From: Promethearchaeota archaeon
GTDB lineage: Archaea > Asgardarchaeota > Lokiarchaeia > Sigyniarchaeales > SOKP01
Length of the DNA stretch: 64,000 nt
Assembly: GCA_019057795.1 (NCBI GenBank)
Contig: JAHLWS010000021.1
Location: forward strand, 32,001-96,000
Direction: 5' to 3'
Every line of letters starts with the position of its first letter. Position 1 is the stretch's first letter. The position numbers and the translations under genes are program-made. Positions 1-64,000 of the stretch are shown in pieces. A model generated the notes under the pieces. That model worked only from the letters and a program-made list of their open reading frames with translations. It was not told where the DNA came from and searched no databases.

Positions 1-107
1 TTGACGGGCAATATCACGATATCCACAAATTCGCATTGTTTAAAAGAGATTGGAAAAAAAACAATGAGTAACAATTATCAAATTAGTTATACTGGAAGAA
101 AAACAAT

Positions 108-668
108 ATGACAGATGACATAATACCAATATTTATCGAAGGAGAAACTATAGATTTCGTCCCATTAAATATTGAAAACGTTAAATTGTATGGAAAATGG
201 GAAAATAACCCAAAAGTGCGGATATACTCTCGGAACATTATACCTCGTACCGAAGAAGAAATGAAGAAATACCTAGAGCCTTCGGATAAAAGACCTAAAA
301 ATGAAGTAAGTTTCGAAATTTGGCATAAAAAAGATAAAAAGACAATTGGTTTAGGAGAATTGTCAGATATCAACTGGTACAACCAACAAGCGTATTTAGG
401 GTTGCTTATTGGAGAGCCCGATTATTGGGGGCAAAAAATTGGAGAAGAAGCTACAAGGTTATTAGTTGAATATGCATTTAACGAACTAAACATTTTTAAA
501 CTTAAAGCTTCTATACTTGTTGTTAATAAAGGGTCGTGGCGTTGCGCAGAGAAAAACGGTTTTACTCGCGTAGCTACACTTAAGAAAGATATGTATGTTA
601 ACGGAGAATATTTGGATAATTACGTGTATTCCCTCCTAAAAGAAGATTGGTTAAAACTAAGAAAATAA
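108..668 (+). CDS. GNAT N-acetyltransferase, RimJ/RimL family
   Basis: Acetyl-CoA motif YWGQKIGEEA, N.GS.RCAEKNGF, and C-terminal YVNGEYLDNYVYSLLKEDW typical of RimL-like acetyltransferases. Confidence 0.9.
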   Translation: MTDDIIPIFIEGETIDFVPLNIENVKLYGKWENNPKVRIYSRNIIPRTEEEMKKYLEPSDKRPKNEVSFEIWHKKDKKTIGLGELSDINWYNQQAYLGLLIGEPDYWGQKIGEEATRLLVEYAFNELNIFKLKASILVVNKGSWRCAEKNGFTRVATLKKDMYVNGEYLDNYVYSLLKEDWLKLRK

Positions 669-696
669 AAAGTATTTCACTAGGGTGTAGCACAAA

Positions 697-1134
697 TTAA
701 AACTTAACTCCAAATACCTTCTCGCTCCATATGGATTTAAGATAAGTTATACAAATTCCGAAATAATCCACTAATTCTAATGTTTCATAGTTACCTTCCA
801 GAGATAAAAGAACCCCCCCCTCAGGATCAAGAAGTTCACCTTTCTCTTTTGAAATTTCGCACATGGGTCCATCATCATTACCTATTTTAGAATCTAAAAT
901 GAATCCTATTTGGAAATTGTTATAGTTTAAGATATCATTATGCTTATCAAGTTTCATTAGAGGAAATCCGTTTTTATTTTTAACCATGTTTCCTTCTAAG
1001 GATCCCATTTTTCTCTGTTTTTTATCAAAATAGATTTTTCCATCTATGTATCCTATCTTTTTATGTTTATTATTATACACTTCTAACATATTAACATCTT
1101 TCGTGTTTTTAATTGATATAATTTTAGAAAGCAT
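697..1134 (-). CDS. hypothetical beta-repeat protein (start may be ATG at 1089)
   Basis: Repeated (I/Y)x(D/N)xxxxxxG-like units; no recognised family. Confidence 0.6.
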   Translation of the reverse strand: MLSKIISIKNTKDVNMLEVYNNKHKKIGYIDGKIYFDKKQRKMGSLEGNMVKNKNGFPLMKLDKHNDILNYNNFQIGFILDSKIGNDDGPMCEISKEKGELLDPEGGVLLSLEGNYETLELVDYFGICITYLKSIWSEKVFGVKF

Positions 1135-1270
1135 CTAAATTTTTCTAAAAAAGGAGCGTTCTAATTACATATTCATTTAATAATTTAATATAACGAGTAA
1201 TCAGACTCTTAACTTAAAAAATAAAAAAAAAGAATTTTGTGATTATTTTTCAGTATTACATCTATTCCTA

Positions 1271-1564
1271 CTAATCTTCGACGCGAGTAAAATACCATTT
1301 ATACAATAAAGCTTGGTTTCCAGCGAATATTCCGACTCTATCGCCATCGTTTACCTTTTTATTAAATCCAGAGTACACTCCATTTACAAAGATGTGGCTG
1401 GTTTCACTTTCTTTAATCGAAAATTTCTTTAAAATGTCAGAAACTCGCTCTATTCCTTCAGTGCTTATTTCTGCGTTAGTTGGGCTCTTTGGAGATTTTT
1501 GTTTTGATATTTTCTTTGCTAAATCACCGAATAGTTTGACTAAAATTGTCATCTTTTTAGGCAC
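1271..1564 (-). CDS. MoaD/ThiS-like beta-grasp protein lacking the C-terminal GG
   Basis: VKLFGDL...IFVNG...VNDGDRVGIF; directly abuts the AOR stop codon. Confidence 0.8.
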   Translation of the reverse strand: MPKKMTILVKLFGDLAKKISKQKSPKSPTNAEISTEGIERVSDILKKFSIKESETSHIFVNGVYSGFNKKVNDGDRVGIFAGNQALLYKWYFTRVED

Positions 1565-3310
1565 TTAAGATTCAAAGACGCTATCTATCTCATCGTCTGT
1601 TACATCGAACACTTCATTGTGTGGTGGCAGTGGTTCTTTTAGAAAGAATTCAGGCAATCTATCGTCTGCGCTAGTAAATCCTGCTGCCTTATTGAACTTT
1701 AGTTCTGTATCAATAATTGACTTTCCTAGTCCCGCGATGTCGTTAACAGTTAGATTAACTCCTAATACTCCATTTACGGATTCTACCATTCCTTCTAAAC
1801 CTTCGGGGATATCTAATACGGCAAAAGCGGTAAATAGACAATAACCCGCAGCATCAATTACCGCTGTTGCGAACTGTAAATTCCGCGACAATTCTGCTTT
1901 TTTAGGGTCTCTAGGATCTGCGGTACCACCCACTCCCATAATTTCGGTTGCTATTGCGTACCCAGCCGTGTGGTCTGCTCCCATTGGAGTTGTTGCGTAT
2001 GTTACACCAATACCTTTAATTGCTCTAGGATCGTAAGCCGGTAGCGCTTGGTTCTTTACTACTGGGACTCTTGTTACGCCCATAGCTTTTCCAGTAAATC
2101 CCGTACCATTTGCTAATATCCTTCCAGTTGGAGTCTTCTTTCTAACTTCTTCCATGAGCTTTAACGCTCCCTTTGCGTCTCCAAATTCGACTAATCCACC
2201 TTCCATCGCTACGGCAATTGCGTTTCCCATTTCAATCGTGTCAAGTCCTAAGTCGTTACAAGCACGATTTAGTTCACCAACATCATCTAAGTTGTAAATG
2301 CTACAATTCGCTCCTAAGGCCCAGACAGATTCATATTCTAAAACCCCAACCGGATCTTTACCGCCCGGTTTTGTCCACACTTCAGAGCATTGAATAACGC
2401 AACCTGGGCTACAGAAATGAGGACGAACGCCGCCTCTCTTTTTGATTTCTTCCGCCTTTTTCTCACCTGAAATGTTTTCAACTCTATCATCTTGACCAGA
2501 TGAGAAGTTTCTCTGGGGTAACCCTCCTGATTCGTTAATAATATTAACTAAAACACCCGTACCATAAGTGTTTAGCGCACCTCCAGGTTTTGTCACGTCG
2601 TGAGATGTAAGTGCGTCCCTTAACTTTTTCGCCCCTTGTTTGAAAACTTCTAGGTTTTTAATTTCAACGCCTGGTGCTCCAGCATCGTCAACAACTATAA
2701 ATTTCAATCCTTTTGACGCCATAACGGCTCCAAGTCCACCCCGTCCTGCGTACCTACTAGGTAATCCTTCGGGGTCGTTAAAACAGACCCCAGAAGCTGT
2801 CCCTAACATTTCTGCAGCGATTCCACAACTACTAATGCTTACCTTATCTCCGAATTCCTTATAAAGGTCTTTGTAGACTTGATATAGTCCTTTTCCAGAC
2901 CACTTATTTGCATTTGTAAATTCAATGCCATCGTTAGTTATTTTTAGAAGGTAATAGTCCTTTCCTTCGTGCTTCCCTTCCACGATTATTGCAGCGATTT
3001 GTAATCGAGCTAACATTTGAGCGAACGTAGTACCTGCGTTTGCTTCCTTAATTCCTCCCGTTAAGGGGGATTTTGCCCCTACTGATAGTCTTCCTGATGT
3101 AGGCGCTGAAGTTCCTGTAACAATACCGGGTGCAAATACAAGTTTATTATTTGGACCCAAAGGATGGCAAAGAGGGGGTACTTCGTTTAATACAATCGTC
3201 GAAGTAAGCGAACGACCTCCAAGAGCCATGTAATCTTGAGGAAAATCCTCAAATTTGGCTTCAAGTTTGTTCATATTTACTCTTAATATTCTTTTTGGCA
3301 TAAATTTCAC
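1565..3310 (-). CDS. aor: aldehyde:ferredoxin oxidoreductase (tungsten)
   Basis: KSPLTGGIKEANAG, AGRGGLGAVMASKGLK, EYES, CNDLGLDTI, YDPR motifs. Confidence 0.95.
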   Translation of the reverse strand: MKFMPKRILRVNMNKLEAKFEDFPQDYMALGGRSLTSTIVLNEVPPLCHPLGPNNKLVFAPGIVTGTSAPTSGRLSVGAKSPLTGGIKEANAGTTFAQMLARLQIAAIIVEGKHEGKDYYLLKITNDGIEFTNANKWSGKGLYQVYKDLYKEFGDKVSISSCGIAAEMLGTASGVCFNDPEGLPSRYAGRGGLGAVMASKGLKFIVVDDAGAPGVEIKNLEVFKQGAKKLRDALTSHDVTKPGGALNTYGTGVLVNIINESGGLPQRNFSSGQDDRVENISGEKKAEEIKKRGGVRPHFCSPGCVIQCSEVWTKPGGKDPVGVLEYESVWALGANCSIYNLDDVGELNRACNDLGLDTIEMGNAIAVAMEGGLVEFGDAKGALKLMEEVRKKTPTGRILANGTGFTGKAMGVTRVPVVKNQALPAYDPRAIKGIGVTYATTPMGADHTAGYAIATEIMGVGGTADPRDPKKAELSRNLQFATAVIDAAGYCLFTAFAVLDIPEGLEGMVESVNGVLGVNLTVNDIAGLGKSIIDTELKFNKAAGFTSADDRLPEFFLKEPLPPHNEVFDVTDDEIDSVFES

Positions 3311-3426
3311 CTTAATTTTTAGGCATTTTATAATTGTGAATAATGTTTATATAAATTTACGTTATGTTTTTTCAGACCGAACGAAAGTTATTAGGATTAG
3401 TAATAAAAATCCAAATCATAAAAAAA

Positions 3427-3549
3427 CAGGCCCGAGGGGATATGTTCAAAAAACGCGAAGTGCGTATTATATTGAACCCCCGACCTTCTGCTTTCTCCAT
3501 ACACATTATGTAGGAGGCAGCCGCGATATCCATGCTTCGCCACGAGCCT
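3427..3549 (-). tRNA. tRNA-Arg(CCT) with two introns: 3493-3510 at position 37/38 and 3442-3471 at position 58/59
   Basis: Manual cloverleaf: acceptor AGGCTCG/CGGGCCT, D stem GCGA/TCGC, anticodon loop CT-CCT-AA, T arm GGGGG-TTCAAAT-CCCCT after removing two BHB-bounded introns; mature length 75 nt, CCA not encoded. Confidence 0.9.
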
Positions 3550-3644
3550 TTATGTATAAAAGATTCTAGGAATATATTCCATATATGTTTTTTGATTCTT
3601 AATAAATCATATTTTAAAAATCCATCTAAGACCATGTTATTATT

Positions 3645-4601
3645 TTGGTTTTTATTTTTCTTAAAATTGTGACCATAAAGAATAAGAATCCAAGAAGAAA
3701 TAAACTTTACAATGATGGAGAAAGAAAGGAATGTGGAGAATGTCATGAGATCAAATCTCATGAATATTTTCGAAAAAGAAAAGGGCGTTTAAGGTCCATT
3801 TGTGAAGATTGCAGACAAAAAATGTATGCAATTAATAACTTTAAGAAACAAATTAAAATAATTACCTTACTATTTGATAAAAGATGTCACAATTGCCATA
3901 GTGGTCTTCAAATTTTACCTGCGATGGAATTTCATCACTTGAATCCGTACTCCAAAAAGTATTCATGGAGAGACTTAAGAGGAAGAAATGTAGATGAGAT
4001 AATTAGAATTATTAAAAACGAGAATCTTCAAGTTTTATGTAGAAACTGTCATAGTTGTGCAGAAATAACTAATTATGACAAATTTAAGGAGATTATCCTA
4101 TCAGAGAAATTATCAATTAATAATGTTGGAGAAATTGATGCCATAGTTTATGAAGAGATCAAAAGTAATATTAAATATCGATCTGAAAGTCTTAAAGGAG
4201 CTCAACATAGAGCAAGAATTAAATATAGAATTAAGAAATGGATCAAAAAGAGGATAATTATTGAAATCTTATATAATGGTGCTTGCATTGGTTGTCGAAA
4301 CATAAGAATTAATGACAAATTACCTGCTTTAGATTTTCATCATCGAAACCCAAAGATAAAAGAATTTAAATGGGAAAAGCTATCTAAACTTCCTATAAAT
4401 AATATAATTACCATTTTAAAGAATGAAGATTGTATTTGTTTGTGCAAAAATTGCCATTCCTTAATCCATTCAATAAATTTTGAACAATTTATTGATGAAA
4501 TCTTTGAAAAGGAGAATGCATTAGTGATAGAATTAGTGGAAGAAAGCTATTTGCAACTAAAAGAAAACATTAATAACTTCTCCTTTAAAGAAAAACTATA
4601 A
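3645..4601 (+). CDS. tandem double HNH-type endonuclease with N-terminal Zn finger (likely start GTG ~3669)
   Basis: CGECHE..CEDC, then two units of CxxC..(E/D)FHH.NP..K..W....LCxNCH. Confidence 0.8.
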   Translation: MVFIFLKIVTIKNKNPRRNKLYNDGERKECGECHEIKSHEYFRKRKGRLRSICEDCRQKMYAINNFKKQIKIITLLFDKRCHNCHSGLQILPAMEFHHLNPYSKKYSWRDLRGRNVDEIIRIIKNENLQVLCRNCHSCAEITNYDKFKEIILSEKLSINNVGEIDAIVYEEIKSNIKYRSESLKGAQHRARIKYRIKKWIKKRIIIEILYNGACIGCRNIRINDKLPALDFHHRNPKIKEFKWEKLSKLPINNIITILKNEDCICLCKNCHSLIHSINFEQFIDEIFEKENALVIELVEESYLQLKENINNFSFKEKL

Positions 4602-4742
4602 ATAAAAAATTAGAGATAATAGTGGGATATTTATATCCAAATTACGATGGAATAAATAAATCAAAAGGTTTTAATTCTGAACTTTAATTTAAATTATTAT
4701 TAGTATAGATTTTTTTGAAATATTATTTTTAGTGTATATAAA

Positions 4743-5027
4743 ATGGAAAGAAGAAATTACCCACAACATAGGCCACAAAGACCTATTGATTATTTAAAGA
4801 ATTCTGTGAATAAGATCATATTAATTAAAGTTAAGAGGAATCGTTTATTTCGAGGTAAATTGGCCGGATTTGACGAGCATCTTAACCTGTATCTAGAAGG
4901 AACAACTCAGCTTTTTGAATACATAGATGAGGATGGTTCTGTTCACGAGGAGCACGAAACGCTTGGAGACATCGTTGTACGCGGTGATAATGTAATATTC
5001 GTCAATCTCGCCAACCCAGACGGTTAA
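4743..5027 (+). CDS. Sm-like archaeal protein (LSm/SmAP)
   Basis: RPIDYL, GKLAGFDEHLNLYL (Sm1) and IVVRGDNVIFV (Sm2). Confidence 0.93.
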   Translation: MERRNYPQHRPQRPIDYLKNSVNKIILIKVKRNRLFRGKLAGFDEHLNLYLEGTTQLFEYIDEDGSVHEEHETLGDIVVRGDNVIFVNLANPDG

Positions 5028-5188
5028 AAACTCTCTGAAATAAATCTTCTCGTTCTTGGAAATCCTTACATGATATTAAATCTCATTTAGATCACTCAAA
5101 ACTTATTAGATCGCAATTCTTTAAAATAGATAGGAATTGAAATTTGATTTTTAAATTAAAAAGCAATTTTACGAGAGATCTTTAAATA

Positions 5189-7332
5189 TTGATTGAAGCT
5201 GAGAGTATTAAACCCGAAAAGACATTATTGATAAGCCCAAATTTGGGACACCCTCTATTTTTAGATATAGATCGTAACTTCAAGCAAAAAGAATTTGAAG
5301 TTAACTTATTATTTGTGAGCAATATAAAAGATATCGAAAATTTCGAGAGGCTCATTAAGCATGGGTTAGATTTTATCCCCATTCTTGAATATAAGTGGAA
5401 ATTGAAAGCACATTTCGAAAAAGAGAAAGAAGAACGATTGGAAAGAAAAAAGAAAAGAAGTATCTGGGATAAAATTAAAAGCATTTTTACTCGGAAAAAA
5501 AAAAGAAGGAAGAAGAATTACCACCCGTTTTAGAGATTACAGATTCTACGGGAAAAATGTTTGATATTGTGCAAGCCGAAAAAATCGAAACGTTAAGGCC
5601 GCGAGCATTTAGAGGGGATTTAATAAAAGGGACTCTTTTAAAGGTAGAACCCGTAAAAACCTGCGAGATTGATAACATTAAATTTGACAATTATTATAGT
5701 CCTCGAAATTACTTAATTAAATATAATATTTATTCGGGTTTAAATGAATTTTACAAGGCGACAATTCAGTTCAAGTTATCGAAAGAAGTATTGGAATTTT
5801 TAGAAAGTTTTAATTTTGTAATGTTTGATCTTTGGCAAGAAATGCCCAATAAGGAAATTCGCGTTTCTTATCATTCAATCGTCGTTTCAAAAAATAAATG
5901 GAGCGATTTTAAATTCTTTCACGCGACAGATTTACACTTGGCAGAACGTAACGATAGAATTTACGAAATCGTTAAGAAATGGAATGTTTTAGTGAGAAAA
6001 TCAGATTTTGGCGAACTTCTTGCCCAAGGCGCGAAGGCAGTTTCATTTTTTCAACGTTTACTAATAAAAAAACCAGAAGATAAAATTCCAATTAAAAGTA
6101 CTGAACCACTTCGTAAACGATTTGTAAACCCTAACAATAACTTTAGAACGTTTATTAAGCTCGTTAACAAGAAAGTAAATAAGAACGATTTAGATTTTGT
6201 CGTTTTAACAGGAGATTTAATAGATTTTGCTATTCTCTCCAAAATACCCAGAGAAAAAAGAAAAAATCTAGATTATAACTATAAGGATAGTAATTGGCGG
6301 ATATTTAAAGAGATTTTGTTAAATTTTCCTCAAGAGAAAAGAAGAGGGATGGTTTCTGGAGAAGAAATACTTTGTCCTATCTTTACTATTCCCGGTAACC
6401 ACGATTATCGACCGTTTCACTACGACCTTCGGTGGGGAAATTTATACCGAAAAATTGGTTTAAATAGTAACGAAGCAATCGCTTTGAACGAAGAGTTAAT
6501 GGCAAACCCAATTAGTTCAATAACTAAGAGCTTCAGCGCTTTGAAAGCATATTTGATAGAAATTAACTCTTCTTTAGATTATTGTATCAAGTTAGGAAAT
6601 AACAACTTTATTTTCTTAAATACTGGCTCAGATTCTTTTAAAAAATTAATGGATTTTCTCAGTGGTCATCCATCGGTTACTGGAATTTCAGAAAAACACA
6701 TTAAATATTTAGAAAATATAATTAATAGTAAAATAGAACCAGAAAACAACAATTACCTTATGCTTCATGGACCACCAATTAATCCAAAAAAAAGTATTAG
6801 CCCACTTAAACGGTATGCAATGTCAAAACAATCCGAAGAATTATTAACAAAAATTGATGAATTTAAAGAATCTTTAATCCAAAAGTTAGGTAAAAAACTT
6901 TCCTTAGCTCGAATTGATAACAAATTTGACGTGCAATATGGCGCAGTCTCAAAAAACTGGGAGAAACTTCTTAAATTTTGTTTAGATTTCTGTATTCTTA
7001 CGCTTTCAGGACATACGCACGAATTAAAAGAATTTAGATTGAGCGACCCACAAGATTTAAAGACTAAAGACGTCGATACACACACATCGCCTTTTAGTTT
7101 AGAAAAATTAGAAAATCCTGCGGAGATATACTATGATATCTATTCTGAACTATATAATAATCCCGAAGATATTGAAAATAATGGCCCCTTTGTCGTTCAA
7201 ACGCCTGCACTGGGCTTAGGGAGTTATAAAAACCCTAAATCTGCAAGCGCTTTTCGAGAGATCGTTATTAAAAAAGGGAGACTCGCTTCTTTTAAAGTTA
7301 AGTACTTAAAACATCAATTTAAACAATTATAA
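5189..7332 (+). CDS. calcineurin-like metallophosphoesterase, split by a frameshift at A10 5495-5504 (ORFs 5189-5533 and 5557-7332)
   Basis: DLH, TGDLID, PGNHD, LHG and SGHTH motifs; one extra A joins the ORFs through KKKKEEELPPVLEITDSTGKMF. Confidence 0.8.
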
Positions 7333-7352
7333 TTGAATTTAATAAAGAGATG

Positions 7353-8006
7353 TTAATCAATTAAGCTAGTTCCTAATTCAAATGCGCGTATATCTCTTGA
7401 AGAGTCTTCATGAAATTCTCTTAAAATCGTTAAAATTAGCTTTTCATAAAATATGTCTCGAAATTCTTTTACCCCCACTCCTAATGCTATTATAGTGCTG
7501 TAATTGGGGTTGTTAAAGTATTTAATTGAGAGCTCGTTGAAATCGAGCGAAAATACCTTTCTAGCCAATTGATCTAAAATGTCAACAATTTGAGCAATCG
7601 AAGGATATATGATTTTCTTTTTCGAATCTTTGATGCTTTGCTTTAAATCTATTTGATGAGTATTTAAAATCACCACAGTTTTTTCTGAAATGTATTTTAA
7701 ATTCTTTAAGGTTTCAAGGGGTTCAAGTCCTAAAAATAGATGTGCATCTCTTATAGGGATTTTCGAGGAATTAAGATCTTCTATAGTATAATTCTGGTCG
7801 AGGGAATATATCCTACTATCAATAAGATACCGAACAAATGCTATCTTCGATCGTTTCTTTTTTGATTCATAGTCTAAGGTGGACCCAACAGCCTTTTCAA
7901 TTAAAATACTTCTATCTCCGTACTCCTTTAAGATGTTACGTAAAAATGAAACTTCTCGTTTATCTACTCCGATTACCAGAATGTTATACATATCTCCAAT
8001 TAGCAA
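7353..8006 (-). CDS. degenerate IorB/POR-gamma-like protein (2-oxoacid:ferredoxin oxidoreductase family)
   Basis: NILVIGV..., IP..DAHLFLGLEPLETLK.L.Y, VVILN and RAFELG match IorB; the GGQG and QRGG motifs are lost. Confidence 0.7.
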   Translation of the reverse strand: MLIGDMYNILVIGVDKREVSFLRNILKEYGDRSILIEKAVGSTLDYESKKKRSKIAFVRYLIDSRIYSLDQNYTIEDLNSSKIPIRDAHLFLGLEPLETLKNLKYISEKTVVILNTHQIDLKQSIKDSKKKIIYPSIAQIVDILDQLARKVFSLDFNELSIKYFNNPNYSTIIALGVGVKEFRDIFYEKLILTILREFHEDSSRDIRAFELGTSLID

Positions 8007-8124
8007 TCACTTTATTATTTAATAATTCTAATTCTAAAAAATTCTCATCATTAATTATTCTTATTTATTAACGAAAAATGCTCGGTATTGAAAAATGAAA
8101 GAAAATAGAATAAGATTTACAAGT

Positions 8125-9609
8125 TTAATGATGAACTGGTCGACCCTTTTTGTGTATTGCCATACCAAAAACATCTTCCATCCCTTCTAAAACCATCTCG
8201 CTGATGGTTGGGTGTGAATGTATTGTTTCTGCGACATCGTGAACTGTTAATCCGTGTTGCATGGCTAAAGCGATTTCTGCAATCAATTCTGGTGCTTCAG
8301 TTCCAATACAAGATGCTCCAATAATTTTATGTGTTTGCTTATCCGCCAAAATTAAAATAAAGCCTTCTTCTTCACCCATACACTTCGCTTTTCCTAGCGA
8401 CATATACGAGAATCGTCCCATCATTAATTCGTATCCCAAATCTTTAGCTTGTTTTCTACGTATACCGACTGAACCAATATTTGGGCTTGTAAAAATGGTT
8501 GCTGGAACAACCTTATAATCTGTGGTTCTTTCTTCAACAGGAAATCCACCTAAGCTAGCTAAAGTGTTTGCAACGGCAACATCCCCTTCGTGACTAGCAA
8601 CATGGGCAAGCATAAGTCCGCCTGTCACGTCACCAATGGCATAGATCCCTTTTACGGAAGTTTCTAAAGTCTTGAGATCTACTTTTATTGATCCTCTAGC
8701 AGTTTCGATTCCAAGTTCTTCTAATCCTAAGTTACCCGATTCTTTTGCTCGGCCAATAGATACTAAGCAATAATCAGCTTCAAAGTAGGACTTTTCGGCA
8801 GATTCTACTTGGGCTCTAGGAACAGCTGCTGAACAAGTTGTTGCTTTCACGCCCGTTCCAGTATTTTCAACTGATAAGACGTTTTGAGAGACATGAATTT
8901 CGATTCCTAAAGAATTTAATTTCTTTTGTAGCTCTTTCACGATCATCGGCTCTTCGGTTGCGATCGGAGAGGGAAGATATTCTAATATGATAACCTTACT
9001 TCCAAAAGCAGAAAATATGTTTGCAAATTCGCATCCTATCACTCCAGCTCCAATAATGAGCAATCGTTTTGGAACAATTCTGAAATCGGGCAAGAGAATA
9101 TCGTCGCTAGTTAAAATTCTATCGTGATCAATATTGAACGCGGGAATCAGTGCAGGAGAGGAGCCTGTAGCAATTATGACTCTTTTTGCTTTAATAGTTT
9201 TCTTTTCTTCTCCTTCTATTGAGATTTCAAAGCCATCGTTAGCATTTCCACCTAAGATTTTTCCATGTCCCATAAAAACATCGTTCTTCCACGCCTTTTC
9301 TAATGCAGCAATTCCGCCAGTTAATTCTGAAACAATTTTATTTTTACGCTCTACAGCTTTGCTAAAATCTAACTTTATATCACAAGTTACTCCAAGTTCT
9401 TCTCCATTTTCTCTTATACGTTGTATAAGTTCTGCAGACGCATATAAAGCTTTAGTAGGGATACAACCCACATTTAAACAAGTCCCTCCAAGACTCTTTT
9501 TCTCTATTAAGGCGACCTTAGCACCATATTGAGCTGCTCTAATGGCTGAGTGATAGCCACCGGGTCCACTTCCAATAACCGCTATATCATATAATTCAGT
9601 ATCCGACAT
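8125..9609 (-). CDS. lpdA: dihydrolipoamide dehydrogenase
   Basis: GSGPGGY, GGTCLNVGCIPTK, GAGVIGCE, HSHPTISE. Confidence 0.95.
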   Translation of the reverse strand: MSDTELYDIAVIGSGPGGYHSAIRAAQYGAKVALIEKKSLGGTCLNVGCIPTKALYASAELIQRIRENGEELGVTCDIKLDFSKAVERKNKIVSELTGGIAALEKAWKNDVFMGHGKILGGNANDGFEISIEGEEKKTIKAKRVIIATGSSPALIPAFNIDHDRILTSDDILLPDFRIVPKRLLIIGAGVIGCEFANIFSAFGSKVIILEYLPSPIATEEPMIVKELQKKLNSLGIEIHVSQNVLSVENTGTGVKATTCSAAVPRAQVESAEKSYFEADYCLVSIGRAKESGNLGLEELGIETARGSIKVDLKTLETSVKGIYAIGDVTGGLMLAHVASHEGDVAVANTLASLGGFPVEERTTDYKVVPATIFTSPNIGSVGIRRKQAKDLGYELMMGRFSYMSLGKAKCMGEEEGFILILADKQTHKIIGASCIGTEAPELIAEIALAMQHGLTVHDVAETIHSHPTISEMVLEGMEDVFGMAIHKKGRPVHH

Positions 9610-9739
9610 AATTTAGTTTCCGACATCCTTTTTATCAACTTCTTTAATATAAAGTAATAAATACTATATTTTAATTGATATAAATTATACAAACAATATT
9701 AAATTTAATAAATAATAATTCAAATAGCAGTGTTCAAAT

Positions 9740-11167
9740 TTGTTCGTTAAAAATTTATCGCAATTATCTCCTAAAAGCTTAGACAAACTTACGTTAGAGT
9801 TAAGAAAAGTAGGACTTGAAGCTTTGGAAATTGCGATTAAATCAGTTGAGCCGAGCAATCTAATCCAGAATAATGTTAAAGTTTTTGATGGTAAATTAAA
9901 TATTCAAAAGGATAAATTCGATCTCAATAAATATAACAATATTTTTATAATTGGAGGTGGAAAAGCTTCTGCTCAAATGAGTTTAGCACTCGAAAAAATT
10001 TTGAAAAAACAACCTAAGATAAAATACGAAGGATTTATCAACATTCCAGAAGGTCAAAAAATAAGAGACTACAGTCCTTCGAGCAAAATAAGGATGAATC
10101 GTGCTTCCCATCCTATTCCAAACGAAAAGGGTTTAACTGGCACGAAGGAAATGGTGAAAATTGTTGAAAATGCCACAAAAAACGATTTAATTATTTGCGT
10201 AATTTCAGGTGGAGGTTCCGCCTTATTGCCTTTGCCTAAACAAGGTATAACTCTCGAGGATTTACAAAAAGTCAATTCGTTATTATTAGCCTCGGGAGCG
10301 TCAATTCACGAAATAAATATTATCCGAAAACATCTATCGGACTTTAAAGGCGGAAATTTAGCAAAAAAAGTACATAATACTAGTAAAGCAACTTTAATAA
10401 CGCTAATTATCTCGGATGTAGTAGGAAATAATTTGGATTCTATTGCCTCTGGGCCTACAGTTCCAGACTTGACAACTTTTAACCAAGCTTATGATGTGTT
10501 AAAAAAGTATAATTTAAGCGATAAGATTCCTTCTTCGATAAAAAAAATAATTGAAAAAGGTTTGAGCGACCTGAGATTAGAAAACCCTAAGGAACACGAT
10601 GTTTGCTTTAATAATATATTCAATTATTTAATCGGAAGCGTCGATTTAGCTGTTGAAGAAGTATCAGCAAATCTGAAAGCTTTTAATTATATCATCGACT
10701 ATTTTACAAATGAAATTGTAGGTGAGGCTGTAGATTTTGGAAAGGATTTACACGAATTAATTTCAAAAAAATTAAAACCATATACCAAAAAACCTGGTAA
10801 ACATAAACTAGCTCTAATTGGCACCGGTGAATTGACAGTTACGATAAAAGGAAAAGGAGTTGGTGGAAGAAACCAAGAAATGTTATTGAGTTTTCTTGAC
10901 AATGTAAAAAATAAGGAAATTGATTACAATTTCTTAATTATCGGAGCCAATTTAGATGGGATTGAGGGGAATAGTAAGGCAATGGGAGCACTTATCGATA
11001 ATGTTTCACTTAATCAAATAAATAACGAAAAAATTAAGACTAAGAGCTATTTAGAAAACAACGACTCCAATAGTTTTTTTAAGCTATTAAAAAGCGAGAT
11101 AATTACAGGCCCTACCGGTATCAATGTTAACGATTTACTTCTTATTTTGATAGAACTTTATGTTTAA
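9740..11167 (+). CDS. glycerate 2-kinase (MOFRL family)
   Basis: GGGKAS, SHPIP, ISGGGSALL, RKHLS..KGG, SDVVG, GGRNQE, TGPTGINVND. Confidence 0.93.
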   Translation: MFVKNLSQLSPKSLDKLTLELRKVGLEALEIAIKSVEPSNLIQNNVKVFDGKLNIQKDKFDLNKYNNIFIIGGGKASAQMSLALEKILKKQPKIKYEGFINIPEGQKIRDYSPSSKIRMNRASHPIPNEKGLTGTKEMVKIVENATKNDLIICVISGGGSALLPLPKQGITLEDLQKVNSLLLASGASIHEINIIRKHLSDFKGGNLAKKVHNTSKATLITLIISDVVGNNLDSIASGPTVPDLTTFNQAYDVLKKYNLSDKIPSSIKKIIEKGLSDLRLENPKEHDVCFNNIFNYLIGSVDLAVEEVSANLKAFNYIIDYFTNEIVGEAVDFGKDLHELISKKLKPYTKKPGKHKLALIGTGELTVTIKGKGVGGRNQEMLLSFLDNVKNKEIDYNFLIIGANLDGIEGNSKAMGALIDNVSLNQINNEKIKTKSYLENNDSNSFFKLLKSEIITGPTGINVNDLLLILIELYV

Positions 11168-11242
11168 CGTTTCGTTTAATATGGTTGCTTCTGGACCTAC
11201 GATGATTCCCTTCTCTACTTTCTTAATTTCATATTTCTCCAA
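11135..11242 (-). pseudogene. 35-codon remnant ORF MEKYEIKKVEKGIIVGPEATILNETLNIKFYQNKK, possibly an internally deleted class I aaRS (ileS-like)
   Basis: TTG start after GGAG. The N-terminus resembles the Y..K.VE..I start of IleRS/ValRS/LeuRS (compare YKPQEIEKKW in this window's leuS). Lies downstream of an Ile-rich uORF. Identity is inference. Confidence 0.35.
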
Positions 11243-11412
11243 AGTTCTCCAAACCTATTGGGGTAAATACTCCGGCAAGAACTCAAAAAGCTCCAGCCCA
11301 GATCGCTCGAAAAGAAAGCGGTTCTAAAGCGGTGCTATCCTCCGTAAAAAAAGTTAAGCGAGTTAAACAGGAAGGTTCGGGTTCGATACCACCAATAGAA
11401 AACTTTCGAGAG
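11237..11412 (-). ncRNA. structured leader RNA (long nested stem)
   Basis: GC-enriched. Minus-strand helices AAAGTT/AACTTT, CTATTGG/CCAATAG, GGTA/TACC, TTCC/GGAG, AACTC/GAGTT, GCTT/GAGC, CGCTT/GAGCG; G-U pairs favour the minus strand. Confidence 0.55.
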
Positions 11413-11484
11413 TTTAAGCTGTGGACTTTAAAAAAATTATTCTATGGAATAAGTACAAGTAAGAAAAAGCGTAAAAATTGTGGG

Positions 11485-11523
11485 TTATATGATGGAAATG
11501 CTTATAATTGCTTCCATGTGCAT
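11485..11523 (-). CDS. candidate Ile-rich leader peptide MHMEAIISISII
   Basis: 5 Ile codons (ATT, ATA, ATT, ATC, ATA) in the last 7; TATA-like TTAATAAA ~26 nt upstream; U-tracts follow. Confidence 0.45.
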   Translation of the reverse strand: MHMEAIISISII

Positions 11524-11587
11524 GATATTTATATAATAAAATTATTACTTTATTAATAGAAGTATTAAATTATAATCCTTTAATTTC

Positions 11588-12897
11588 ATGAAGGAATTTC
11601 AAATTAATAGATTTTTAAAGTTACGGTTAGAGAACGGTAAAACAAGTATTTACATAAAAGATCAATTATTTAGACAGTGTAAATTTTTACTAATTAATAT
11701 TGACCCTAATAATGCTTCTAATTTTGAAGGAGTAACTTCTATAGACGAAGCAGAAGAAATATTAGATGCAACTTCTATAGACAAAGCAGAAAAAATATTA
11801 GATCAATCATTAGAAGAAAAAGGATTAGAAGAATATGAAATACGGCCAGAAGAGGAGTTTTGGGCACATTGTTCTAACTTGGATGCGTGGGCAAAGCATA
11901 AATACGATACGCGATTGCTACATAGAACTCTGGCGTTTCCTCTTTTAAAGGTATTAACTGAAGCAGGAGATCAAATAGCAAAAGCAGTATTTAAAGAAGA
12001 AATTATAAAGAGATTCGAAGGCGGTCATCCAAAGGTTGTTCGCTATCTAATTAGAGAAGGTTACATAAATGAATATGCCAAAAATGAACTAATAGAAGCT
12101 TTCTTGGAAAGTGAGGATGTATCTAATCTAAAAAACTGCAAACTCTTTGTAAAACGGATATGAAAATCGCGGAAGAGTTTGACCTTTTTATGCAACCCGA
12201 CATTCCACAATATTCACTTGAATTTGATAAAAAAAAGCTTTCTGGATTGAATTTAAGATTAAATAACTTAAAGCAGTTTCCGCAAGAAACAACACAATTC
12301 GTCTCTCTTAAAAAACTTTTCTTAGATGATAACATGTTACGATCCATTCCAAATGAGATTTGGCAATTAAAGAATCTACGAGAATTGAGTTTATCAGGTA
12401 ATTTACTAGAAGTGCTTCCTTCTGAGATTAGTTCCCTAAAATCTCTTGAATCTCTCTCTTTGGACGTTAATAAATTTAAAATATTTCCAGAGGCCATAAT
12501 GGAATTAAATAATCTTAAATATTTAGGTTTAGGAATGAATCAAATCCGTGATATTCCTGAATCAATCGAAAACTTAAGAAATTTAAAAATTTTAGCATTA
12601 AATCGTAATCGTATCTCTAGATTGCCTGAGACTTTTGGGAAATTAAAATCTCTTGAGTTTTTAAGCTTGGATAACAATAAAATAGGTTATATCCCCGAAT
12701 CACTTGGTAAATTAAATTCCTTAAAAGAACTTGAGGTTCGATCTAACAATTTGGCTTCTCTTCCAGAATTTTTATTTAAACTCAAGTACTTTAAAAAGTT
12801 AGATATATCAGACAATAATATTTATCATATCCCAAACCTAAAAAAAAAGATTAATTCTTTAGAAGTGTTTAATTATGATAAAAAAAAATTAAGTTGA
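11588..12897 (+). CDS. Lokiarchaeal leucine-rich-repeat protein with Loki-type N-terminal domain; two ORFs (11588-12163, 12160-12897), probably one gene frameshifted at A6 12130-12135
   Basis: N-domain EEFWAHCSNL.AW...YDTRLLHR.LAFPLLK; about 8 LxxLxLxxNxLxxLP repeats; one extra A gives LKKLQTLCKTDMKI. Confidence 0.8.
11734..11803 (+). repeat. 36-bp in-frame tandem duplication (TSIDEAEEILDA / TSIDKAEKILDQ)
   Basis: aacttctatagac(g/a)aagcagaa(g/a)aaatattagat occurs twice. Confidence 0.9.
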
Positions 12898-12903
12898 ATT
12901 ACC

Positions 12904-13068
12904 ATACCTAAAATTGAAGACTCAGTAATAACATGCCCAGTTTGCGGATTTACTTTTAGAAACCGCGATCCCTTCGCAAAAAATAGGGATATAATTTGCC
13001 CAATGTGTGGATTTAAGTTTAAGGAACCAAGTTTTTTCCCTAAAAGAATAAACGGGTTTTCAGTTTAA
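12904..13068 (+). CDS. small zinc-ribbon protein (54 aa), not in the ORF track, non-canonical ATA start
   Basis: IPKIEDSVITCPVCGFTFRNRDPFAKNRDIICPMCGFKFKEPSFFPKRINGFSV; two CPxCG motifs. Confidence 0.7.
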   Translation: MPKIEDSVITCPVCGFTFRNRDPFAKNRDIICPMCGFKFKEPSFFPKRINGFSV

Positions 13069-13226
13069 CGCATTAAATGACTTTTTATTAAATTCATGTT
13101 TTAGTTAAAAAATCTTTTTTAACTATCGTGAGAATATTTATTCTATAAAAATATATTAATTATTATTCCATAGATATTTATGGAACTATAATATTAACAG
13201 AAATGTAAAAATTGTGGTAATCTAAC

Positions 13227-15392
<2,166 letters not shown>

Positions 15393-15550
15393 TCATTAAA
15401 ACTAAAATTATTTTTTTTTATATTTATATTTTTAAATTATCATAATCATTTAATAAACTAGAAAAAACTTCTATATTTAAGACTAATAGATTATGTATTG
15501 ATTTTGTACAGAATAAAATTTATAAATTTTAAAATTTAGAGATAAAACAC

Positions 15551-17221
15551 ATGTCGGTCAATAAACAATTTAACTTAGATTGGATGTTTGAATGTCCTGA
15601 TGCTGTTTTAACTTGTTCGACCCTTGAATGTGGAGACGACACGTATTTAGTATTTGGAGGCCATGATAAGACTCTATACTTAATGAACGAAGAATTAAAC
15701 ATCCTCGATAGTATTATGTTTGATGGGTGGGTAAGAACTACTTTCCCTATAGATATTACTAAAGACGGATGCCAAGAAGTATTAGTAGGAGCAGGAGACG
15801 GTAATTTTTTAGTAGTAAAATTCGTAAAGGGGATAAATAAGCTAGCAGGGATTATGAATTATAAATCTAAGGGTAAAGTATTATGTGTCACGGCGGGTGA
15901 TTTCACTAGAGATGGAAATATTGAATTGATTCACGGTAGCGAAGATAAAACTTTAAAGATATTCGAAAACATTGATTCCACTGAACCTAAGTATGTATTT
16001 TATTACGACTCGTGGGTAACTGCTTGCGTATTAGGATATTTAAAACTGTTAAATGTGAATAAACCTATTTACGGATTATTAATTGGTACTAAAAACGGTA
16101 TGCTTCAATTAATCCAGTTTAAAGAAGGCAAACCAGATATTATTTGGCAAAAAGACTTAGGCTCTCAAATTAATACAATTGAAGTGGGCGATGTAAAAAA
16201 TGACGGTTTCAACGAAATAGTAGTAGGTACAGACGCATCTCAATTAATAATATTTAATAGCGAAGGCGATGAGTTAAAGTCTATAACTCTTGAAGAAGGG
16301 CGACCTATATCTTTAAAATTAGTTGATATTGACGGTGATAACGCAAAAGAAATTATTGTAGGATGTGCAGATGGCACTCTTCGAATATATCACAACACAA
16401 ATCTAAATTCAATAGATCTAGAGCTGAAATGGAAAGCTTCAGCAGAAAACTCAATAAAAATCGTATCTACTATGAAGGATCCTAAAGAAGATTTAACGCG
16501 CATTATAGTTGGAGGATACGATCGAAGTATTAGGTGCATCTGCGATCTCGAATGGGGCAAAAAACCACCACTTGAAATTCCAAACAACATTGTAGAAACT
16601 CAACCGACAGAAGCGGAAGCAAAAGTGGAAAAAACTATCAAATTTGAGACAATTCCGACAAACATCAGAGAATACATTTTCAAATATTTAATAGATAATA
16701 AGATTATATTAAGTATTGCAAATGAATTAGAGAAAAAAGGATATCTCACTGATAGCGTTGTCGAAGAATTCCAACGTATGATCTCAGAAAAATCTGATTC
16801 TTACGAAAAAATTACATATTCAGTTTGGACACTACCAGAGGATAAGATAGGTTTAGGCGTTGCGGTCGGAACTCCCGCCAAAAAAGGTAAGAAATTAAAA
16901 CCTGTAGTGATAGAGCAAGAGATACCCTCACAAAAAGGAGGAGCGCTAATCGACGCGTTAAAAAAAGAGCCTCAAAAAACAAAGGGAAAAGGAAAGAAGG
17001 TTCCAAAAGAGACTATAACGGAAGTGAATATAAGAACAATAATTATTACACATTTAGAAAAACAGAAATTAATTCGGTCAAAAACAAAACTGGTCGACGA
17101 TTTGGTCATTTTAGGATACGAGAGAGCAGTAGTGGAAAAACAAATCGATAAATTAAGGATGGAAGGCGTTCTTGTGTACTCGCGTTCAGAACCTAAAGGT
17201 TGGAGTTTAGGTGCCGTTTAA
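15551..17221 (+). CDS. FG-GAP/WD-like beta-propeller (BBS2/ITFG2/KPTN-like) with C-terminal winged-helix domain(s)
   Basis: DITKDGCQEVLVG, DFTRDGNIELIHG, DVKNDGFNEIVVG, DIDGDNAKEIIVG; GGHDKTL and GGYDRSI blades; C-terminal ..IDKLRMEGVLVY....GWSL. Confidence 0.75.
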   Translation: MSVNKQFNLDWMFECPDAVLTCSTLECGDDTYLVFGGHDKTLYLMNEELNILDSIMFDGWVRTTFPIDITKDGCQEVLVGAGDGNFLVVKFVKGINKLAGIMNYKSKGKVLCVTAGDFTRDGNIELIHGSEDKTLKIFENIDSTEPKYVFYYDSWVTACVLGYLKLLNVNKPIYGLLIGTKNGMLQLIQFKEGKPDIIWQKDLGSQINTIEVGDVKNDGFNEIVVGTDASQLIIFNSEGDELKSITLEEGRPISLKLVDIDGDNAKEIIVGCADGTLRIYHNTNLNSIDLELKWKASAENSIKIVSTMKDPKEDLTRIIVGGYDRSIRCICDLEWGKKPPLEIPNNIVETQPTEAEAKVEKTIKFETIPTNIREYIFKYLIDNKIILSIANELEKKGYLTDSVVEEFQRMISEKSDSYEKITYSVWTLPEDKIGLGVAVGTPAKKGKKLKPVVIEQEIPSQKGGALIDALKKEPQKTKGKGKKVPKETITEVNIRTIIITHLEKQKLIRSKTKLVDDLVILGYERAVVEKQIDKLRMEGVLVYSRSEPKGWSLGAV

Positions 17222-17228
17222 ATTCGTA

Positions 17229-17666
17229 TTATGTATATGGAAACTCTTTGATTTCGTTTTGGAAAGGTGCAAATTGATTCAATTCTGAAAAGTCTTTATT
17301 GTTATATCTAGAAACAAAGAGTAGTGAAATAGGTTCGATTTTTTGTAGAAATTTCTTAACAAACTTATCCGTATCTTTTTTCTTTTTATCTATTAAACAA
17401 TACAAAATGATAGGCTCTTTCTCATCAGAATCTGAAGGTAATATGTCAAATGCTTTGAAGATAAATAAAATATTATTAGACTCTAAATATTCTAAACTTA
17501 AGTTGTTAAACGCATTCTTAACAAATATATTAATCGCCGATATAAAAGCTCCCCTTAAATCTTTATTAGGATTCTTAAGATTATCTTTTTTTTCAATGTT
17601 TTTAAACACATGGCTAACTAAAACAAAACCTCGGAATACAATTCCGATTTCATACAGTTCTTTCAT
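17229..17666 (-). CDS. longin-like domain protein
   Basis: beta-beta, helix DLRGAFISAINIFVKNAF, beta x3, helix, then FAPFQNEI: the Asgard longin pattern. Confidence 0.7.
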   Translation of the reverse strand: MKELYEIGIVFRGFVLVSHVFKNIEKKDNLKNPNKDLRGAFISAINIFVKNAFNNLSLEYLESNNILFIFKAFDILPSDSDEKEPIILYCLIDKKKKDTDKFVKKFLQKIEPISLLFVSRYNNKDFSELNQFAPFQNEIKEFPYT

Positions 17667-17775
17667 ATTATAACTTATTTATTTGAAGTTAAAACTCTAT
17701 AAACTATAAACTTAATAATAATATTCATATTTATTATTACACAAAAAAATCACTTAAATCACTTAGGTTACGCAA

Positions 17776-17973
17776 TTGAAAAAAGCATGTAAATGGTATC
17801 AATGTTGCCCGATTAAATATTTTGTAGATCACGGAATGCTTGAAAAAGAATGGGTTGAAGATTACTGTTTAATAGGAAATAAGAAGTGTATTAGATATCA
17901 GAAAGAAGAGAGTGGGGAATTCCACCCCGATAATTTACTTCCTAATGGAGAGATTCGACAAGAATTAAAATAA
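17776..17973 (+). CDS. small Cys-rich hypothetical protein
   Basis: CKWYQCCP..W...YC..N..CIRY...HPDNLLPNG. Confidence 0.7.
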   Translation: MKKACKWYQCCPIKYFVDHGMLEKEWVEDYCLIGNKKCIRYQKEESGEFHPDNLLPNGEIRQELK

Positions 17974-18654
17974 ATAACTATTACCAACACATATATCATT
18001 AAATTGGTCAGAAAATCTTTGCTTTATTTCCCTAATTCTTTGCGTACAGTGGCAAGCTCCTATGAATTCAACTCCTTCTAGAAAAGAAAAATTCCGAAAT
18101 CCATGGAATCCCCCTATAACGGCTTTAATTTTATTCGATATCGTTTGACCCTTTAAAATAAATGCTTCTAAACCCGGATGAGCGCAACCTGAGATTATTA
18201 TTAAATCGTTTTTTTCTGTTTTTAAAAATAAAGATTGCTCCGTTAATCTACCTCCAAATTGACCAGATGAAAAAATATTCTTGTCAACCTCAATCATCTC
18301 AGAGATACCTTGAACTTGAGCTTCGGGGTAAGTCCTTATAAAAGATTTTATATCGTGGAGTGGCACATAAATTTCAATATCATGATTTATTTGATAAATT
18401 TCTTTTAGACTCCCTGTGTGGTCGAAATGGTTATGTGAAATTATAACTTTTTTTATTTCTGAAACTTTAACATTAAACTTGTTTATGTTGTGAATTAGAA
18501 TATCCCCCTTGCTTCCTGTATCAAACAATAAGTGGGTTTTTGAGAGGTTATTATAAATTAAGGTTGAGAAACCAAAATCTGTTAAAAAACCCGGTTGTGC
18601 AGCACAGATGTCGTCATAAACAATTTTAATTTCAAAGGAAAAGTCAGATTTCAT
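17965..18654 (-). CDS. MBL-fold metallo-hydrolase (COG1237-like)
   Basis: LFDTG, SHNHFDHTG, SGCAHPG, IGGFH, CHCT. Confidence 0.9.
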   Translation of the reverse strand: MKSDFSFEIKIVYDDICAAQPGFLTDFGFSTLIYNNLSKTHLLFDTGSKGDILIHNINKFNVKVSEIKKVIISHNHFDHTGSLKEIYQINHDIEIYVPLHDIKSFIRTYPEAQVQGISEMIEVDKNIFSSGQFGGRLTEQSLFLKTEKNDLIIISGCAHPGLEAFILKGQTISNKIKAVIGGFHGFRNFSFLEGVEFIGACHCTQRIREIKQRFSDQFNDICVGNSYLF

Positions 18655-18904
18655 ACTTTTAAAAAGACTTTACCCATTATTAACTATTAGTTTTTGGATA
18701 AATATCTTATTGTGATTTTTTCCTTAAAATAATAGCTTCTTCAGGATATAGTTATTGAACTATATCTAATCCTTTCATCGGTTTTCGAGATCGCAGAGGA
18801 ACTCGTTTGAAAATTATGGTTAAATCAAGTTTAAAAAGAAGCAAACAATATTATAAAACATTACTTTAACTATTGAAAAAAAAATGTAAAATTGCTCGAA
18901 GCGA

Positions 18905-19339
18905 GTGAAAATGACGCCATTTTGTCCAAATCCGGAGTGTGAAGCTGAAATTGAAGAAAATTGGAATAGATGTCCGGAGTGTGAATGTGATTTAAATCTT
19001 AATGGTCAACAGTTAGATGAAAAATCTCAACAATCAGATGAAAATACTCAATATACTCTATTACCCCCGAAAACCTCTCAACTTCCAACATACACATACA
19101 AACCGCCACCTAAAAGTTCTAATGGATTTGGCACTCTTTCATTGATATTAGCGATAATAGGATGCTTCTGTTTTGCGTATGTCTTTGGCCCTATTGCTAT
19201 GATTCTAGGAGGTATTGGGATAAGTAAGGATGACAGCCCAAGCAGGGCTAAAGCGGGGTTAGTATTCGGGATTTTTGTTTTATGCTTTGGTATTATTTCT
19301 TTGATTTTCTCTATTCCGTTTTTAATATTTTCTTTTTAA
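18905..19339 (+). CDS. zinc-ribbon + DUF4190-like membrane protein
   Basis: CPNPEC...CPEC, Pro-rich linker, SNGFGTLSLILAIIG...AKAGLVFG TM hairpin. Confidence 0.75.
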   Translation: MKMTPFCPNPECEAEIEENWNRCPECECDLNLNGQQLDEKSQQSDENTQYTLLPPKTSQLPTYTYKPPPKSSNGFGTLSLILAIIGCFCFAYVFGPIAMILGGIGISKDDSPSRAKAGLVFGIFVLCFGIISLIFSIPFLIFSF

Positions 19340-19375
19340 TTAAGTGTGATATTCTTTTTGGGAATATTCCTTTTG

Positions 19376-19398
19376 AGAAAATCTCAGCGAGATTTTCT
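19376..19398. terminator. perfect 10-bp hairpin between convergent genes
   Basis: AGAAAATCTC-AGC-GAGATTTTCT. Confidence 0.5.
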
Positions 19399-19410
19399 GG
19401 AGATATCCTC

Positions 19411-20217
19411 TTAGATACGATGTTTCCTTAAAGTAATTGCTTCTTCAGGACATTTAGAAACGCAAACTCCACAACCAAAGCATAAATCGGGGGAAAATGT
19501 TAATTTTTCGTTAAGGAGTTTTCGTGCGCCAAAGTAACACCATTGTTCGCATGATCCACAATTATTGCACTTGTTTGGGTCGCTATAGGCTATAAAATCG
19601 CTTTTAATCATTTGAGGTGAGCCACTTTTTAAGAACTTATTCATAACTACACAGCAACACGGACAACAATTGCATACCACATAATAAAATTCGGGATTAG
19701 GGAAATATATAATTTGGTGGACAAGTCCTCTCTGATCGCATTCTTCTAGAAGCTGTTTGATTTCTTCCTTTGTAACTTTTTCCAAATTTTCGGATTTATA
19801 GGGAATCTCGTGTAAAGAATTTCCAAACCCGATATGGATACAAGTTTTAATAGGATGGTCGCAATTAGGCAAATCTGAATGTTTTCGTTGCGTTTCTCTA
19901 CAGTAACAATTTCCTATTCCAACAACATTAGATCTACTTAAAAGCTCTAAAATTTCTTGAGAAGGAAGAAACTTAGTGCCAACCTCAAAGTTTACATTCA
20001 ATGGAACGACCTTTCCGCCCCATCTTTTCTTAAAGACATACCTATTTACTATATTGATGGTGCTAACGTTAAACTTATTATCGAGAAATCTGAAAATTTC
20101 TAATATTAACAACTCAAAAAGTCCAAAAATTGACGATAGAATTTTGCCTATTAATGGTACCCTCTTTAAGAGCCTATCAAATTTCGCATGAAATAACCGA
20201 TAAGGAAAGACTGTCAT
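19411..20217 (-). CDS. 4Fe-4S dicluster protein
   Basis: CYCR, CNCCPCCC, CNNCGSCEQWC, CFGCGVCVSKCP. Confidence 0.85.
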   Translation of the reverse strand: MTVFPYRLFHAKFDRLLKRVPLIGKILSSIFGLFELLILEIFRFLDNKFNVSTINIVNRYVFKKRWGGKVVPLNVNFEVGTKFLPSQEILELLSRSNVVGIGNCYCRETQRKHSDLPNCDHPIKTCIHIGFGNSLHEIPYKSENLEKVTKEEIKQLLEECDQRGLVHQIIYFPNPEFYYVVCNCCPCCCVVMNKFLKSGSPQMIKSDFIAYSDPNKCNNCGSCEQWCYFGARKLLNEKLTFSPDLCFGCGVCVSKCPEEAITLRKHRI

Positions 20218-20319
20218 GAAAGCAAATAAAAACTATTTTTAATCAATTCAATTATTATTCATTAAAGATTTATATTTATCATTATTTAAATGATATTATC
20301 AATAATTGAGTGATACATT

Positions 20320-20835
20320 ATGAAAGATAAAGATAAGAAAGATGAGATTTTAAATAAAGCATTTGAGTTGGGGAAAAAGTACGAGCAAGAATGTACTGGG
20401 TGCGCTCAAACGGCTGTTGCGGCGATTTTTGAATCGTTAGGTATCTGGAACGAAGATGTTTTTAGAGCTGCTAGCGGTTTAGCCGATGGTTTGGGGTTAA
20501 CAGGCAATGGTTCTTGTGGAGCGCTTGTTGGATCTTCTATGGTAATAGGGTATCTCTTCGGAAGGAGTCGGGAAGATTTTAAAGATATGTATAAACCCAT
20601 GAAATCTTACACGCTTGTTAAAAAGTTACACGATAAATATGTTAAGCAATACGGTTCTTGTCGTTGTTTCGATGTTCAAGAAAAAACGATGGGTAGGACA
20701 TTCAATTTATGGAATGCTGACGAAATGAAAGAAGCGTTTAAGGCGGGTATGATGGATAATTGCTCTACTATCGTTGGAAATGTAGCTAAGCTTGCTACAA
20801 AAATCATATTAAATGGTGGATTTAAACCTAAATAA
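20320..20835 (+). CDS. C_GCAxxG_C_C family redox protein
   Basis: GCAQT...GSCGALVG...GSCRC...C. Confidence 0.85.
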   Translation: MKDKDKKDEILNKAFELGKKYEQECTGCAQTAVAAIFESLGIWNEDVFRAASGLADGLGLTGNGSCGALVGSSMVIGYLFGRSREDFKDMYKPMKSYTLVKKLHDKYVKQYGSCRCFDVQEKTMGRTFNLWNADEMKEAFKAGMMDNCSTIVGNVAKLATKIILNGGFKPK

Positions 20836-21370
20836 TAAATTGGAGTGTTTTATGTTGACTGAGAAAGATTATAAACTTTTGTTTGATGAAAAAATTAAAG
20901 AATTAGAACAATCACTACCTAAAATGAAAGAAGGCGTGAATTGTGCTGAATTAACTTTAACAAATATTTTGGACATTTTGGGTCTCCACAATGGCGTATA
21001 TAATAACATGATGATTCCTTTAGCGGGTGGACTTGGCGGTTACAAGTCTCAGAAAGGATGGATGGGCGCTTGTGGGGCTGTGGCTGGGGGTTGTGCGGCG
21101 ATTGGAGTGATTTTAGGCGGTAAGGAAAGGATGGATAACGCTCTAATTCCTATAGCATACCTCAAAGCGGCAAAATTCGCGTCGGAATTTGAAAACGAGT
21201 TTGGTTCTGTTGTTTGTTCAGATTTATGCGGCGTAAGTTTCAGCGATCCCAATGGATACATCGAGTACAGACAAAACAATATCTGGTCAAAAACTTGCTG
21301 TAGATTTATATATTGGGCGATTGATGAAGTGAGAAAGCTAACGCGCAAACAATTGAAAAAGAATTGGTGA
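20813..21370 (+). CDS. C_GCAxxG_C_C family redox protein (likely start at the MLTEK Met, ~20852)
   Basis: NCAE...GACGAVAG...FGSVVCSDL...C. Confidence 0.85.
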   Translation: MVDLNLNNKLECFMLTEKDYKLLFDEKIKELEQSLPKMKEGVNCAELTLTNILDILGLHNGVYNNMMIPLAGGLGGYKSQKGWMGACGAVAGGCAAIGVILGGKERMDNALIPIAYLKAAKFASEFENEFGSVVCSDLCGVSFSDPNGYIEYRQNNIWSKTCCRFIYWAIDEVRKLTRKQLKKNW

Positions 21371-21371
21371 A

Positions 21372-22589
21372 ATGAAAGGAATTAAGTTTGTTTTTAATAA
21401 TCGCTCAAGAGAGCCATCAATTGAGAAAGAATCTACCGATTTTATGTCTATAGATACTATCCAAAAAGTCAGAAATTTCCACAAAAAGTTCTCTCAATAT
21501 CAACCAACGCCACTTCGTTCGTTAGATGGTTTAGCCAATAAATTTCATATAGATAAAATTTGGGTAAAAGACGAATCCTATAGGTTTGGATTGAATGCGT
21601 TCAAAGTTTTAGGAGGATCGTACGCAATTGGATTCTATCTTAGTCTTAAATTGGGTATTGATATTAGCGAACTGTCATTTGACGACTTAAAATCGCCCGA
21701 ATATAAAAAAAAAATTGGAGAATTAACTTTTGTAACGGCCACAGATGGAAACCACGGGCGAGGTGTTGCGTGGGCTGCTAGAGAACTTGACCAAAAAGCC
21801 ATCGTATTTATGCCTAAAGGCTCATCCAAGTTCCGCGTTAATAATATTAAAAAAGAAAACGCTGAAGTTATCGTTACGGACGAATATTACGATGAAACAG
21901 TAAAAATAGCTGCGAATTTTGCAATTGAAAATAATGGCGTTTTAATTCAAGATACTGCTTGGGAAGGATACACCAAAATTCCAACCTGGATAATGCAGGG
22001 TTATGCAACTCTAATTGACGAGGTTTTTGAACAGTTAAAAATTGAGGGAAGATCCACGCCTACTCACGTATTCCTACAAGCAGGGGTTGGATCTTTAGCT
22101 GCAGGTGTTCAAGGATATCTTATGACTAAAGTAGGCAAAGAAAGACCCATAACTATTGTAATCGAACCGCATAACGCTGCGTGTCTATATAAATCAGCAA
22201 AGATTGGTGATAATAATCCGCATTCGGTTAAAGGGAAATTATCAACGATCATGGCAGGACTTGCTTGTGGCAAACCTAGCATAATTGCCTGGGATGTTTT
22301 AAGAGATTACTCCGACGTCTTTATTTCTTGCTCAGATGATATTGCTGCTAAAGGTATGAGAATTTATGGTAATCCGCTACCAAACGACCCTCAAATAATT
22401 TCAGGAGAATCTGGAGCAGTTAGTTTAGGTTTAATGGCAGAAATACTTCAAAATAACAGTTACGGCGATCTTAAATCGAAAATGAATTTATCTAGCGAAT
22501 CTAGAATTCTACTTATTAGTACAGAAGGAGATACAGACCCAGATCATTATAGAAAAGTTGTGTGGGATGGAAAATATCCTTTATTATAG
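21372..22589 (+). CDS. dpaL: diaminopropionate ammonia-lyase
   Basis: KDESYRFGLNAFKVLGG, ATDGNHGRGVAW, QDTAWEGY, SGESGA, STEGDTDP. Confidence 0.93.
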   Translation: MKGIKFVFNNRSREPSIEKESTDFMSIDTIQKVRNFHKKFSQYQPTPLRSLDGLANKFHIDKIWVKDESYRFGLNAFKVLGGSYAIGFYLSLKLGIDISELSFDDLKSPEYKKKIGELTFVTATDGNHGRGVAWAARELDQKAIVFMPKGSSKFRVNNIKKENAEVIVTDEYYDETVKIAANFAIENNGVLIQDTAWEGYTKIPTWIMQGYATLIDEVFEQLKIEGRSTPTHVFLQAGVGSLAAGVQGYLMTKVGKERPITIVIEPHNAACLYKSAKIGDNNPHSVKGKLSTIMAGLACGKPSIIAWDVLRDYSDVFISCSDDIAAKGMRIYGNPLPNDPQIISGESGAVSLGLMAEILQNNSYGDLKSKMNLSSESRILLISTEGDTDPDHYRKVVWDGKYPLL

Positions 22590-22763
22590 GATTATAGTAA
22601 AAGTTCCAGAACTTGCACCTAAATCAAATACCAAAACGGTAAAAACTTTATTATCCATAATCACAATAAAATAATATTTTGAAAATTGATAATTTTTTAA
22701 GCAAATAGTATTTTATTAAAATTATTCAAAAGAAATTTTATTTCATTATACGATTATACGATA

Positions 22764-23018
22764 GTGATTAGAGTTATGACTGAAAATGAAACACGCTTCT
22801 GTCCTTACTGCGGCGTTAAGCTACAACGTCCTTATTGGGCCCACATCCAAAAAGAACATCCAGAAAAGTATACTCAAAAAGAAACATGGGTAAAATTGTT
22901 TGAAGATTATACAAAATTAGGAATGGACGAAGATATATCCTTAACAGTAATTTCTGAACTGTTTAACGCTACAAAAGAAGAAATAAAGTCTTTCTTAAAG
23001 AGTAGAAAAGTGCTTTAG
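22764..23018 (+). CDS. small C2H2-type zinc-finger protein
   Basis: CPYC...YWAHIQKEH followed by a helical domain. Confidence 0.7.
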   Translation: MIRVMTENETRFCPYCGVKLQRPYWAHIQKEHPEKYTQKETWVKLFEDYTKLGMDEDISLTVISELFNATKEEIKSFLKSRKVL

Positions 23019-23119
23019 TCTTATTTTTTAGTTGTGAGCTTTTGTTTTCTAATTAATATTTGAAAATAAAAATAAATAGAAAAATAGTAGTAAATATGTT
23101 AATTATACAACATTTTTAG

Positions 23120-23419
23120 TTAGAAATCTTCTTCGTCTTCTTCTAGTAGTCCCGATTGTTTTAATAGATCCTCAACACTATCTCTCATTTTCATTACTTG
23201 CTCGTTTTCTGAGAGTTTAAGGTTATCAATAACTGTGTCTGAGAATTCCATAAATTGCTTAATTGAGGCACTCGAAAATTCTTTAATTTTCTCTGAAGTT
23301 TCTTCAATAAAATCTTTACCACTTTCTCCAAAAGCCCCGCCAACGAAATCTACAAATGCTGTATTCAATTTATCTAAGATATTTTCCTTCTTCTCTTCTC
23401 CTTCTTCACTCATTGCCAA
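23120..23419 (-). CDS. acidic helical hypothetical protein
   Basis: Clean ORF with plausible composition; no family recognised. Confidence 0.65.
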   Translation of the reverse strand: MAMSEEGEEKKENILDKLNTAFVDFVGGAFGESGKDFIEETSEKIKEFSSASIKQFMEFSDTVIDNLKLSENEQVMKMRDSVEDLLKQSGLLEEDEEDF

Positions 23420-23604
23420 TTTACCTTTTTTAATTTAATTAACTTTTATTTCACTTTTATTTCATAAAATAAATTTACTTGCATTAAATAATTTTTTCAA
23501 ATTCTTATGTATATTTGTTATATGATTTTAATGACAACCATACCATTTTATGCGTTCTTATAAAAAATTTTGAAAGGTTAAAAATAAAAATTTTAAATAA
23601 TGCT

Positions 23605-24594
23605 TTAAAAATCAATATCTTGCCCAATTCCTTCTTTTAAGGCTCGATCATAAACTAGTTTTCCAACTGCTACATCTTGCGCGCTTATTCCTACAGATTT
23701 AAACACAGTTATCTCCGATTCAGAAGTTCGACTAGAAACCTTTCCGGTTATAATATTTCCTATCGAAATTATATCCTTTTCAGAAATAAGCCCTTCACTA
23801 ATAGGAATTATATAATCACCTGCTTCAGCTAAACAAGCTTCTTTTAATCCAGCTACAAGTAAAGAAGCTCTTTTTATTGTTGTAGAGTCTAATTCCCGAA
23901 CATCGGCGGCATGAGCACCAATAGAAGCGATATGCGTACCCTCAGCCACTTTATCTCCTGAAAATAAGGGAGTTGTGCTCGTAGTTGCTGCGACTATGAT
24001 GTCAGTATTAGACAGTAGGTCGTCTCCAGACTCGGCGATCTCAACTTCAATTCCTAATTCTTTTTCGATTTCGGTTTTAAAAGCTTCAGCAATATCTTTT
24101 TTAAAATCAAAAACTTTACATTTCTCTAATTTTTGGTTTAATCCGTAATAAACACCCTCTACTTGCTTTCTTGCTTGAACGCCTGCGCTATAAATACCCA
24201 TTGTAGTACTATTTTTTCGCGCTAAGTATTTTACAGAGACACCAGTTGCTGCCCCGGTTCGTATTGCCGTAATAAGACCTCCATCCATAATTCCAACGAT
24301 ATCTCCCGTATTTATGTCTTGAATCATAATCTTTGCTAAAACAGTCGGCATGTTATACTTTTCTGGGTTTTGTTTATACACCGAAACAATTTTAGTTGCT
24401 AGAGCGCTCATATCGCCTCCAATGATGCCCGGCATTATCAATGTTAATCCTGGAGCTGGATCTGTAATAGCAATTCGTTGAGGAACAAAGGCATTTCCTA
24501 AAGTTAATTGTTTATAAGCTTCTTCGACGTATTTTAACGCGTCTGACATGTTTAGCAACTGAGCTACATTTTCCTTGGTTAATATCCTTACCAT
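23605..24594 (-). CDS. ornithine cyclodeaminase/mu-crystallin family (archaeal alanine dehydrogenase-like)
   Basis: MPG, KIVSVY..N, TAIRTGAA, GAH...RELD, FKSVGISAQD. Confidence 0.9.
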   Translation of the reverse strand: MVRILTKENVAQLLNMSDALKYVEEAYKQLTLGNAFVPQRIAITDPAPGLTLIMPGIIGGDMSALATKIVSVYKQNPEKYNMPTVLAKIMIQDINTGDIVGIMDGGLITAIRTGAATGVSVKYLARKNSTTMGIYSAGVQARKQVEGVYYGLNQKLEKCKVFDFKKDIAEAFKTEIEKELGIEVEIAESGDDLLSNTDIIVAATTSTTPLFSGDKVAEGTHIASIGAHAADVRELDSTTIKRASLLVAGLKEACLAEAGDYIIPISEGLISEKDIISIGNIITGKVSSRTSESEITVFKSVGISAQDVAVGKLVYDRALKEGIGQDIDF

Positions 24595-24712
24595 TTTTAA
24601 AAATTCAACTCTTTTTGATTGATATATTAATGAAAATATTATTCGGGAACTATTAAATTAATATATTTAAATTTTAAAAGCATCAAATATTTTTTGTTAT
24701 AAGTGAAGATTT

Positions 24713-26194
24713 ATGAGCAGAGATCATTTCCTACAAGGATTTTTAAATCCTAAAAGCGTCGCTTTTTATGGCGCTAATAATAAAGGTGGTTCTTTAGCAG
24801 CAATTCAAATCATGAACCTAATAAAAGCCGAGTACAGCGGGAACGTATATCCAATCCATCTTAAACTAGATACCGTTATGGGGTTTAAAGCTTATAAAAC
24901 GCTTTCCGAAGTTCCTAAAGTTCCTGATCTTGTTGTTATTGTACTTAATTCCAAAATGGTCCCTCAAATTTTTAGAGAGTGTGGAGAAAAGGGTGTGAAT
25001 AAAATAATTCTGATATCTGGGGGCTTTCGTGAATTAATTGACGACCGTAAAAACACGCTTACAGAAGAAATTAACGAAATTGCTAAAAATTATGGGATAC
25101 GGTTTATTGGTCCAAATTGCTTAGGTTTGTTCAACAATTGGTTCGAACCTAGTAATAAAAGGAGTTCCTTTAATATTGCCATATGGGAACGTTTAAAGAA
25201 AGGAAATTTTTCAATAGCTTCCCAAAGTGGAACCTTGTCTTCTCACATTTGGTTTGACCCCGAAAGCTTAGATTTAGGACTAAGTAAATCCTTATCGGTT
25301 GGAAACGAAGCTAATATTGATCTCGTAGATTGCTTACAATATTATAAAGATGATAAAGAAACTGAAGTAATCGGACTATACATCGAAGAATTAAAGCGTG
25401 GAAAAGAATTCTTAGAATTAGCAAGGGAAACAACCCCTAACAAACCGATTATCGCGATTTATGTAGGGGGATCTCAGGGAGGGAATCGCGCTTTACAAAG
25501 CCATACAGGATCAATAGCGGGTGATTCTAAAATATATAACGCCGTTTTTAAAGAAACTGGTATTATTAGTACTGATTACGTTCAAGAATTTTTAGATATT
25601 GCTTTAATACTATCAAACGGGATTATACCAAAGGGTAATCGAATAGGTATTATAACTAATTCTGGAGGTCCAGGGGCTATGATTGCAAATAACGCCGAAA
25701 AGCACGGTTTAATCGTTCCAGAACTTTCAGAACCGCTCCAAAAGGAATTAAAAGCTAAGTTGCCTTCAACAGCTAGTTTTAAAAATCCTGTGGATTGCAC
25801 GTTCGATATGAATCTTCCCTACTTTTATATAACTCTTCCAGAAATGTTAATGAAATCCGGCGAAATAGATGCTATTTTCCAGTATGGCGTAGTTGGATTT
25901 CAAGATGTAATGGACGATTATCTTAAAAACGAAAAAATTGCAAAATACGCGGAATTCCAACATCAATCGGAAGAATTTATGGACAATTTAGCTGAAAAAT
26001 TGCTCCAGCCAACCATGAAGAACTGTCAAAAGTATTCTGTTCCGATATTATACATTAATCCAATGAGTTTTACTAGTCCGTGGTCAAAGAGACTAAGGAA
26101 GAACGGAGCTTTACTTTTTAAGTTATGGGATCGTCCTGTTAACGCCTTGGCAAAAGTATGCGAATACGTTAATTACAAGCAAAAAATTAAATGA
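24713..26194 (+). CDS. NDP-forming acyl-CoA synthetase alpha subunit (CoA-binding)
   Basis: GPNCLG, SQSG, SVGNEANID, SHTGS, NSGGPG, NPVD. Confidence 0.9.
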   Translation: MSRDHFLQGFLNPKSVAFYGANNKGGSLAAIQIMNLIKAEYSGNVYPIHLKLDTVMGFKAYKTLSEVPKVPDLVVIVLNSKMVPQIFRECGEKGVNKIILISGGFRELIDDRKNTLTEEINEIAKNYGIRFIGPNCLGLFNNWFEPSNKRSSFNIAIWERLKKGNFSIASQSGTLSSHIWFDPESLDLGLSKSLSVGNEANIDLVDCLQYYKDDKETEVIGLYIEELKRGKEFLELARETTPNKPIIAIYVGGSQGGNRALQSHTGSIAGDSKIYNAVFKETGIISTDYVQEFLDIALILSNGIIPKGNRIGIITNSGGPGAMIANNAEKHGLIVPELSEPLQKELKAKLPSTASFKNPVDCTFDMNLPYFYITLPEMLMKSGEIDAIFQYGVVGFQDVMDDYLKNEKIAKYAEFQHQSEEFMDNLAEKLLQPTMKNCQKYSVPILYINPMSFTSPWSKRLRKNGALLFKLWDRPVNALAKVCEYVNYKQKIK

Positions 26195-26195
26195 C

Positions 26196-27443
26196 TTACA
26201 ATATATCTTTTGATATAGATAAAGCACAATGATTCCCGCACATAGTGCAAATCTCTTCATTATCTAAATGTCTTTTTTTTGGTTCGTCAGGGTCTATACA
26301 ATATTCAAATTGTTTTTTTCAGTTCTTTAAGAATCGATTCTTTGAGAGCTCTAAATCGTTGTTAAATAGATCGTTCAACCCAAATTTCATAGAGTCACCG
26401 ACATGGGCAGCAATTTTACAAGCAATTAATCCATTTTTAATATCATCAAGAGAAGGTAGACAAAGGTGTTCCGCTGGTGTGATTGCACATATGTAATCTG
26501 CACCAAAACCAGAGGCAAATGCTCCCCCGATCGCCGCAGCAATATGATCGTGACCTGTGGCGATATCAATGGGAAGTGGACCTGAAACAAATAACGGCCG
26601 ATTATTGGTTAATTTTTTATGTAGTTTTACCCATTTAATTATGTCTTTTGCGTTTATATGACCTCCCAAACTTTCTAATATTACTTGAAGACCGGCTTTG
26701 TTTGCTATTTTGGCTAACTTATTATTTGTTTTTATTTCTGAGAGTTGAAATTCATCCACTTTATCGTGAATGCATCCACTTCTCAATGCATTTCCTAGGT
26801 TTATTACAATGTCGTATTCTTTAATTAGTTCGAGAATGTGTCCAAAATTTTGTAGAAACGGGTTTTCAATATTGTTAGATTTCATTACAGAGGCCGTTAA
26901 ACTACCTCCTTTTGAAACTATTTTCATTATTCTTTTTCCTTTCATTTTATTCAGAGTTTCAAGGCTAAAACCAGTATGTATAACGATGGAACTAATTCCG
27001 TCTTTTATTTGCTTTTCGATTACTTTGAAAATCATATCTTCTGAAACATTTGAAACAGAATCTGCTTCAATAATAGCTTGATAAATTGGAACGGTGGTTA
27101 TAGGAATGCTTGAAATCTCTAAAACTCTCTTTCTAATCGCGTCAATATCACCTCCCATCGAGAGATCAGACAAAGTATCAGCTCCATATTTCTGAGCAAT
27201 TTCTACTTTTTTAAATTCTTCACTTAAGTTTATAGCCGAAGAGGATGTACCAAAATTAACGTTAATCTTTGTTCGCAAAGGGAAACCTATACCCACAGGT
27301 TTAAAACTCTCCCTCTTCATTATAACCACCTCTCCTTTTGAGATCTTTTTCATAAGTTTCCTAACATCAACTCTTTCGATCTCGGCTATGTGGAGCATTT
27401 CTTTAGTAATATTGCCTTTTAAGGCTTCCTCGAAAATTGTCAT
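26196..27443 (-). CDS. thiC: phosphomethylpyrimidine synthase ThiC (or a Bza paralogue) with an in-frame TGA at 26319-26321
   Basis: TKINVNFGTS, GADT.SDLS.GG, TVPIYQ, GHDHIAAAIG, TPAEHL; the frame continues past TGA as KKQFEYCIDP...CTMCGNHC (Fe-S motif) to TAA at 26196. Confidence 0.85.
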
Positions 27444-27605
27444 TATCTCGAAATTATTTCCGTTTAGATTATATAAGGTAGTAATGAAAAAAATTCAATT
27501 AAAATTTACTATTAAAATAAAACGAGTATATTTCAAATTGCTACATCCAATATTAAGTCATTTATAGAACTTAATTTGTCAAATGTTTATGTATTTGCAT
27601 TTCCA

Positions 27606-27667
27606 TTTACTTAAATGTAAATATTTAAATACAAATGAAATATAGAGCTAATTTACATTTAAGTAAA
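27606..27667. promoter_or_regulatory. pair of 17-bp inverted operator-like sites (TTTAC-N6-GTAAA) flanking a TATA-like element
   Basis: TTTACTTAAATGTAAAT (27606-27622) and its exact reverse complement (27651-27667). Confidence 0.6.
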
Positions 27668-27699
27668 AATCATATTTCTTAGATGAAAAAAAAATAAAG

Positions 27700-28035
27700 G
27701 TGAAAAATATGCCGTATGTGTTTACATATAGTTTAATACCAGCTCATAAAACAATTAAATCAGCGGAAATATTTTTAAAAGAGAGGAAAGACGAGCGAGC
27801 TGCTGTGAGACCATTAGCTAAAGAAATTATACCAAATGCTGTAAAGGCTACTATGGATGGTATTGAAGTCATTAGCGTTCACGATGTAAAAGAAGGAAAA
27901 TTAGAGGAATTTCTAAATTTACAACAAAAATTAATGGTTGCGTACCATGACATAGAAGGGTTTAAATATAACATCGAAGTTCGGTTCAAAATAACAGAAG
28001 CACTAGAAATGGTCGGAATGAAGATGCCTGAGTAG
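27700..28035 (+). CDS. hypothetical protein (Lokiarchaeal small alpha/beta family)
   Basis: Clean ORF; VKEGKLEE...IEGFKYNIEV pattern. Confidence 0.7.
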   Translation: MKNMPYVFTYSLIPAHKTIKSAEIFLKERKDERAAVRPLAKEIIPNAVKATMDGIEVISVHDVKEGKLEEFLNLQQKLMVAYHDIEGFKYNIEVRFKITEALEMVGMKMPE

Positions 28036-28268
28036 TACTTTAATAATTAATATTATTTAATTTTACTTTTTTTTTATAGAATATTTTTGTTGAAAATCCC
28101 TTAAATACAAAAGTGAAAACAACAATTTTTTTCTATTTTAATTGGAAGAAGCACTTATATATTGCAATTCAGAAAGATTTAATAGAAAATCTGTAGTTAT
28201 AGAAATATTCAATTTTTAAAAAAAATAATTTAAATAAAATCCAAATAAAAAAGAAGAGTCGTTAAATT

Positions 28269-30254
28269 ATGAGCGATGATAGAAAAAAACTCTGGGAACC
28301 TTCAGATGAGTGGATTAAGAATGCAGAAATCACTCGTTTTATTGAATTTGTCAATAAAGAATACGGTCAAGATATTAAAGGCGGGAAAGACCTTTATAAA
28401 TGGTCGGTAACTAAAATTCCCGACTTTTGGGAGGCTGTGTGGAAATTTACGGATATTATTTCTTCTAAACCTTATGATAAAGTTGTTGAGGACTTAAAAG
28501 TTTTCCCTGGGACCAATTGGTTTCCTGGATGCCTTCTTAACTTTGCAGAGAACCTTTTAAAGTATAAAGATGATCAATTGGCTTTTGTATTTCAAGGAGA
28601 AACTAAAGTTACTAAACAAATGACATATGCCGAGCTAAACAAAACTGTAGCTCGTTTGGCAAAATCTCTTAAAGAAATGGGAGTTAAAGTAGGTGATAGA
28701 GTAGTTTCATATATCCCAAATCTTATTGAAACACCAATAGCTATGCTTGCGGCTACTGCAATAGGGGCCACATGGGCTTCTTGTGGAGCAGAATTACAAC
28801 CAAGCGCAGTCATCGATAGATTCGGGCAAATTGAACCCAAAGCCCTCTTTACAGTTGATGGATATTATTACAGGGATAAAAAATTCAATATTAGTGAGAA
28901 TGCCAAAGTTGTTGTAGATGCCATTCCTTCTATAGAAAAAGTAGTGGTGGTATCCTATATATCTGATAAAGCAGATGTTAGTGGAATTCCTAAAGCGGTA
29001 AATTGGGAGGAATTTATTTCAAAAGACGACGATCATGCTCTCGAATTTGAGCAATTACCTTTTGATCACCCATTATATGTGATGTTTTCATCCGGAACAA
29101 CGGGAAAACCTAAATGTATGGTTCAAGGCGCTGGTGGCGTATTGATCAATCATTTAAAAGAATTAATCTTATCTACTGATGTAAAAAGAAGCGATGTCAT
29201 TAATTATATTACGGCACCCTCTTGGATGATGTGGAACTGGCTTATCAGTGCCTTAGCCACGGGTGCAACAATATTCTTGTATGATGGTAATCCGCTATTT
29301 CCAGAACCATTAAGGTTTTTTGAATTAATAGAAAAACATAAGGTAACTATATTTGGTACTAGTGCTGCGTATATTCATTACCTAATGGGGCTTGGGGTAA
29401 AACCTGCTGAGAAATACGACCTAAGTGCATTAAGAGAGATCTCGCAAACCGCATCTACATTATCTCCTGAAGGTTTTGAATATGTCTATCGAGAGATTAA
29501 AAAAGATCTCTTTTTCAATTCAATTAGTGGCGGAACAGATATTAACGGTTGTTTTGCTGGAGCGATACCTATTTTACCGGTATATTCTGGAGAATTGCAA
29601 GGGCGTGCATTAGGTATGAAAGTAGAATCGTATTCTGGGAAAGCTGAACCTATCGAAGATGAACAAGCTGAACTAGTATGTGAAGCTCCCACACCTTCGA
29701 TGCCAACCTATTTCTGGGGCGATGACGATAACATGACAAAATATAAAGCTGCCTATTTTGACTATTATAAAGACATAGGAAAAATGGTTTGGAGACATGG
29801 CGATTATATAGTCATTCATAGCGATACAGGCGGTATTACCTTCTGGGGTCGATCGGACGCAGTTTTAAAACCTTCTGGAGTGCGAATTGGTACTGCAGAA
29901 ATCTATAATGTTGTAGAACAATTACCTGAGATCGCTGATAGTCTTGTTATAGGTCAAAAATGGGAAGGAGATGTACGCATTATAATGTTTGTTCTCTTGA
30001 ATGAGGGTTACGGATTAACTGACGCTTTACAAGCCAAGATTAGGACAACATTGCGTGAAAAGACATCCCCAAGGCATGTGCCAAAATTAATCTTTAAAGC
30101 ACCCGAAGATGGCATTCCTTATACTTTCAGCAACAAGAAAGTCGAAATTGCCGTGACAAAGATCATTCACGGTATGGAAGTGGCCAACCGAAGCGCATTA
30201 AGGAATCCCACATCTTTAGATTACTATATGGAAATGAAAGACAAGTTAAATTAA
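28269..30254 (+). CDS. acetoacetyl-CoA synthetase
   Basis: LNFAENLL, FSSGTTGKPKC, SISGGTDI, WRHGD, GRSDAVLKPSGVRIGTAEIY. Confidence 0.93.
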   Translation: MSDDRKKLWEPSDEWIKNAEITRFIEFVNKEYGQDIKGGKDLYKWSVTKIPDFWEAVWKFTDIISSKPYDKVVEDLKVFPGTNWFPGCLLNFAENLLKYKDDQLAFVFQGETKVTKQMTYAELNKTVARLAKSLKEMGVKVGDRVVSYIPNLIETPIAMLAATAIGATWASCGAELQPSAVIDRFGQIEPKALFTVDGYYYRDKKFNISENAKVVVDAIPSIEKVVVVSYISDKADVSGIPKAVNWEEFISKDDDHALEFEQLPFDHPLYVMFSSGTTGKPKCMVQGAGGVLINHLKELILSTDVKRSDVINYITAPSWMMWNWLISALATGATIFLYDGNPLFPEPLRFFELIEKHKVTIFGTSAAYIHYLMGLGVKPAEKYDLSALREISQTASTLSPEGFEYVYREIKKDLFFNSISGGTDINGCFAGAIPILPVYSGELQGRALGMKVESYSGKAEPIEDEQAELVCEAPTPSMPTYFWGDDDNMTKYKAAYFDYYKDIGKMVWRHGDYIVIHSDTGGITFWGRSDAVLKPSGVRIGTAEIYNVVEQLPEIADSLVIGQKWEGDVRIIMFVLLNEGYGLTDALQAKIRTTLREKTSPRHVPKLIFKAPEDGIPYTFSNKKVEIAVTKIIHGMEVANRSALRNPTSLDYYMEMKDKLN

Positions 30255-30335
30255 AACAATAAATTTTATTATTATTATTATTCTTTATAATTTTGATTAT
30301 AGAAAATCCATCATCTTCTTTCGTACAATTAATCT

Positions 30336-31997
30336 TTAATTATTATAGATCTCTTTAAATTGTATTCTAATTACTTTCTTATTTAACTTACCTACGCTGG
30401 TCCTAGGGATAGAGTCCACAAATATGATCTTGTTTGGTATTTGCCATTTAGCAAAATTCTTGGTGAGATATTGGCGAAGTTCTTTTTCAGCAATTGATTT
30501 AAAGCCTTCCCGTAGAACAACTAAAGCTAAAGGTCTTTCCTCCCATTTTGGATGTGGTAATCCTACTACGGCAGCTTCAAGTACGCCTTTATGAGACATT
30601 AACGTATTTTCCATATCAATTGAACTAATCCATTCTCCACCGCTTTTAATAACATCTTTAATCCTATCTGTTATCTTTAGATATCCTTCAGAATCAATAC
30701 AACCAGCATCACCAGTTCTAAAAAATCCATCTGGTGTAAAACTATCCTTAGTTCGATCCGAGTTATAATAGCACCTGGTAATCCAAGGACCACGTATAAG
30801 CACTTCTCCAGAAGACTTCCCATCGCTAGGAAGCTCATTACCCATCTCATCTAATACTTTAATGTCTATACCTGAATTAATGGTACCTTGCTTTTTCTTA
30901 AGTTCCCAAAGATCCTCTTCAGAAAGTTCTTTTTTAAGCCAGGGTTTGAAATAATTTAGGGTGACAATTGCTAACCCTTCTGTAGAACCATAAGTATGTA
31001 CAATTTCTCCACCAGTATCGTCCCAGAAACCTCGCATTAGAGTTATTGGGGGTTCAGATCCTCCGCAGAGGAAACGAGCACCGGTTAAATCTGGTTTTTC
31101 GTCCATTTTTCTGATTATTTCATGCATTGCCATCAAAACGGTCGGTACTGCAGCTGATATAGTTACTTTTTCTTTAACCATCAGATTGGTAAGTTCTTTT
31201 AGATCTTGTAAGCCCCACTTGCCCGAGAAAATTAATTTAGCCCCTGCATATGCTGAAGCTTGAGGTATCGACCAACCAAGGACATGGAACATGGGAACCA
31301 TTTGAAAAACAACATCATTCACTGATATAGAGAATTTAGCAGTAAACATTAAGGCATGAATATATACTTCTCGGTGAGAGTAATATACACCTTTTGGTTT
31401 TCCAGTAGTACCTGTTGTATAACACGCTGCATACGAAGAATTTTCATCTAAGTAAGGCCATTCATATTTCGGTGAGGCATTATTCACAAGTTCTTCATAG
31501 CTATAAATTGGGTTAAGATCAGTTCTTATATCACTTAAATCCTTTTCAGTAATAATTATGTACCCTTTTATTTCCTTGCATAAAGCAGCTACAGATTCAG
31601 CTACACTAATCAGATCTTCATCAACAATGATATATTTTGCACCAGAATGATTTATTACGTAAGATAATTCCTCAGGAATAAGGTTTAGATTCAAAGAAAC
31701 CATAACAGCCCCCATTCCAGGGAGGCCATAATAAATCTCAAAATGCTGATGGTGATTCCAAGCAATAACTCCAACTCTATCACCAACTTTTATACCAATA
31801 GAGTCTAACGCATTTGCTAATCTTTGCATTCTTTCATATGAATCCTTATAGGTATACTGAAATAAGTTCCCATCACTTTTTCTTGTAATGATTTCTTGTT
31901 TCGCGAAATTTCTTATACCCTGCCGCATATGGTTTATAACATTAAGCTGGTAATTTTTTTCTTGCTCAACCATAAAACCTTTAACAATCTTCCTCAT
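30336..31997 (-). CDS. fatty-acid--CoA ligase (AlkK-like)
   Basis: YTTGTTGKPKG, FRTGD, DRIKDVIKSGGEWISS, HPKWEERP, TSVGK. Confidence 0.92.
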   Translation of the reverse strand: MRKIVKGFMVEQEKNYQLNVINHMRQGIRNFAKQEIITRKSDGNLFQYTYKDSYERMQRLANALDSIGIKVGDRVGVIAWNHHQHFEIYYGLPGMGAVMVSLNLNLIPEELSYVINHSGAKYIIVDEDLISVAESVAALCKEIKGYIIITEKDLSDIRTDLNPIYSYEELVNNASPKYEWPYLDENSSYAACYTTGTTGKPKGVYYSHREVYIHALMFTAKFSISVNDVVFQMVPMFHVLGWSIPQASAYAGAKLIFSGKWGLQDLKELTNLMVKEKVTISAAVPTVLMAMHEIIRKMDEKPDLTGARFLCGGSEPPITLMRGFWDDTGGEIVHTYGSTEGLAIVTLNYFKPWLKKELSEEDLWELKKKQGTINSGIDIKVLDEMGNELPSDGKSSGEVLIRGPWITRCYYNSDRTKDSFTPDGFFRTGDAGCIDSEGYLKITDRIKDVIKSGGEWISSIDMENTLMSHKGVLEAAVVGLPHPKWEERPLALVVLREGFKSIAEKELRQYLTKNFAKWQIPNKIIFVDSIPRTSVGKLNKKVIRIQFKEIYNN

Positions 31998-32180
31998 TCA
32001 ATCTCTCTCCTTTTTATTTATTATTAATTTTCTCCAGGCGTATTTTTCGTTTGACAGATATTTTTTTTAATTTCATACTGTTACAAAAAAAAAAGAAATA
32101 TACATCAAAAAGTAAAAAATATAAGACTCTTTAACCATAAGTATATTGAATTACTTAAAAATTTAAAAATGTAGTGAATT

Positions 32181-32375
32181 ATGACTTTAAAACCTATCAA
32201 AGAAGAAATAATTAATCTTATACAAGGGTTACCTGATGATGCAACATTGGAGGATATTCAATATCATCTATTTGTAAAACAAAAGCTCTTAAGAGCTGAG
32301 GAACAAATAAAAGAAGGAAAAACTATTCCCCATGAAGAAGTCATGGAAAAGGCTAAGACGAAATGGTTCAAATAG
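32181..32375 (+). CDS. putative antitoxin of a RelE/ParE pair
   Basis: LPDDATLEDIQYHL...GKTIPHEEV; overlaps the toxin start. Confidence 0.8.
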   Translation: MTLKPIKEEIINLIQGLPDDATLEDIQYHLFVKQKLLRAEEQIKEGKTIPHEEVMEKAKTKWFK

Positions 32376-32653
32376 AATGGTCTGAAGAATCTGAAGAAGA
32401 TTTAGACGATATACTTTCGTATCTTTCAAAAACCTCATTTCAATATGCCAACTCTTTTTTTGAACGCGTTCATGAAGCTGTAGAATATATTAAACAATTT
32501 CCTAAAATAGGTCGTAAAGTTCCGGAATCTAAGAATCCAAGCGATAGGGAATTAATTATTCAAAAATATAGACTAATTTATAGGTTTTTAGAGGAAGAGA
32601 AAAGAATACTAATTATGATGATAATTCACGGAAGTAGAATATTGAAATTATAA
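32363..32653 (+). CDS. RelE/ParE family toxin
   Basis: IEWSEESEEDLDDI, FPKIGRKVPE, RELI..YRLIYR, IIHGSR. Confidence 0.9.
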   Translation: MVQIEWSEESEEDLDDILSYLSKTSFQYANSFFERVHEAVEYIKQFPKIGRKVPESKNPSDRELIIQKYRLIYRFLEEEKRILIMMIIHGSRILKL

Positions 32654-32825
32654 AGATATCAAACACCAGAGAACGACATTCCCTATACATTCTCTTACAT
32701 CAAAGAGGAACTTATATAATTTTAAAACTTATTTTTTTACAATTTTTAAATTCTATTTTGTCTAATAATTCAATTATTTAAAGCTTATTAGAAAAAGAAT
32801 TAATAAATTAGTTATTTAATATGCT

Positions 32826-33674
32826 ATGGAAAATAAAAACAAAATAATCTCTGAAGGCGATGTTGTTAAATTAACAAAACAACCTAACACTATAACTTCC
32901 TTAAAACGCGATTTTAAAAGGCTTGGTGTTAAAAAAGGTTCAATTATTATAATGCATAGTTCGCTGAGTAAAATTGGTTGGACTGTTGGAGGGCCAATAT
33001 CCGTAATTAAAGCGCTAACACAAGTTTTAACTTCAGAAGGTACATTGGTAATGCCGACATTTACCAGTGGCAATTCCGAACCATCTCAATGGGAAAACCC
33101 TCCAGTACCTAAAAGTTGGTGGGGTATAATAAGAAAAGAGATGCCCGCCTTCGAAGCTAAAATATCGCCTACTAGAGCAATGGGACGTATTGTAGAAACT
33201 TTTAGGAATTGGCCTAATGTCTTTCGGAGTAATCATCCTAATGTATCGTTCACTGCTTGGGGTAAGCAAGCAAAATTTATTACCGAAAATCACGAATTAG
33301 AGGCAGAATTGGGCAAGAATTCTCCAACTTCCCGCCTTTACGATCTTAACGGACAAATACTATTAGTGGGAGTAAACCACGAGAATAACTCTTCGTTGCA
33401 TCTTGCTGAATATCGATGCGGTTTCCCTGGAAAAAAGTATATTCGAAATGGATGTGCGATGATGGTGAATAATCAGAGACAGTGGGTAGAATGGAAAGGT
33501 CTAGATTATGATAGCGATGATTTTGAGCAACTTGGAAAGAATTTTGAATCTAAAATCAATTATAAACCAGGTAATATTGGTCTGGCTGAAGCTCGATTGA
33601 TTTCACTTCGAGATATAGTAAGTTTTGGAGTAGATTGGTTAATGGAAAAAACAATGAAAAAGATATTAAAATAA
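32826..33674 (+). CDS. AAC(3)/YokD family N-acetyltransferase
   Basis: MHSSLSKIGW.VGG, GTLVMPTF, RSNHP..SF.AWG, LHLAE. Confidence 0.9.
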   Translation: MENKNKIISEGDVVKLTKQPNTITSLKRDFKRLGVKKGSIIIMHSSLSKIGWTVGGPISVIKALTQVLTSEGTLVMPTFTSGNSEPSQWENPPVPKSWWGIIRKEMPAFEAKISPTRAMGRIVETFRNWPNVFRSNHPNVSFTAWGKQAKFITENHELEAELGKNSPTSRLYDLNGQILLVGVNHENNSSLHLAEYRCGFPGKKYIRNGCAMMVNNQRQWVEWKGLDYDSDDFEQLGKNFESKINYKPGNIGLAEARLISLRDIVSFGVDWLMEKTMKKILK

Positions 33675-33742
33675 ATATATTTTACCTTACATTATTAATT
33701 CTATAATTCTATAAAAAAAGAAAAAATAGATGTAGTGTAAAA

Positions 33743-34300
33743 ATGAAAAAAGTTCTAATCGTTTATGGAACAAGATACGGAAGTACTGAAGAAGTTTCAA
33801 ATAAGATAGTGAATACTTTAAAAGAAAAAGGGATTGATACTTCTGCTATAAATTCTAAAGATTTAATAACTGAAAACCAACCTAATTTAGAGGAATACGA
33901 TGGAATAATAATCGGTTCAGGTATTAAAGTAGGTCAATGGACAAAAGAAACAAAAAAATTCATAGAAAATAATTTAGAATTTTTCAAAAATTCTAATGTA
34001 GTTTTAGGTGTTTTTGTAAGCTCCGGTCTGGCAAGCAGTCCTGAGAAAATAGCTGAATTAAAAAAAGAATACATAGAGAATGTATTAAATCAATATGGAA
34101 TAACAGCTGACTTATACGATCTGTTTGGAGGAGTTCTAGATTTATCTAAAGATTCAAATATTGGATTTTTGGGAAAAAAAATGGTAAAGATGGTTAGTAA
34201 AGAAGATCCTAGAATTAAACCTAATCAAAGAAATGATTTGAGGGATTGGAACCAAATAAAGAAATTTACTGAAAACTATGCAAATTTATTGAAGAATTAA
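33743..34300 (+). CDS. flavodoxin-domain protein (HemG/Flavodoxin_5-like)
   Basis: YGTRYGSTEE, GSGIKVGQW, FGG, DLRDW. Confidence 0.85.
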   Translation: MKKVLIVYGTRYGSTEEVSNKIVNTLKEKGIDTSAINSKDLITENQPNLEEYDGIIIGSGIKVGQWTKETKKFIENNLEFFKNSNVVLGVFVSSGLASSPEKIAELKKEYIENVLNQYGITADLYDLFGGVLDLSKDSNIGFLGKKMVKMVSKEDPRIKPNQRNDLRDWNQIKKFTENYANLLKN

Positions 34301-34515
34301 ATCAATCTTTTTTTACTTTTTATTTTTTTAACTTAAAACTATGGATGAAAGTGATAATCTCAAAATCAACAGTTTTACATTAAAATTATTTAAAAAAAAA
34401 GATAAGGTTAGATAACAATCGCAAAATCGCAAAAACTTTTACTAATTATTATTTAATACTTATGTTAAATTATTACTTTGTTATTACTTTATTAGATTTA
34501 TACTACTTCGTTAAA

Positions 34516-34815
34516 TTAATAGCGATTTCGCCTACCGCCGCCACCGCCCCTATTGTATGAACCAAATTGAGGGGGAGCTTTCTCGGTTACCACAACATTT
34601 GAAGCTTGTGGTCCTTTCTGACCTTCTGTTACTTCAAACTCAACCTTATCGTTTTCGTTTAGCGTCAAATATTCGTCTTCTCCACCAGATAGTGCGGTGT
34701 AATGAACGAATACGTCGTTTCCTTCTTCAGAGTTTATAAATCCAAAGCCTTTTCGGCTATTAAACCATTTTACTGTTCCTTTTACCACTTTTAAAACCAT
34801 TTTTTTTGAAAACAA
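34516..34815 (-). CDS. cold-shock domain protein with Gly/Arg-rich tail (start probably a few codons downstream)
   Basis: [26 protein letters not shown]; tail [13 protein letters not shown]. Confidence 0.93.
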
Positions 34816-34929
34816 TTCTTTAATCTTTTCTTAAAGAATTAATTAAGAAAAGAATCCATATCTAATTAATTTTTCCGTTTTTCTCATTTCTTATTCGTTT
34901 GATTTTTCAATTTCCTATTGTGATATTAA

Positions 34930-35490
34930 TTAGGATCTCACAGAAAATGCTTGTTTTTCAAGCGGTTCTTTAACTAAGCCATAATAATTACGCGCAATGT
35001 ATACAATTTGGTCCTGCTTTAACGGATCTAGTTTTTTACCGGTTAATTTTTCCTCATCGACATGAACTGCCAAAACTTCACCTAAGTAAATTACGTGACT
35101 GCCATGCTTTATTTTTTTGATGACTTTACATTCGATATTAATCGGGAATTCTTTAATGAGTGGTACTTCTACTTCAGAACCTTTTTGCTTCGTTAAGTTA
35201 AGTTCTTTCCATTTATCTACTTTCTTCCCCGTTCTCGTTCCACAGAAATCCATCTCTCTAATTTGGTCTGCGTTCGGAACGTTAACCACAAATTCCTCCA
35301 ATTTTTCAATTAGGGAATACGAGTGTCTTGATGGTCGAATAGAAACGGAGATTACCGGCGGTTCAGATACCACTCGAGCAACCCACGCAAGTGTTATGAG
35401 ATTTGCTTCGTCCCATTCACCTACCGAAACAACAACGGCAGGAGATACGATAGGAGTCGTTGTTTTATTAATTTGTATCTTCATAAGCAT
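34930..35490 (-). CDS. flavin reductase family protein
   Basis: NLITLAW, PP...SIRPSRHS, EFVVNVP, IECKV, GSH...GEV. Confidence 0.9.
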   Translation of the reverse strand: MLMKIQINKTTTPIVSPAVVVSVGEWDEANLITLAWVARVVSEPPVISVSIRPSRHSYSLIEKLEEFVVNVPNADQIREMDFCGTRTGKKVDKWKELNLTKQKGSEVEVPLIKEFPINIECKVIKKIKHGSHVIYLGEVLAVHVDEEKLTGKKLDPLKQDQIVYIARNYYGLVKEPLEKQAFSVRS

Positions 35491-35512
35491 TAATCAACCC
35501 AGAAATTTTTTG

Positions 35513-35950
35513 CTAACCGTCTTCTTGTTCCTTTAGGAGATATTCATCTATTTCTTTTTTAAACTCAGAATAAATTTCAGAAATATTATTCATAAGTGGT
35601 TCTAATTTCTCCTCATCAATAAAAAATCCATAAGCATGGGTAAAAAAGTGCCGAAAAACTAAATACTTACCAATTTTATCAAGAATTTCTTTCGATATTA
35701 TTTTATTGTCAAAAGCAAAATTCAATAAATCTTTATGCCATGTGGGTGACTCAGGGATTGGTAAGTTTTGGTGTAAAAGTATTTGTTTTAAAATATTTTC
35801 CATACCCGTATAGATATTTTGAAGAAAGGCTCCAATTCCTACAAGAATTACGAGTTCTTTACTCGGTTTTTTTTTCACTTTTTCCAATTCAATTAAAATT
35901 TTTTCAATATTTTCATTCTCCGCAAGAATTTTGTCCTTAACATTAGCCAT
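35513..35950 (-). CDS. HEPN toxin (HepT-like RNase)
   Basis: YTGMENI, WHKDLL, RHFFTHAY (Rx4H-xY). Confidence 0.88.
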   Translation of the reverse strand: MANVKDKILAENENIEKILIELEKVKKKPSKELVILVGIGAFLQNIYTGMENILKQILLHQNLPIPESPTWHKDLLNFAFDNKIISKEILDKIGKYLVFRHFFTHAYGFFIDEEKLEPLMNNISEIYSEFKKEIDEYLLKEQEDG

Positions 35951-36212
35951 ATAATACTAACCCATCTTCCTCTATTAGTTTATTAAATAAACAATCTATA
36001 CTTATATCAATTACATCTACTGGTTTCGATAAATCCCTGTACAATTCCCAGCAAAAATCAAAAAATAATTTAGGTTCTATACCTCTTACACCAATATCTA
36101 TATCTCGCGCATCCTCCCTCTCTTTAGAGGAACCGAAGAGAATAACTTTTTCTAAGTTGTATTTTCTTGCGTATAATAATATTATTTTTTTATCTTCTTC
36201 AGATATCATCAT
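35943..36212 (-). CDS. minimal nucleotidyltransferase antitoxin (MNT)
   Basis: LFGS...RDID, PVDVI; overlaps the HEPN gene. Confidence 0.88.
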   Translation of the reverse strand: MMISEEDKKIILLYARKYNLEKVILFGSSKEREDARDIDIGVRGIEPKLFFDFCWELYRDLSKPVDVIDISIDCLFNKLIEEDGLVLYG

Positions 36213-36334
36213 ATATTATATCTCTTTTAATATTTATTTAGATTTTGGTGTGTATTGAAAATAGATTTCTGTTTTATATATTTTTTGAGAAATAATATAT
36301 TTTTACCTTTACCTTTAAAACAATATAGGAAGAG

Positions 36335-37168
36335 TTAATCAACCCAAAAATCTTTTGCCAATCGTCTTCTTGTTTGCCACAGACCACCCTTTTCAGTGAA
36401 TCCAAGTACACCTTTACCTTGATCAGCGTCTTTTATTTTCCACATCCCGCTAAAAGCCCCAGTTAAAGCGCCGGATAAAACTTCAAAGCCTTGGGCGGTA
36501 TATAAGTCACACTCTACTCCGCGATTAATAATAAATTTTAGTTGACGCATACCTTGCTGGTTTTTGGATTTAAGCACATCCAACAACAGTTCTACTTCGG
36601 TATCAAGTTGGTCGTTGGGCACAACCCGGTTCCATAGGTTCCATTCTACTGCTTTTTCTCCAGAGTGGAGCGCGCCGATAAGATTAATCTCTTTAGCTCT
36701 CCGTCGACCTATAAGTCGAGATAATCGCGTAGTACCGCCCCATCCGGGAGTTATTCCGACGTCTACTTCGGGCATGCCCCACTTCGAGCGCTCAGTGGCA
36801 ATTACAAAATCACACACCATCGTAATTTCCAAACCGCCACCTACTGCATAACCGTCTACTGCTGCAATTGTGATTTTATCGAGTTCCTCGATTTGATTCG
36901 CCATATTTTGATAGTATCGACATCTTCGAGTTATATCGTTAGCGTTTCCCCATTTAATCATTTCTTTAATATCATCGCCCACGCAGAAGTTATCCCCCGC
37001 GCCCTTGATAACTAAGAATTTGAGTTTTGTAGACTGCCTTACGATTTCTATAGCGGCAACTATCTCTTCAGAAAGTTTCATGCTTAACGCGTTCATGACA
37101 TCAGGTCGATTGAGCGTTATCCAAGCCACTTGGTCCGTCTCTTTATATATTAAATTTTCGAATTTCAT
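36335..37168 (-). CDS. enoyl-CoA hydratase/isomerase
   Basis: ITLNRP..NAL, FCVGDDI, AVGGGLE, PE..GITPGWGGT. Confidence 0.92.
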   Translation of the reverse strand: MKFENLIYKETDQVAWITLNRPDVMNALSMKLSEEIVAAIEIVRQSTKLKFLVIKGAGDNFCVGDDIKEMIKWGNANDITRRCRYYQNMANQIEELDKITIAAVDGYAVGGGLEITMVCDFVIATERSKWGMPEVDVGITPGWGGTTRLSRLIGRRRAKEINLIGALHSGEKAVEWNLWNRVVPNDQLDTEVELLLDVLKSKNQQGMRQLKFIINRGVECDLYTAQGFEVLSGALTGAFSGMWKIKDADQGKGVLGFTEKGGLWQTRRRLAKDFWVD

Positions 37169-37350
37169 AATTTATTTTTGATTAAGTTTTATATAAATGT
37201 ATAGAACATTTTTATCATTAATTATTTTTTAAAGGTTATTGGAAGAGTTGTACGCCATACGGCTAGTTATTTTGTGGTTAGGTCATTTATGATTATTTAG
37301 TTATATTAAATTTATATTTTTTTCAATTTGAGATTAAATATGAGATAAAA

Positions 37351-37358
37351 TTTATAAA
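37351..37358 (+). promoter_or_regulatory. TATA box for the leader-leuS transcript
   Basis: TTTATAAA preceded by purine-rich GATAAAA (BRE-like), ending 27 nt before the uORF ATG. Confidence 0.55.
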
Positions 37359-37384
37359 ATACAATTACTATATTTTCTATAATA

Positions 37385-37471
37385 ATGATCTCTAATAATA
37401 TTGCTTCAAGAAAATCAATACGAGCTTTTGTACTTCTAGGATATTTGCTTTTAGCATTATTATTATTGTGA
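37385..37471 (+). CDS. Leu-rich leader peptide MISNNIASRKSIRAFVLLGYLLLALLLL upstream of leuS
   Basis: 9 Leu codons (CTT CTA TTG CTT TTA TTA TTA TTA TTG) in the last 12 codons and none earlier; 153 nt before the leuS ATG. Confidence 0.75.
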   Translation: MISNNIASRKSIRAFVLLGYLLLALLLL

Positions 37472-37527
37472 GTGAAACAAATCCACTCGATCTTTTTCTT
37501 TTTAAATTTCCACGGATTTGTTCTCTC
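37469..37527 (+). promoter_or_regulatory. candidate attenuator: alternative hairpins plus U-tract
   Basis: GAGTG/CACTC hairpin (37470-37488) followed by TCTTTTTCTTTTT, versus AACAAATCC/GGATTTGTT (37476-37484/37514-37522), which loops out the U-tract. Confidence 0.6.
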
Positions 37528-37624
37528 TGTGTATACAATTTAATTGAAGGAGGTCATAGGTGGGTTGGTTGCTCTATGGAGATAAAAAGTTAACTTGAAA
37601 ATAAAAAAAATAGTGGTAAAATTC

Positions 37625-40513
37625 ATGTATAAACCCCAAGAAATCGAAAAGAAATGGCAGGAAAAATGGGAACAAGCTAAAATTTTCGAAGCAAACCCAA
37701 ATCCGGAGAAAAAGAAGCTTTTTATAACGTCTCCTTACCCATATGCTTCTGGACCTTCACATATAGGCCATGGAAGGAGTTTTGTAAATGGAGATATATT
37801 TGCCAGGTATTATCGAGCTAAAGGCTATAATGTACTATATCCTATGGCTTTTCACATTACAGGTACTCCTGTTTTAGCAATCTCTTCTTCTATTGAAAGA
37901 AAGGATAAAGAGACTATAGAAAGAATGAAGGACTATGTATCTTTACACACTAAAAGTCAAGAAAAGGTAGAGAAGATTGTAGAAAGTTTTGTAGATCCTT
38001 GGAATATTGTTAACTATTTTTCTAAAACAATAAAAACCGATTTTAAATCGATAGGAATGAGTTTAGATTGGAGAAGGGAATTTACTACGGGTGACAAGTT
38101 ATATAACAAGCTGATTGAGTGGCAATATTACAAATTATCTGAGTTAGGGTACTTGGAAAAAGGCGAATATCCCATTCTTTATTGTATGCGATGCGAAAAT
38201 GCTGTAGGAGAGGACGATATAGCAAGTGGAGACGAACTTGATTTGAACATAAACGAATACATTTGTATAAAATTTCCGTTTGAAGACGCTTATTTAGTAC
38301 CTTCTACCTTAAGACCAGAAACGATATATGGTGCGACTAATCTATGGATAAACCCAAATGGGGCGTATGTTTACGCTAAAGTCAACGGAGAGAAGTGGAT
38401 TATTTCTGAAGATGCAACCAATCTTTTAAAAAATCAAAATAAAAACGTTACCATACTTGAAAAAATTAGGGGAATGGAACTTATTGGTAAAAAGGTTAAG
38501 GATGTAGATGGAATCAGAGAGCTTTTAATATTACCAGGATATTTCGTAGATACTTCAGTAGCTACGGGCGTGGTCTACTCTGTGCCAGCTCATGCTCCCT
38601 ATGACTACATCGCTTTAATTGATTTACAGAATAATCGTGAAATAATTAAAAAATTTAAATTAAACAAAGAAGAAATTAGTCAAATTAAGCCAATTCAAAT
38701 TATAGATTTAGAAGGCTTCGATGAGATTCCAGCAAAAATTTACTGTGAAAAATTTGGAGTTCAATCTCAAGAAGATGTAGAGAAATTAGATAACGCAACT
38801 TCCGAAAATTATAAAACTGAATATTATAACGGCACTTTAAATGAGAAATGTGGAAAATACGAAGGAAAACAGGTAAAAGAAGCAGTAGAGAATGTTATTG
38901 TGGATTTAATTGAGAGAAATAAGGCAGACAAATTCTACCTTCCAATTACTAATAATCTTAAATGCAAGTGTGGAGAGCAGGTGATCGTCTCAATTATGAA
39001 AGATCAATGGTTTCTAAATTTCAATGCGGGAAATTGGAAGCAGAAAGCATTTGAGTGCCTAAATAAAATGGAAATTGCCCCTAAAAAATATAGAATGAAT
39101 TTTGAACATATATTTAATTGGTTGGAAAAGAGACCTTGTGCTAGAAAAAGAGGTTTAGGCACGAAACTTCCATTTGATAAAGATTGGATTATTGAATCTT
39201 TAAGCGACTCTACAATATACATGAGCTTCTATACTATATTACATTTAATAAAAAAGAATAACATCAAACCAGAACAGCTTACACCAGAATTTTTTGACTA
39301 TGTTTACTTAGATAAAGGTGATATCGAAGACTTGTCAAAAAAGACTAGCGTTGATTCGAAAGTATTGAAGCAAATGCAAGACGAATTTTCCTATTGGTAT
39401 CCCGTTGATCATCGACACACAGCTATAATGCACATATCTAATCATTTGAGTTTCTATATTTTCCATCATGTGGCTATATTTCCAGAAAAACAGTGGCCAA
39501 GAATTATTTCCCTTATTGAACCCGTAATTATAGAAGGTCAGAAAATGGGTAAGTCAAAAGGAAACGTTATTTCATTGGCAGATATTCAAATGAATTACTC
39601 CGCGGATTTATTTAGGTTTTATATATCCCATAGCGCAGATTTTGGAATAATCGTAGATTGGAGGGAAAAACAGATACATACCGTAAAAAATCATATTAAT
39701 CGATTTTACTCCTTTATCACAAAAAATATCAACAGAATAAGTGATTTTGACGGTAAAATTGAAGATTTAAGCACAAAATATTCAAAAATTATCTTATCAA
39801 AGTGTATAAGAAAAATAATCGAAGCAGAAAGTGGATTGAAGGAACTCAATTTAAGGAAATACCTTCAATTATCATTTTACGAGGTTTTTAACTTATTACA
39901 AGAACTTAATAAGTACTCTAAAGATGAAAACGATCAAACGGAAGTATATAAGATTGTATTTCCTGAATGGATCCAAATTCTTTCTTTAGCCATGCCTCAC
40001 TTATGTGAAGAACTATGGGAATTAATGGGAAATACAGAGTTTTTATCAAAGACAGTTTGGGGTGATTTTAGCAGAAAGCATATAAATAACGAGCTCGAAA
40101 AAGAGTTTGAATATATTTCTAGCATTGTGGACGATATTTTAAACATAAAAAAAATAGTGAAATCTGGCGATTCAAGTAATATTTATTTATACACGGCTCC
40201 TAAATGGAAATATGAGGTTTATGATGTAATTATTTTAAAGAAGGGAAATTTCAATGACATTATTGATGAGTGTAAGCTCGATAGTGGCTTAATGAAAAAC
40301 AAAAATTTGATTTCATTTGTTAAAAACCAAATAAAAGATAGAATCTGGGAAAAAGAATTAATAAGATTAGATGAGAAGGAGTTAATAAAAGAATATAAAG
40401 GCTACATTGAAAAAAGGATAAACAATGTAATAATTATTAATTCAGAGTACGATCCGAAAAACCGCTTAATAAAAACTATTCCATATAGGCCAGCAATTTA
40501 TGTAGAAATCTAA
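37625..40513 (+). CDS. leuS: leucyl-tRNA synthetase (archaeal type); likely start ATG 37625 rather than TTG 37595
   Basis: PYPY.SG..HIGH, TLRPET, SVPAHAPYD, ESLSDSTIY, KMGKS. Confidence 0.96.
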   Translation: MYKPQEIEKKWQEKWEQAKIFEANPNPEKKKLFITSPYPYASGPSHIGHGRSFVNGDIFARYYRAKGYNVLYPMAFHITGTPVLAISSSIERKDKETIERMKDYVSLHTKSQEKVEKIVESFVDPWNIVNYFSKTIKTDFKSIGMSLDWRREFTTGDKLYNKLIEWQYYKLSELGYLEKGEYPILYCMRCENAVGEDDIASGDELDLNINEYICIKFPFEDAYLVPSTLRPETIYGATNLWINPNGAYVYAKVNGEKWIISEDATNLLKNQNKNVTILEKIRGMELIGKKVKDVDGIRELLILPGYFVDTSVATGVVYSVPAHAPYDYIALIDLQNNREIIKKFKLNKEEISQIKPIQIIDLEGFDEIPAKIYCEKFGVQSQEDVEKLDNATSENYKTEYYNGTLNEKCGKYEGKQVKEAVENVIVDLIERNKADKFYLPITNNLKCKCGEQVIVSIMKDQWFLNFNAGNWKQKAFECLNKMEIAPKKYRMNFEHIFNWLEKRPCARKRGLGTKLPFDKDWIIESLSDSTIYMSFYTILHLIKKNNIKPEQLTPEFFDYVYLDKGDIEDLSKKTSVDSKVLKQMQDEFSYWYPVDHRHTAIMHISNHLSFYIFHHVAIFPEKQWPRIISLIEPVIIEGQKMGKSKGNVISLADIQMNYSADLFRFYISHSADFGIIVDWREKQIHTVKNHINRFYSFITKNINRISDFDGKIEDLSTKYSKIILSKCIRKIIEAESGLKELNLRKYLQLSFYEVFNLLQELNKYSKDENDQTEVYKIVFPEWIQILSLAMPHLCEELWELMGNTEFLSKTVWGDFSRKHINNELEKEFEYISSIVDDILNIKKIVKSGDSSNIYLYTAPKWKYEVYDVIILKKGNFNDIIDECKLDSGLMKNKNLISFVKNQIKDRIWEKELIRLDEKELIKEYKGYIEKRINNVIIINSEYDPKNRLIKTIPYRPAIYVEI

Positions 40514-40528
40514 TATTGAGTTATTATT

Positions 40529-41437
40529 TTATTTTTCTTCCAAGCCATATACTTGCCTTGGAGTAAGATATTTAGGAAATTTATCTATTAAGGCTAAGCG
40601 TGTGAGAAAGCATAGATGACATTCATCTACATAAGTATCTTTATGCTTAACTTCATATTCTTTTACTAACTGAGCAGGACCTCCTCGAATTAAAGGACTA
40701 CATATTGGATGAGATTCTGCATGATAATTTTTTATCAATTCTGAAAGAGGGTTTTCCCAAAAATTACCTATACTTAAACCTTGACAAATTTGGGCGTTAC
40801 CAAATGGATCAACATGTATTCTTCCAAGACCCTCTAAATCTTCATAAGGGCATTCAACCATTTCATTCCACGATCTTTGAGGTAAATTTTCAGTCAAAGT
40901 TTCAACAGCTCTTCCTCTGAACATAGCACCACCCCCTATTATTTGTTTTCCTTTTTCGTGCTCTTTTTCATTTCCTATCTCAACTGTAGGTTCATTGATA
41001 CTGATTGAAGATGTTGGAATGTTTAATTTATCTGCTGTGCTTCTTGCTACTTTGGATAAGTTATCATCTTTATTTTCAAAATGAAATTCATCGTCACTTA
41101 CAGTAAAATCCTTTACGCCTAAATCAGTAAGGGATTTAAGCCACACTTCTGCATCCTCAGTACAAGTTGCCCAATAAGAATTAGTTACAATTCCAATTTT
41201 AAATCCTTTTTTATTAGCGAGTTTAATCCCTTCAAGCATTATAGGATAAAACAAAAAAGGCTCTCCACCTTCAAAATAAATCCATTCTATTGTTCCAATT
41301 TTAACAGCTTCATCAAGAACTGCTCTAATTTGCTCTAAAATGAAAGTTCCTTTCGAATGAGGGCTACAATACAAAAAACAATGATCACATTCATAATTAC
41401 ATGTATAAGTTAGGAGAAAGTGAATACCATTTAGCAT
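40529..41437 (-). CDS. radical SAM protein
   Basis: CNYECDHC, EGGEPF, C-terminal Cys cluster (C...C...HPIC...DECHLC). Confidence 0.9.
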   Translation of the reverse strand: MLNGIHFLLTYTCNYECDHCFLYCSPHSKGTFILEQIRAVLDEAVKIGTIEWIYFEGGEPFLFYPIMLEGIKLANKKGFKIGIVTNSYWATCTEDAEVWLKSLTDLGVKDFTVSDDEFHFENKDDNLSKVARSTADKLNIPTSSISINEPTVEIGNEKEHEKGKQIIGGGAMFRGRAVETLTENLPQRSWNEMVECPYEDLEGLGRIHVDPFGNAQICQGLSIGNFWENPLSELIKNYHAESHPICSPLIRGGPAQLVKEYEVKHKDTYVDECHLCFLTRLALIDKFPKYLTPRQVYGLEEK

Positions 41438-41557
41438 GCTAGTTTCCCTTTGATTAAGATTTTGAGTATATATCCAATTTAACTTAGTATTAAAATAAAG
41501 TTAATTAATAAAAATACATTTGATTCTATAAAATTTTATAAAGTAAAGTGAAGATTA

Positions 41558-42904
41558 ATGGCAGATCTAGTAAGTATGTATGAAAAATATTTTAAAGACC
41601 CAAAACGGGAACCCGTCTTAGTTGATTACGTGCGAACGCCAATAGGGCGGAGAAAAGGTACTGTAGGCCGTCATAGAGGCGATGATTTAGTTGTACATTG
41701 TTATCATACCATTCTAAATCGTAATGATTTTGACGTAAATATAATTGGGGATTCTATTATATCTTGCAATAGTCAAATTGGAGATTGCGCCCTGGATATT
41801 GGAAGAACTGCTGCTTTAGCAGCTCATTTACCCGTAAAAGTACCTGGAATGACAATCAATCGTCAATGTGCTAGCGGTGCTCAATCAGTTATGTCTGCTT
41901 GGCAGGCAATTGCTTCAGGGATACACGATTGCGTTATTTGTGGAGGTGTTGAGGTGCAAAACCGATATCCAATTATGTCTGACGCTATTATTTTTGATAA
42001 GGAACAAAATAAAACAGTAATGATAGCGCCAAATAAGAAGATTTTAACTAACCCCGAAGTAGCAGAGAAGTTAAAAGAATATAGAACTTCATTTGCGGGT
42101 CAGATTAATTCTGCCCACGATTTAGGATTCCATTGGATGAAAAAATCTGGAAAAACTTTGGAAGAATTTAGACTTGAATTAGACGCTCTATCTTTTGCCT
42201 CACATCAAAAAGCTCTTACTACTTGGGATGAAAGAGGAAAAGAAATTGAACCGATTTGGTGTCCCAAGCTTGATGAAAATGGAAAACCCATATTAGACGA
42301 AAAAAACGAAGTTGCTAAAGATCCAAGTTTATCTGTATTGACCGAGAAAGACGAAGCGCCACGCCCAAATTCCACCATGGAAAAATTAGCAACTCTAAGA
42401 ACGATAATCGGAAGAAAAAGCAAAGCCTTTTTAACCGCAGGTAATAGTTGCCCAACTAGCGATGGTGCGGCAGTACAACTGTGGATGACGCGTGAATTAG
42501 CCGAAGAATTTGGATTAAATATTAGGGCTACAATCGTAAATTATTTTGTGCTTGGAACCGATCCTATTTTACAACTAACAGGACCAATAGATGCCATGCC
42601 TGAAGTTTTGAAAAGAGCAAACCTGACCTTTGGCGATATGAGTTTTATAGAAATCAACGAAGCCTTTAGTCCTGTAATTTATGCAAGTTGTTACGAACTA
42701 GGGCTAGATTGGAAAGACTCTCGATTTAATCCCTGGGGTGGCGCGATTGCGTTAGGACATCCTACAGGAGCAACGGGTACAAGATTAATTGGTACAAATA
42801 TTCATCAATTAGAGCAGTCTGGAAAAGAATTTGCCATAAGTTCAATGTGTGTTGGTCTCGGAATGGGTGCCGCAACCATCGTAAGAAATGAGCATCCTAA
42901 ATAA
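41558..42904 (+). CDS. thiolase (acetyl-CoA C-acyltransferase)
   Basis: NRQCASG, EINEAF, GHPTGATG, MCVGLGMG. Confidence 0.94.
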   Translation: MADLVSMYEKYFKDPKREPVLVDYVRTPIGRRKGTVGRHRGDDLVVHCYHTILNRNDFDVNIIGDSIISCNSQIGDCALDIGRTAALAAHLPVKVPGMTINRQCASGAQSVMSAWQAIASGIHDCVICGGVEVQNRYPIMSDAIIFDKEQNKTVMIAPNKKILTNPEVAEKLKEYRTSFAGQINSAHDLGFHWMKKSGKTLEEFRLELDALSFASHQKALTTWDERGKEIEPIWCPKLDENGKPILDEKNEVAKDPSLSVLTEKDEAPRPNSTMEKLATLRTIIGRKSKAFLTAGNSCPTSDGAAVQLWMTRELAEEFGLNIRATIVNYFVLGTDPILQLTGPIDAMPEVLKRANLTFGDMSFIEINEAFSPVIYASCYELGLDWKDSRFNPWGGAIALGHPTGATGTRLIGTNIHQLEQSGKEFAISSMCVGLGMGAATIVRNEHPK

Positions 42905-42990
42905 AAATTCCTATTGCTCTTTTTTTTTATTTTTTATATTTTATAAATAAATTTCACTAGTATTAAGAAAAACAAAAAAAATAATCGGCC

Positions 42991-45287
42991 TTAATCTTGG
43001 GTTATTGGTAGAGTAAAGTAGAATGTCGAACCTTGGTTTCTCCCTTCCGATTCTACCCAGATCTCTCCCCCGTGGAGTTCTACGATCTTTTTTGAGATAA
43101 ATAAGCCTAATCCCGTTCCGTCAGGAATAACTTGCAAGTTTTGACCGAATCGTTTAATTTTACCAAACTGTTTAAAAACCATCTGTATTTCTTCTCTTGC
43201 GAAACCAATTCCGTTATCTTTTATCGAAGTTAATATTAAATTGTTTTTAATATTAGAATTGATTTCAATTTTCCCATTCGGTGGAGTATATTTAATAGCG
43301 TTGTTTAAAAGGTTACTCACAACTTTATGAATTTGCTCTCGTTCAAAATTTGTTATAAGGTTTGGTTCTACATCTAATTCAATTTGGTGTTTTCTTAAAT
43401 CAGCAAAACCTTGAACTTCTTTTACACAAACATTAATTAGGTTGGAAAGGTTGTCATTTTTTGATTTTATCTTTGTGTATCCTGATTCTAATTCTGCAGC
43501 TTTTAAAATATCTCCTATAAGTTTTTGCAATCTATCTGCGCCATTCTTGATTGCCGTTATCTTTGATATTGAGTAGTCATCTAATTTGCTTCTATGATAA
43601 GTCAGCAATAGATCAGAAAATCCTTTAATAGATTGTAAAGGTGTCTTTAATTCATGAGATGTTCTTACAAACAATTCAGATTTTAATTTGTTAAGTTTTA
43701 TTAGTTCTTCTTCAGATTCTTTCAAATTTTTCTCTGCTTGTTTAATATCTGTTATTTCCCTTGCTACAACCAAGAGCTTTTTCTTTTCTAAATCGACGCT
43801 AAAGAACTTTGCCGTGATCTGAAACCACAGATAGTGGCCTTTTTGATGTTTGAACCTAATTTGATATCTATAATTCCCCTCTTCAATCCCCTTCTTAACG
43901 ATGTTATTAAAAGGAATTATATCATCCTTATGTGTAATAATCATTTTAAACGTCAATTTTAAGAACTTCTTCGCAGGATATCCCAAAACTCTAGAATGGC
44001 TTTCAGCATTTATATATATCATTCTAAATTTCTCGTCATAGAGAGAAATTAAATCATCAGAATTTTCCGAAAGTATTCTATATGTTTCCTCCGATTCTTT
44101 TAATTTTATCTCTTTATTCTTACGTTCGGTAATGTCTATGAGGATCCCTCTGATCCCAATAGGTTTTTCATCATATATCATAGGTAGAGAATAAACTAAA
44201 ACAGGAAATATATCTCCGTTTTTTTTTGTGCCAGATATTCTACTCCACCTAAATTTTCCCCTTTTAAATTTCTTGAAATATTTATTAATGCTCTCCTTCT
44301 ATCTGCAGGAATAAGTAACTGGAGAGAATTAATACCCTTTTCAATGTCTTCTGGACTATATCCAAAAAGTTCAAAACCTTTCTCGTTCACAAAGCTAAGA
44401 TTTCCGAGCGCGTCTGTTTCAAATACAACTAAAGGTAACATCTTGACGAACTCTTGGAATATTTTCTCCCTATTGATTAATTCTTTTTCTATTGTTTTTA
44501 TTTTCGTGATATCTAAAGCTGTAAATGTGGTCCCTAATGAGGGAATCTTAGGATCAACTAAGGCAGAACTAAGTAAAACTTGTATGATCTTCCCATCTTT
44601 TCTCCGAAACCGCGTTTCAACGGTTCCAATCCCGTATTTACTAATTTGGTCGTATTTTTCTTTTCCTACATACTCGTATTCTTCATCTGTAGGATATACA
44701 ATTCTAGCACTTTTGTTTATTAATTCCTCCCTATTGTAACCTACAAGATCGCAGAAAAAATCGTTTACATTAACAAAGTTACGATTAACAACCATTCCAA
44801 TTCCAATTGGTGCCGTTTTACATAAATTCTCTAATAAGGCTAGTTGTATCAACAAGTTTTGTTCTTCGTTCTTTTTAAAAGTATCATTTTTAAGATTACT
44901 TTTGTTAACCGAAGAGTTAGCTGTAAAATATTGAACAATCGTGTCAGGAGCTACAAGTTTAAAAGAAATATTATAAGAAATTCCATTATTTACAATTGGT
45001 TTACTCTCGTTTGCGGTTAAATTAAATTTATGGTTATTTAAAGCACACTCCTGCATCGCCTTTAAAATCTGAGAATTATTTTTATATATTTCTGAGGCTT
45101 TCCTTCCAAGATATTCTTTAATTTTTCCTCCACTAATTCTAGAACTCTCTTCGTTACTATTTACAAGCGTGAAAGAATTATTCATTTTTTTCCAAAGTAA
45201 AGCGGGTATCGGGATGCTCTTCAATAACATCGAAAATCTCTTTTCAATATCATCAATCTTTGATTTAAATTCCATGTTTAACCCCAA
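42991..45287 (-). CDS. multi-PAS sensor histidine kinase, split by a frameshift at T9 44219-44227 (ORFs 44196-45287 and 42991-44181)
   Basis: PAS repeats, SHELKTPL, NLLNNAIKY, DNGIG, GTGLGL; one extra A restores the PAC motif AQKKNGDIFPVLVYSLP. Confidence 0.88.
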
Positions 45288-45465
45288 TAATTAAAAAAAA
45301 AATGAATTATTTATAATAATATAATAAATTTTTAATTTAACTATTTGTTAATTGTATATAGTACGAGTCGCCCTCAAATATAAGATTCACTCTTCCTCAT
45401 TTAAATATTATCGTATTTTCGGAGGATAACTAATTAATAAACAAAATAATACATAATATAGGGGT

Positions 45466-46695
45466 TTGATTATGGAAAAAGTAGCTATAATTGGAGTCGG
45501 TCATACCAAATTTGGAAAGTTGGAAAATAAAGGGTTATTAGATTTACTCTCTGAAGCTTCTTTAGAAGCGATTTCTGATTCAAAGACCAATGATAATGAT
45601 TTTGGTGCGGTTTATGTGGGAACAATGAGTCCTGCTGCATTTAATAATCTATCAGGAGTTGCAAGTGCTTTAGTAGATAAAATTAGCCTAATTCCTGCTG
45701 CAGCCGACCATATAAAGAACGGTCCTGCGAGTGGAGGTTCTGCTGTAAAAGCTGGTTTTCAAACAATTGCTTCTGGTATGAGCGATTTAGTTTTAGTCGT
45801 TGGGGGTGAGAAGATGACGCACATTACTACTCCAGGAGCAATAACTTCTAATGTAGCAACTATAACTCATCACGAAGCAGAAAGACCTCATGGCGTATCT
45901 TTACCATCTTTTGCTGGTTTATTAACGCGAGCATATTTAGAAAAATATAACGCTAAATTGGAATGGCTTTCAGATATCGCAATTAAGAACCATAAAAATG
46001 GTGCTTTAAACCCTGTAGCACATTTTCAAAAAACTATAGACGAGTTCATGGAGAGTGCTATTCGAAAAGGAAAGGGAAATTGGGATAATATTTATGATTA
46101 TCTTAAGGACGATAAGACAAATCCAATTATCGCTGATCCGTTAAGACTTTTTCATATTTGCCCTATTTCCGATGGAGCAGCTGCCTTAGTATTATGTAAA
46201 GCAGAAATTGCAAAACAATATTGCGACACACCTATTTTGATTACTGGTATAGGTCAAGCAACTGATACTCACATAGTTCACGAAAGAGAAGACCTTACCG
46301 TATTGAAAGCGTTGAGAATTTGCTCTGATCAAGCATATAAAATGGCTAAAAAATCTCCAGAAGATATTGATGTTGCTGAACTTCACGACGCTTTTGAAAT
46401 ACTAGAGGCTGTAGAAAGCGAAGACATTGGTTTTTTTAAGAAAGGTGAAGGCGCTAAAGCAGCTCACGAAGGCTTGACTGAGATTGGAGGAAAAATCCCT
46501 ATAAATCCTTCTGGTGGCTTAAAAGCAAGAGGGCACCCACTTGGTGCTACTGGGGTTGCACAAGTGGTCGAATTGGTTTGGCAACTGCGGGGTGAAGCGG
46601 GAAAAAGACAAGTCGCAGGTGCGGAAACTGGGATTACGTGTAATTTCGGGGGATTTGGAAATAACATAATCTCTATTTTGGTTGAAAGAATGTAA
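45466..46695 (+). CDS. SCP2/Ltp-type thiolase-family protein lacking the N-terminal catalytic Cys
   Basis: NGPASG in place of NACASG; CPISDGAAA, ELHDAF, NPSGGL..RGHPLGATG. Confidence 0.88.
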   Translation: MIMEKVAIIGVGHTKFGKLENKGLLDLLSEASLEAISDSKTNDNDFGAVYVGTMSPAAFNNLSGVASALVDKISLIPAAADHIKNGPASGGSAVKAGFQTIASGMSDLVLVVGGEKMTHITTPGAITSNVATITHHEAERPHGVSLPSFAGLLTRAYLEKYNAKLEWLSDIAIKNHKNGALNPVAHFQKTIDEFMESAIRKGKGNWDNIYDYLKDDKTNPIIADPLRLFHICPISDGAAALVLCKAEIAKQYCDTPILITGIGQATDTHIVHEREDLTVLKALRICSDQAYKMAKKSPEDIDVAELHDAFEILEAVESEDIGFFKKGEGAKAAHEGLTEIGGKIPINPSGGLKARGHPLGATGVAQVVELVWQLRGEAGKRQVAGAETGITCNFGGFGNNIISILVERM

Positions 46696-46803
46696 TCAAA
46701 AGGAATATTTATAGTGATATTTAATTTTGTATTCATAGAGCCTAAAATTTTAAATTAAAATAAATCTAATCTTAATTAATAATTTGAAAACCTACTCGAA
46801 AAA

Positions 46804-47361
46804 TTGATGACAGATTCTGAAAAATTCACATTTAAGGTTATTGTTATAGGGGATGGTACCGTAGGAAAAACTTCCTTGATTAAGAAATTCACGAAGGGTT
46901 CATTTCGAAAAGAATATATTAAAACTATAGGTGCTCAATTTTCTAAGTTCGATACAGAAATTAGTGGAGATTTTATTAAATTAGTATTTTGGGATATAGC
47001 TGGCCAAGATGATTTCATTTTTTTACATCCTTCTTTTTATAGAGAAAGTAGAGCAGCTATTATTGTGTATAGTCTCGAAGAAAATAATTTTGGTAAACGA
47101 AGCTTTGATCATATTACAGATTGGCATGAAGGTATAAAAAAATACTGCGGAGATATTCCTATTGTTGCGTTTGCGAATAAGGTTGATTTAATTGAGGAAA
47201 ACAATTTGGATAAAATGAACATTCAAGAGGTTGTAAAAGAAAGAGATTTTCTCGGATATTTCTTAACATCAGCAAAAACAGGGCAGGGAGTTCACGAGGC
47301 TTTCAATGTTATCATTAATGAACTATATTATAAATTCAAGGCTTTACCTTCAGAATTATAA
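46804..47361 (+). CDS. Rab-like small GTPase
   Basis: GDGTVGKTS, YIKTIG, WDIAGQ, NKVD, TSAK. Confidence 0.95.
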   Translation: MMTDSEKFTFKVIVIGDGTVGKTSLIKKFTKGSFRKEYIKTIGAQFSKFDTEISGDFIKLVFWDIAGQDDFIFLHPSFYRESRAAIIVYSLEENNFGKRSFDHITDWHEGIKKYCGDIPIVAFANKVDLIEENNLDKMNIQEVVKERDFLGYFLTSAKTGQGVHEAFNVIINELYYKFKALPSEL

Positions 47362-47391
47362 TTTTTTTATTAATTATTAAATAAAGTGAGT

Positions 47392-49299
47392 TTATTTAAT
47401 CTCAGCAAGAAAGAGATCTGCGATTATAAGCCATTTCTGTTTTGTATCGGGATCAATTGAGCTTTTATTTATAATATCTTTACCTTTTTTAAGATTTTTA
47501 ACTGCTAAATCGTGGTTTCCAAGCGCTTTATAACAAATTCCCATTTTAATATAAGTTTGGTAAATATACCACTCGTCGCTGCCCATTACAAGCGCTTTTA
47601 AGAATCTTTTTACAGCTTTTTCATATTCTTCAAAATGCATTAAAATTTCTCCGTAGTTGTCATAATAAATTCCTATATCTGGTTCACCCTCTATAAGTTT
47701 TTGAATAATTTCTAAGGATTCATCTTTTTTATCCAAGTATTGGAACCAATAAGCCTTATAGCTAAGAAGTTCCTTACTTTTTGGATACTTTTTAAGCAAA
47801 TCTTCGATAATAACTAACCCTGCTCTTAGATTCCTCTTTCTTTTAAGAATAGATGCCTTTTTCATCATAATATCTATTTCTTCTTCAGGAAACATTTTTA
47901 ACATATTATCTAATACCCTTGAGACATCATTGTATTTGTTAAAGTAAATTAAAATTTTAATTTTTAATTTATATAAATCGATATTCATAGGATTTAACTC
48001 AATTTCCCTATCAACTTCTTTAACTTCTTCTTCGTATTGACTTTTTAAATCTTCAGAAATTTGGGAATCAAAAATTTCTGCCAAATCCTGCCAAATTATT
48101 CCTTCTAATTTATCATAAGTATCTTTTAACTCTCTTGTAATTTCAAACTTATATGCTAAATATTTAATAAATCCCGGTAAAAACTCTATTAATGATGCAT
48201 TCAAATCTTTATTAAATAAGAATTCACAACTCTTATCTACAATATCATTTATGATGGATTTCATATCAATTGTAGGCAATTCTGGCGTTAGTTTTGAAAA
48301 AAGCTTATTCAAATAAGAAACTTTTGTGATTTGATTCTCTGTGATTACTCGAAGTATTCTTTCTAATTTTCCATCTGATTGAAAGTAATATTGCTCACCT
48401 GATGGTTGCGTTAACTCGAAAAATCTTAATGGATATATTTTGCCTTCAGAAATTTCGTCAATATAATAGTCAAGTGTAATTTTTTTAATTTTATAGATTT
48501 TTGAGAAATCTTCAGAGGAAATAAAGTTTGGATATTGATCCGGATGATTAATTGAAAGAAAAAGTAAGATTTTGTAGAAAACTTCCTCATCTTTTAATAA
48601 TGGTTTTACTTTTTCATAATCTAATTTTAGAATATTAGTAAGAAATCTAAATTGTATATCTTCATCTTTAATATTGTAATTCTCAAAAAATTGGATGGTT
48701 TTATTAGTAATCTCTTCAATTCGTTTACCCTCCTCCTCTAAAATAGTTTGTCTATCTAAATCATAATTTTGAAGCATCCTTGAATACTCTGATTTACCTG
48801 CTCGGGTAATTACATATTTTCCATCCTCTTTTATTACAAAACCCCTTTCGATTAATAAACTCAAATTCTTTGACAATGAAGATTGATTTATGGATAATGG
48901 ATCTTCAAGGAAATCAGACCTTTTGCAATAATAATTATTGTAAACCATCCAAAGAATCCAGTGAGAGTAATTTCTTCCACTTTTTAAGATTATTTTAGGA
49001 GGATAATTTAGTTTACGTGCCTTTTTCTTAGCACTTGATAGCTCATGAAATTTCTTTTTTCCCTCTGAGGTAATTCTGTAATATCCTCTAGCATAATTTT
49101 CTACAAAACCTTTACGTTTTAACTTATCTAGATGTCTAGATAATGTACCTGTAGGAATTTCAATTGGTTCTTGATGGAAATCCGCCCATTTACATATATC
49201 ATTATTACTCAACATCCAGAGAATAATATGGTCATAGTCCGGCTTTTTCAACTTGGAAGGGCTATAGATCTTTTCTGGAGGATAATTTATGATTCCCAT
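47392..49299 (-). CDS. tandem winged-helix + TPR protein
   Basis: Two repeats ILWM..NN..C...DF...P..I...(T/S)LS..L..L...GFV.....Y.IT..GK; C-terminal TPRs (YDNYGEIL..., YIKMGICY...). Confidence 0.8.
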   Translation of the reverse strand: MGIINYPPEKIYSPSKLKKPDYDHIILWMLSNNDICKWADFHQEPIEIPTGTLSRHLDKLKRKGFVENYARGYYRITSEGKKKFHELSSAKKKARKLNYPPKIILKSGRNYSHWILWMVYNNYYCKRSDFLEDPLSINQSSLSKNLSLLIERGFVIKEDGKYVITRAGKSEYSRMLQNYDLDRQTILEEEGKRIEEITNKTIQFFENYNIKDEDIQFRFLTNILKLDYEKVKPLLKDEEVFYKILLFLSINHPDQYPNFISSEDFSKIYKIKKITLDYYIDEISEGKIYPLRFFELTQPSGEQYYFQSDGKLERILRVITENQITKVSYLNKLFSKLTPELPTIDMKSIINDIVDKSCEFLFNKDLNASLIEFLPGFIKYLAYKFEITRELKDTYDKLEGIIWQDLAEIFDSQISEDLKSQYEEEVKEVDREIELNPMNIDLYKLKIKILIYFNKYNDVSRVLDNMLKMFPEEEIDIMMKKASILKRKRNLRAGLVIIEDLLKKYPKSKELLSYKAYWFQYLDKKDESLEIIQKLIEGEPDIGIYYDNYGEILMHFEEYEKAVKRFLKALVMGSDEWYIYQTYIKMGICYKALGNHDLAVKNLKKGKDIINKSSIDPDTKQKWLIIADLFLAEIK

Positions 49300-49505
49300 A
49301 ATTTGAGAAAACTAAATTTTATTTTCTAAATTATAGATCGGTTTCTTTTCTATTTATATCTATTTCATAGAACTTCCATAAAAAATCGAAACTATCGTGG
49401 AACTATCGGAAGCTCAATTATAAATGCAATAATGTCTCAAAATCTAATAAGTCATCGTAAAGATGATAAAACCTAAATTTAAAGAAAAGAGTTGTTCAAA
49501 AAAAA

Positions 49506-49901
49506 ATGACCGAAATTAAAAAACTTACAAAAATCGTACTTATAGTGTATGCTATAATTTTTTTCATATTTGGGGTCATGCTTACATTTCTATATGATAT
49601 GGCATTGAATCCTGAGGGTTGGACAAATCCCTATTTCCCAAGAATGTTTGGGGGAGTTAATTTCTTATCTGCCATTTTCGCAATTTTATTGCTTCGCAAA
49701 AAGGAATGGGAAGAAATTAAATTGACATTTGCGTATTTGTTAGGATTACTTATATCGACGTTAATCATAGAAGCTGCTGTACTAGCTACATTAGGCTCCA
49801 CTTTTGGAGCTTCGATGATTCAAACAGGTTCAGGCACTATAATCTTAGAGTCTGTACTTTTAACGCTTGGAATTGTCTCTTATATCAAACAGAGAAGCTA
49901 A
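49506..49901 (+). CDS. small 4-TM membrane protein
   Basis: Four hydrophobic segments; GWTNP..PRMFG. Confidence 0.75.
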   Translation: MTEIKKLTKIVLIVYAIIFFIFGVMLTFLYDMALNPEGWTNPYFPRMFGGVNFLSAIFAILLLRKKEWEEIKLTFAYLLGLLISTLIIEAAVLATLGSTFGASMIQTGSGTIILESVLLTLGIVSYIKQRS

Positions 49902-49951
49902 ACGCAAAAAATGAATAAATTTCAAATAAAATTTTTTTTCTTTTTTTTTAT

Positions 49952-51997
49952 ATGTATTCAGAGAATCTTTACAATAGATTTAAAACAATAATTAGCTTAG
50001 ATATTCATAAGAGTATAATCCAAACAAATGAGTATATGTCTCATCCAGAACTAAAGGAATTAACAAGAGCGGAACAACTATTTGATGCTGGTGAGCTTGA
50101 TGAGGCTCTTGAGATATTAAACGATAGGGTCCAATTTGAAGGACTTAATTCTCAGCAAAAAAGTTATTTTCAGTTTCTTAAGGGATTAATTCTCTTTTAT
50201 CTTAATCAAGGCGAAGATCTCATTAGTTTAGGCGAGACAATTTATAAAGAAGGTCAAAAATGTAATGATAATCTCCAATCTTTTGATGGATTATTTTTTA
50301 TTATTACTGGATTAGCTATAGCTGGTAAATTTGAGGAAGCGTTCAATTTTTTTAAAGAAATTGAATCAGTAATAAAGTCTATTTCAAATGTGTCTAAAGA
50401 AATTATAACTCAAAGAAAAGCTCGTTTAAGTGTAGCAAAAGCCTTTGTTGGATTGCATGGTGGTAAAGTAGATTTGGTTGAGAAGTCTTTAGAGTGGATC
50501 TTAGATTCACAAGAAAAATTCGATAAATCATTCGAAATCGTCTGGGCTAATCTTTTAATGGCGAGTTATTTAGCGCGAGTAAAAAGCAAGTTTGATCTTT
50601 GTAGGGAGCACATCAAAAAAGCATTATGCCTTGCAAAGGAAATTAAATTTAATCACTACTGGATTGCTCTGTGTCAACTCTATTTTGGAGTATATTATAT
50701 ATCTATTGGCGAAATGGATAAGAGCTTGAAATATAACATAAAGGGTTTAGAATTATTTAAAAAGATAAAGAGTAGTTTTAATATTGCAATTCTATTAAAT
50801 AATATGGGGGATTTATATGGTGAAATGGGTGAATATGAACTTGCTGTGGAACATTTAGAGGAGAGTATAAATCTTTTAGAGCAGATTCCTCAAGGTTTTG
50901 TTTCTATTGAAGGCATTATTGAAAGTTTAATAACCTTAGCCGTTGAACATGGAGATAACGAACGTGTTCAAAAATATTTTCCTCGTTTGGAAGATATTTA
51001 TAACCAGAAAAGAAACGATAGAATTGAATTTGGTTACAAATTCACTAAAGCCCTAATTTTAAAAACAAGTTCTCGAATCCGAGATAAAGCAAAAGCTGAA
51101 GAATTATTCAAAGAACTTATAGAAACTGAAACTATATTTTTTGATGTTATTATAAAAGCTCATATCCATCTTTGTGACATACTTCTCATGGAATATCGTA
51201 TAGATAATGATAGCGAAATTTTTACCGAATTAAATTATTACATCGCCAAATTATTAACTATCGCAGAAAAACAACATTCATATTTAGTTTTTTGTGAAGC
51301 ATTCATACTTAAAGCTAAATTAGCTTTACTAAATTTTGAAATAAAAACAGCCCGACTGTTTTTGACTCAGGCACAAAAGATAGCAGAATCCTATGGTATA
51401 AAACGCTTAGCAATGAAAATCTCACATGAACATGATGAATTACTTAAACAATTAAACTTATGGGAGAAGTTAAAAGAATCAGAGACCCCATTATCGGAAC
51501 GTTGGAAGCTCGCAGGTTTGAACAAGCAAATGGAGAATATGGTAAGAAAACGAATGATTGCAGTACCAGAGGCATCAGAAGAAAATCCTGTAACAATTTT
51601 AGTAATAACCGAAGGCGGTACTCCATTATTTTCTCACTCATTTATTGAGGAAAAAGAATTTGAATCCTATCTTTTTAGTGGTTTTTTAACAACTATAGAT
51701 TATTTTATGAAGGAAACTTTTTCTGAAGGTCTTGATCGATTTATTTTTGGGCAATATACTCTTCTTCTGAAATCTGTGGCACCTTTTTTTATCTGTTATG
51801 TATTTAAAGGTGAATCTTATTATGCCCTTCAGAGGATTAAATATTTCATTGAAAATGTACAAAAAGAAGGAATATGGCAAAATTTGATTAAACTTTTTCA
51901 AACGAACCGATCTATTCACTTAAAAGATATCCCCTTACTTGATTCGTTAATAACCAAAACGTTTATCACTAAAAATGTTGCATTAAATGAATTTTAA
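49952..51997 (+). CDS. TPR protein with C-terminal longin-like domain (likely start at MSHPEL)
   Basis: TPRs (LNNMGDLY..MGEYELA); C-terminal ILVITEGGTPLFSHSF...LFSGFLTTIDYF.KETFSEGLDR. Confidence 0.82.
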   Translation: MYSENLYNRFKTIISLDIHKSIIQTNEYMSHPELKELTRAEQLFDAGELDEALEILNDRVQFEGLNSQQKSYFQFLKGLILFYLNQGEDLISLGETIYKEGQKCNDNLQSFDGLFFIITGLAIAGKFEEAFNFFKEIESVIKSISNVSKEIITQRKARLSVAKAFVGLHGGKVDLVEKSLEWILDSQEKFDKSFEIVWANLLMASYLARVKSKFDLCREHIKKALCLAKEIKFNHYWIALCQLYFGVYYISIGEMDKSLKYNIKGLELFKKIKSSFNIAILLNNMGDLYGEMGEYELAVEHLEESINLLEQIPQGFVSIEGIIESLITLAVEHGDNERVQKYFPRLEDIYNQKRNDRIEFGYKFTKALILKTSSRIRDKAKAEELFKELIETETIFFDVIIKAHIHLCDILLMEYRIDNDSEIFTELNYYIAKLLTIAEKQHSYLVFCEAFILKAKLALLNFEIKTARLFLTQAQKIAESYGIKRLAMKISHEHDELLKQLNLWEKLKESETPLSERWKLAGLNKQMENMVRKRMIAVPEASEENPVTILVITEGGTPLFSHSFIEEKEFESYLFSGFLTTIDYFMKETFSEGLDRFIFGQYTLLLKSVAPFFICYVFKGESYYALQRIKYFIENVQKEGIWQNLIKLFQTNRSIHLKDIPLLDSLITKTFITKNVALNEF

Positions 51998-52115
51998 TTT
52001 CTAAATTAAGGAAATTATATTTTTTACGCTATTCAATTAGTTAAAATTTTATATTAGATAATGTCTAATTTTAAATTATAAAGATAATATAATTTGAAAC
52101 ATACTTAAGAAATTA

Positions 52116-52667
52116 ATGACTAATTTTGAAGAATTTGGATTTAAGATTACCGTTATTGGGGACGGAGCGGTTGGTAAAACATCCTTAATTAAGAAATTTA
52201 CGAAAGGAACTTTTGAGAAGGATTATATCAAAACTATTGGCGCCCAATTTTCAAGATTTGATAAACAAATTGATGAAGCTATAATTAATTTAATATTCTG
52301 GGATATTGCTGGTCAAGATGATTTCAATTTTTTACGCCCTTTATTTTACAGAGAAAGCAGGGCGTGTATTATTGTATGTAGTCTTGAAGAAAATGAACTA
52401 GGTGAAGATAGTTTTATCCATATCAAGGACTGGTATAATGAACTAAAAAAGTATTGTGGGGTTATTCCTGTAGTTCTATTTGCTAACAAAGTTGATTTAG
52501 TGGATAAAAATGAATTAGATATCGATAAAATTCAAAATATTGTAAATAAACACAATTTTCTTGGCTATTATATAACATCTGCAAAAACAGGACAAGGTGT
52601 TATTGATGCATTTAATGCTATTATTAATGAATTATATTATAAATTCAAGGCTTTTTCTTCAGTATGA
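52116..52667 (+). CDS. Rab-like small GTPase (close paralogue of 46804-47361)
   Basis: GDGAVGKTS, YIKTIG, WDIAGQ, NKVD, TSAK. Confidence 0.95.
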   Translation: MTNFEEFGFKITVIGDGAVGKTSLIKKFTKGTFEKDYIKTIGAQFSRFDKQIDEAIINLIFWDIAGQDDFNFLRPLFYRESRACIIVCSLEENELGEDSFIHIKDWYNELKKYCGVIPVVLFANKVDLVDKNELDIDKIQNIVNKHNFLGYYITSAKTGQGVIDAFNAIINELYYKFKAFSSV

Positions 52668-52794
52668 TATTTTTAAGTAGTCATATCTTTTTTTATATCA
52701 ATCTTTGCTTCTAGTTTCTTTTGAACAAAGGTAGATGAATGAATAGTGTTTCTTTAAATATCTTTAAAAGGTAAAATCAGTGATTTTTATAGTT

Positions 52795-54747
52795 TTACAA
52801 TAATTTATCTTTCTTTTTTTGCCTTTCTTGGAGGGGGTCTTTAATTGGTAATTCAACTGTAAATTTTGCTCCCATATTCCTTCCAGCTGATTCGACTCTA
52901 ATATTTCCACCATGTAATTCGATAATTTCTTTTGAGATGTATAATCCAAGACCGGACCCTTGAATATCGAGATATTCTAATCCTTTACCATGTCTTTCTA
53001 TTTTACCGAATTTAGTAAATAAATTATTAATTTCGTCTTCAATTAAGCCTACTCCTGTGTCAATTATTGATATTTCAATGCTTTTTCCTTCATGCTTGAC
53101 CAAAATTTTAATATTACTATTAGCAGGAGAATTTTTAATAGCATTTAAAAGCAAATTTATAATTACTTGTTCAAATCTTATTTTATCTACTTTTAACATT
53201 AAATTTGTGGGAAGCTCTAATGTTAAATTGATTTTCCGTTTTTTTAAAAAATAGTTCAGTTCATCTGATATATTTCTAATTATTTCACAAATATTATAAG
53301 ATTGTCTATTTAATATGAGTTTGGCAAAATCTATATGAGTTATCTCAAGTAGGTTATTAATAAGATATTGTAATCGCTGCTTATTTCTTTGTATTATTTC
53401 AAGTAGTTCCAAACCATTCCTATCCAATTTATCATTATAAACCTTAATAAGAAGTTCACTTGCCCCACTTATTGACATTAGTGGGGTTCTTAATTCGTGG
53501 GATGCATTTGTAATAAATTCCTTTTGTGTTTGATTTAATTCTTTTAATCTTCTAATCTGTTCTTTTATAAGAAGATCTGCTTTTTTTCGTTTTGTAATAT
53601 TGTGTATTATAACTTGAAAGAATGTTTCACCATTTAATTTGACTTGAGAAGCACGTAAATTTATCCAAACCAAATCTCCCTTTTTTCTATACATTTGAAT
53701 GTCTGTAGTATAAGTTTTTTCTCCTTTTAAAAATAGATTAAAGAGTTTTGTAAGTAATGATAGATATTTTGGATGAATAAATATAAGATCTTTAAAATTT
53801 TTACCAATCAATTCATTTTTTTCATATCCGCTGTATTTACTTGTTGCTGGATTGCAATCAACAATTTTTCCTTCTAAATTAAATAAAACTATAGAAAATG
53901 GTGAATCTTCAAATATTCTCCGATATTTTTTTTCGGATTCTTTTAATTTTATTTCTATTTTTTTACGCTCTGTAATATCTAATATTTGAGCAATAGTCGT
54001 CATTCCTCCCTTTAACTCGGGAGTTACTGTAGATATTATTTCTACACGCCTTTTTTCACCATCTTTCCTTACAATATTAAATTCGTATCTGGGAGGTACT
54101 TTTTCTCCTTTTTGTCTTCGAACATATCGGTCTCCTACAAGTTTTTTACCTTCATCGTCTAAGAAATTTCGAAAATCTTGACCGATAATCTCATCATAAG
54201 AGTAATTTAACATTTTACATAATTCATTATTTACATATATGAATTGATATTTCTCATTTACAATAAGAATTCCATCATGAGAATTTTCTACAATGGAACG
54301 ATAGCGTATTTCATTTTCTCGTAATTTTTCTTCTGATCTTTTTTGTTGAGTAATATCTCTTGTATTTACTAATACTAAATTAGGGGGAATAAAATCATAA
54401 ATTACAAAGAGTATTTTTTCTTTTCCCGTAGATTGATAAAGATATCTCATTTCCCTAGAAATATATTTTTGTTCATTAATACACTGATATAGTTCCTCTA
54501 AAATTTGAGGTTTTTTTTGATATAATTCTGATGCTTTAATGCCCAAAAAGTTAGTGATTTTATTGTCAGTAATTTCTTTAGCAGCTTTATTAAAATCAAT
54601 TAGTATCAAATCGTTATCTACTTTTTGCCAAAGATAAATGGGAGAAGGAATTTTCTTAAAAATAGATTTATAATCTTTATTTGTTATCATTAAATCAAGC
54701 CTCTTTTCATTTTTCATATTTATTAATAAAAAAATTAGTATACACAA
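52795..54747 (-). CDS. multi-PAS sensor histidine kinase
   Basis: Three PAS/PAC domains, SHELRTPL, NLLLNAIKN, DTGVG, GSGLGL. Confidence 0.92.
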   Translation of the reverse strand: MCILIFLLINMKNEKRLDLMITNKDYKSIFKKIPSPIYLWQKVDNDLILIDFNKAAKEITDNKITNFLGIKASELYQKKPQILEELYQCINEQKYISREMRYLYQSTGKEKILFVIYDFIPPNLVLVNTRDITQQKRSEEKLRENEIRYRSIVENSHDGILIVNEKYQFIYVNNELCKMLNYSYDEIIGQDFRNFLDDEGKKLVGDRYVRRQKGEKVPPRYEFNIVRKDGEKRRVEIISTVTPELKGGMTTIAQILDITERKKIEIKLKESEKKYRRIFEDSPFSIVLFNLEGKIVDCNPATSKYSGYEKNELIGKNFKDLIFIHPKYLSLLTKLFNLFLKGEKTYTTDIQMYRKKGDLVWINLRASQVKLNGETFFQVIIHNITKRKKADLLIKEQIRRLKELNQTQKEFITNASHELRTPLMSISGASELLIKVYNDKLDRNGLELLEIIQRNKQRLQYLINNLLEITHIDFAKLILNRQSYNICEIIRNISDELNYFLKKRKINLTLELPTNLMLKVDKIRFEQVIINLLLNAIKNSPANSNIKILVKHEGKSIEISIIDTGVGLIEDEINNLFTKFGKIERHGKGLEYLDIQGSGLGLYISKEIIELHGGNIRVESAGRNMGAKFTVELPIKDPLQERQKKKDKLL

Positions 54748-55003
54748 TAAATTTTTTTTGATGAGACCTATTCTTTAGAATCATAGATAGAATATACTCT
54801 TTTCTTTTTTTAAATAAATAAGCTTGATAATGCAAATTCAAACTTTATAGTCTTTATCAATCCGAAAAGGATTATTTTATTTCTTATCTTATATTTCTCT
54901 ATGATGATATATTACGAGAAAAATGAATATTTAAAATCATAATCATAAATTTCATTTTTTTACAATTTGTTTTAGATGTTTTAGATGAAAAAGTGAGAAA
55001 TTA

Positions 55004-55357
55004 ATGAATAATGAAGAAAAATTAGAATGGAAAAAATGTAATAATTGTGGATTTTTACAGCATCCATCCCATCTTAGATGTTTAAAATGTAAACACGACA
55101 AATTTGAAAAGATCGTTGCTTTCGGAAACGCTAAATTATTAACCTACACAATCTTAAAAGCGCCTCCTGCTGAATTTCGCAATAAATCTTCTTATGCTCT
55201 TGGAGTTGTTGAGTTTGAGAACGGAATTAAAGCTCTGGGACAAATTACGCCCCAAGATCGTTTAAAAGTTGGGATGAAATTAAAACCCATTTATAGAAAA
55301 ATTTGTGATAATTTAGATGGTAAGGAAGTATATGATTACGCTTTCGAACCAATTTAG
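55004..55357 (+). CDS. DUF35 Zn-ribbon/OB-fold protein (thiolase partner family)
   Basis: CNNCG...P...RCLKC, YT....PP, ALGVVE, Y.FEP. Confidence 0.9.
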   Translation: MNNEEKLEWKKCNNCGFLQHPSHLRCLKCKHDKFEKIVAFGNAKLLTYTILKAPPAEFRNKSSYALGVVEFENGIKALGQITPQDRLKVGMKLKPIYRKICDNLDGKEVYDYAFEPI

Positions 55358-55384
55358 TAGCCAAATAAAGAGGTAGTAGAAAAT

Positions 55385-57061
55385 ATGTTCTCTAATGAAG
55401 AACTGGAAAAAATTGAACAAGAACGAAAAGAATGGGAAGAAAATGTTTTAAATAAATATATCGAACGAGGAGAAAGAAGAGAAACTTTCGAAACTCCTTC
55501 AAACCTACCCTTAAAACACGTCTATGGACCCGGTGATCTTAAGAATATTAATTATTTAGAAGACCTTGGATTTCCGGGAAACCCACCATTTACGAGAGGT
55601 GTATATCCAAACATGTATCGTGGAAGAATTTGGACGATGAGACAATATGGCGGTTTTGCAGATGCTTCTAAAACAAACGAAAGGTTCAAATATTTAATAT
55701 CACAAGGGCAAAAAGGACTTTCAATTGCGTTTGATTTGCCAACACAGATGGGCTATAATAGTGACAATAAAATCTGTTTAGGAGAAGTAGGAAGGGTGGG
55801 TGTAACGGTTAACTCCTTGAGAGATTTTGAACAAGTGTTCGAAGGTATTCCTCTAGATAAGGTATCAACAAGTATGACTATTAATGCTCCTACTTCAGTG
55901 CTTTTAGCAATGTATATCGTTGTAGGCGAGAACCAAGGAATAAAACCTGAACAATTAATTGGTACGGTTCAAAACGATATCTTAAAAGAATATATCGCAA
56001 GAGGGACATATATTTATCCTCCTAAACCATCTTTAAGATTAGTAGCAGATGTGATCGAATATTGCTCCAAAAATTTGCCCCGTTTTAATACCATCAGCAT
56101 TAGTGGGTACCACATGCGAGAAGCGGGATGTAACGCTATTCAAGAAATTGCCTTTACGATAGCAGATGGTATTGCGTATGTTGAAGAAGTTCTTAGTCGG
56201 GGAGTTAATATTGACGAATTTGCCCCAAGATTATCTTTCTTCTTTACAACTCATAATAATTTTTTTGAAGAAATAGCAAAACTGCGTGCAGTTAGAAAGT
56301 TGTGGGCAAAAATAATGAAAGATAGGTTCCACGCTAAGGATCCAAATTCAATGAGATTACGCTTCCATACCCAAACTGCGGGAGTCACGCTAACGGCCCA
56401 ACAACCTAATGTAAATATTATTAGAGTAACCCTTCAAGCGTTAGCAGCAATTCTAGGGGGAACACAATCGCTTCACACCTGTGGTGCAGACGAGGCTTTA
56501 GCAATTCCAACAGAAGACTCTGTGAGATTATCCTTAAGAACTCAACAAGTTCTTGCGTATGAATCGGGAGTTACCGATGTTGTGGACCCATTAGGGGGTT
56601 CTTATTATATCGAGTACTTAACTTCAAAATTAGAAGAAAAAGCTTTAGAATATATTGAAAAAATTGACACATTGGGAGGTATATCTACTGCCATTGAGAG
56701 TGGATTCATTCAACGGGAAATTCAAAATAATGCATACCACGAACAGAAGAAAATAGAAGCGGGAATTAATCAAGTAATTGGTGTAAATACTTATTGTACT
56801 GAAGAAGAGTGTAAAATAAAAACCTTTAAACACGATATTGACGAGGAACAAAAAATAATATCATCTCTCGGCGAATTAAAAAAAAGTCGAGATGAGACCT
56901 TAGTTGAAACAAAACTAGCTGAATTAAAAAAGGTGGCTGAATCTTCTAAGAATATTATGCCAATCATGATTGAAGTAGTTAAAACCTATGCTACAATAGA
57001 AGAAATTTGTAGCGTCTTAAGAGAAGTTTTTGGCGAATATAAAAGTCCCCAAACATTTTAG
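55385..57061 (+). CDS. methylmalonyl-CoA mutase, N-terminal (substrate-binding) subunit
   Basis: PFTRG.Y..MY, WTMRQY, AFDLPTQ, QNDILKEY..RG, ISGYH.REAG; the Tyr/Arg specificity pair indicates MCM rather than ICM. Confidence 0.93.
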   Translation: MFSNEELEKIEQERKEWEENVLNKYIERGERRETFETPSNLPLKHVYGPGDLKNINYLEDLGFPGNPPFTRGVYPNMYRGRIWTMRQYGGFADASKTNERFKYLISQGQKGLSIAFDLPTQMGYNSDNKICLGEVGRVGVTVNSLRDFEQVFEGIPLDKVSTSMTINAPTSVLLAMYIVVGENQGIKPEQLIGTVQNDILKEYIARGTYIYPPKPSLRLVADVIEYCSKNLPRFNTISISGYHMREAGCNAIQEIAFTIADGIAYVEEVLSRGVNIDEFAPRLSFFFTTHNNFFEEIAKLRAVRKLWAKIMKDRFHAKDPNSMRLRFHTQTAGVTLTAQQPNVNIIRVTLQALAAILGGTQSLHTCGADEALAIPTEDSVRLSLRTQQVLAYESGVTDVVDPLGGSYYIEYLTSKLEEKALEYIEKIDTLGGISTAIESGFIQREIQNNAYHEQKKIEAGINQVIGVNTYCTEEECKIKTFKHDIDEEQKIISSLGELKKSRDETLVETKLAELKKVAESSKNIMPIMIEVVKTYATIEEICSVLREVFGEYKSPQTF

Positions 57062-57099
57062 GAAATTTATCAAAATACTTTAAAATCTTAAAGATATTC

Positions 57100-58530
57100 T
57101 TAACTTTTTAGTTTTCTCTTATAGTTAGTAATTTTAGGTAATAATGGAATGAATTCAAGAGGATCTCCAAATACGGGTACTCTTTTTTTTGCTAATAACC
57201 TAGAAATACGATAACTTTCTTCGGGACGGTGGGCTCTCTCTAAAATTGGAATTAATGGTTTGTTATGTTTATGTCCTAAATTTAAAGCCTCAAGCATATC
57301 AAATTCAAAGTTCTCAGCTTGTGTTATGGAATACTCGGGATCAAAATACCAACTTGGAAGGTCCATAATTAGGGCATCGATTTTTTCGTCGGATAAAGCA
57401 AGATCAATTATTTCCTTAATGCTCTGACTGTAAAATAGTTGTGCTGCTACATCTAAAGGGTTTTTAGAACTTGTACCACGAATAATGAATTTTTTATCCA
57501 ATTGTTCTTGAATTTTAGGGCTAAATTGTGGTACATTCATTCTGAATTTTTCAATTAGATCAACTAAGATAACCCCATAACCGCCACTTAAACTGAAAAC
57601 AGCAATATTTTGCAATTCATTAATTCCGTAGAAGTCTATTAACCGCGCAGTATGCATCAATTGTTCTAATGTTTCAACTTCAATAAGATTATGTTGTTTG
57701 AAAATAGAATTCCAAATTTGAGTATTACCCGAGAGAGACGCTGTATGAGTTTTAGCTGCTAGCGCCCCACTTTCGGATTTTCCACCTTTTAAAATTACAA
57801 TCGGTTTTTTGTTTTCAGCAAGAACTTGTCTTAAATCATCTCCTCGATTTCCTTTAATACCTTCTAAATAACACAAAATCAAGTCAGTTTCATCGTCGTT
57901 GCTTAAAAAATGCAAAATGTCTATGAAGTCTAAATCTGCTCCGTTCCCAAATGAGAATACTTTGGAAAAATGAATACCCATTTCTTTCGCAGTATAGATA
58001 GCAATATTACATACACCTCCTGATTGGCCTATAAACCCGATATTTCCAGGAGTCGTTGGGAATTTTGAACGCCAAGCTATGCCTAATTTTGGGTAAAATA
58101 TTCCCATACCATTAGGTCCAAGAATTCTAATTTTATTTTGACCGCATTTTATTATTTCTTTCTCTAAACGACGACCCTCTTCAGTTCCTGCATCGGAAAA
58201 CTCTGCTGTAAAGATGTTGACTAATTTGACACCTTTCCCCACGCAATCGTCGATAACATCTAATACTTGTAACGCGGGCACTGTAATAAAAGCAAAATCA
58301 ACTTTTCCAGGAATGTCTTTAATAGAAGAATAAATGTTTTCTGTAGGAAAATTAGGAATTTCTTTAACTTTGGGGTGGACAGCATATAGTTCTCCCTTAA
58401 AATTTTCTTGGTGATTCCTAAGGAAAAAGAAGTTTCGTTTCTTTGAAGGACCTACAACTGCCATTGATTGAATATTATTAATAAACGAAATATCTTTAAC
58501 ATTTAAGTTAAAAGTTTTAGATGGCGTCAT
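57100..58530 (-). CDS. NDP-forming acyl-CoA synthetase alpha-like CoA-binding protein
   Basis: GPNGMG, QSGG, FGNGADLD, THTASL, SGG.G, NPLD. Confidence 0.88.
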   Translation of the reverse strand: MTPSKTFNLNVKDISFINNIQSMAVVGPSKKRNFFFLRNHQENFKGELYAVHPKVKEIPNFPTENIYSSIKDIPGKVDFAFITVPALQVLDVIDDCVGKGVKLVNIFTAEFSDAGTEEGRRLEKEIIKCGQNKIRILGPNGMGIFYPKLGIAWRSKFPTTPGNIGFIGQSGGVCNIAIYTAKEMGIHFSKVFSFGNGADLDFIDILHFLSNDDETDLILCYLEGIKGNRGDDLRQVLAENKKPIVILKGGKSESGALAAKTHTASLSGNTQIWNSIFKQHNLIEVETLEQLMHTARLIDFYGINELQNIAVFSLSGGYGVILVDLIEKFRMNVPQFSPKIQEQLDKKFIIRGTSSKNPLDVAAQLFYSQSIKEIIDLALSDEKIDALIMDLPSWYFDPEYSITQAENFEFDMLEALNLGHKHNKPLIPILERAHRPEESYRISRLLAKKRVPVFGDPLEFIPLLPKITNYKRKLKS

Positions 58531-58750
58531 TAATGGTATAAAATTAAGTATGAATTTAATAGTTTATAAAATCTAAAAATGAAAAATTTAAAAAAATTAT
58601 GTTAAAATAGCGGATAGTCTCTCTAAAAACAAATAATTAAAACTTAAACAGTTTGTGGAAAAATTTTTACTCTGAAATTATATATTTATGTTCTTACTAT
58701 TTCTATTTTAACAACAAATTTTTTTTTAAATCATAAAGTGAAAACCCATT

Positions 58751-59671
58751 ATGATTAACAAAACCATTTTACATATGATCCACGACTTAAAAACAGATAA
58801 AACTTCAGGAGCGAGTGAATTAATAGAAATCGCACTTGAAATTTTAGAAGCCTATCTTCATACGATAAAAGATCCTAATATGGATGTAAAAGAGGATATA
58901 TTTGATTTATCTAAAGAACTATTTAACGTTCGCCCAAGTATGGCTCCTATAATCAATACAATTGGATATTTTATTCATGATTTGGAACTTTTCAGCAAAC
59001 AAACACTTTTAGAAAAATTAAAGACATTTCTTGCAGAAAGATTAAGGATAGATAAAGCTTTAACTTCCTCGTTTCATTCGTTTTTAGATAGATTCGAAGG
59101 GAAAAAACTAAATGTAATGTTAATCTCTTACAGTACTACAATTATTAAGCATTTGAAAGAAAATACAAAAAACGATTTTACCTTTTACGTTTTAGAATCT
59201 CGTCCTTTGCTTGAAGGGCGTCGTACCGCCGAAATATTGGCTTCTAATTTTGAAACACATTTAATAACAGATTCAGCGATGGGGAAGTTCATCAAAAAAG
59301 TTGATATCGTTCTTCTCGGAATTGATAGCGTACTGCGAGATGGGTCAATAGTAAATAAGATAGGGAGTTATCCTTTAGCATGTATTGCCTCTGCGAATAA
59401 TAAAGATGTTTACGCAGTTGGGGATTCTTTTAAATATAATTTAAAGAGTCATTATAACCAGAAAATAATTATCGAGACCAAGCCTATCTACGAAGTATAT
59501 TCTAAAAAAATTAAAAAAGAATTGTTTAAAGTCCATAATCTTTATTTTGATATAACCCCATCTAACTATTTTAAAGAAATAATCTCCGATTTAGGAATAT
59601 TGACGATGCCAGAGTTTTTGGAGAAAGTCAAAAGTACGCTTCCATTAGAATGGTTCAAATCATTTCTTTAA
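58751..59671 (+). CDS. eIF2B alpha/beta/delta family (IF-2B / ribose-1,5-bisphosphate isomerase-like)
   Basis: SGASE, RPSMA, SYSTT, ESRPLLEG, G.D.V..DG..VNKIGS, FDITP. Confidence 0.85.
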   Translation: MINKTILHMIHDLKTDKTSGASELIEIALEILEAYLHTIKDPNMDVKEDIFDLSKELFNVRPSMAPIINTIGYFIHDLELFSKQTLLEKLKTFLAERLRIDKALTSSFHSFLDRFEGKKLNVMLISYSTTIIKHLKENTKNDFTFYVLESRPLLEGRRTAEILASNFETHLITDSAMGKFIKKVDIVLLGIDSVLRDGSIVNKIGSYPLACIASANNKDVYAVGDSFKYNLKSHYNQKIIIETKPIYEVYSKKIKKELFKVHNLYFDITPSNYFKEIISDLGILTMPEFLEKVKSTLPLEWFKSFL

Positions 59672-59753
59672 AATCCAAGTTCTATTTTTTATTTTTAACA
59701 TTTTTGGCGGATAACTATAAATATCTTGTATAAAGAATTTAATTTAGGCTACC

Positions 59754-60932
59754 ATGTCAATTGATGAAAATTTAGCGTATGAAATTACAAAAAGATTATC
59801 ATTTCCTCGATTAGTTGGCTCAGAAGGAGAAAAAAAGGCAATCAAAGTAGTTGTAGACGAGTTTGAAAAGGTGGGTTATAATACTGTCAATCGCGAGAAG
59901 TTTAAAACTTCGCTATACAATTGGAAGAAGACCGAGCTTTTGTTTTTGACTACGGGAATATTATTTATCCTTTTAGCGATATCGTATTATTATATGCCAA
60001 TTTTATCGTTGGTAATCATTACTCTAATTGTAATAAGTATATTGAAGTTACTTAAGATTTCTGATTCAAATAAGATAAAATTAATGAAGAATGATAGGTA
60101 TAATTTCGAAACTGAAAACATTTATGTAAATTTAAAAAGCAAGAATTCTTTGGCCAATCTTATCTTTATTGCTCATTATGACTCGAAATCTCAACTATAC
60201 CCTTCAATTTTTAGGGCTTATTTAATAATTGGCTTATTTTTTGGCGGAGTAATTCTATTAGTTGTATTTTTCGTCTTAAGCGTTTTAAAGATTATTTTTA
60301 CATTTAATAATCTCATCTTGAATAATATCCTTTTGGGCGTCAGCATAGTAATGGGGATATTGGCAATATTAAATTTTTTCAATAAAGTCGGTAATAAATC
60401 TCCAGGAGCGACAGATAATGCCACGAGCGTTGGTACAGTTATTGCCCTCTCGAAATATTTTAAGAACAATCCTTTAGAAAATATTGATTTTACGTTTTTA
60501 ATTCCGGGTTCTGAAGAACTTAACTTAGGTGGAGCGATTGATTTCATGCAAAAACACAAAAATGAAATAGATAAAGACACAACATATTGTATAAACTATG
60601 ATATTATAGGTACACATGGCGTGCTAAGAAATGTAACGTCTTACGGAATTCCTAAGAAAGCAACCAGTACAAAATTGAACGAGCTATTTCTGAGCAGTAG
60701 TAAAATCTTAGGGGTTGAAATGAAGGAGATATACATTCCTACAGGAGCTTGGGGCGATCATCAACCATTCATTTATGCGGGTTATAATGCTTGTATGCTT
60801 GGTTCCACTGGAAGTATGAAATACGTCCATTCTAAAAAAGATACGATGAGTTTAGTTTCTAAAGAGGGTTTAAATAACATTTTTAGTTTATCAATTGAGG
60901 TTGCTAATAGGTTAAACAAAGAATTAACTTAA
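59754..60932 (+). CDS. membrane-bound M28 family peptidase
   Basis: FPRLVGSEGE, AHYDS, GATDNATS, SEE, D, HS..D; 4 TM segments. Confidence 0.88.
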   Translation: MSIDENLAYEITKRLSFPRLVGSEGEKKAIKVVVDEFEKVGYNTVNREKFKTSLYNWKKTELLFLTTGILFILLAISYYYMPILSLVIITLIVISILKLLKISDSNKIKLMKNDRYNFETENIYVNLKSKNSLANLIFIAHYDSKSQLYPSIFRAYLIIGLFFGGVILLVVFFVLSVLKIIFTFNNLILNNILLGVSIVMGILAILNFFNKVGNKSPGATDNATSVGTVIALSKYFKNNPLENIDFTFLIPGSEELNLGGAIDFMQKHKNEIDKDTTYCINYDIIGTHGVLRNVTSYGIPKKATSTKLNELFLSSSKILGVEMKEIYIPTGAWGDHQPFIYAGYNACMLGSTGSMKYVHSKKDTMSLVSKEGLNNIFSLSIEVANRLNKELT

Positions 60933-60957
60933 ATTGCTTCTTTAAGAAATAATTTTT

Positions 60958-62313
60958 CTAATCTGCTTTTTCCGCCATATAAGGTTTCAAAGATATAATC
61001 GCTATTACATACAAAGGAATTACGGATAGTTCGATAAATATTGAGATAATGAAAGGAGCGCTTGGACCTAAACTATCCCAAGCCAATCCTCCTAAAATTG
61101 GGCCTAGAACTGCACCTAATAAGCTCAACCATTGTGCTGCTCCAAAAACTTTTCCACGGTGGATTTTTGATATTCGACTGAGGACATTTTGTAAAATTAA
61201 GTTACCTCCCCAAGCAAAAGTCGCGTCAAAAAGTAAGATAAAACCAAACATGAATCCCGATGTAGAATTAATTATAAACCAGGTTGCTAACGCCCCAAAC
61301 CCACTTACAACTGCAACCCCTAATACGGGATTTACTTTATCAGCAATCTTACCTAATTTAGGAGCAAATAACATAGATAAAACCTGAGCGGGAAAATAAA
61401 TTAACATTACTAGAATAGGCATCTCAACTTTCAATTCTTCAATCAAATAAACTTGAAAGAAGGGATACGCTAAAGATTGATTCATACTACTCACCATAAA
61501 GGCAATGGTCAACACGCTGAAACCGAAAAAAAATCCTTTCGCTAAGTTGTTCTTGGGTTTTACAGAAGTATCTTGTATCACTGGTTCTTTAGAAACCATG
61601 ATTGGTTCGACTGAGGATGGAAATAAATTGAAAATATGCTTTTCGTATGTGAGTTCTTCGTTGACTTTACGATGAAAAATTATACCTCCAAGAACATTAG
61701 ATGCAGCAAACAATATTAATGGGCTGTAAACCAAAAAATGATTTTCAGGAGTAAATGTAATTGCTAAACCAAAAACAATTACACTAATAATTGATCCAAC
61801 TAGATTTCCTTTTCCTATCATTCCAGTTCGTTTTCCGAACGCAAAAGAACGATTTGATTTATTTGACTTCTCAGAAATTAACGTATCTAATGGTGTCCAA
61901 AAAAATCCTACAAAAAGCCCTAAAACAAACATCCCAATAGCGAATAATAATAAAGAAGATAATAAAATGCCCAGATACATTAAAATATAGCTTGCTCCAC
62001 GCCCAAAACTCCCTATTAGGATTAATAGCTTTTTTGAAACTCTGTCAGTTAAATAACCAACAAATGGAGCACTGATTAACCCCCCTATAGTTTGTATTGA
62101 AAACATAAGCCCTAACACCGTTCCCGTAGCCCCTAATAATTGGACTGTGACATACGGGATTAAAAATGAGAAAAAAAAGAATCCCATGCTGTTCCAAAAG
62201 ATGATTCTGATCATAGGAACGAAATCTGGAGTAATCTTCATTCTGTTTGCGTTTGTTTCTTCTGGCCTACTTTCAGAATCAAATGGATTACCGTTATCAA
62301 TATTGTGCGACAA
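60958..62313 (-). CDS. MFS transporter
   Basis: GYLTDRVSKK, GKIADK, RGKVFG, GPILGG; about 12 TM. Confidence 0.9.
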   Translation of the reverse strand: MSHNIDNGNPFDSESRPEETNANRMKITPDFVPMIRIIFWNSMGFFFFSFLIPYVTVQLLGATGTVLGLMFSIQTIGGLISAPFVGYLTDRVSKKLLILIGSFGRGASYILMYLGILLSSLLLFAIGMFVLGLFVGFFWTPLDTLISEKSNKSNRSFAFGKRTGMIGKGNLVGSIISVIVFGLAITFTPENHFLVYSPLILFAASNVLGGIIFHRKVNEELTYEKHIFNLFPSSVEPIMVSKEPVIQDTSVKPKNNLAKGFFFGFSVLTIAFMVSSMNQSLAYPFFQVYLIEELKVEMPILVMLIYFPAQVLSMLFAPKLGKIADKVNPVLGVAVVSGFGALATWFIINSTSGFMFGFILLFDATFAWGGNLILQNVLSRISKIHRGKVFGAAQWLSLLGAVLGPILGGLAWDSLGPSAPFIISIFIELSVIPLYVIAIISLKPYMAEKAD

Positions 62314-62488
62314 TTAAAAAAGCTCCCATAAAACTATTACATTTAATAAAAATCCATTTCCTAAAAAGTTCGTTATTTTAAGTTTTAACATAAATTTATG
62401 GAATAAATGAATAAAACTTAATTTTTTAAGAAGATTTTTCTTAATACAAATTATCAATTAGAAAACAAAAATAAATTTTTAGAGAAAA

Positions 62489-63478
62489 ATGTTAACTTCA
62501 GAACACATTAAAGAAATTTTAAAGGATTACACTATTAATCTTCGATTCCACGCACGCGGGGGGCAAGGAGGCGTTACTGCTTCTAACTTATGCGTCGAAG
62601 CTTTTTATGGCTATGGCGTCTGTCAACCGAGATTTGGAGCAGAACGAATGGGAAGTCCGACTGAAAGCTATGTTAGACTTTCTGCGAACGCAGATTTAGT
62701 AAGGTCAAATGAACAAGTGTATGACCCCCATTTCGTAGCTGTGTTAGATGAATCGTTGCTCTCAGAAGTAGATGTAACTGCTGGTGTACCCAAAGGAGGC
62801 TGGTTGATAGTAAATACCGTAGCGGACCAACTAACCATTCAAGAAGCTGTAAAGAGAAAAGACATAAACATTGCTACAATCGATGCGACACGAATTGCTT
62901 TAGATGTTTTAGGTCGAAACATTACAAATACTATTATATTAGGTGCTTTAATAAGAATCTCTCACCTCTTTACTCTCGAAGAATTATCTAATGCCATCAT
63001 GAAGCGATTCAAAGGAGCTATAGCTGGAAAAAATATCGAAGCAATAAAGCAAGCAATTGAAGAAACTTGCATATTTGACATCGGAGTCGAGCCAGATTTT
63101 ACGGTTGACACTAAAGTACCGTGGCAACAAATAGATTTAGGCTTACCTGGATATAAGGAATTAGATAAAGCGGGTGTTTGGTATTGCGACGAAAAAGTAA
63201 TCCCTGTTGGAAGCGACCAAGTGAATACTGGTTCGTGGGGCGAATGGGATATGATTTGGGATGCGGAAACATGTACAAATTGCGCTCAGTGTTGGTTTAT
63301 TTGCCCTGATTTTGCCATTATTAGAGAAAAAAGGGAAGACGGCAAATATCATATGATTGGAATTGATCTACTTCATTGTAAATCATGTTTAAATTGTCTA
63401 AATATCTGCCCTGTTCAAGCAATAAGTAAAAAATTGAAACAAGGACCGGCTGCTTGTGCAGTACCGGAAGAAAATTAA
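62489..63478 (+). CDS. 2-oxoacid:ferredoxin oxidoreductase gamma-delta fusion
   Basis: RFHARGGQGGVT, PRFGAER.G.P, TGSW, CTNCAQCWFICPD, CKSCLNCLNICP. Confidence 0.9.
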   Translation: MLTSEHIKEILKDYTINLRFHARGGQGGVTASNLCVEAFYGYGVCQPRFGAERMGSPTESYVRLSANADLVRSNEQVYDPHFVAVLDESLLSEVDVTAGVPKGGWLIVNTVADQLTIQEAVKRKDINIATIDATRIALDVLGRNITNTIILGALIRISHLFTLEELSNAIMKRFKGAIAGKNIEAIKQAIEETCIFDIGVEPDFTVDTKVPWQQIDLGLPGYKELDKAGVWYCDEKVIPVGSDQVNTGSWGEWDMIWDAETCTNCAQCWFICPDFAIIREKREDGKYHMIGIDLLHCKSCLNCLNICPVQAISKKLKQGPAACAVPEEN

Positions 63479-63646
63479 ATCATTTTTTTAAATCTTTTTT
63501 ATTACCTAAACGGAGTATTTTCAAAGAGAAATTGATTATTATTGTGGTAATCTGTTTTTAATCCAGATAAAAATTTAAAAATTAACACTCTCTTCTTTTT
63601 TCTTTTAAATACTTTTATATTATATTTATAATAAGATAAGGAAAAT

Positions 63647-63931
63647 TTGGTTTTTTCTAAAATAGAGTCTGAATTTTATTTGAAGAAGAAAAAAGATATG
63701 TTTTGTCGTAAGCCAGGTAAACCTAAGTGTGATAGAAACATAAATAATTTTAAGAACACTTATCACGATTTGGAAAATGAAGTTAAAATTAATCAAAAGA
63801 AAGGAAATAAAAAAATAATATCAAATATTGTACCAGAGCGTATACAAACGCAAAAAATTAATGCAAATGGAGAAATAGACCTTAAAACTTATGCTATAGG
63901 AGTTGTTGATAAGTATAAAAAAGAAATCTAA
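63647..63931 (+). CDS. hypothetical protein; the frame stays open past TAA to the window end, so possibly a disrupted longer gene
   Basis: ORF only; continues EARRKLGYGSKQLIFDDKPISAA after the stop. Confidence 0.35.
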   Translation: MVFSKIESEFYLKKKKDMFCRKPGKPKCDRNINNFKNTYHDLENEVKINQKKGNKKIISNIVPERIQTQKINANGEIDLKTYAIGVVDKYKKEI

Positions 63932-64000
63932 GAGGCTAGGAGAAAATTAGGTTATGGTTCAAAACAACTTATTTTTGATGATAAACCGATAAGTGCTGCT

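Follow-up and report, generated by a model that had tools for sequence, protein, structure and literature searches.

In bacteria, genes that supply an amino acid can be preceded by a short reading frame rich in its codons, and the question raised by the locus described here is whether an Asgard archaeon uses such a frame to control its leucyl-tRNA synthetase gene (leuS), and if so through which RNA folds. The window, i.e. the whole stretch of DNA analysed, comprises 64,000 nucleotides. An initial annotation had placed in it a TATA box, a 28-aa uORF at a given spacing from leuS, two hairpins and a U-tract, all of which were recovered at the positions it had assigned.

Promoter, uORF and leuS

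The features of the promoter, the uORF and the gene are, by position in the window:

37351–37358, + strand: TATA box of the leader promoter (TTTATAAA, visible in the sequence itself), with an A-rich, BRE-like stretch 5' of it
37379–37384, + strand: putative transcription start region of a near-leaderless mRNA, at the left edge of an RNA contig
37385–37471, + strand: leader uORF, 28 codons and TGA (MISNNIASRKSIRAFVLLGYLLLALLLL, then stop)
37433–37468, + strand: putative control-codon region, nine Leu among the last 12 codons, including the H0 3' arm (37453–37464)
37613–37627, + strand: weak Shine-Dalgarno-like GUGGU and leuS start codon (ATG at 37625)
37625–40513, + strand: leuS, archaeal-type leucyl-tRNA synthetase of 962 aa, assigned by domain matches

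The leuS product matched TIGR00395 leuS_arch with 953 bits and PRK12300 with 1104 bits. The ATG of the uORF at 37385 lies 27 nt after the TATA box, and in 28 of 43 LeuRS leaders the ATG is 28–29 or 33–34 nt away from the first T of this element; AAAATTTATAAAA was kept at the promoter in an alignment of 21 orthologous upstream regions. Taken with the usual geometry of archaeal promoters, this spacing implies a 5' UTR of about 0–6 nt. The proposal of a leaderless, Leu-codon-rich leader peptide before leuS in an Asgard archaeon is supported, related contigs being labelled Promethearchaeia or Promethearchaeota. The left edge of an RNA-library contig of run X1 at 37379 is a weak hint to the same effect, since contigs cannot prove RNA ends, and no RNA contig was found upstream of this position in three metatranscriptome runs; a contig of run X7, whose library type is not on record and is presumably DNA, extends further upstream. 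Cover by RNA-library contigs was continuous from 37379 to 39228, one of them beginning within the uORF at 37459 and extending into leuS as far as 39228, with the proviso that assembled contigs can neither prove a single transcript nor reveal where RNAs start or end or whether attenuated products occur. Transcription of leuS from a promoter of its own 3' of the U-tract, which had been named as a contrary outcome, is thus at odds with contigs that run from the uORF through the U-tract into the gene. Contig cover in the RNA runs was firmer 3' of the uORF stop than across the uORF, which is not a level measure.

Using cmscan on positions 36900–37900 with E values up to 10, no Rfam family match was obtained at the locus, the three chance-level matches belonging to unrelated families, and neither Leu_leader nor the other curated leader families nor the T-box gave a covariance-model match in this interval. 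No tRNA gene was found at the locus.

Codons 1–16 of the uORF contain no Leu codon and codons 17–28 contain nine, for which CTT, CTA, TTG and TTA are used; its stop codon TGA (37469–37471) is separated from the leuS ATG at 37625 by 153 nt. When the 3403 ATG-started small ORFs of 10–50 aa located upstream of long ORFs in this 4.95-Mb genome of 31% G+C were scanned, this uORF was the most Leu-enriched (binomial p 8.6e-7) and ranked fourth over all amino acids, and none of the other top-ranked enriched small ORFs that were checked lay upstream of a cognate gene. The Leu-rich uORF is more than chance.

The uORF was present at all orthologous loci having upstream sequence. The 43 distinct peptides found before LeuRS genes are encoded by ATG-started frames of 24–32 codons and occur in nine lengths, all in frame, and the position of the uORF end relative to arm A of the leader RNA (see below), which the stop codon adjoins, is identical in 43/43. 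Leu makes up 59% and Ile 0.8% of the 12 C-terminal residues of these peptides, compared with 10% Leu in the rest of the leader peptides and with 10.0% Leu and 10.2% Ile in the proteome. At least three of the last four codons specify Leu in 38/43 leaders, UUA accounts for 71% of the tail Leu codons versus 48% in the genes of the genome, and Asp, Gln and Lys are present inside the Leu-rich tails. A strain of about 97% identity, recovered from public runs, differs within the uORF by the replacements S11L, R13G, Y20D and A24G, while all Leu are retained. As the other frames of (UUA)n would give Ile or Tyr, the Leu reading belongs to the frame and not to the bases. Judged from these peptides, the conserved property is Leu identity and not hydrophobicity, as Ile is scarce and Asp and Gln are present. 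Leu-rich uORFs do precede leuS orthologues, and the Leu cluster is kept while the remaining peptide varies, in support of the initial annotation.

Leader RNA folds and sister leaders

The RNA elements of the leader are, again by position in the window:

37394–37405, + strand: 5' arm of helix H0, codons 4–7 (AAUAAUAUUGCU), pairing with 37453–37464
37470–37485, + strand: arm A (GAGUGAAACAAAUCCA), beginning inside the stop codon; 5' partner common to H1, H2 and the rod
37484–37488, + strand: 3' arm of the short hairpin H1 (CACUC), pairing with GAGUG at 37470–37474
37489–37509, + strand: segment B, the U-tracts (GAUCUUUUUCUUUUUAAAUUU)
37514–37527, + strand: arm A', 3' arm of the long stem H2 (GGAUUUGUUCUCUC); H2 encloses segment B
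37537–37555, + strand: segment B', purine-rich rod partner of the U-tracts (AAUUUAAUUGAAGGAGGUC)
37559–37574, + strand: segment A'', distal partner of arm A, closing the rod (GGUGGGUUGGUUGCUC)

Helix H0 joins 5' codons of the uORF to codons of its tail and was 78% paired in 21 sequences, with three of 11 pairs changed on both sides; the codon-block pairs NNTA/AVLL, NTTT/VVVV and SYTA/AVLI recur, as judged by eye, across the Leu, Val and Ile classes of leaders described below. The short hairpin H1 (GAGTG/CACTC) is followed by TCTTTTTCTTTTT at 37491–37503. It was 81% paired in the 21 sequences, one pair changing from CG to UA in three of them, and by eye is absent from several lineages of a sister genus, so that H1, present here as annotated, is only moderately conserved. 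A U5 run was kept at segment B in most leaders read, several of which retain two or three runs of at least four U, and leaders with a broken U-run still complement B', as in the CG/CG change in leader L007.

The core of H2 is formed by AACAAATCC (37476–37484) and GGATTTGTT (37514–37522). H2 was the sole helix predicted by RNAalifold on the whole upstream alignment, six of 11 pairs being compensatory, and on 76 leaders it was 92% paired with 10 of 11 pairs changing on both sides, values that were reached in 0/500 shuffles of an alignment which had, however, been fitted to the structure of the model. The RNA pairings covary, H2 strongly, which supports the initial annotation on this point.

H0 and a third fold had been overlooked in the initial two-structure account, which is to that extent incomplete. 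This third fold, the rod, spans 37470–37574 (about 105 nt), pairing arm A with A'' and the U-tracts of segment B with the purine tract B', and the uORF stop is located exactly at its base. Once arm A is masked, B:B' is the consensus fold; it was 85% paired with modest covariation, U-purine pairs being permissive, and shuffling of B' weakened the fold (median z −2.5; z < −2 in 73% of 56 leaders). Alternatively, a TATA box may reside in the part of B' that is rich in A and T. The distal part of the rod was evaluated by energy and shuffling and not by column covariation: the single-sequence minimum-energy fold paired at least six bases of arm A with A'' in 46/56 leaders, some pairing between the two was present in all but seven of the 56, and shuffling of A'' gave a median z of −2.8 (z < −2 in 68% of the 56). 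The first 68 nt of the same leaders alone fold into H2. By these models the rod is predicted to be more stable than H2 and specifically encoded in most leaders, and the linkers of 5 nt and 3 nt suggest that H2 and B:B' are sterically unable to coexist. H2 and the rod have only arm A in common. No conserved U-run was found 3' of the rod, and the Shine-Dalgarno/AUG region of leuS is unpaired and outside all conserved helices.

The leader covariance model matched 99/131 genomes of this Asgard family and 0/19 genomes in other families of the same order. Leu runs precede the archaeal-type LeuRS and, in another genus, an unrelated bacterial-type LeuRS. The same scaffold was found with Ile/Val runs, in tails that are 42% Ile, before an FrhB-family gene fused to a TrmB domain, and with Val runs before Acd-EtfBA and before a 44-aa ORF; two more scaffold classes, with peptides starting MSFSHNT..., showed no enriched residue. 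Peptides of every class begin with a polar N-terminus, continue with a basic middle part and end in a hydrophobic tail, and tail composition tracks the downstream gene across genera and the two unrelated LeuRS types. A LeuA_dimer domain was not found in this genome, and an aCPSF1/FttA-type protein is encoded by it.

Proposed response to leucine

The leader is probably a cis-acting, ribosome-mediated leucine gauge, in which a Leu-sensing leader peptide would set the amount of full-length leuS mRNA. The level of charged tRNA-Leu would govern the speed of the first ribosome across the Leu codons, and the position of this ribosome would govern the folding of the next 105 nt and with it the amount of full-length leuS mRNA. 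That the choice between H2 and the rod depends on the ribosome we infer from the shared arm A beginning inside the stop codon. Several adjacent U-tracts are the archaeal terminator signal, to which the KH domains of aCPSF1 bind (PMC8716108), and by analogy the U-tracts of segment B fit such a terminator, with no need of a hairpin; the only hairpin before them is the weak 5-bp H1, and the leuS ribosome-binding site is unmasked.

The switch that we tentatively favour, while rating its chances below even, is one in which a ribosome slowed at the terminal Leu codons would cover arm A, so that the U-tracts become paired and termination can no longer act on them. With plentiful Leu the ribosome would finish and depart, leaving arm A free as A' emerges; H2 would form and block B:B' by topology, and the U-tracts would remain single-stranded in the loop and accessible to the terminator nuclease aCPSF1/FttA, ending transcription with leuS off. 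When Leu-tRNA is short, a ribosome dwelling on the terminal Leu run beside the stop would cover arm A and preclude H2, the U-tracts would pair with B', and on departure of the ribosome arm A would pair with A'', locking a rod that hides the U-tracts and permits read-through, with leuS on. The sign of this response is putative: under severe starvation the ribosome would already halt at the first Leu codons, 12 to 8 codons ahead of the stop, and arm A would not be covered, which is the off state of the favoured model and counts against it, and Acd-EtfBA, if catabolic, would argue for the opposite sign of response at its leader.

The polarity assigned initially was the reverse, a ribosome at the stop masking arm A and causing termination and an upstream stall allowing H2 and read-through, such that leuS would be on with H2 and off with the rod or an open leader. 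This reading, which we consider unlikely, matches the working of the classical trp and leu attenuators, relies on the best-supported helix and accommodates the first hungry codons 8–12 before the stop, where severe starvation would free arm A; H1 followed by the U-tracts is also reminiscent of a bacterial terminator, and H1 has some covariation. However, arm A' lies downstream of the U-tracts and is untranscribed when RNA polymerase sits there, so that H2 cannot prevent intrinsic termination at this point as had been supposed, and a U-tract placed in its 27-nt loop remains single-stranded and is still not hidden. The two ribosome states on which this polarity depends are moreover indistinct, as the Leu run reaches the last codon in most leaders (at least three of the four terminal codons in 38/43) and stalled and terminating ribosomes would cover the same bases of arm A. 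H1, at 5 bp, is weak and missing in several lineages, and the conserved B' and A'' would be left without a role.

There is only a slim chance that Leu-tRNA is sensed with a post-transcriptional output, be it shielding from 5'-to-3' decay, in which a ribosome stalled at the 5' end would protect the mRNA as in erm leader stabilisation, or a shunt, in which termination at the rod base would let ribosomes cross the rod and reinitiate at leuS. A near-leaderless mRNA would indeed put a stalled ribosome at the extreme 5' end, the uORF stop at the base of the approximately 105-nt rod is suited to shunting, and the firmer contig cover 3' of the uORF stop, not being a level measure, is compatible with either version. 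The location of the leuS ribosome-binding site outside all conserved helices likewise favours such an output over classical masking of that site, which is thereby not the mechanism. Yet neither version explains the U-tracts or why A:A', which competes with the rod, is so strongly conserved; most loci have a Shine-Dalgarno-like sequence 6–10 nt 5' of the leuS AUG, shunting would give less LeuRS under starvation, and we know of no shunting described in prokaryotes. Very improbable, finally, is a trans-acting small hydrophobic protein, or an incidental frame over an RNA-only regulator such as a riboswitch or a tRNA- or protein-binding leader. The polar N-terminus, basic middle and hydrophobic tail of all classes, the two classes lacking an enriched residue and the large share of structured RNA in the leader would suit it, and the conserved N-terminus MxSNNTA is explicable by helix H0. 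Against it stand the retention of Leu and not of hydrophobicity, with 0.8% Ile in the tails of a genome in which Ile is about as frequent as Leu, the Asp, Gln and Lys residues and the strain variant Y20D within the tail, the nine uORF lengths, every one in frame, the tracking of the downstream gene by tail composition across genera and two LeuRS types, and the lack of an Rfam match. By established ribosome geometry, the last 12 residues of a 28-residue peptide are still inside the exit tunnel at termination, which argues against a trans-acting peptide.

Known systems and meaning for Asgard archaea

In E. coli, pheM-pheST is the classical bacterial leader-peptide transcription attenuator of an aminoacyl-tRNA synthetase gene. 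Like bacterial attenuators of this kind, the leader described here has a short uORF rich in cognate codons before the synthetase gene, mutually exclusive helices starting from the uORF stop, and U-tracts between uORF and gene. It differs from them in its archaeal host and promoter and its leaderless uORF, in U-tracts that sit within the early hairpin's loop and become paired when the other fold is adopted, instead of following a terminator hairpin, in archaeal termination being hairpin-free via aCPSF1/FttA, and in having no sequence or Rfam similarity to them. The E. coli leuL peptide equals this one in length (28 aa), and in leuL and ilvL/ivbL, too, runs of Leu or Leu/Ile/Val are the control codons and sister leaders with differing amino acids precede different genes; those leaders, however, control biosynthetic operons and not a synthetase, and in contrast to leuL the Leu run here adjoins the stop codon and the Rfam Leu_leader model found no match. 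T-box leaders of aminoacyl-tRNA synthetase genes in Firmicutes likewise control a synthetase via the supply of charged tRNA by means of a leader RNA switching between two folds, but T-boxes bind uncharged tRNA directly, without translation, whereas the conserved feature here is an in-frame run of 5–9 Leu codons after a conserved AUG, with no T-box match.

For leuS of Streptomyces, too, upstream leader-peptide attenuators have been predicted (Seliverstov et al. 2005, PMC1262725). The leaderless polycysteine sORFs of mycobacteria, described as a 'Cys ribulon' (Canestrari et al., bioRxiv 10.1101/834739), resemble the present uORF in being leaderless short ORFs that form the first cistron, with a homo-amino-acid tract as sensor. 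There, an mRNA structure is blocked when ribosomes stall, and a ribosome-directed regulon is made up of several loci built alike (bioRxiv 10.1101/834739), and the design proposed here would be alike in both respects; the host there is bacterial, and the leuS ribosome-binding site here lies outside all conserved helices.

A full-text literature search, the incomplete coverage of which precludes proof of absence, yielded no report of ribosome-mediated attenuation in archaea. The mechanism is a textbook one in bacteria; Asgard archaea are the closest prokaryotic relatives of eukaryotes, and aCPSF1/FttA is a eukaryote-like termination nuclease. It is possible, if doubtful, that one Asgard (Lokiarchaeales-type) family uses modular ribosome-based gauges in which one scaffold of leaderless uORF and RNA switch bears an exchangeable Leu, Ile/Val or Val run, tunes different genes and acts by hiding U-tracts from aCPSF1/FttA or showing them to it. 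If so, leader-peptide attenuation would be described here for the first time in archaea, as would regulated factor-dependent termination under the control of translation. A leader kept in about 100 genomes would indicate that Asgard archaea employ the coupling of transcription to translation for sensing. The leader of about 240 nt offers a natural, compact test object for functional coupling of the archaeal ribosome and RNA polymerase, for possible regulation of aCPSF1/FttA termination and for the use of leaderless uORFs. It would also mark which of the two LeuRS genes in these organisms is regulated, and its Ile/Val and Val versions could connect genes whose role is unknown with particular amino acids.

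Organization and conservation of the leuS leader

In the window sequence, leuS encodes an archaeal-type LeuRS of 962 aa (TIGR00395, 953 bits) and is preceded by a 456-nt gap, the other border of which is a minus-strand gene ending at 37168. The following parts were read from the sequence of this gap:

37351-58, + strand: TATA box, TTTATAAA
37385 (ATG) to 37469-71 (TGA), + strand: uORF of 28 codons, MISNNIASRKSIRAFVLLGYLLLALLLL
37470-85, + strand: arm A, GAGUGAAACAAAUCCA, which begins within the uORF stop codon
37484-88, + strand: CACUC, which pairs with GAGUG to give the 5-bp hairpin H1
37489-37509, + strand: segment B, U-tracts
37514-27, + strand: segment A', GGAUUUGUUCUCUC
37537-55, + strand: segment B', rich in purines
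37559-74, + strand: segment A'', GGUGGGUUGGUUGCUC
between A'' and leuS, + strand: A-rich spacer containing a weak GUGGU
37625, + strand: leuS start, ATG

Re-reading of the sequence confirmed to the base every element listed in the initial annotation, namely the TATA box, the uORF, the hairpins, the U-tract and the leuS spacing. No relevant family was obtained in an Rfam scan of the leader, none of the Rfam models matching it, and a tRNA scan of the window revealed no tRNA gene at this position. When ATG-started ORFs of 10-50 codons upstream of long ORFs were scanned across the window's own genome (31% G+C; n=3403), the leuS uORF was the most Leu-enriched of all (p 8.6e-7). The leader scaffold is present in this genome in a single copy, that of leuS. 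Other cognate-rich uORFs of this genome were considered and discarded, as the top matches that were checked precede unrelated genes, among them those for an HTH protein, a Ras-like GTPase, a CCG-domain protein, a DeoC aldolase and TruD. The top match of the genome-wide scan was a Trp-rich uORF outside the window (L106, G000:C74:80590-80689; MWWWTRPWMRTWSRWKPSK..., 5 Trp in 12 residues), located 271 nt upstream of the gene for a 447-aa protein with an ArsR/MarR-type HTH domain. Within the window, an Ile-rich uORF of 12 codons, MHMEAIISISII, lies in 11135-11556 (minus strand, ∼11523) together with U-tracts and a structured, G+C-richer stretch. It was rejected as a second leader of the leuS kind: the leader model did not match it even when run without filters, and what lies after it is a 35-codon ORF and a convergent gene, with no synthetase.

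Within the genus, every leuS orthologue for which upstream sequence was at hand (LeuRS 63-76% identical) is accompanied by a uORF of 27-32 codons, placed 212-249 nt before leuS and with the Leu run at its end. A covariance model of the leader, R1, covering the region from the uORF stop codon to B', matched 93 of 135 genomes of the same Asgard family at E <= 0.001; at E <= 0.01, and with the window's own genome left out, it matched 99 of 131 family genomes and none of 19 genomes from the order's three remaining families. Two of the loci with the leader, L003 and L007, come from records of which one is titled ‘Candidatus Nanopelagicaceae bacterium’ and the other ‘Candidatus Thorarchaeota archaeon’. 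These titles or bins are apparently wrong, since both records show an Asgard leuS locus with this leader, and their LeuRS share 63-74% identity with that of the window.

Among the loci retrieved, 43 distinct uORF peptides of nine lengths (24-32 codons), all in frame, were found before LeuRS genes. Their last 12 residues comprise 59% Leu, 11% Val, 7% Ala, 6% Asp and 0.8% Ile, and 38 of the 43 have at least three Leu among the last four codons, while in the proteome Ile (10.2%) is as common as Leu (10.0%). In either of its other frames (UUA)n would specify Ile or Tyr, so that the Leu run depends on the frame set by the conserved AUG, a point in favour of uORF translation. In a strain ∼97% identical, recovered from public runs, the uORF differs by S11L, R13G, Y20D and A24G and retains every Leu.

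Alternative folds of the leader RNA

RNAalifold prediction on 21 upstream regions returned the long stem A:A' (H2) as the sole helix, with 6 of its 11 pairs compensatory. In an alignment of 76 leaders, which was made to R1 and is hence biased towards the structure of that model, H2 was 92% paired, 10 of the 11 pairs had changed on both sides, and no shuffle reached the observed values. When arm A was masked, the U-tracts and UUUUAAAUUUU were paired in the consensus fold with AAAAUUUAA..GAAAGAGAU; this helix, B:B', was 85% paired and covaried modestly, one instance being a CG/CG double change in L007. When 56 leaders were folded singly, 46 of them adopted a rod in which A is paired with A'' (at least six arm-A bases paired there) and B with B'. 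The first 68 nt, when folded on their own, form H2. The fold energy is -10 to -21 kcal/mol for the first 68 nt versus -21 to -43 kcal/mol for the full spacer, and the fold was weakened by shuffling either A'' alone (median z -2.8) or B' alone (median z -2.5). For the window sequence by itself, the energy of the whole-leader fold reached a z of only -1.0 against shuffles, so that the element would escape detection by energy alone.

Hairpin H1 was 81% paired and is absent from several lineages. A further helix inside the uORF, H0, links codons 4-7 with the tail codons (78% paired); its codon blocks co-vary between the Leu, Val and Ile classes of leader, and its pairing accounts for the conserved MxSNNTA N-terminus of the uORF. 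The leuS ribosome-binding site lies outside H0, H1, H2, B:B' and the rod, and in the folds neither the Leu codons nor the rod was seen to mask this site. A bacterial-type terminator formed by the rod and a following U-run was rejected as a general feature, as U-runs follow GGUGGG in under half of the leaders listed; where present, these U-runs are accounted for by their complementarity to the A-run of arm A.

The same scaffold before other genes

Many genomes contain a second or third R1 match. Leu runs precede the archaeal-type LeuRS and, in another genus, also an unrelated bacterial-type LeuRS (TIGR00396). Ile/Val runs, such as IIIIIVVVIII and LIIIIVAVLIR, precede a monocistronic gene for a ∼480-aa protein with ferredoxin, FrhB/FdhB-family and TrmB HTH domains (L147, L148, L150, L153-L157 and L159, all in relatives; 9 distinct leaders with tails of 42% Ile and 17% Val), of which no close orthologue was found in the window's own genome (best match 36% identity). 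Val runs, such as VVVVDVVVVLL, VVVVVVL and MLTNNNTKNTLSSVVVVDVVVVLL (L162/L179, L158, L184, L191 and L194 of relatives), stand before an Acd-EtfBA operon, encoding an acyl-CoA dehydrogenase and the ETF beta and alpha subunits, or before a short ORF of 41-45 aa, MTVIRKQDIEFKP...AEFLIHDDIAW, whose Shine-Dalgarno sequence, GGAGG, is strong. Two more scaffold classes are devoid of an enriched residue (L160, L164, L166 and L182-L201 of relatives); their uORF peptides, MSFSHNTMDYWCGFTLSVKPVxIRSIIKRE and MSFSHHNTTCTWVGYKKAFIIPLKLVL, are conserved, each uORF has an internal hairpin, and the gene that follows is a ∼60-aa ORF with ILDYYKDWDS, the start codon of which is putative. Judged from these sequences, tail composition tracks the downstream gene across genera, and such tracking is a hallmark of leader-peptide sensors. 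The only self-explanatory pairing of codon and gene is that of Leu with LeuRS.

Transcripts, proposed mechanism and leucine supply

Three metatranscriptome runs of one study, which hold a strain near-identical to that of the window, yielded RNA contigs covering 37379-37488 and 37459-39228 (30-nt overlap) as well as 37468-38501, and hence RNA crossing the U-tracts into leuS exists. None of the RNA contigs of the three runs extended upstream of 37379, a region covered in one run of unrecorded library type, presumably DNA. The left edge at 37379 is compatible with transcription starting 6 nt upstream of the AUG; neither ends nor levels can be proved from contigs. In one of the runs (X1) a snap-back junction is seen at 37379, which was rejected as proof of a 5' end and is a hint only, since run X6 has a similar junction within leuS. 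The contig depths of 19 (uORF unitig) and 52 (downstream), and the missing uORF part in run X2, do not serve as a measure of expression.

The leader is well supported as a leucine sensor, and its regulatory output we infer. The sensor part of the initial annotation was upheld and its mechanism was not. A long stem forming during a ribosome stall had been proposed to prevent termination at the U-tract; A' is synthesised after the U-tracts, so that H2 is unable to stop intrinsic termination there. The stalled and the terminating ribosome, on which that scheme relied as separate states, cover the same bases because the Leu run extends to the last codon, and B' and A'' were left without a role.

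The archaeal terminator signal consists of several adjacent U-tracts, bound by the KH domains of aCPSF1/FttA (PMC8716108), and it has been hypothesized that a coupled ribosome excludes FttA (PMC11616081). An aCPSF1/FttA-type protein is encoded in the window's own genome. We favour a model in which occupation of arm A would turn leuS on. With plentiful Leu, the ribosome would be gone when A' emerges and H2 would form, the topology of which (the linkers measure 5 and 3 nt) would block B:B' and leave the U-tracts exposed to termination or cleavage. With Leu-tRNA short, the ribosome would linger on the terminal Leu run and cover arm A, so that B could pair with B'; upon its departure A:A'' would lock the rod, hiding the U-tracts and permitting read-through. 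This model gives a role to every conserved segment and the sign expected of a synthetase gene. Its weak points are that arm A would stay free if the ribosome stalled on the earliest Leu codons, and that the Val leader before the possibly catabolic Acd-EtfBA would fit the opposite sign.

By its probable function the leader groups with leader-peptide attenuators of the classical kind, namely pheM-pheST, leuL and the leuS attenuators predicted in Streptomyces (PMC1262725), and with the mycobacterial poly-Cys sORFs (10.1101/834739) it shares a leaderless uORF. It differs from all of these in host domain, promoter and termination machinery, in having its U-tracts inside the switch instead of after a hairpin, and in lacking ribosome-binding-site masking. 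No report of ribosome-mediated attenuation in archaea was found in the literature searched.

A second LeuRS gene of the same genome lies outside the window (L116, G000:C73:17852-20647) and encodes 931 aa, with a bacterial-type core (TIGR00396, 965 bits) and an archaeal-type C-terminal domain; its 120-nt divergent intergenic region is without a leader. Of 41 relatives from across the order, 35 were found to have a LeuRS of this type and 20, mostly of the window's own genus, the archaeal-type LeuRS with leader. LeuA_dimer (PF08502) was not found in the window's own genome, which is rated 100% complete, while 14 of 14 control genomes were matched. The organism is perhaps unable to make leucine; if so, it would be fitting that the gauge sits before the synthetase gene and not before a biosynthetic operon.
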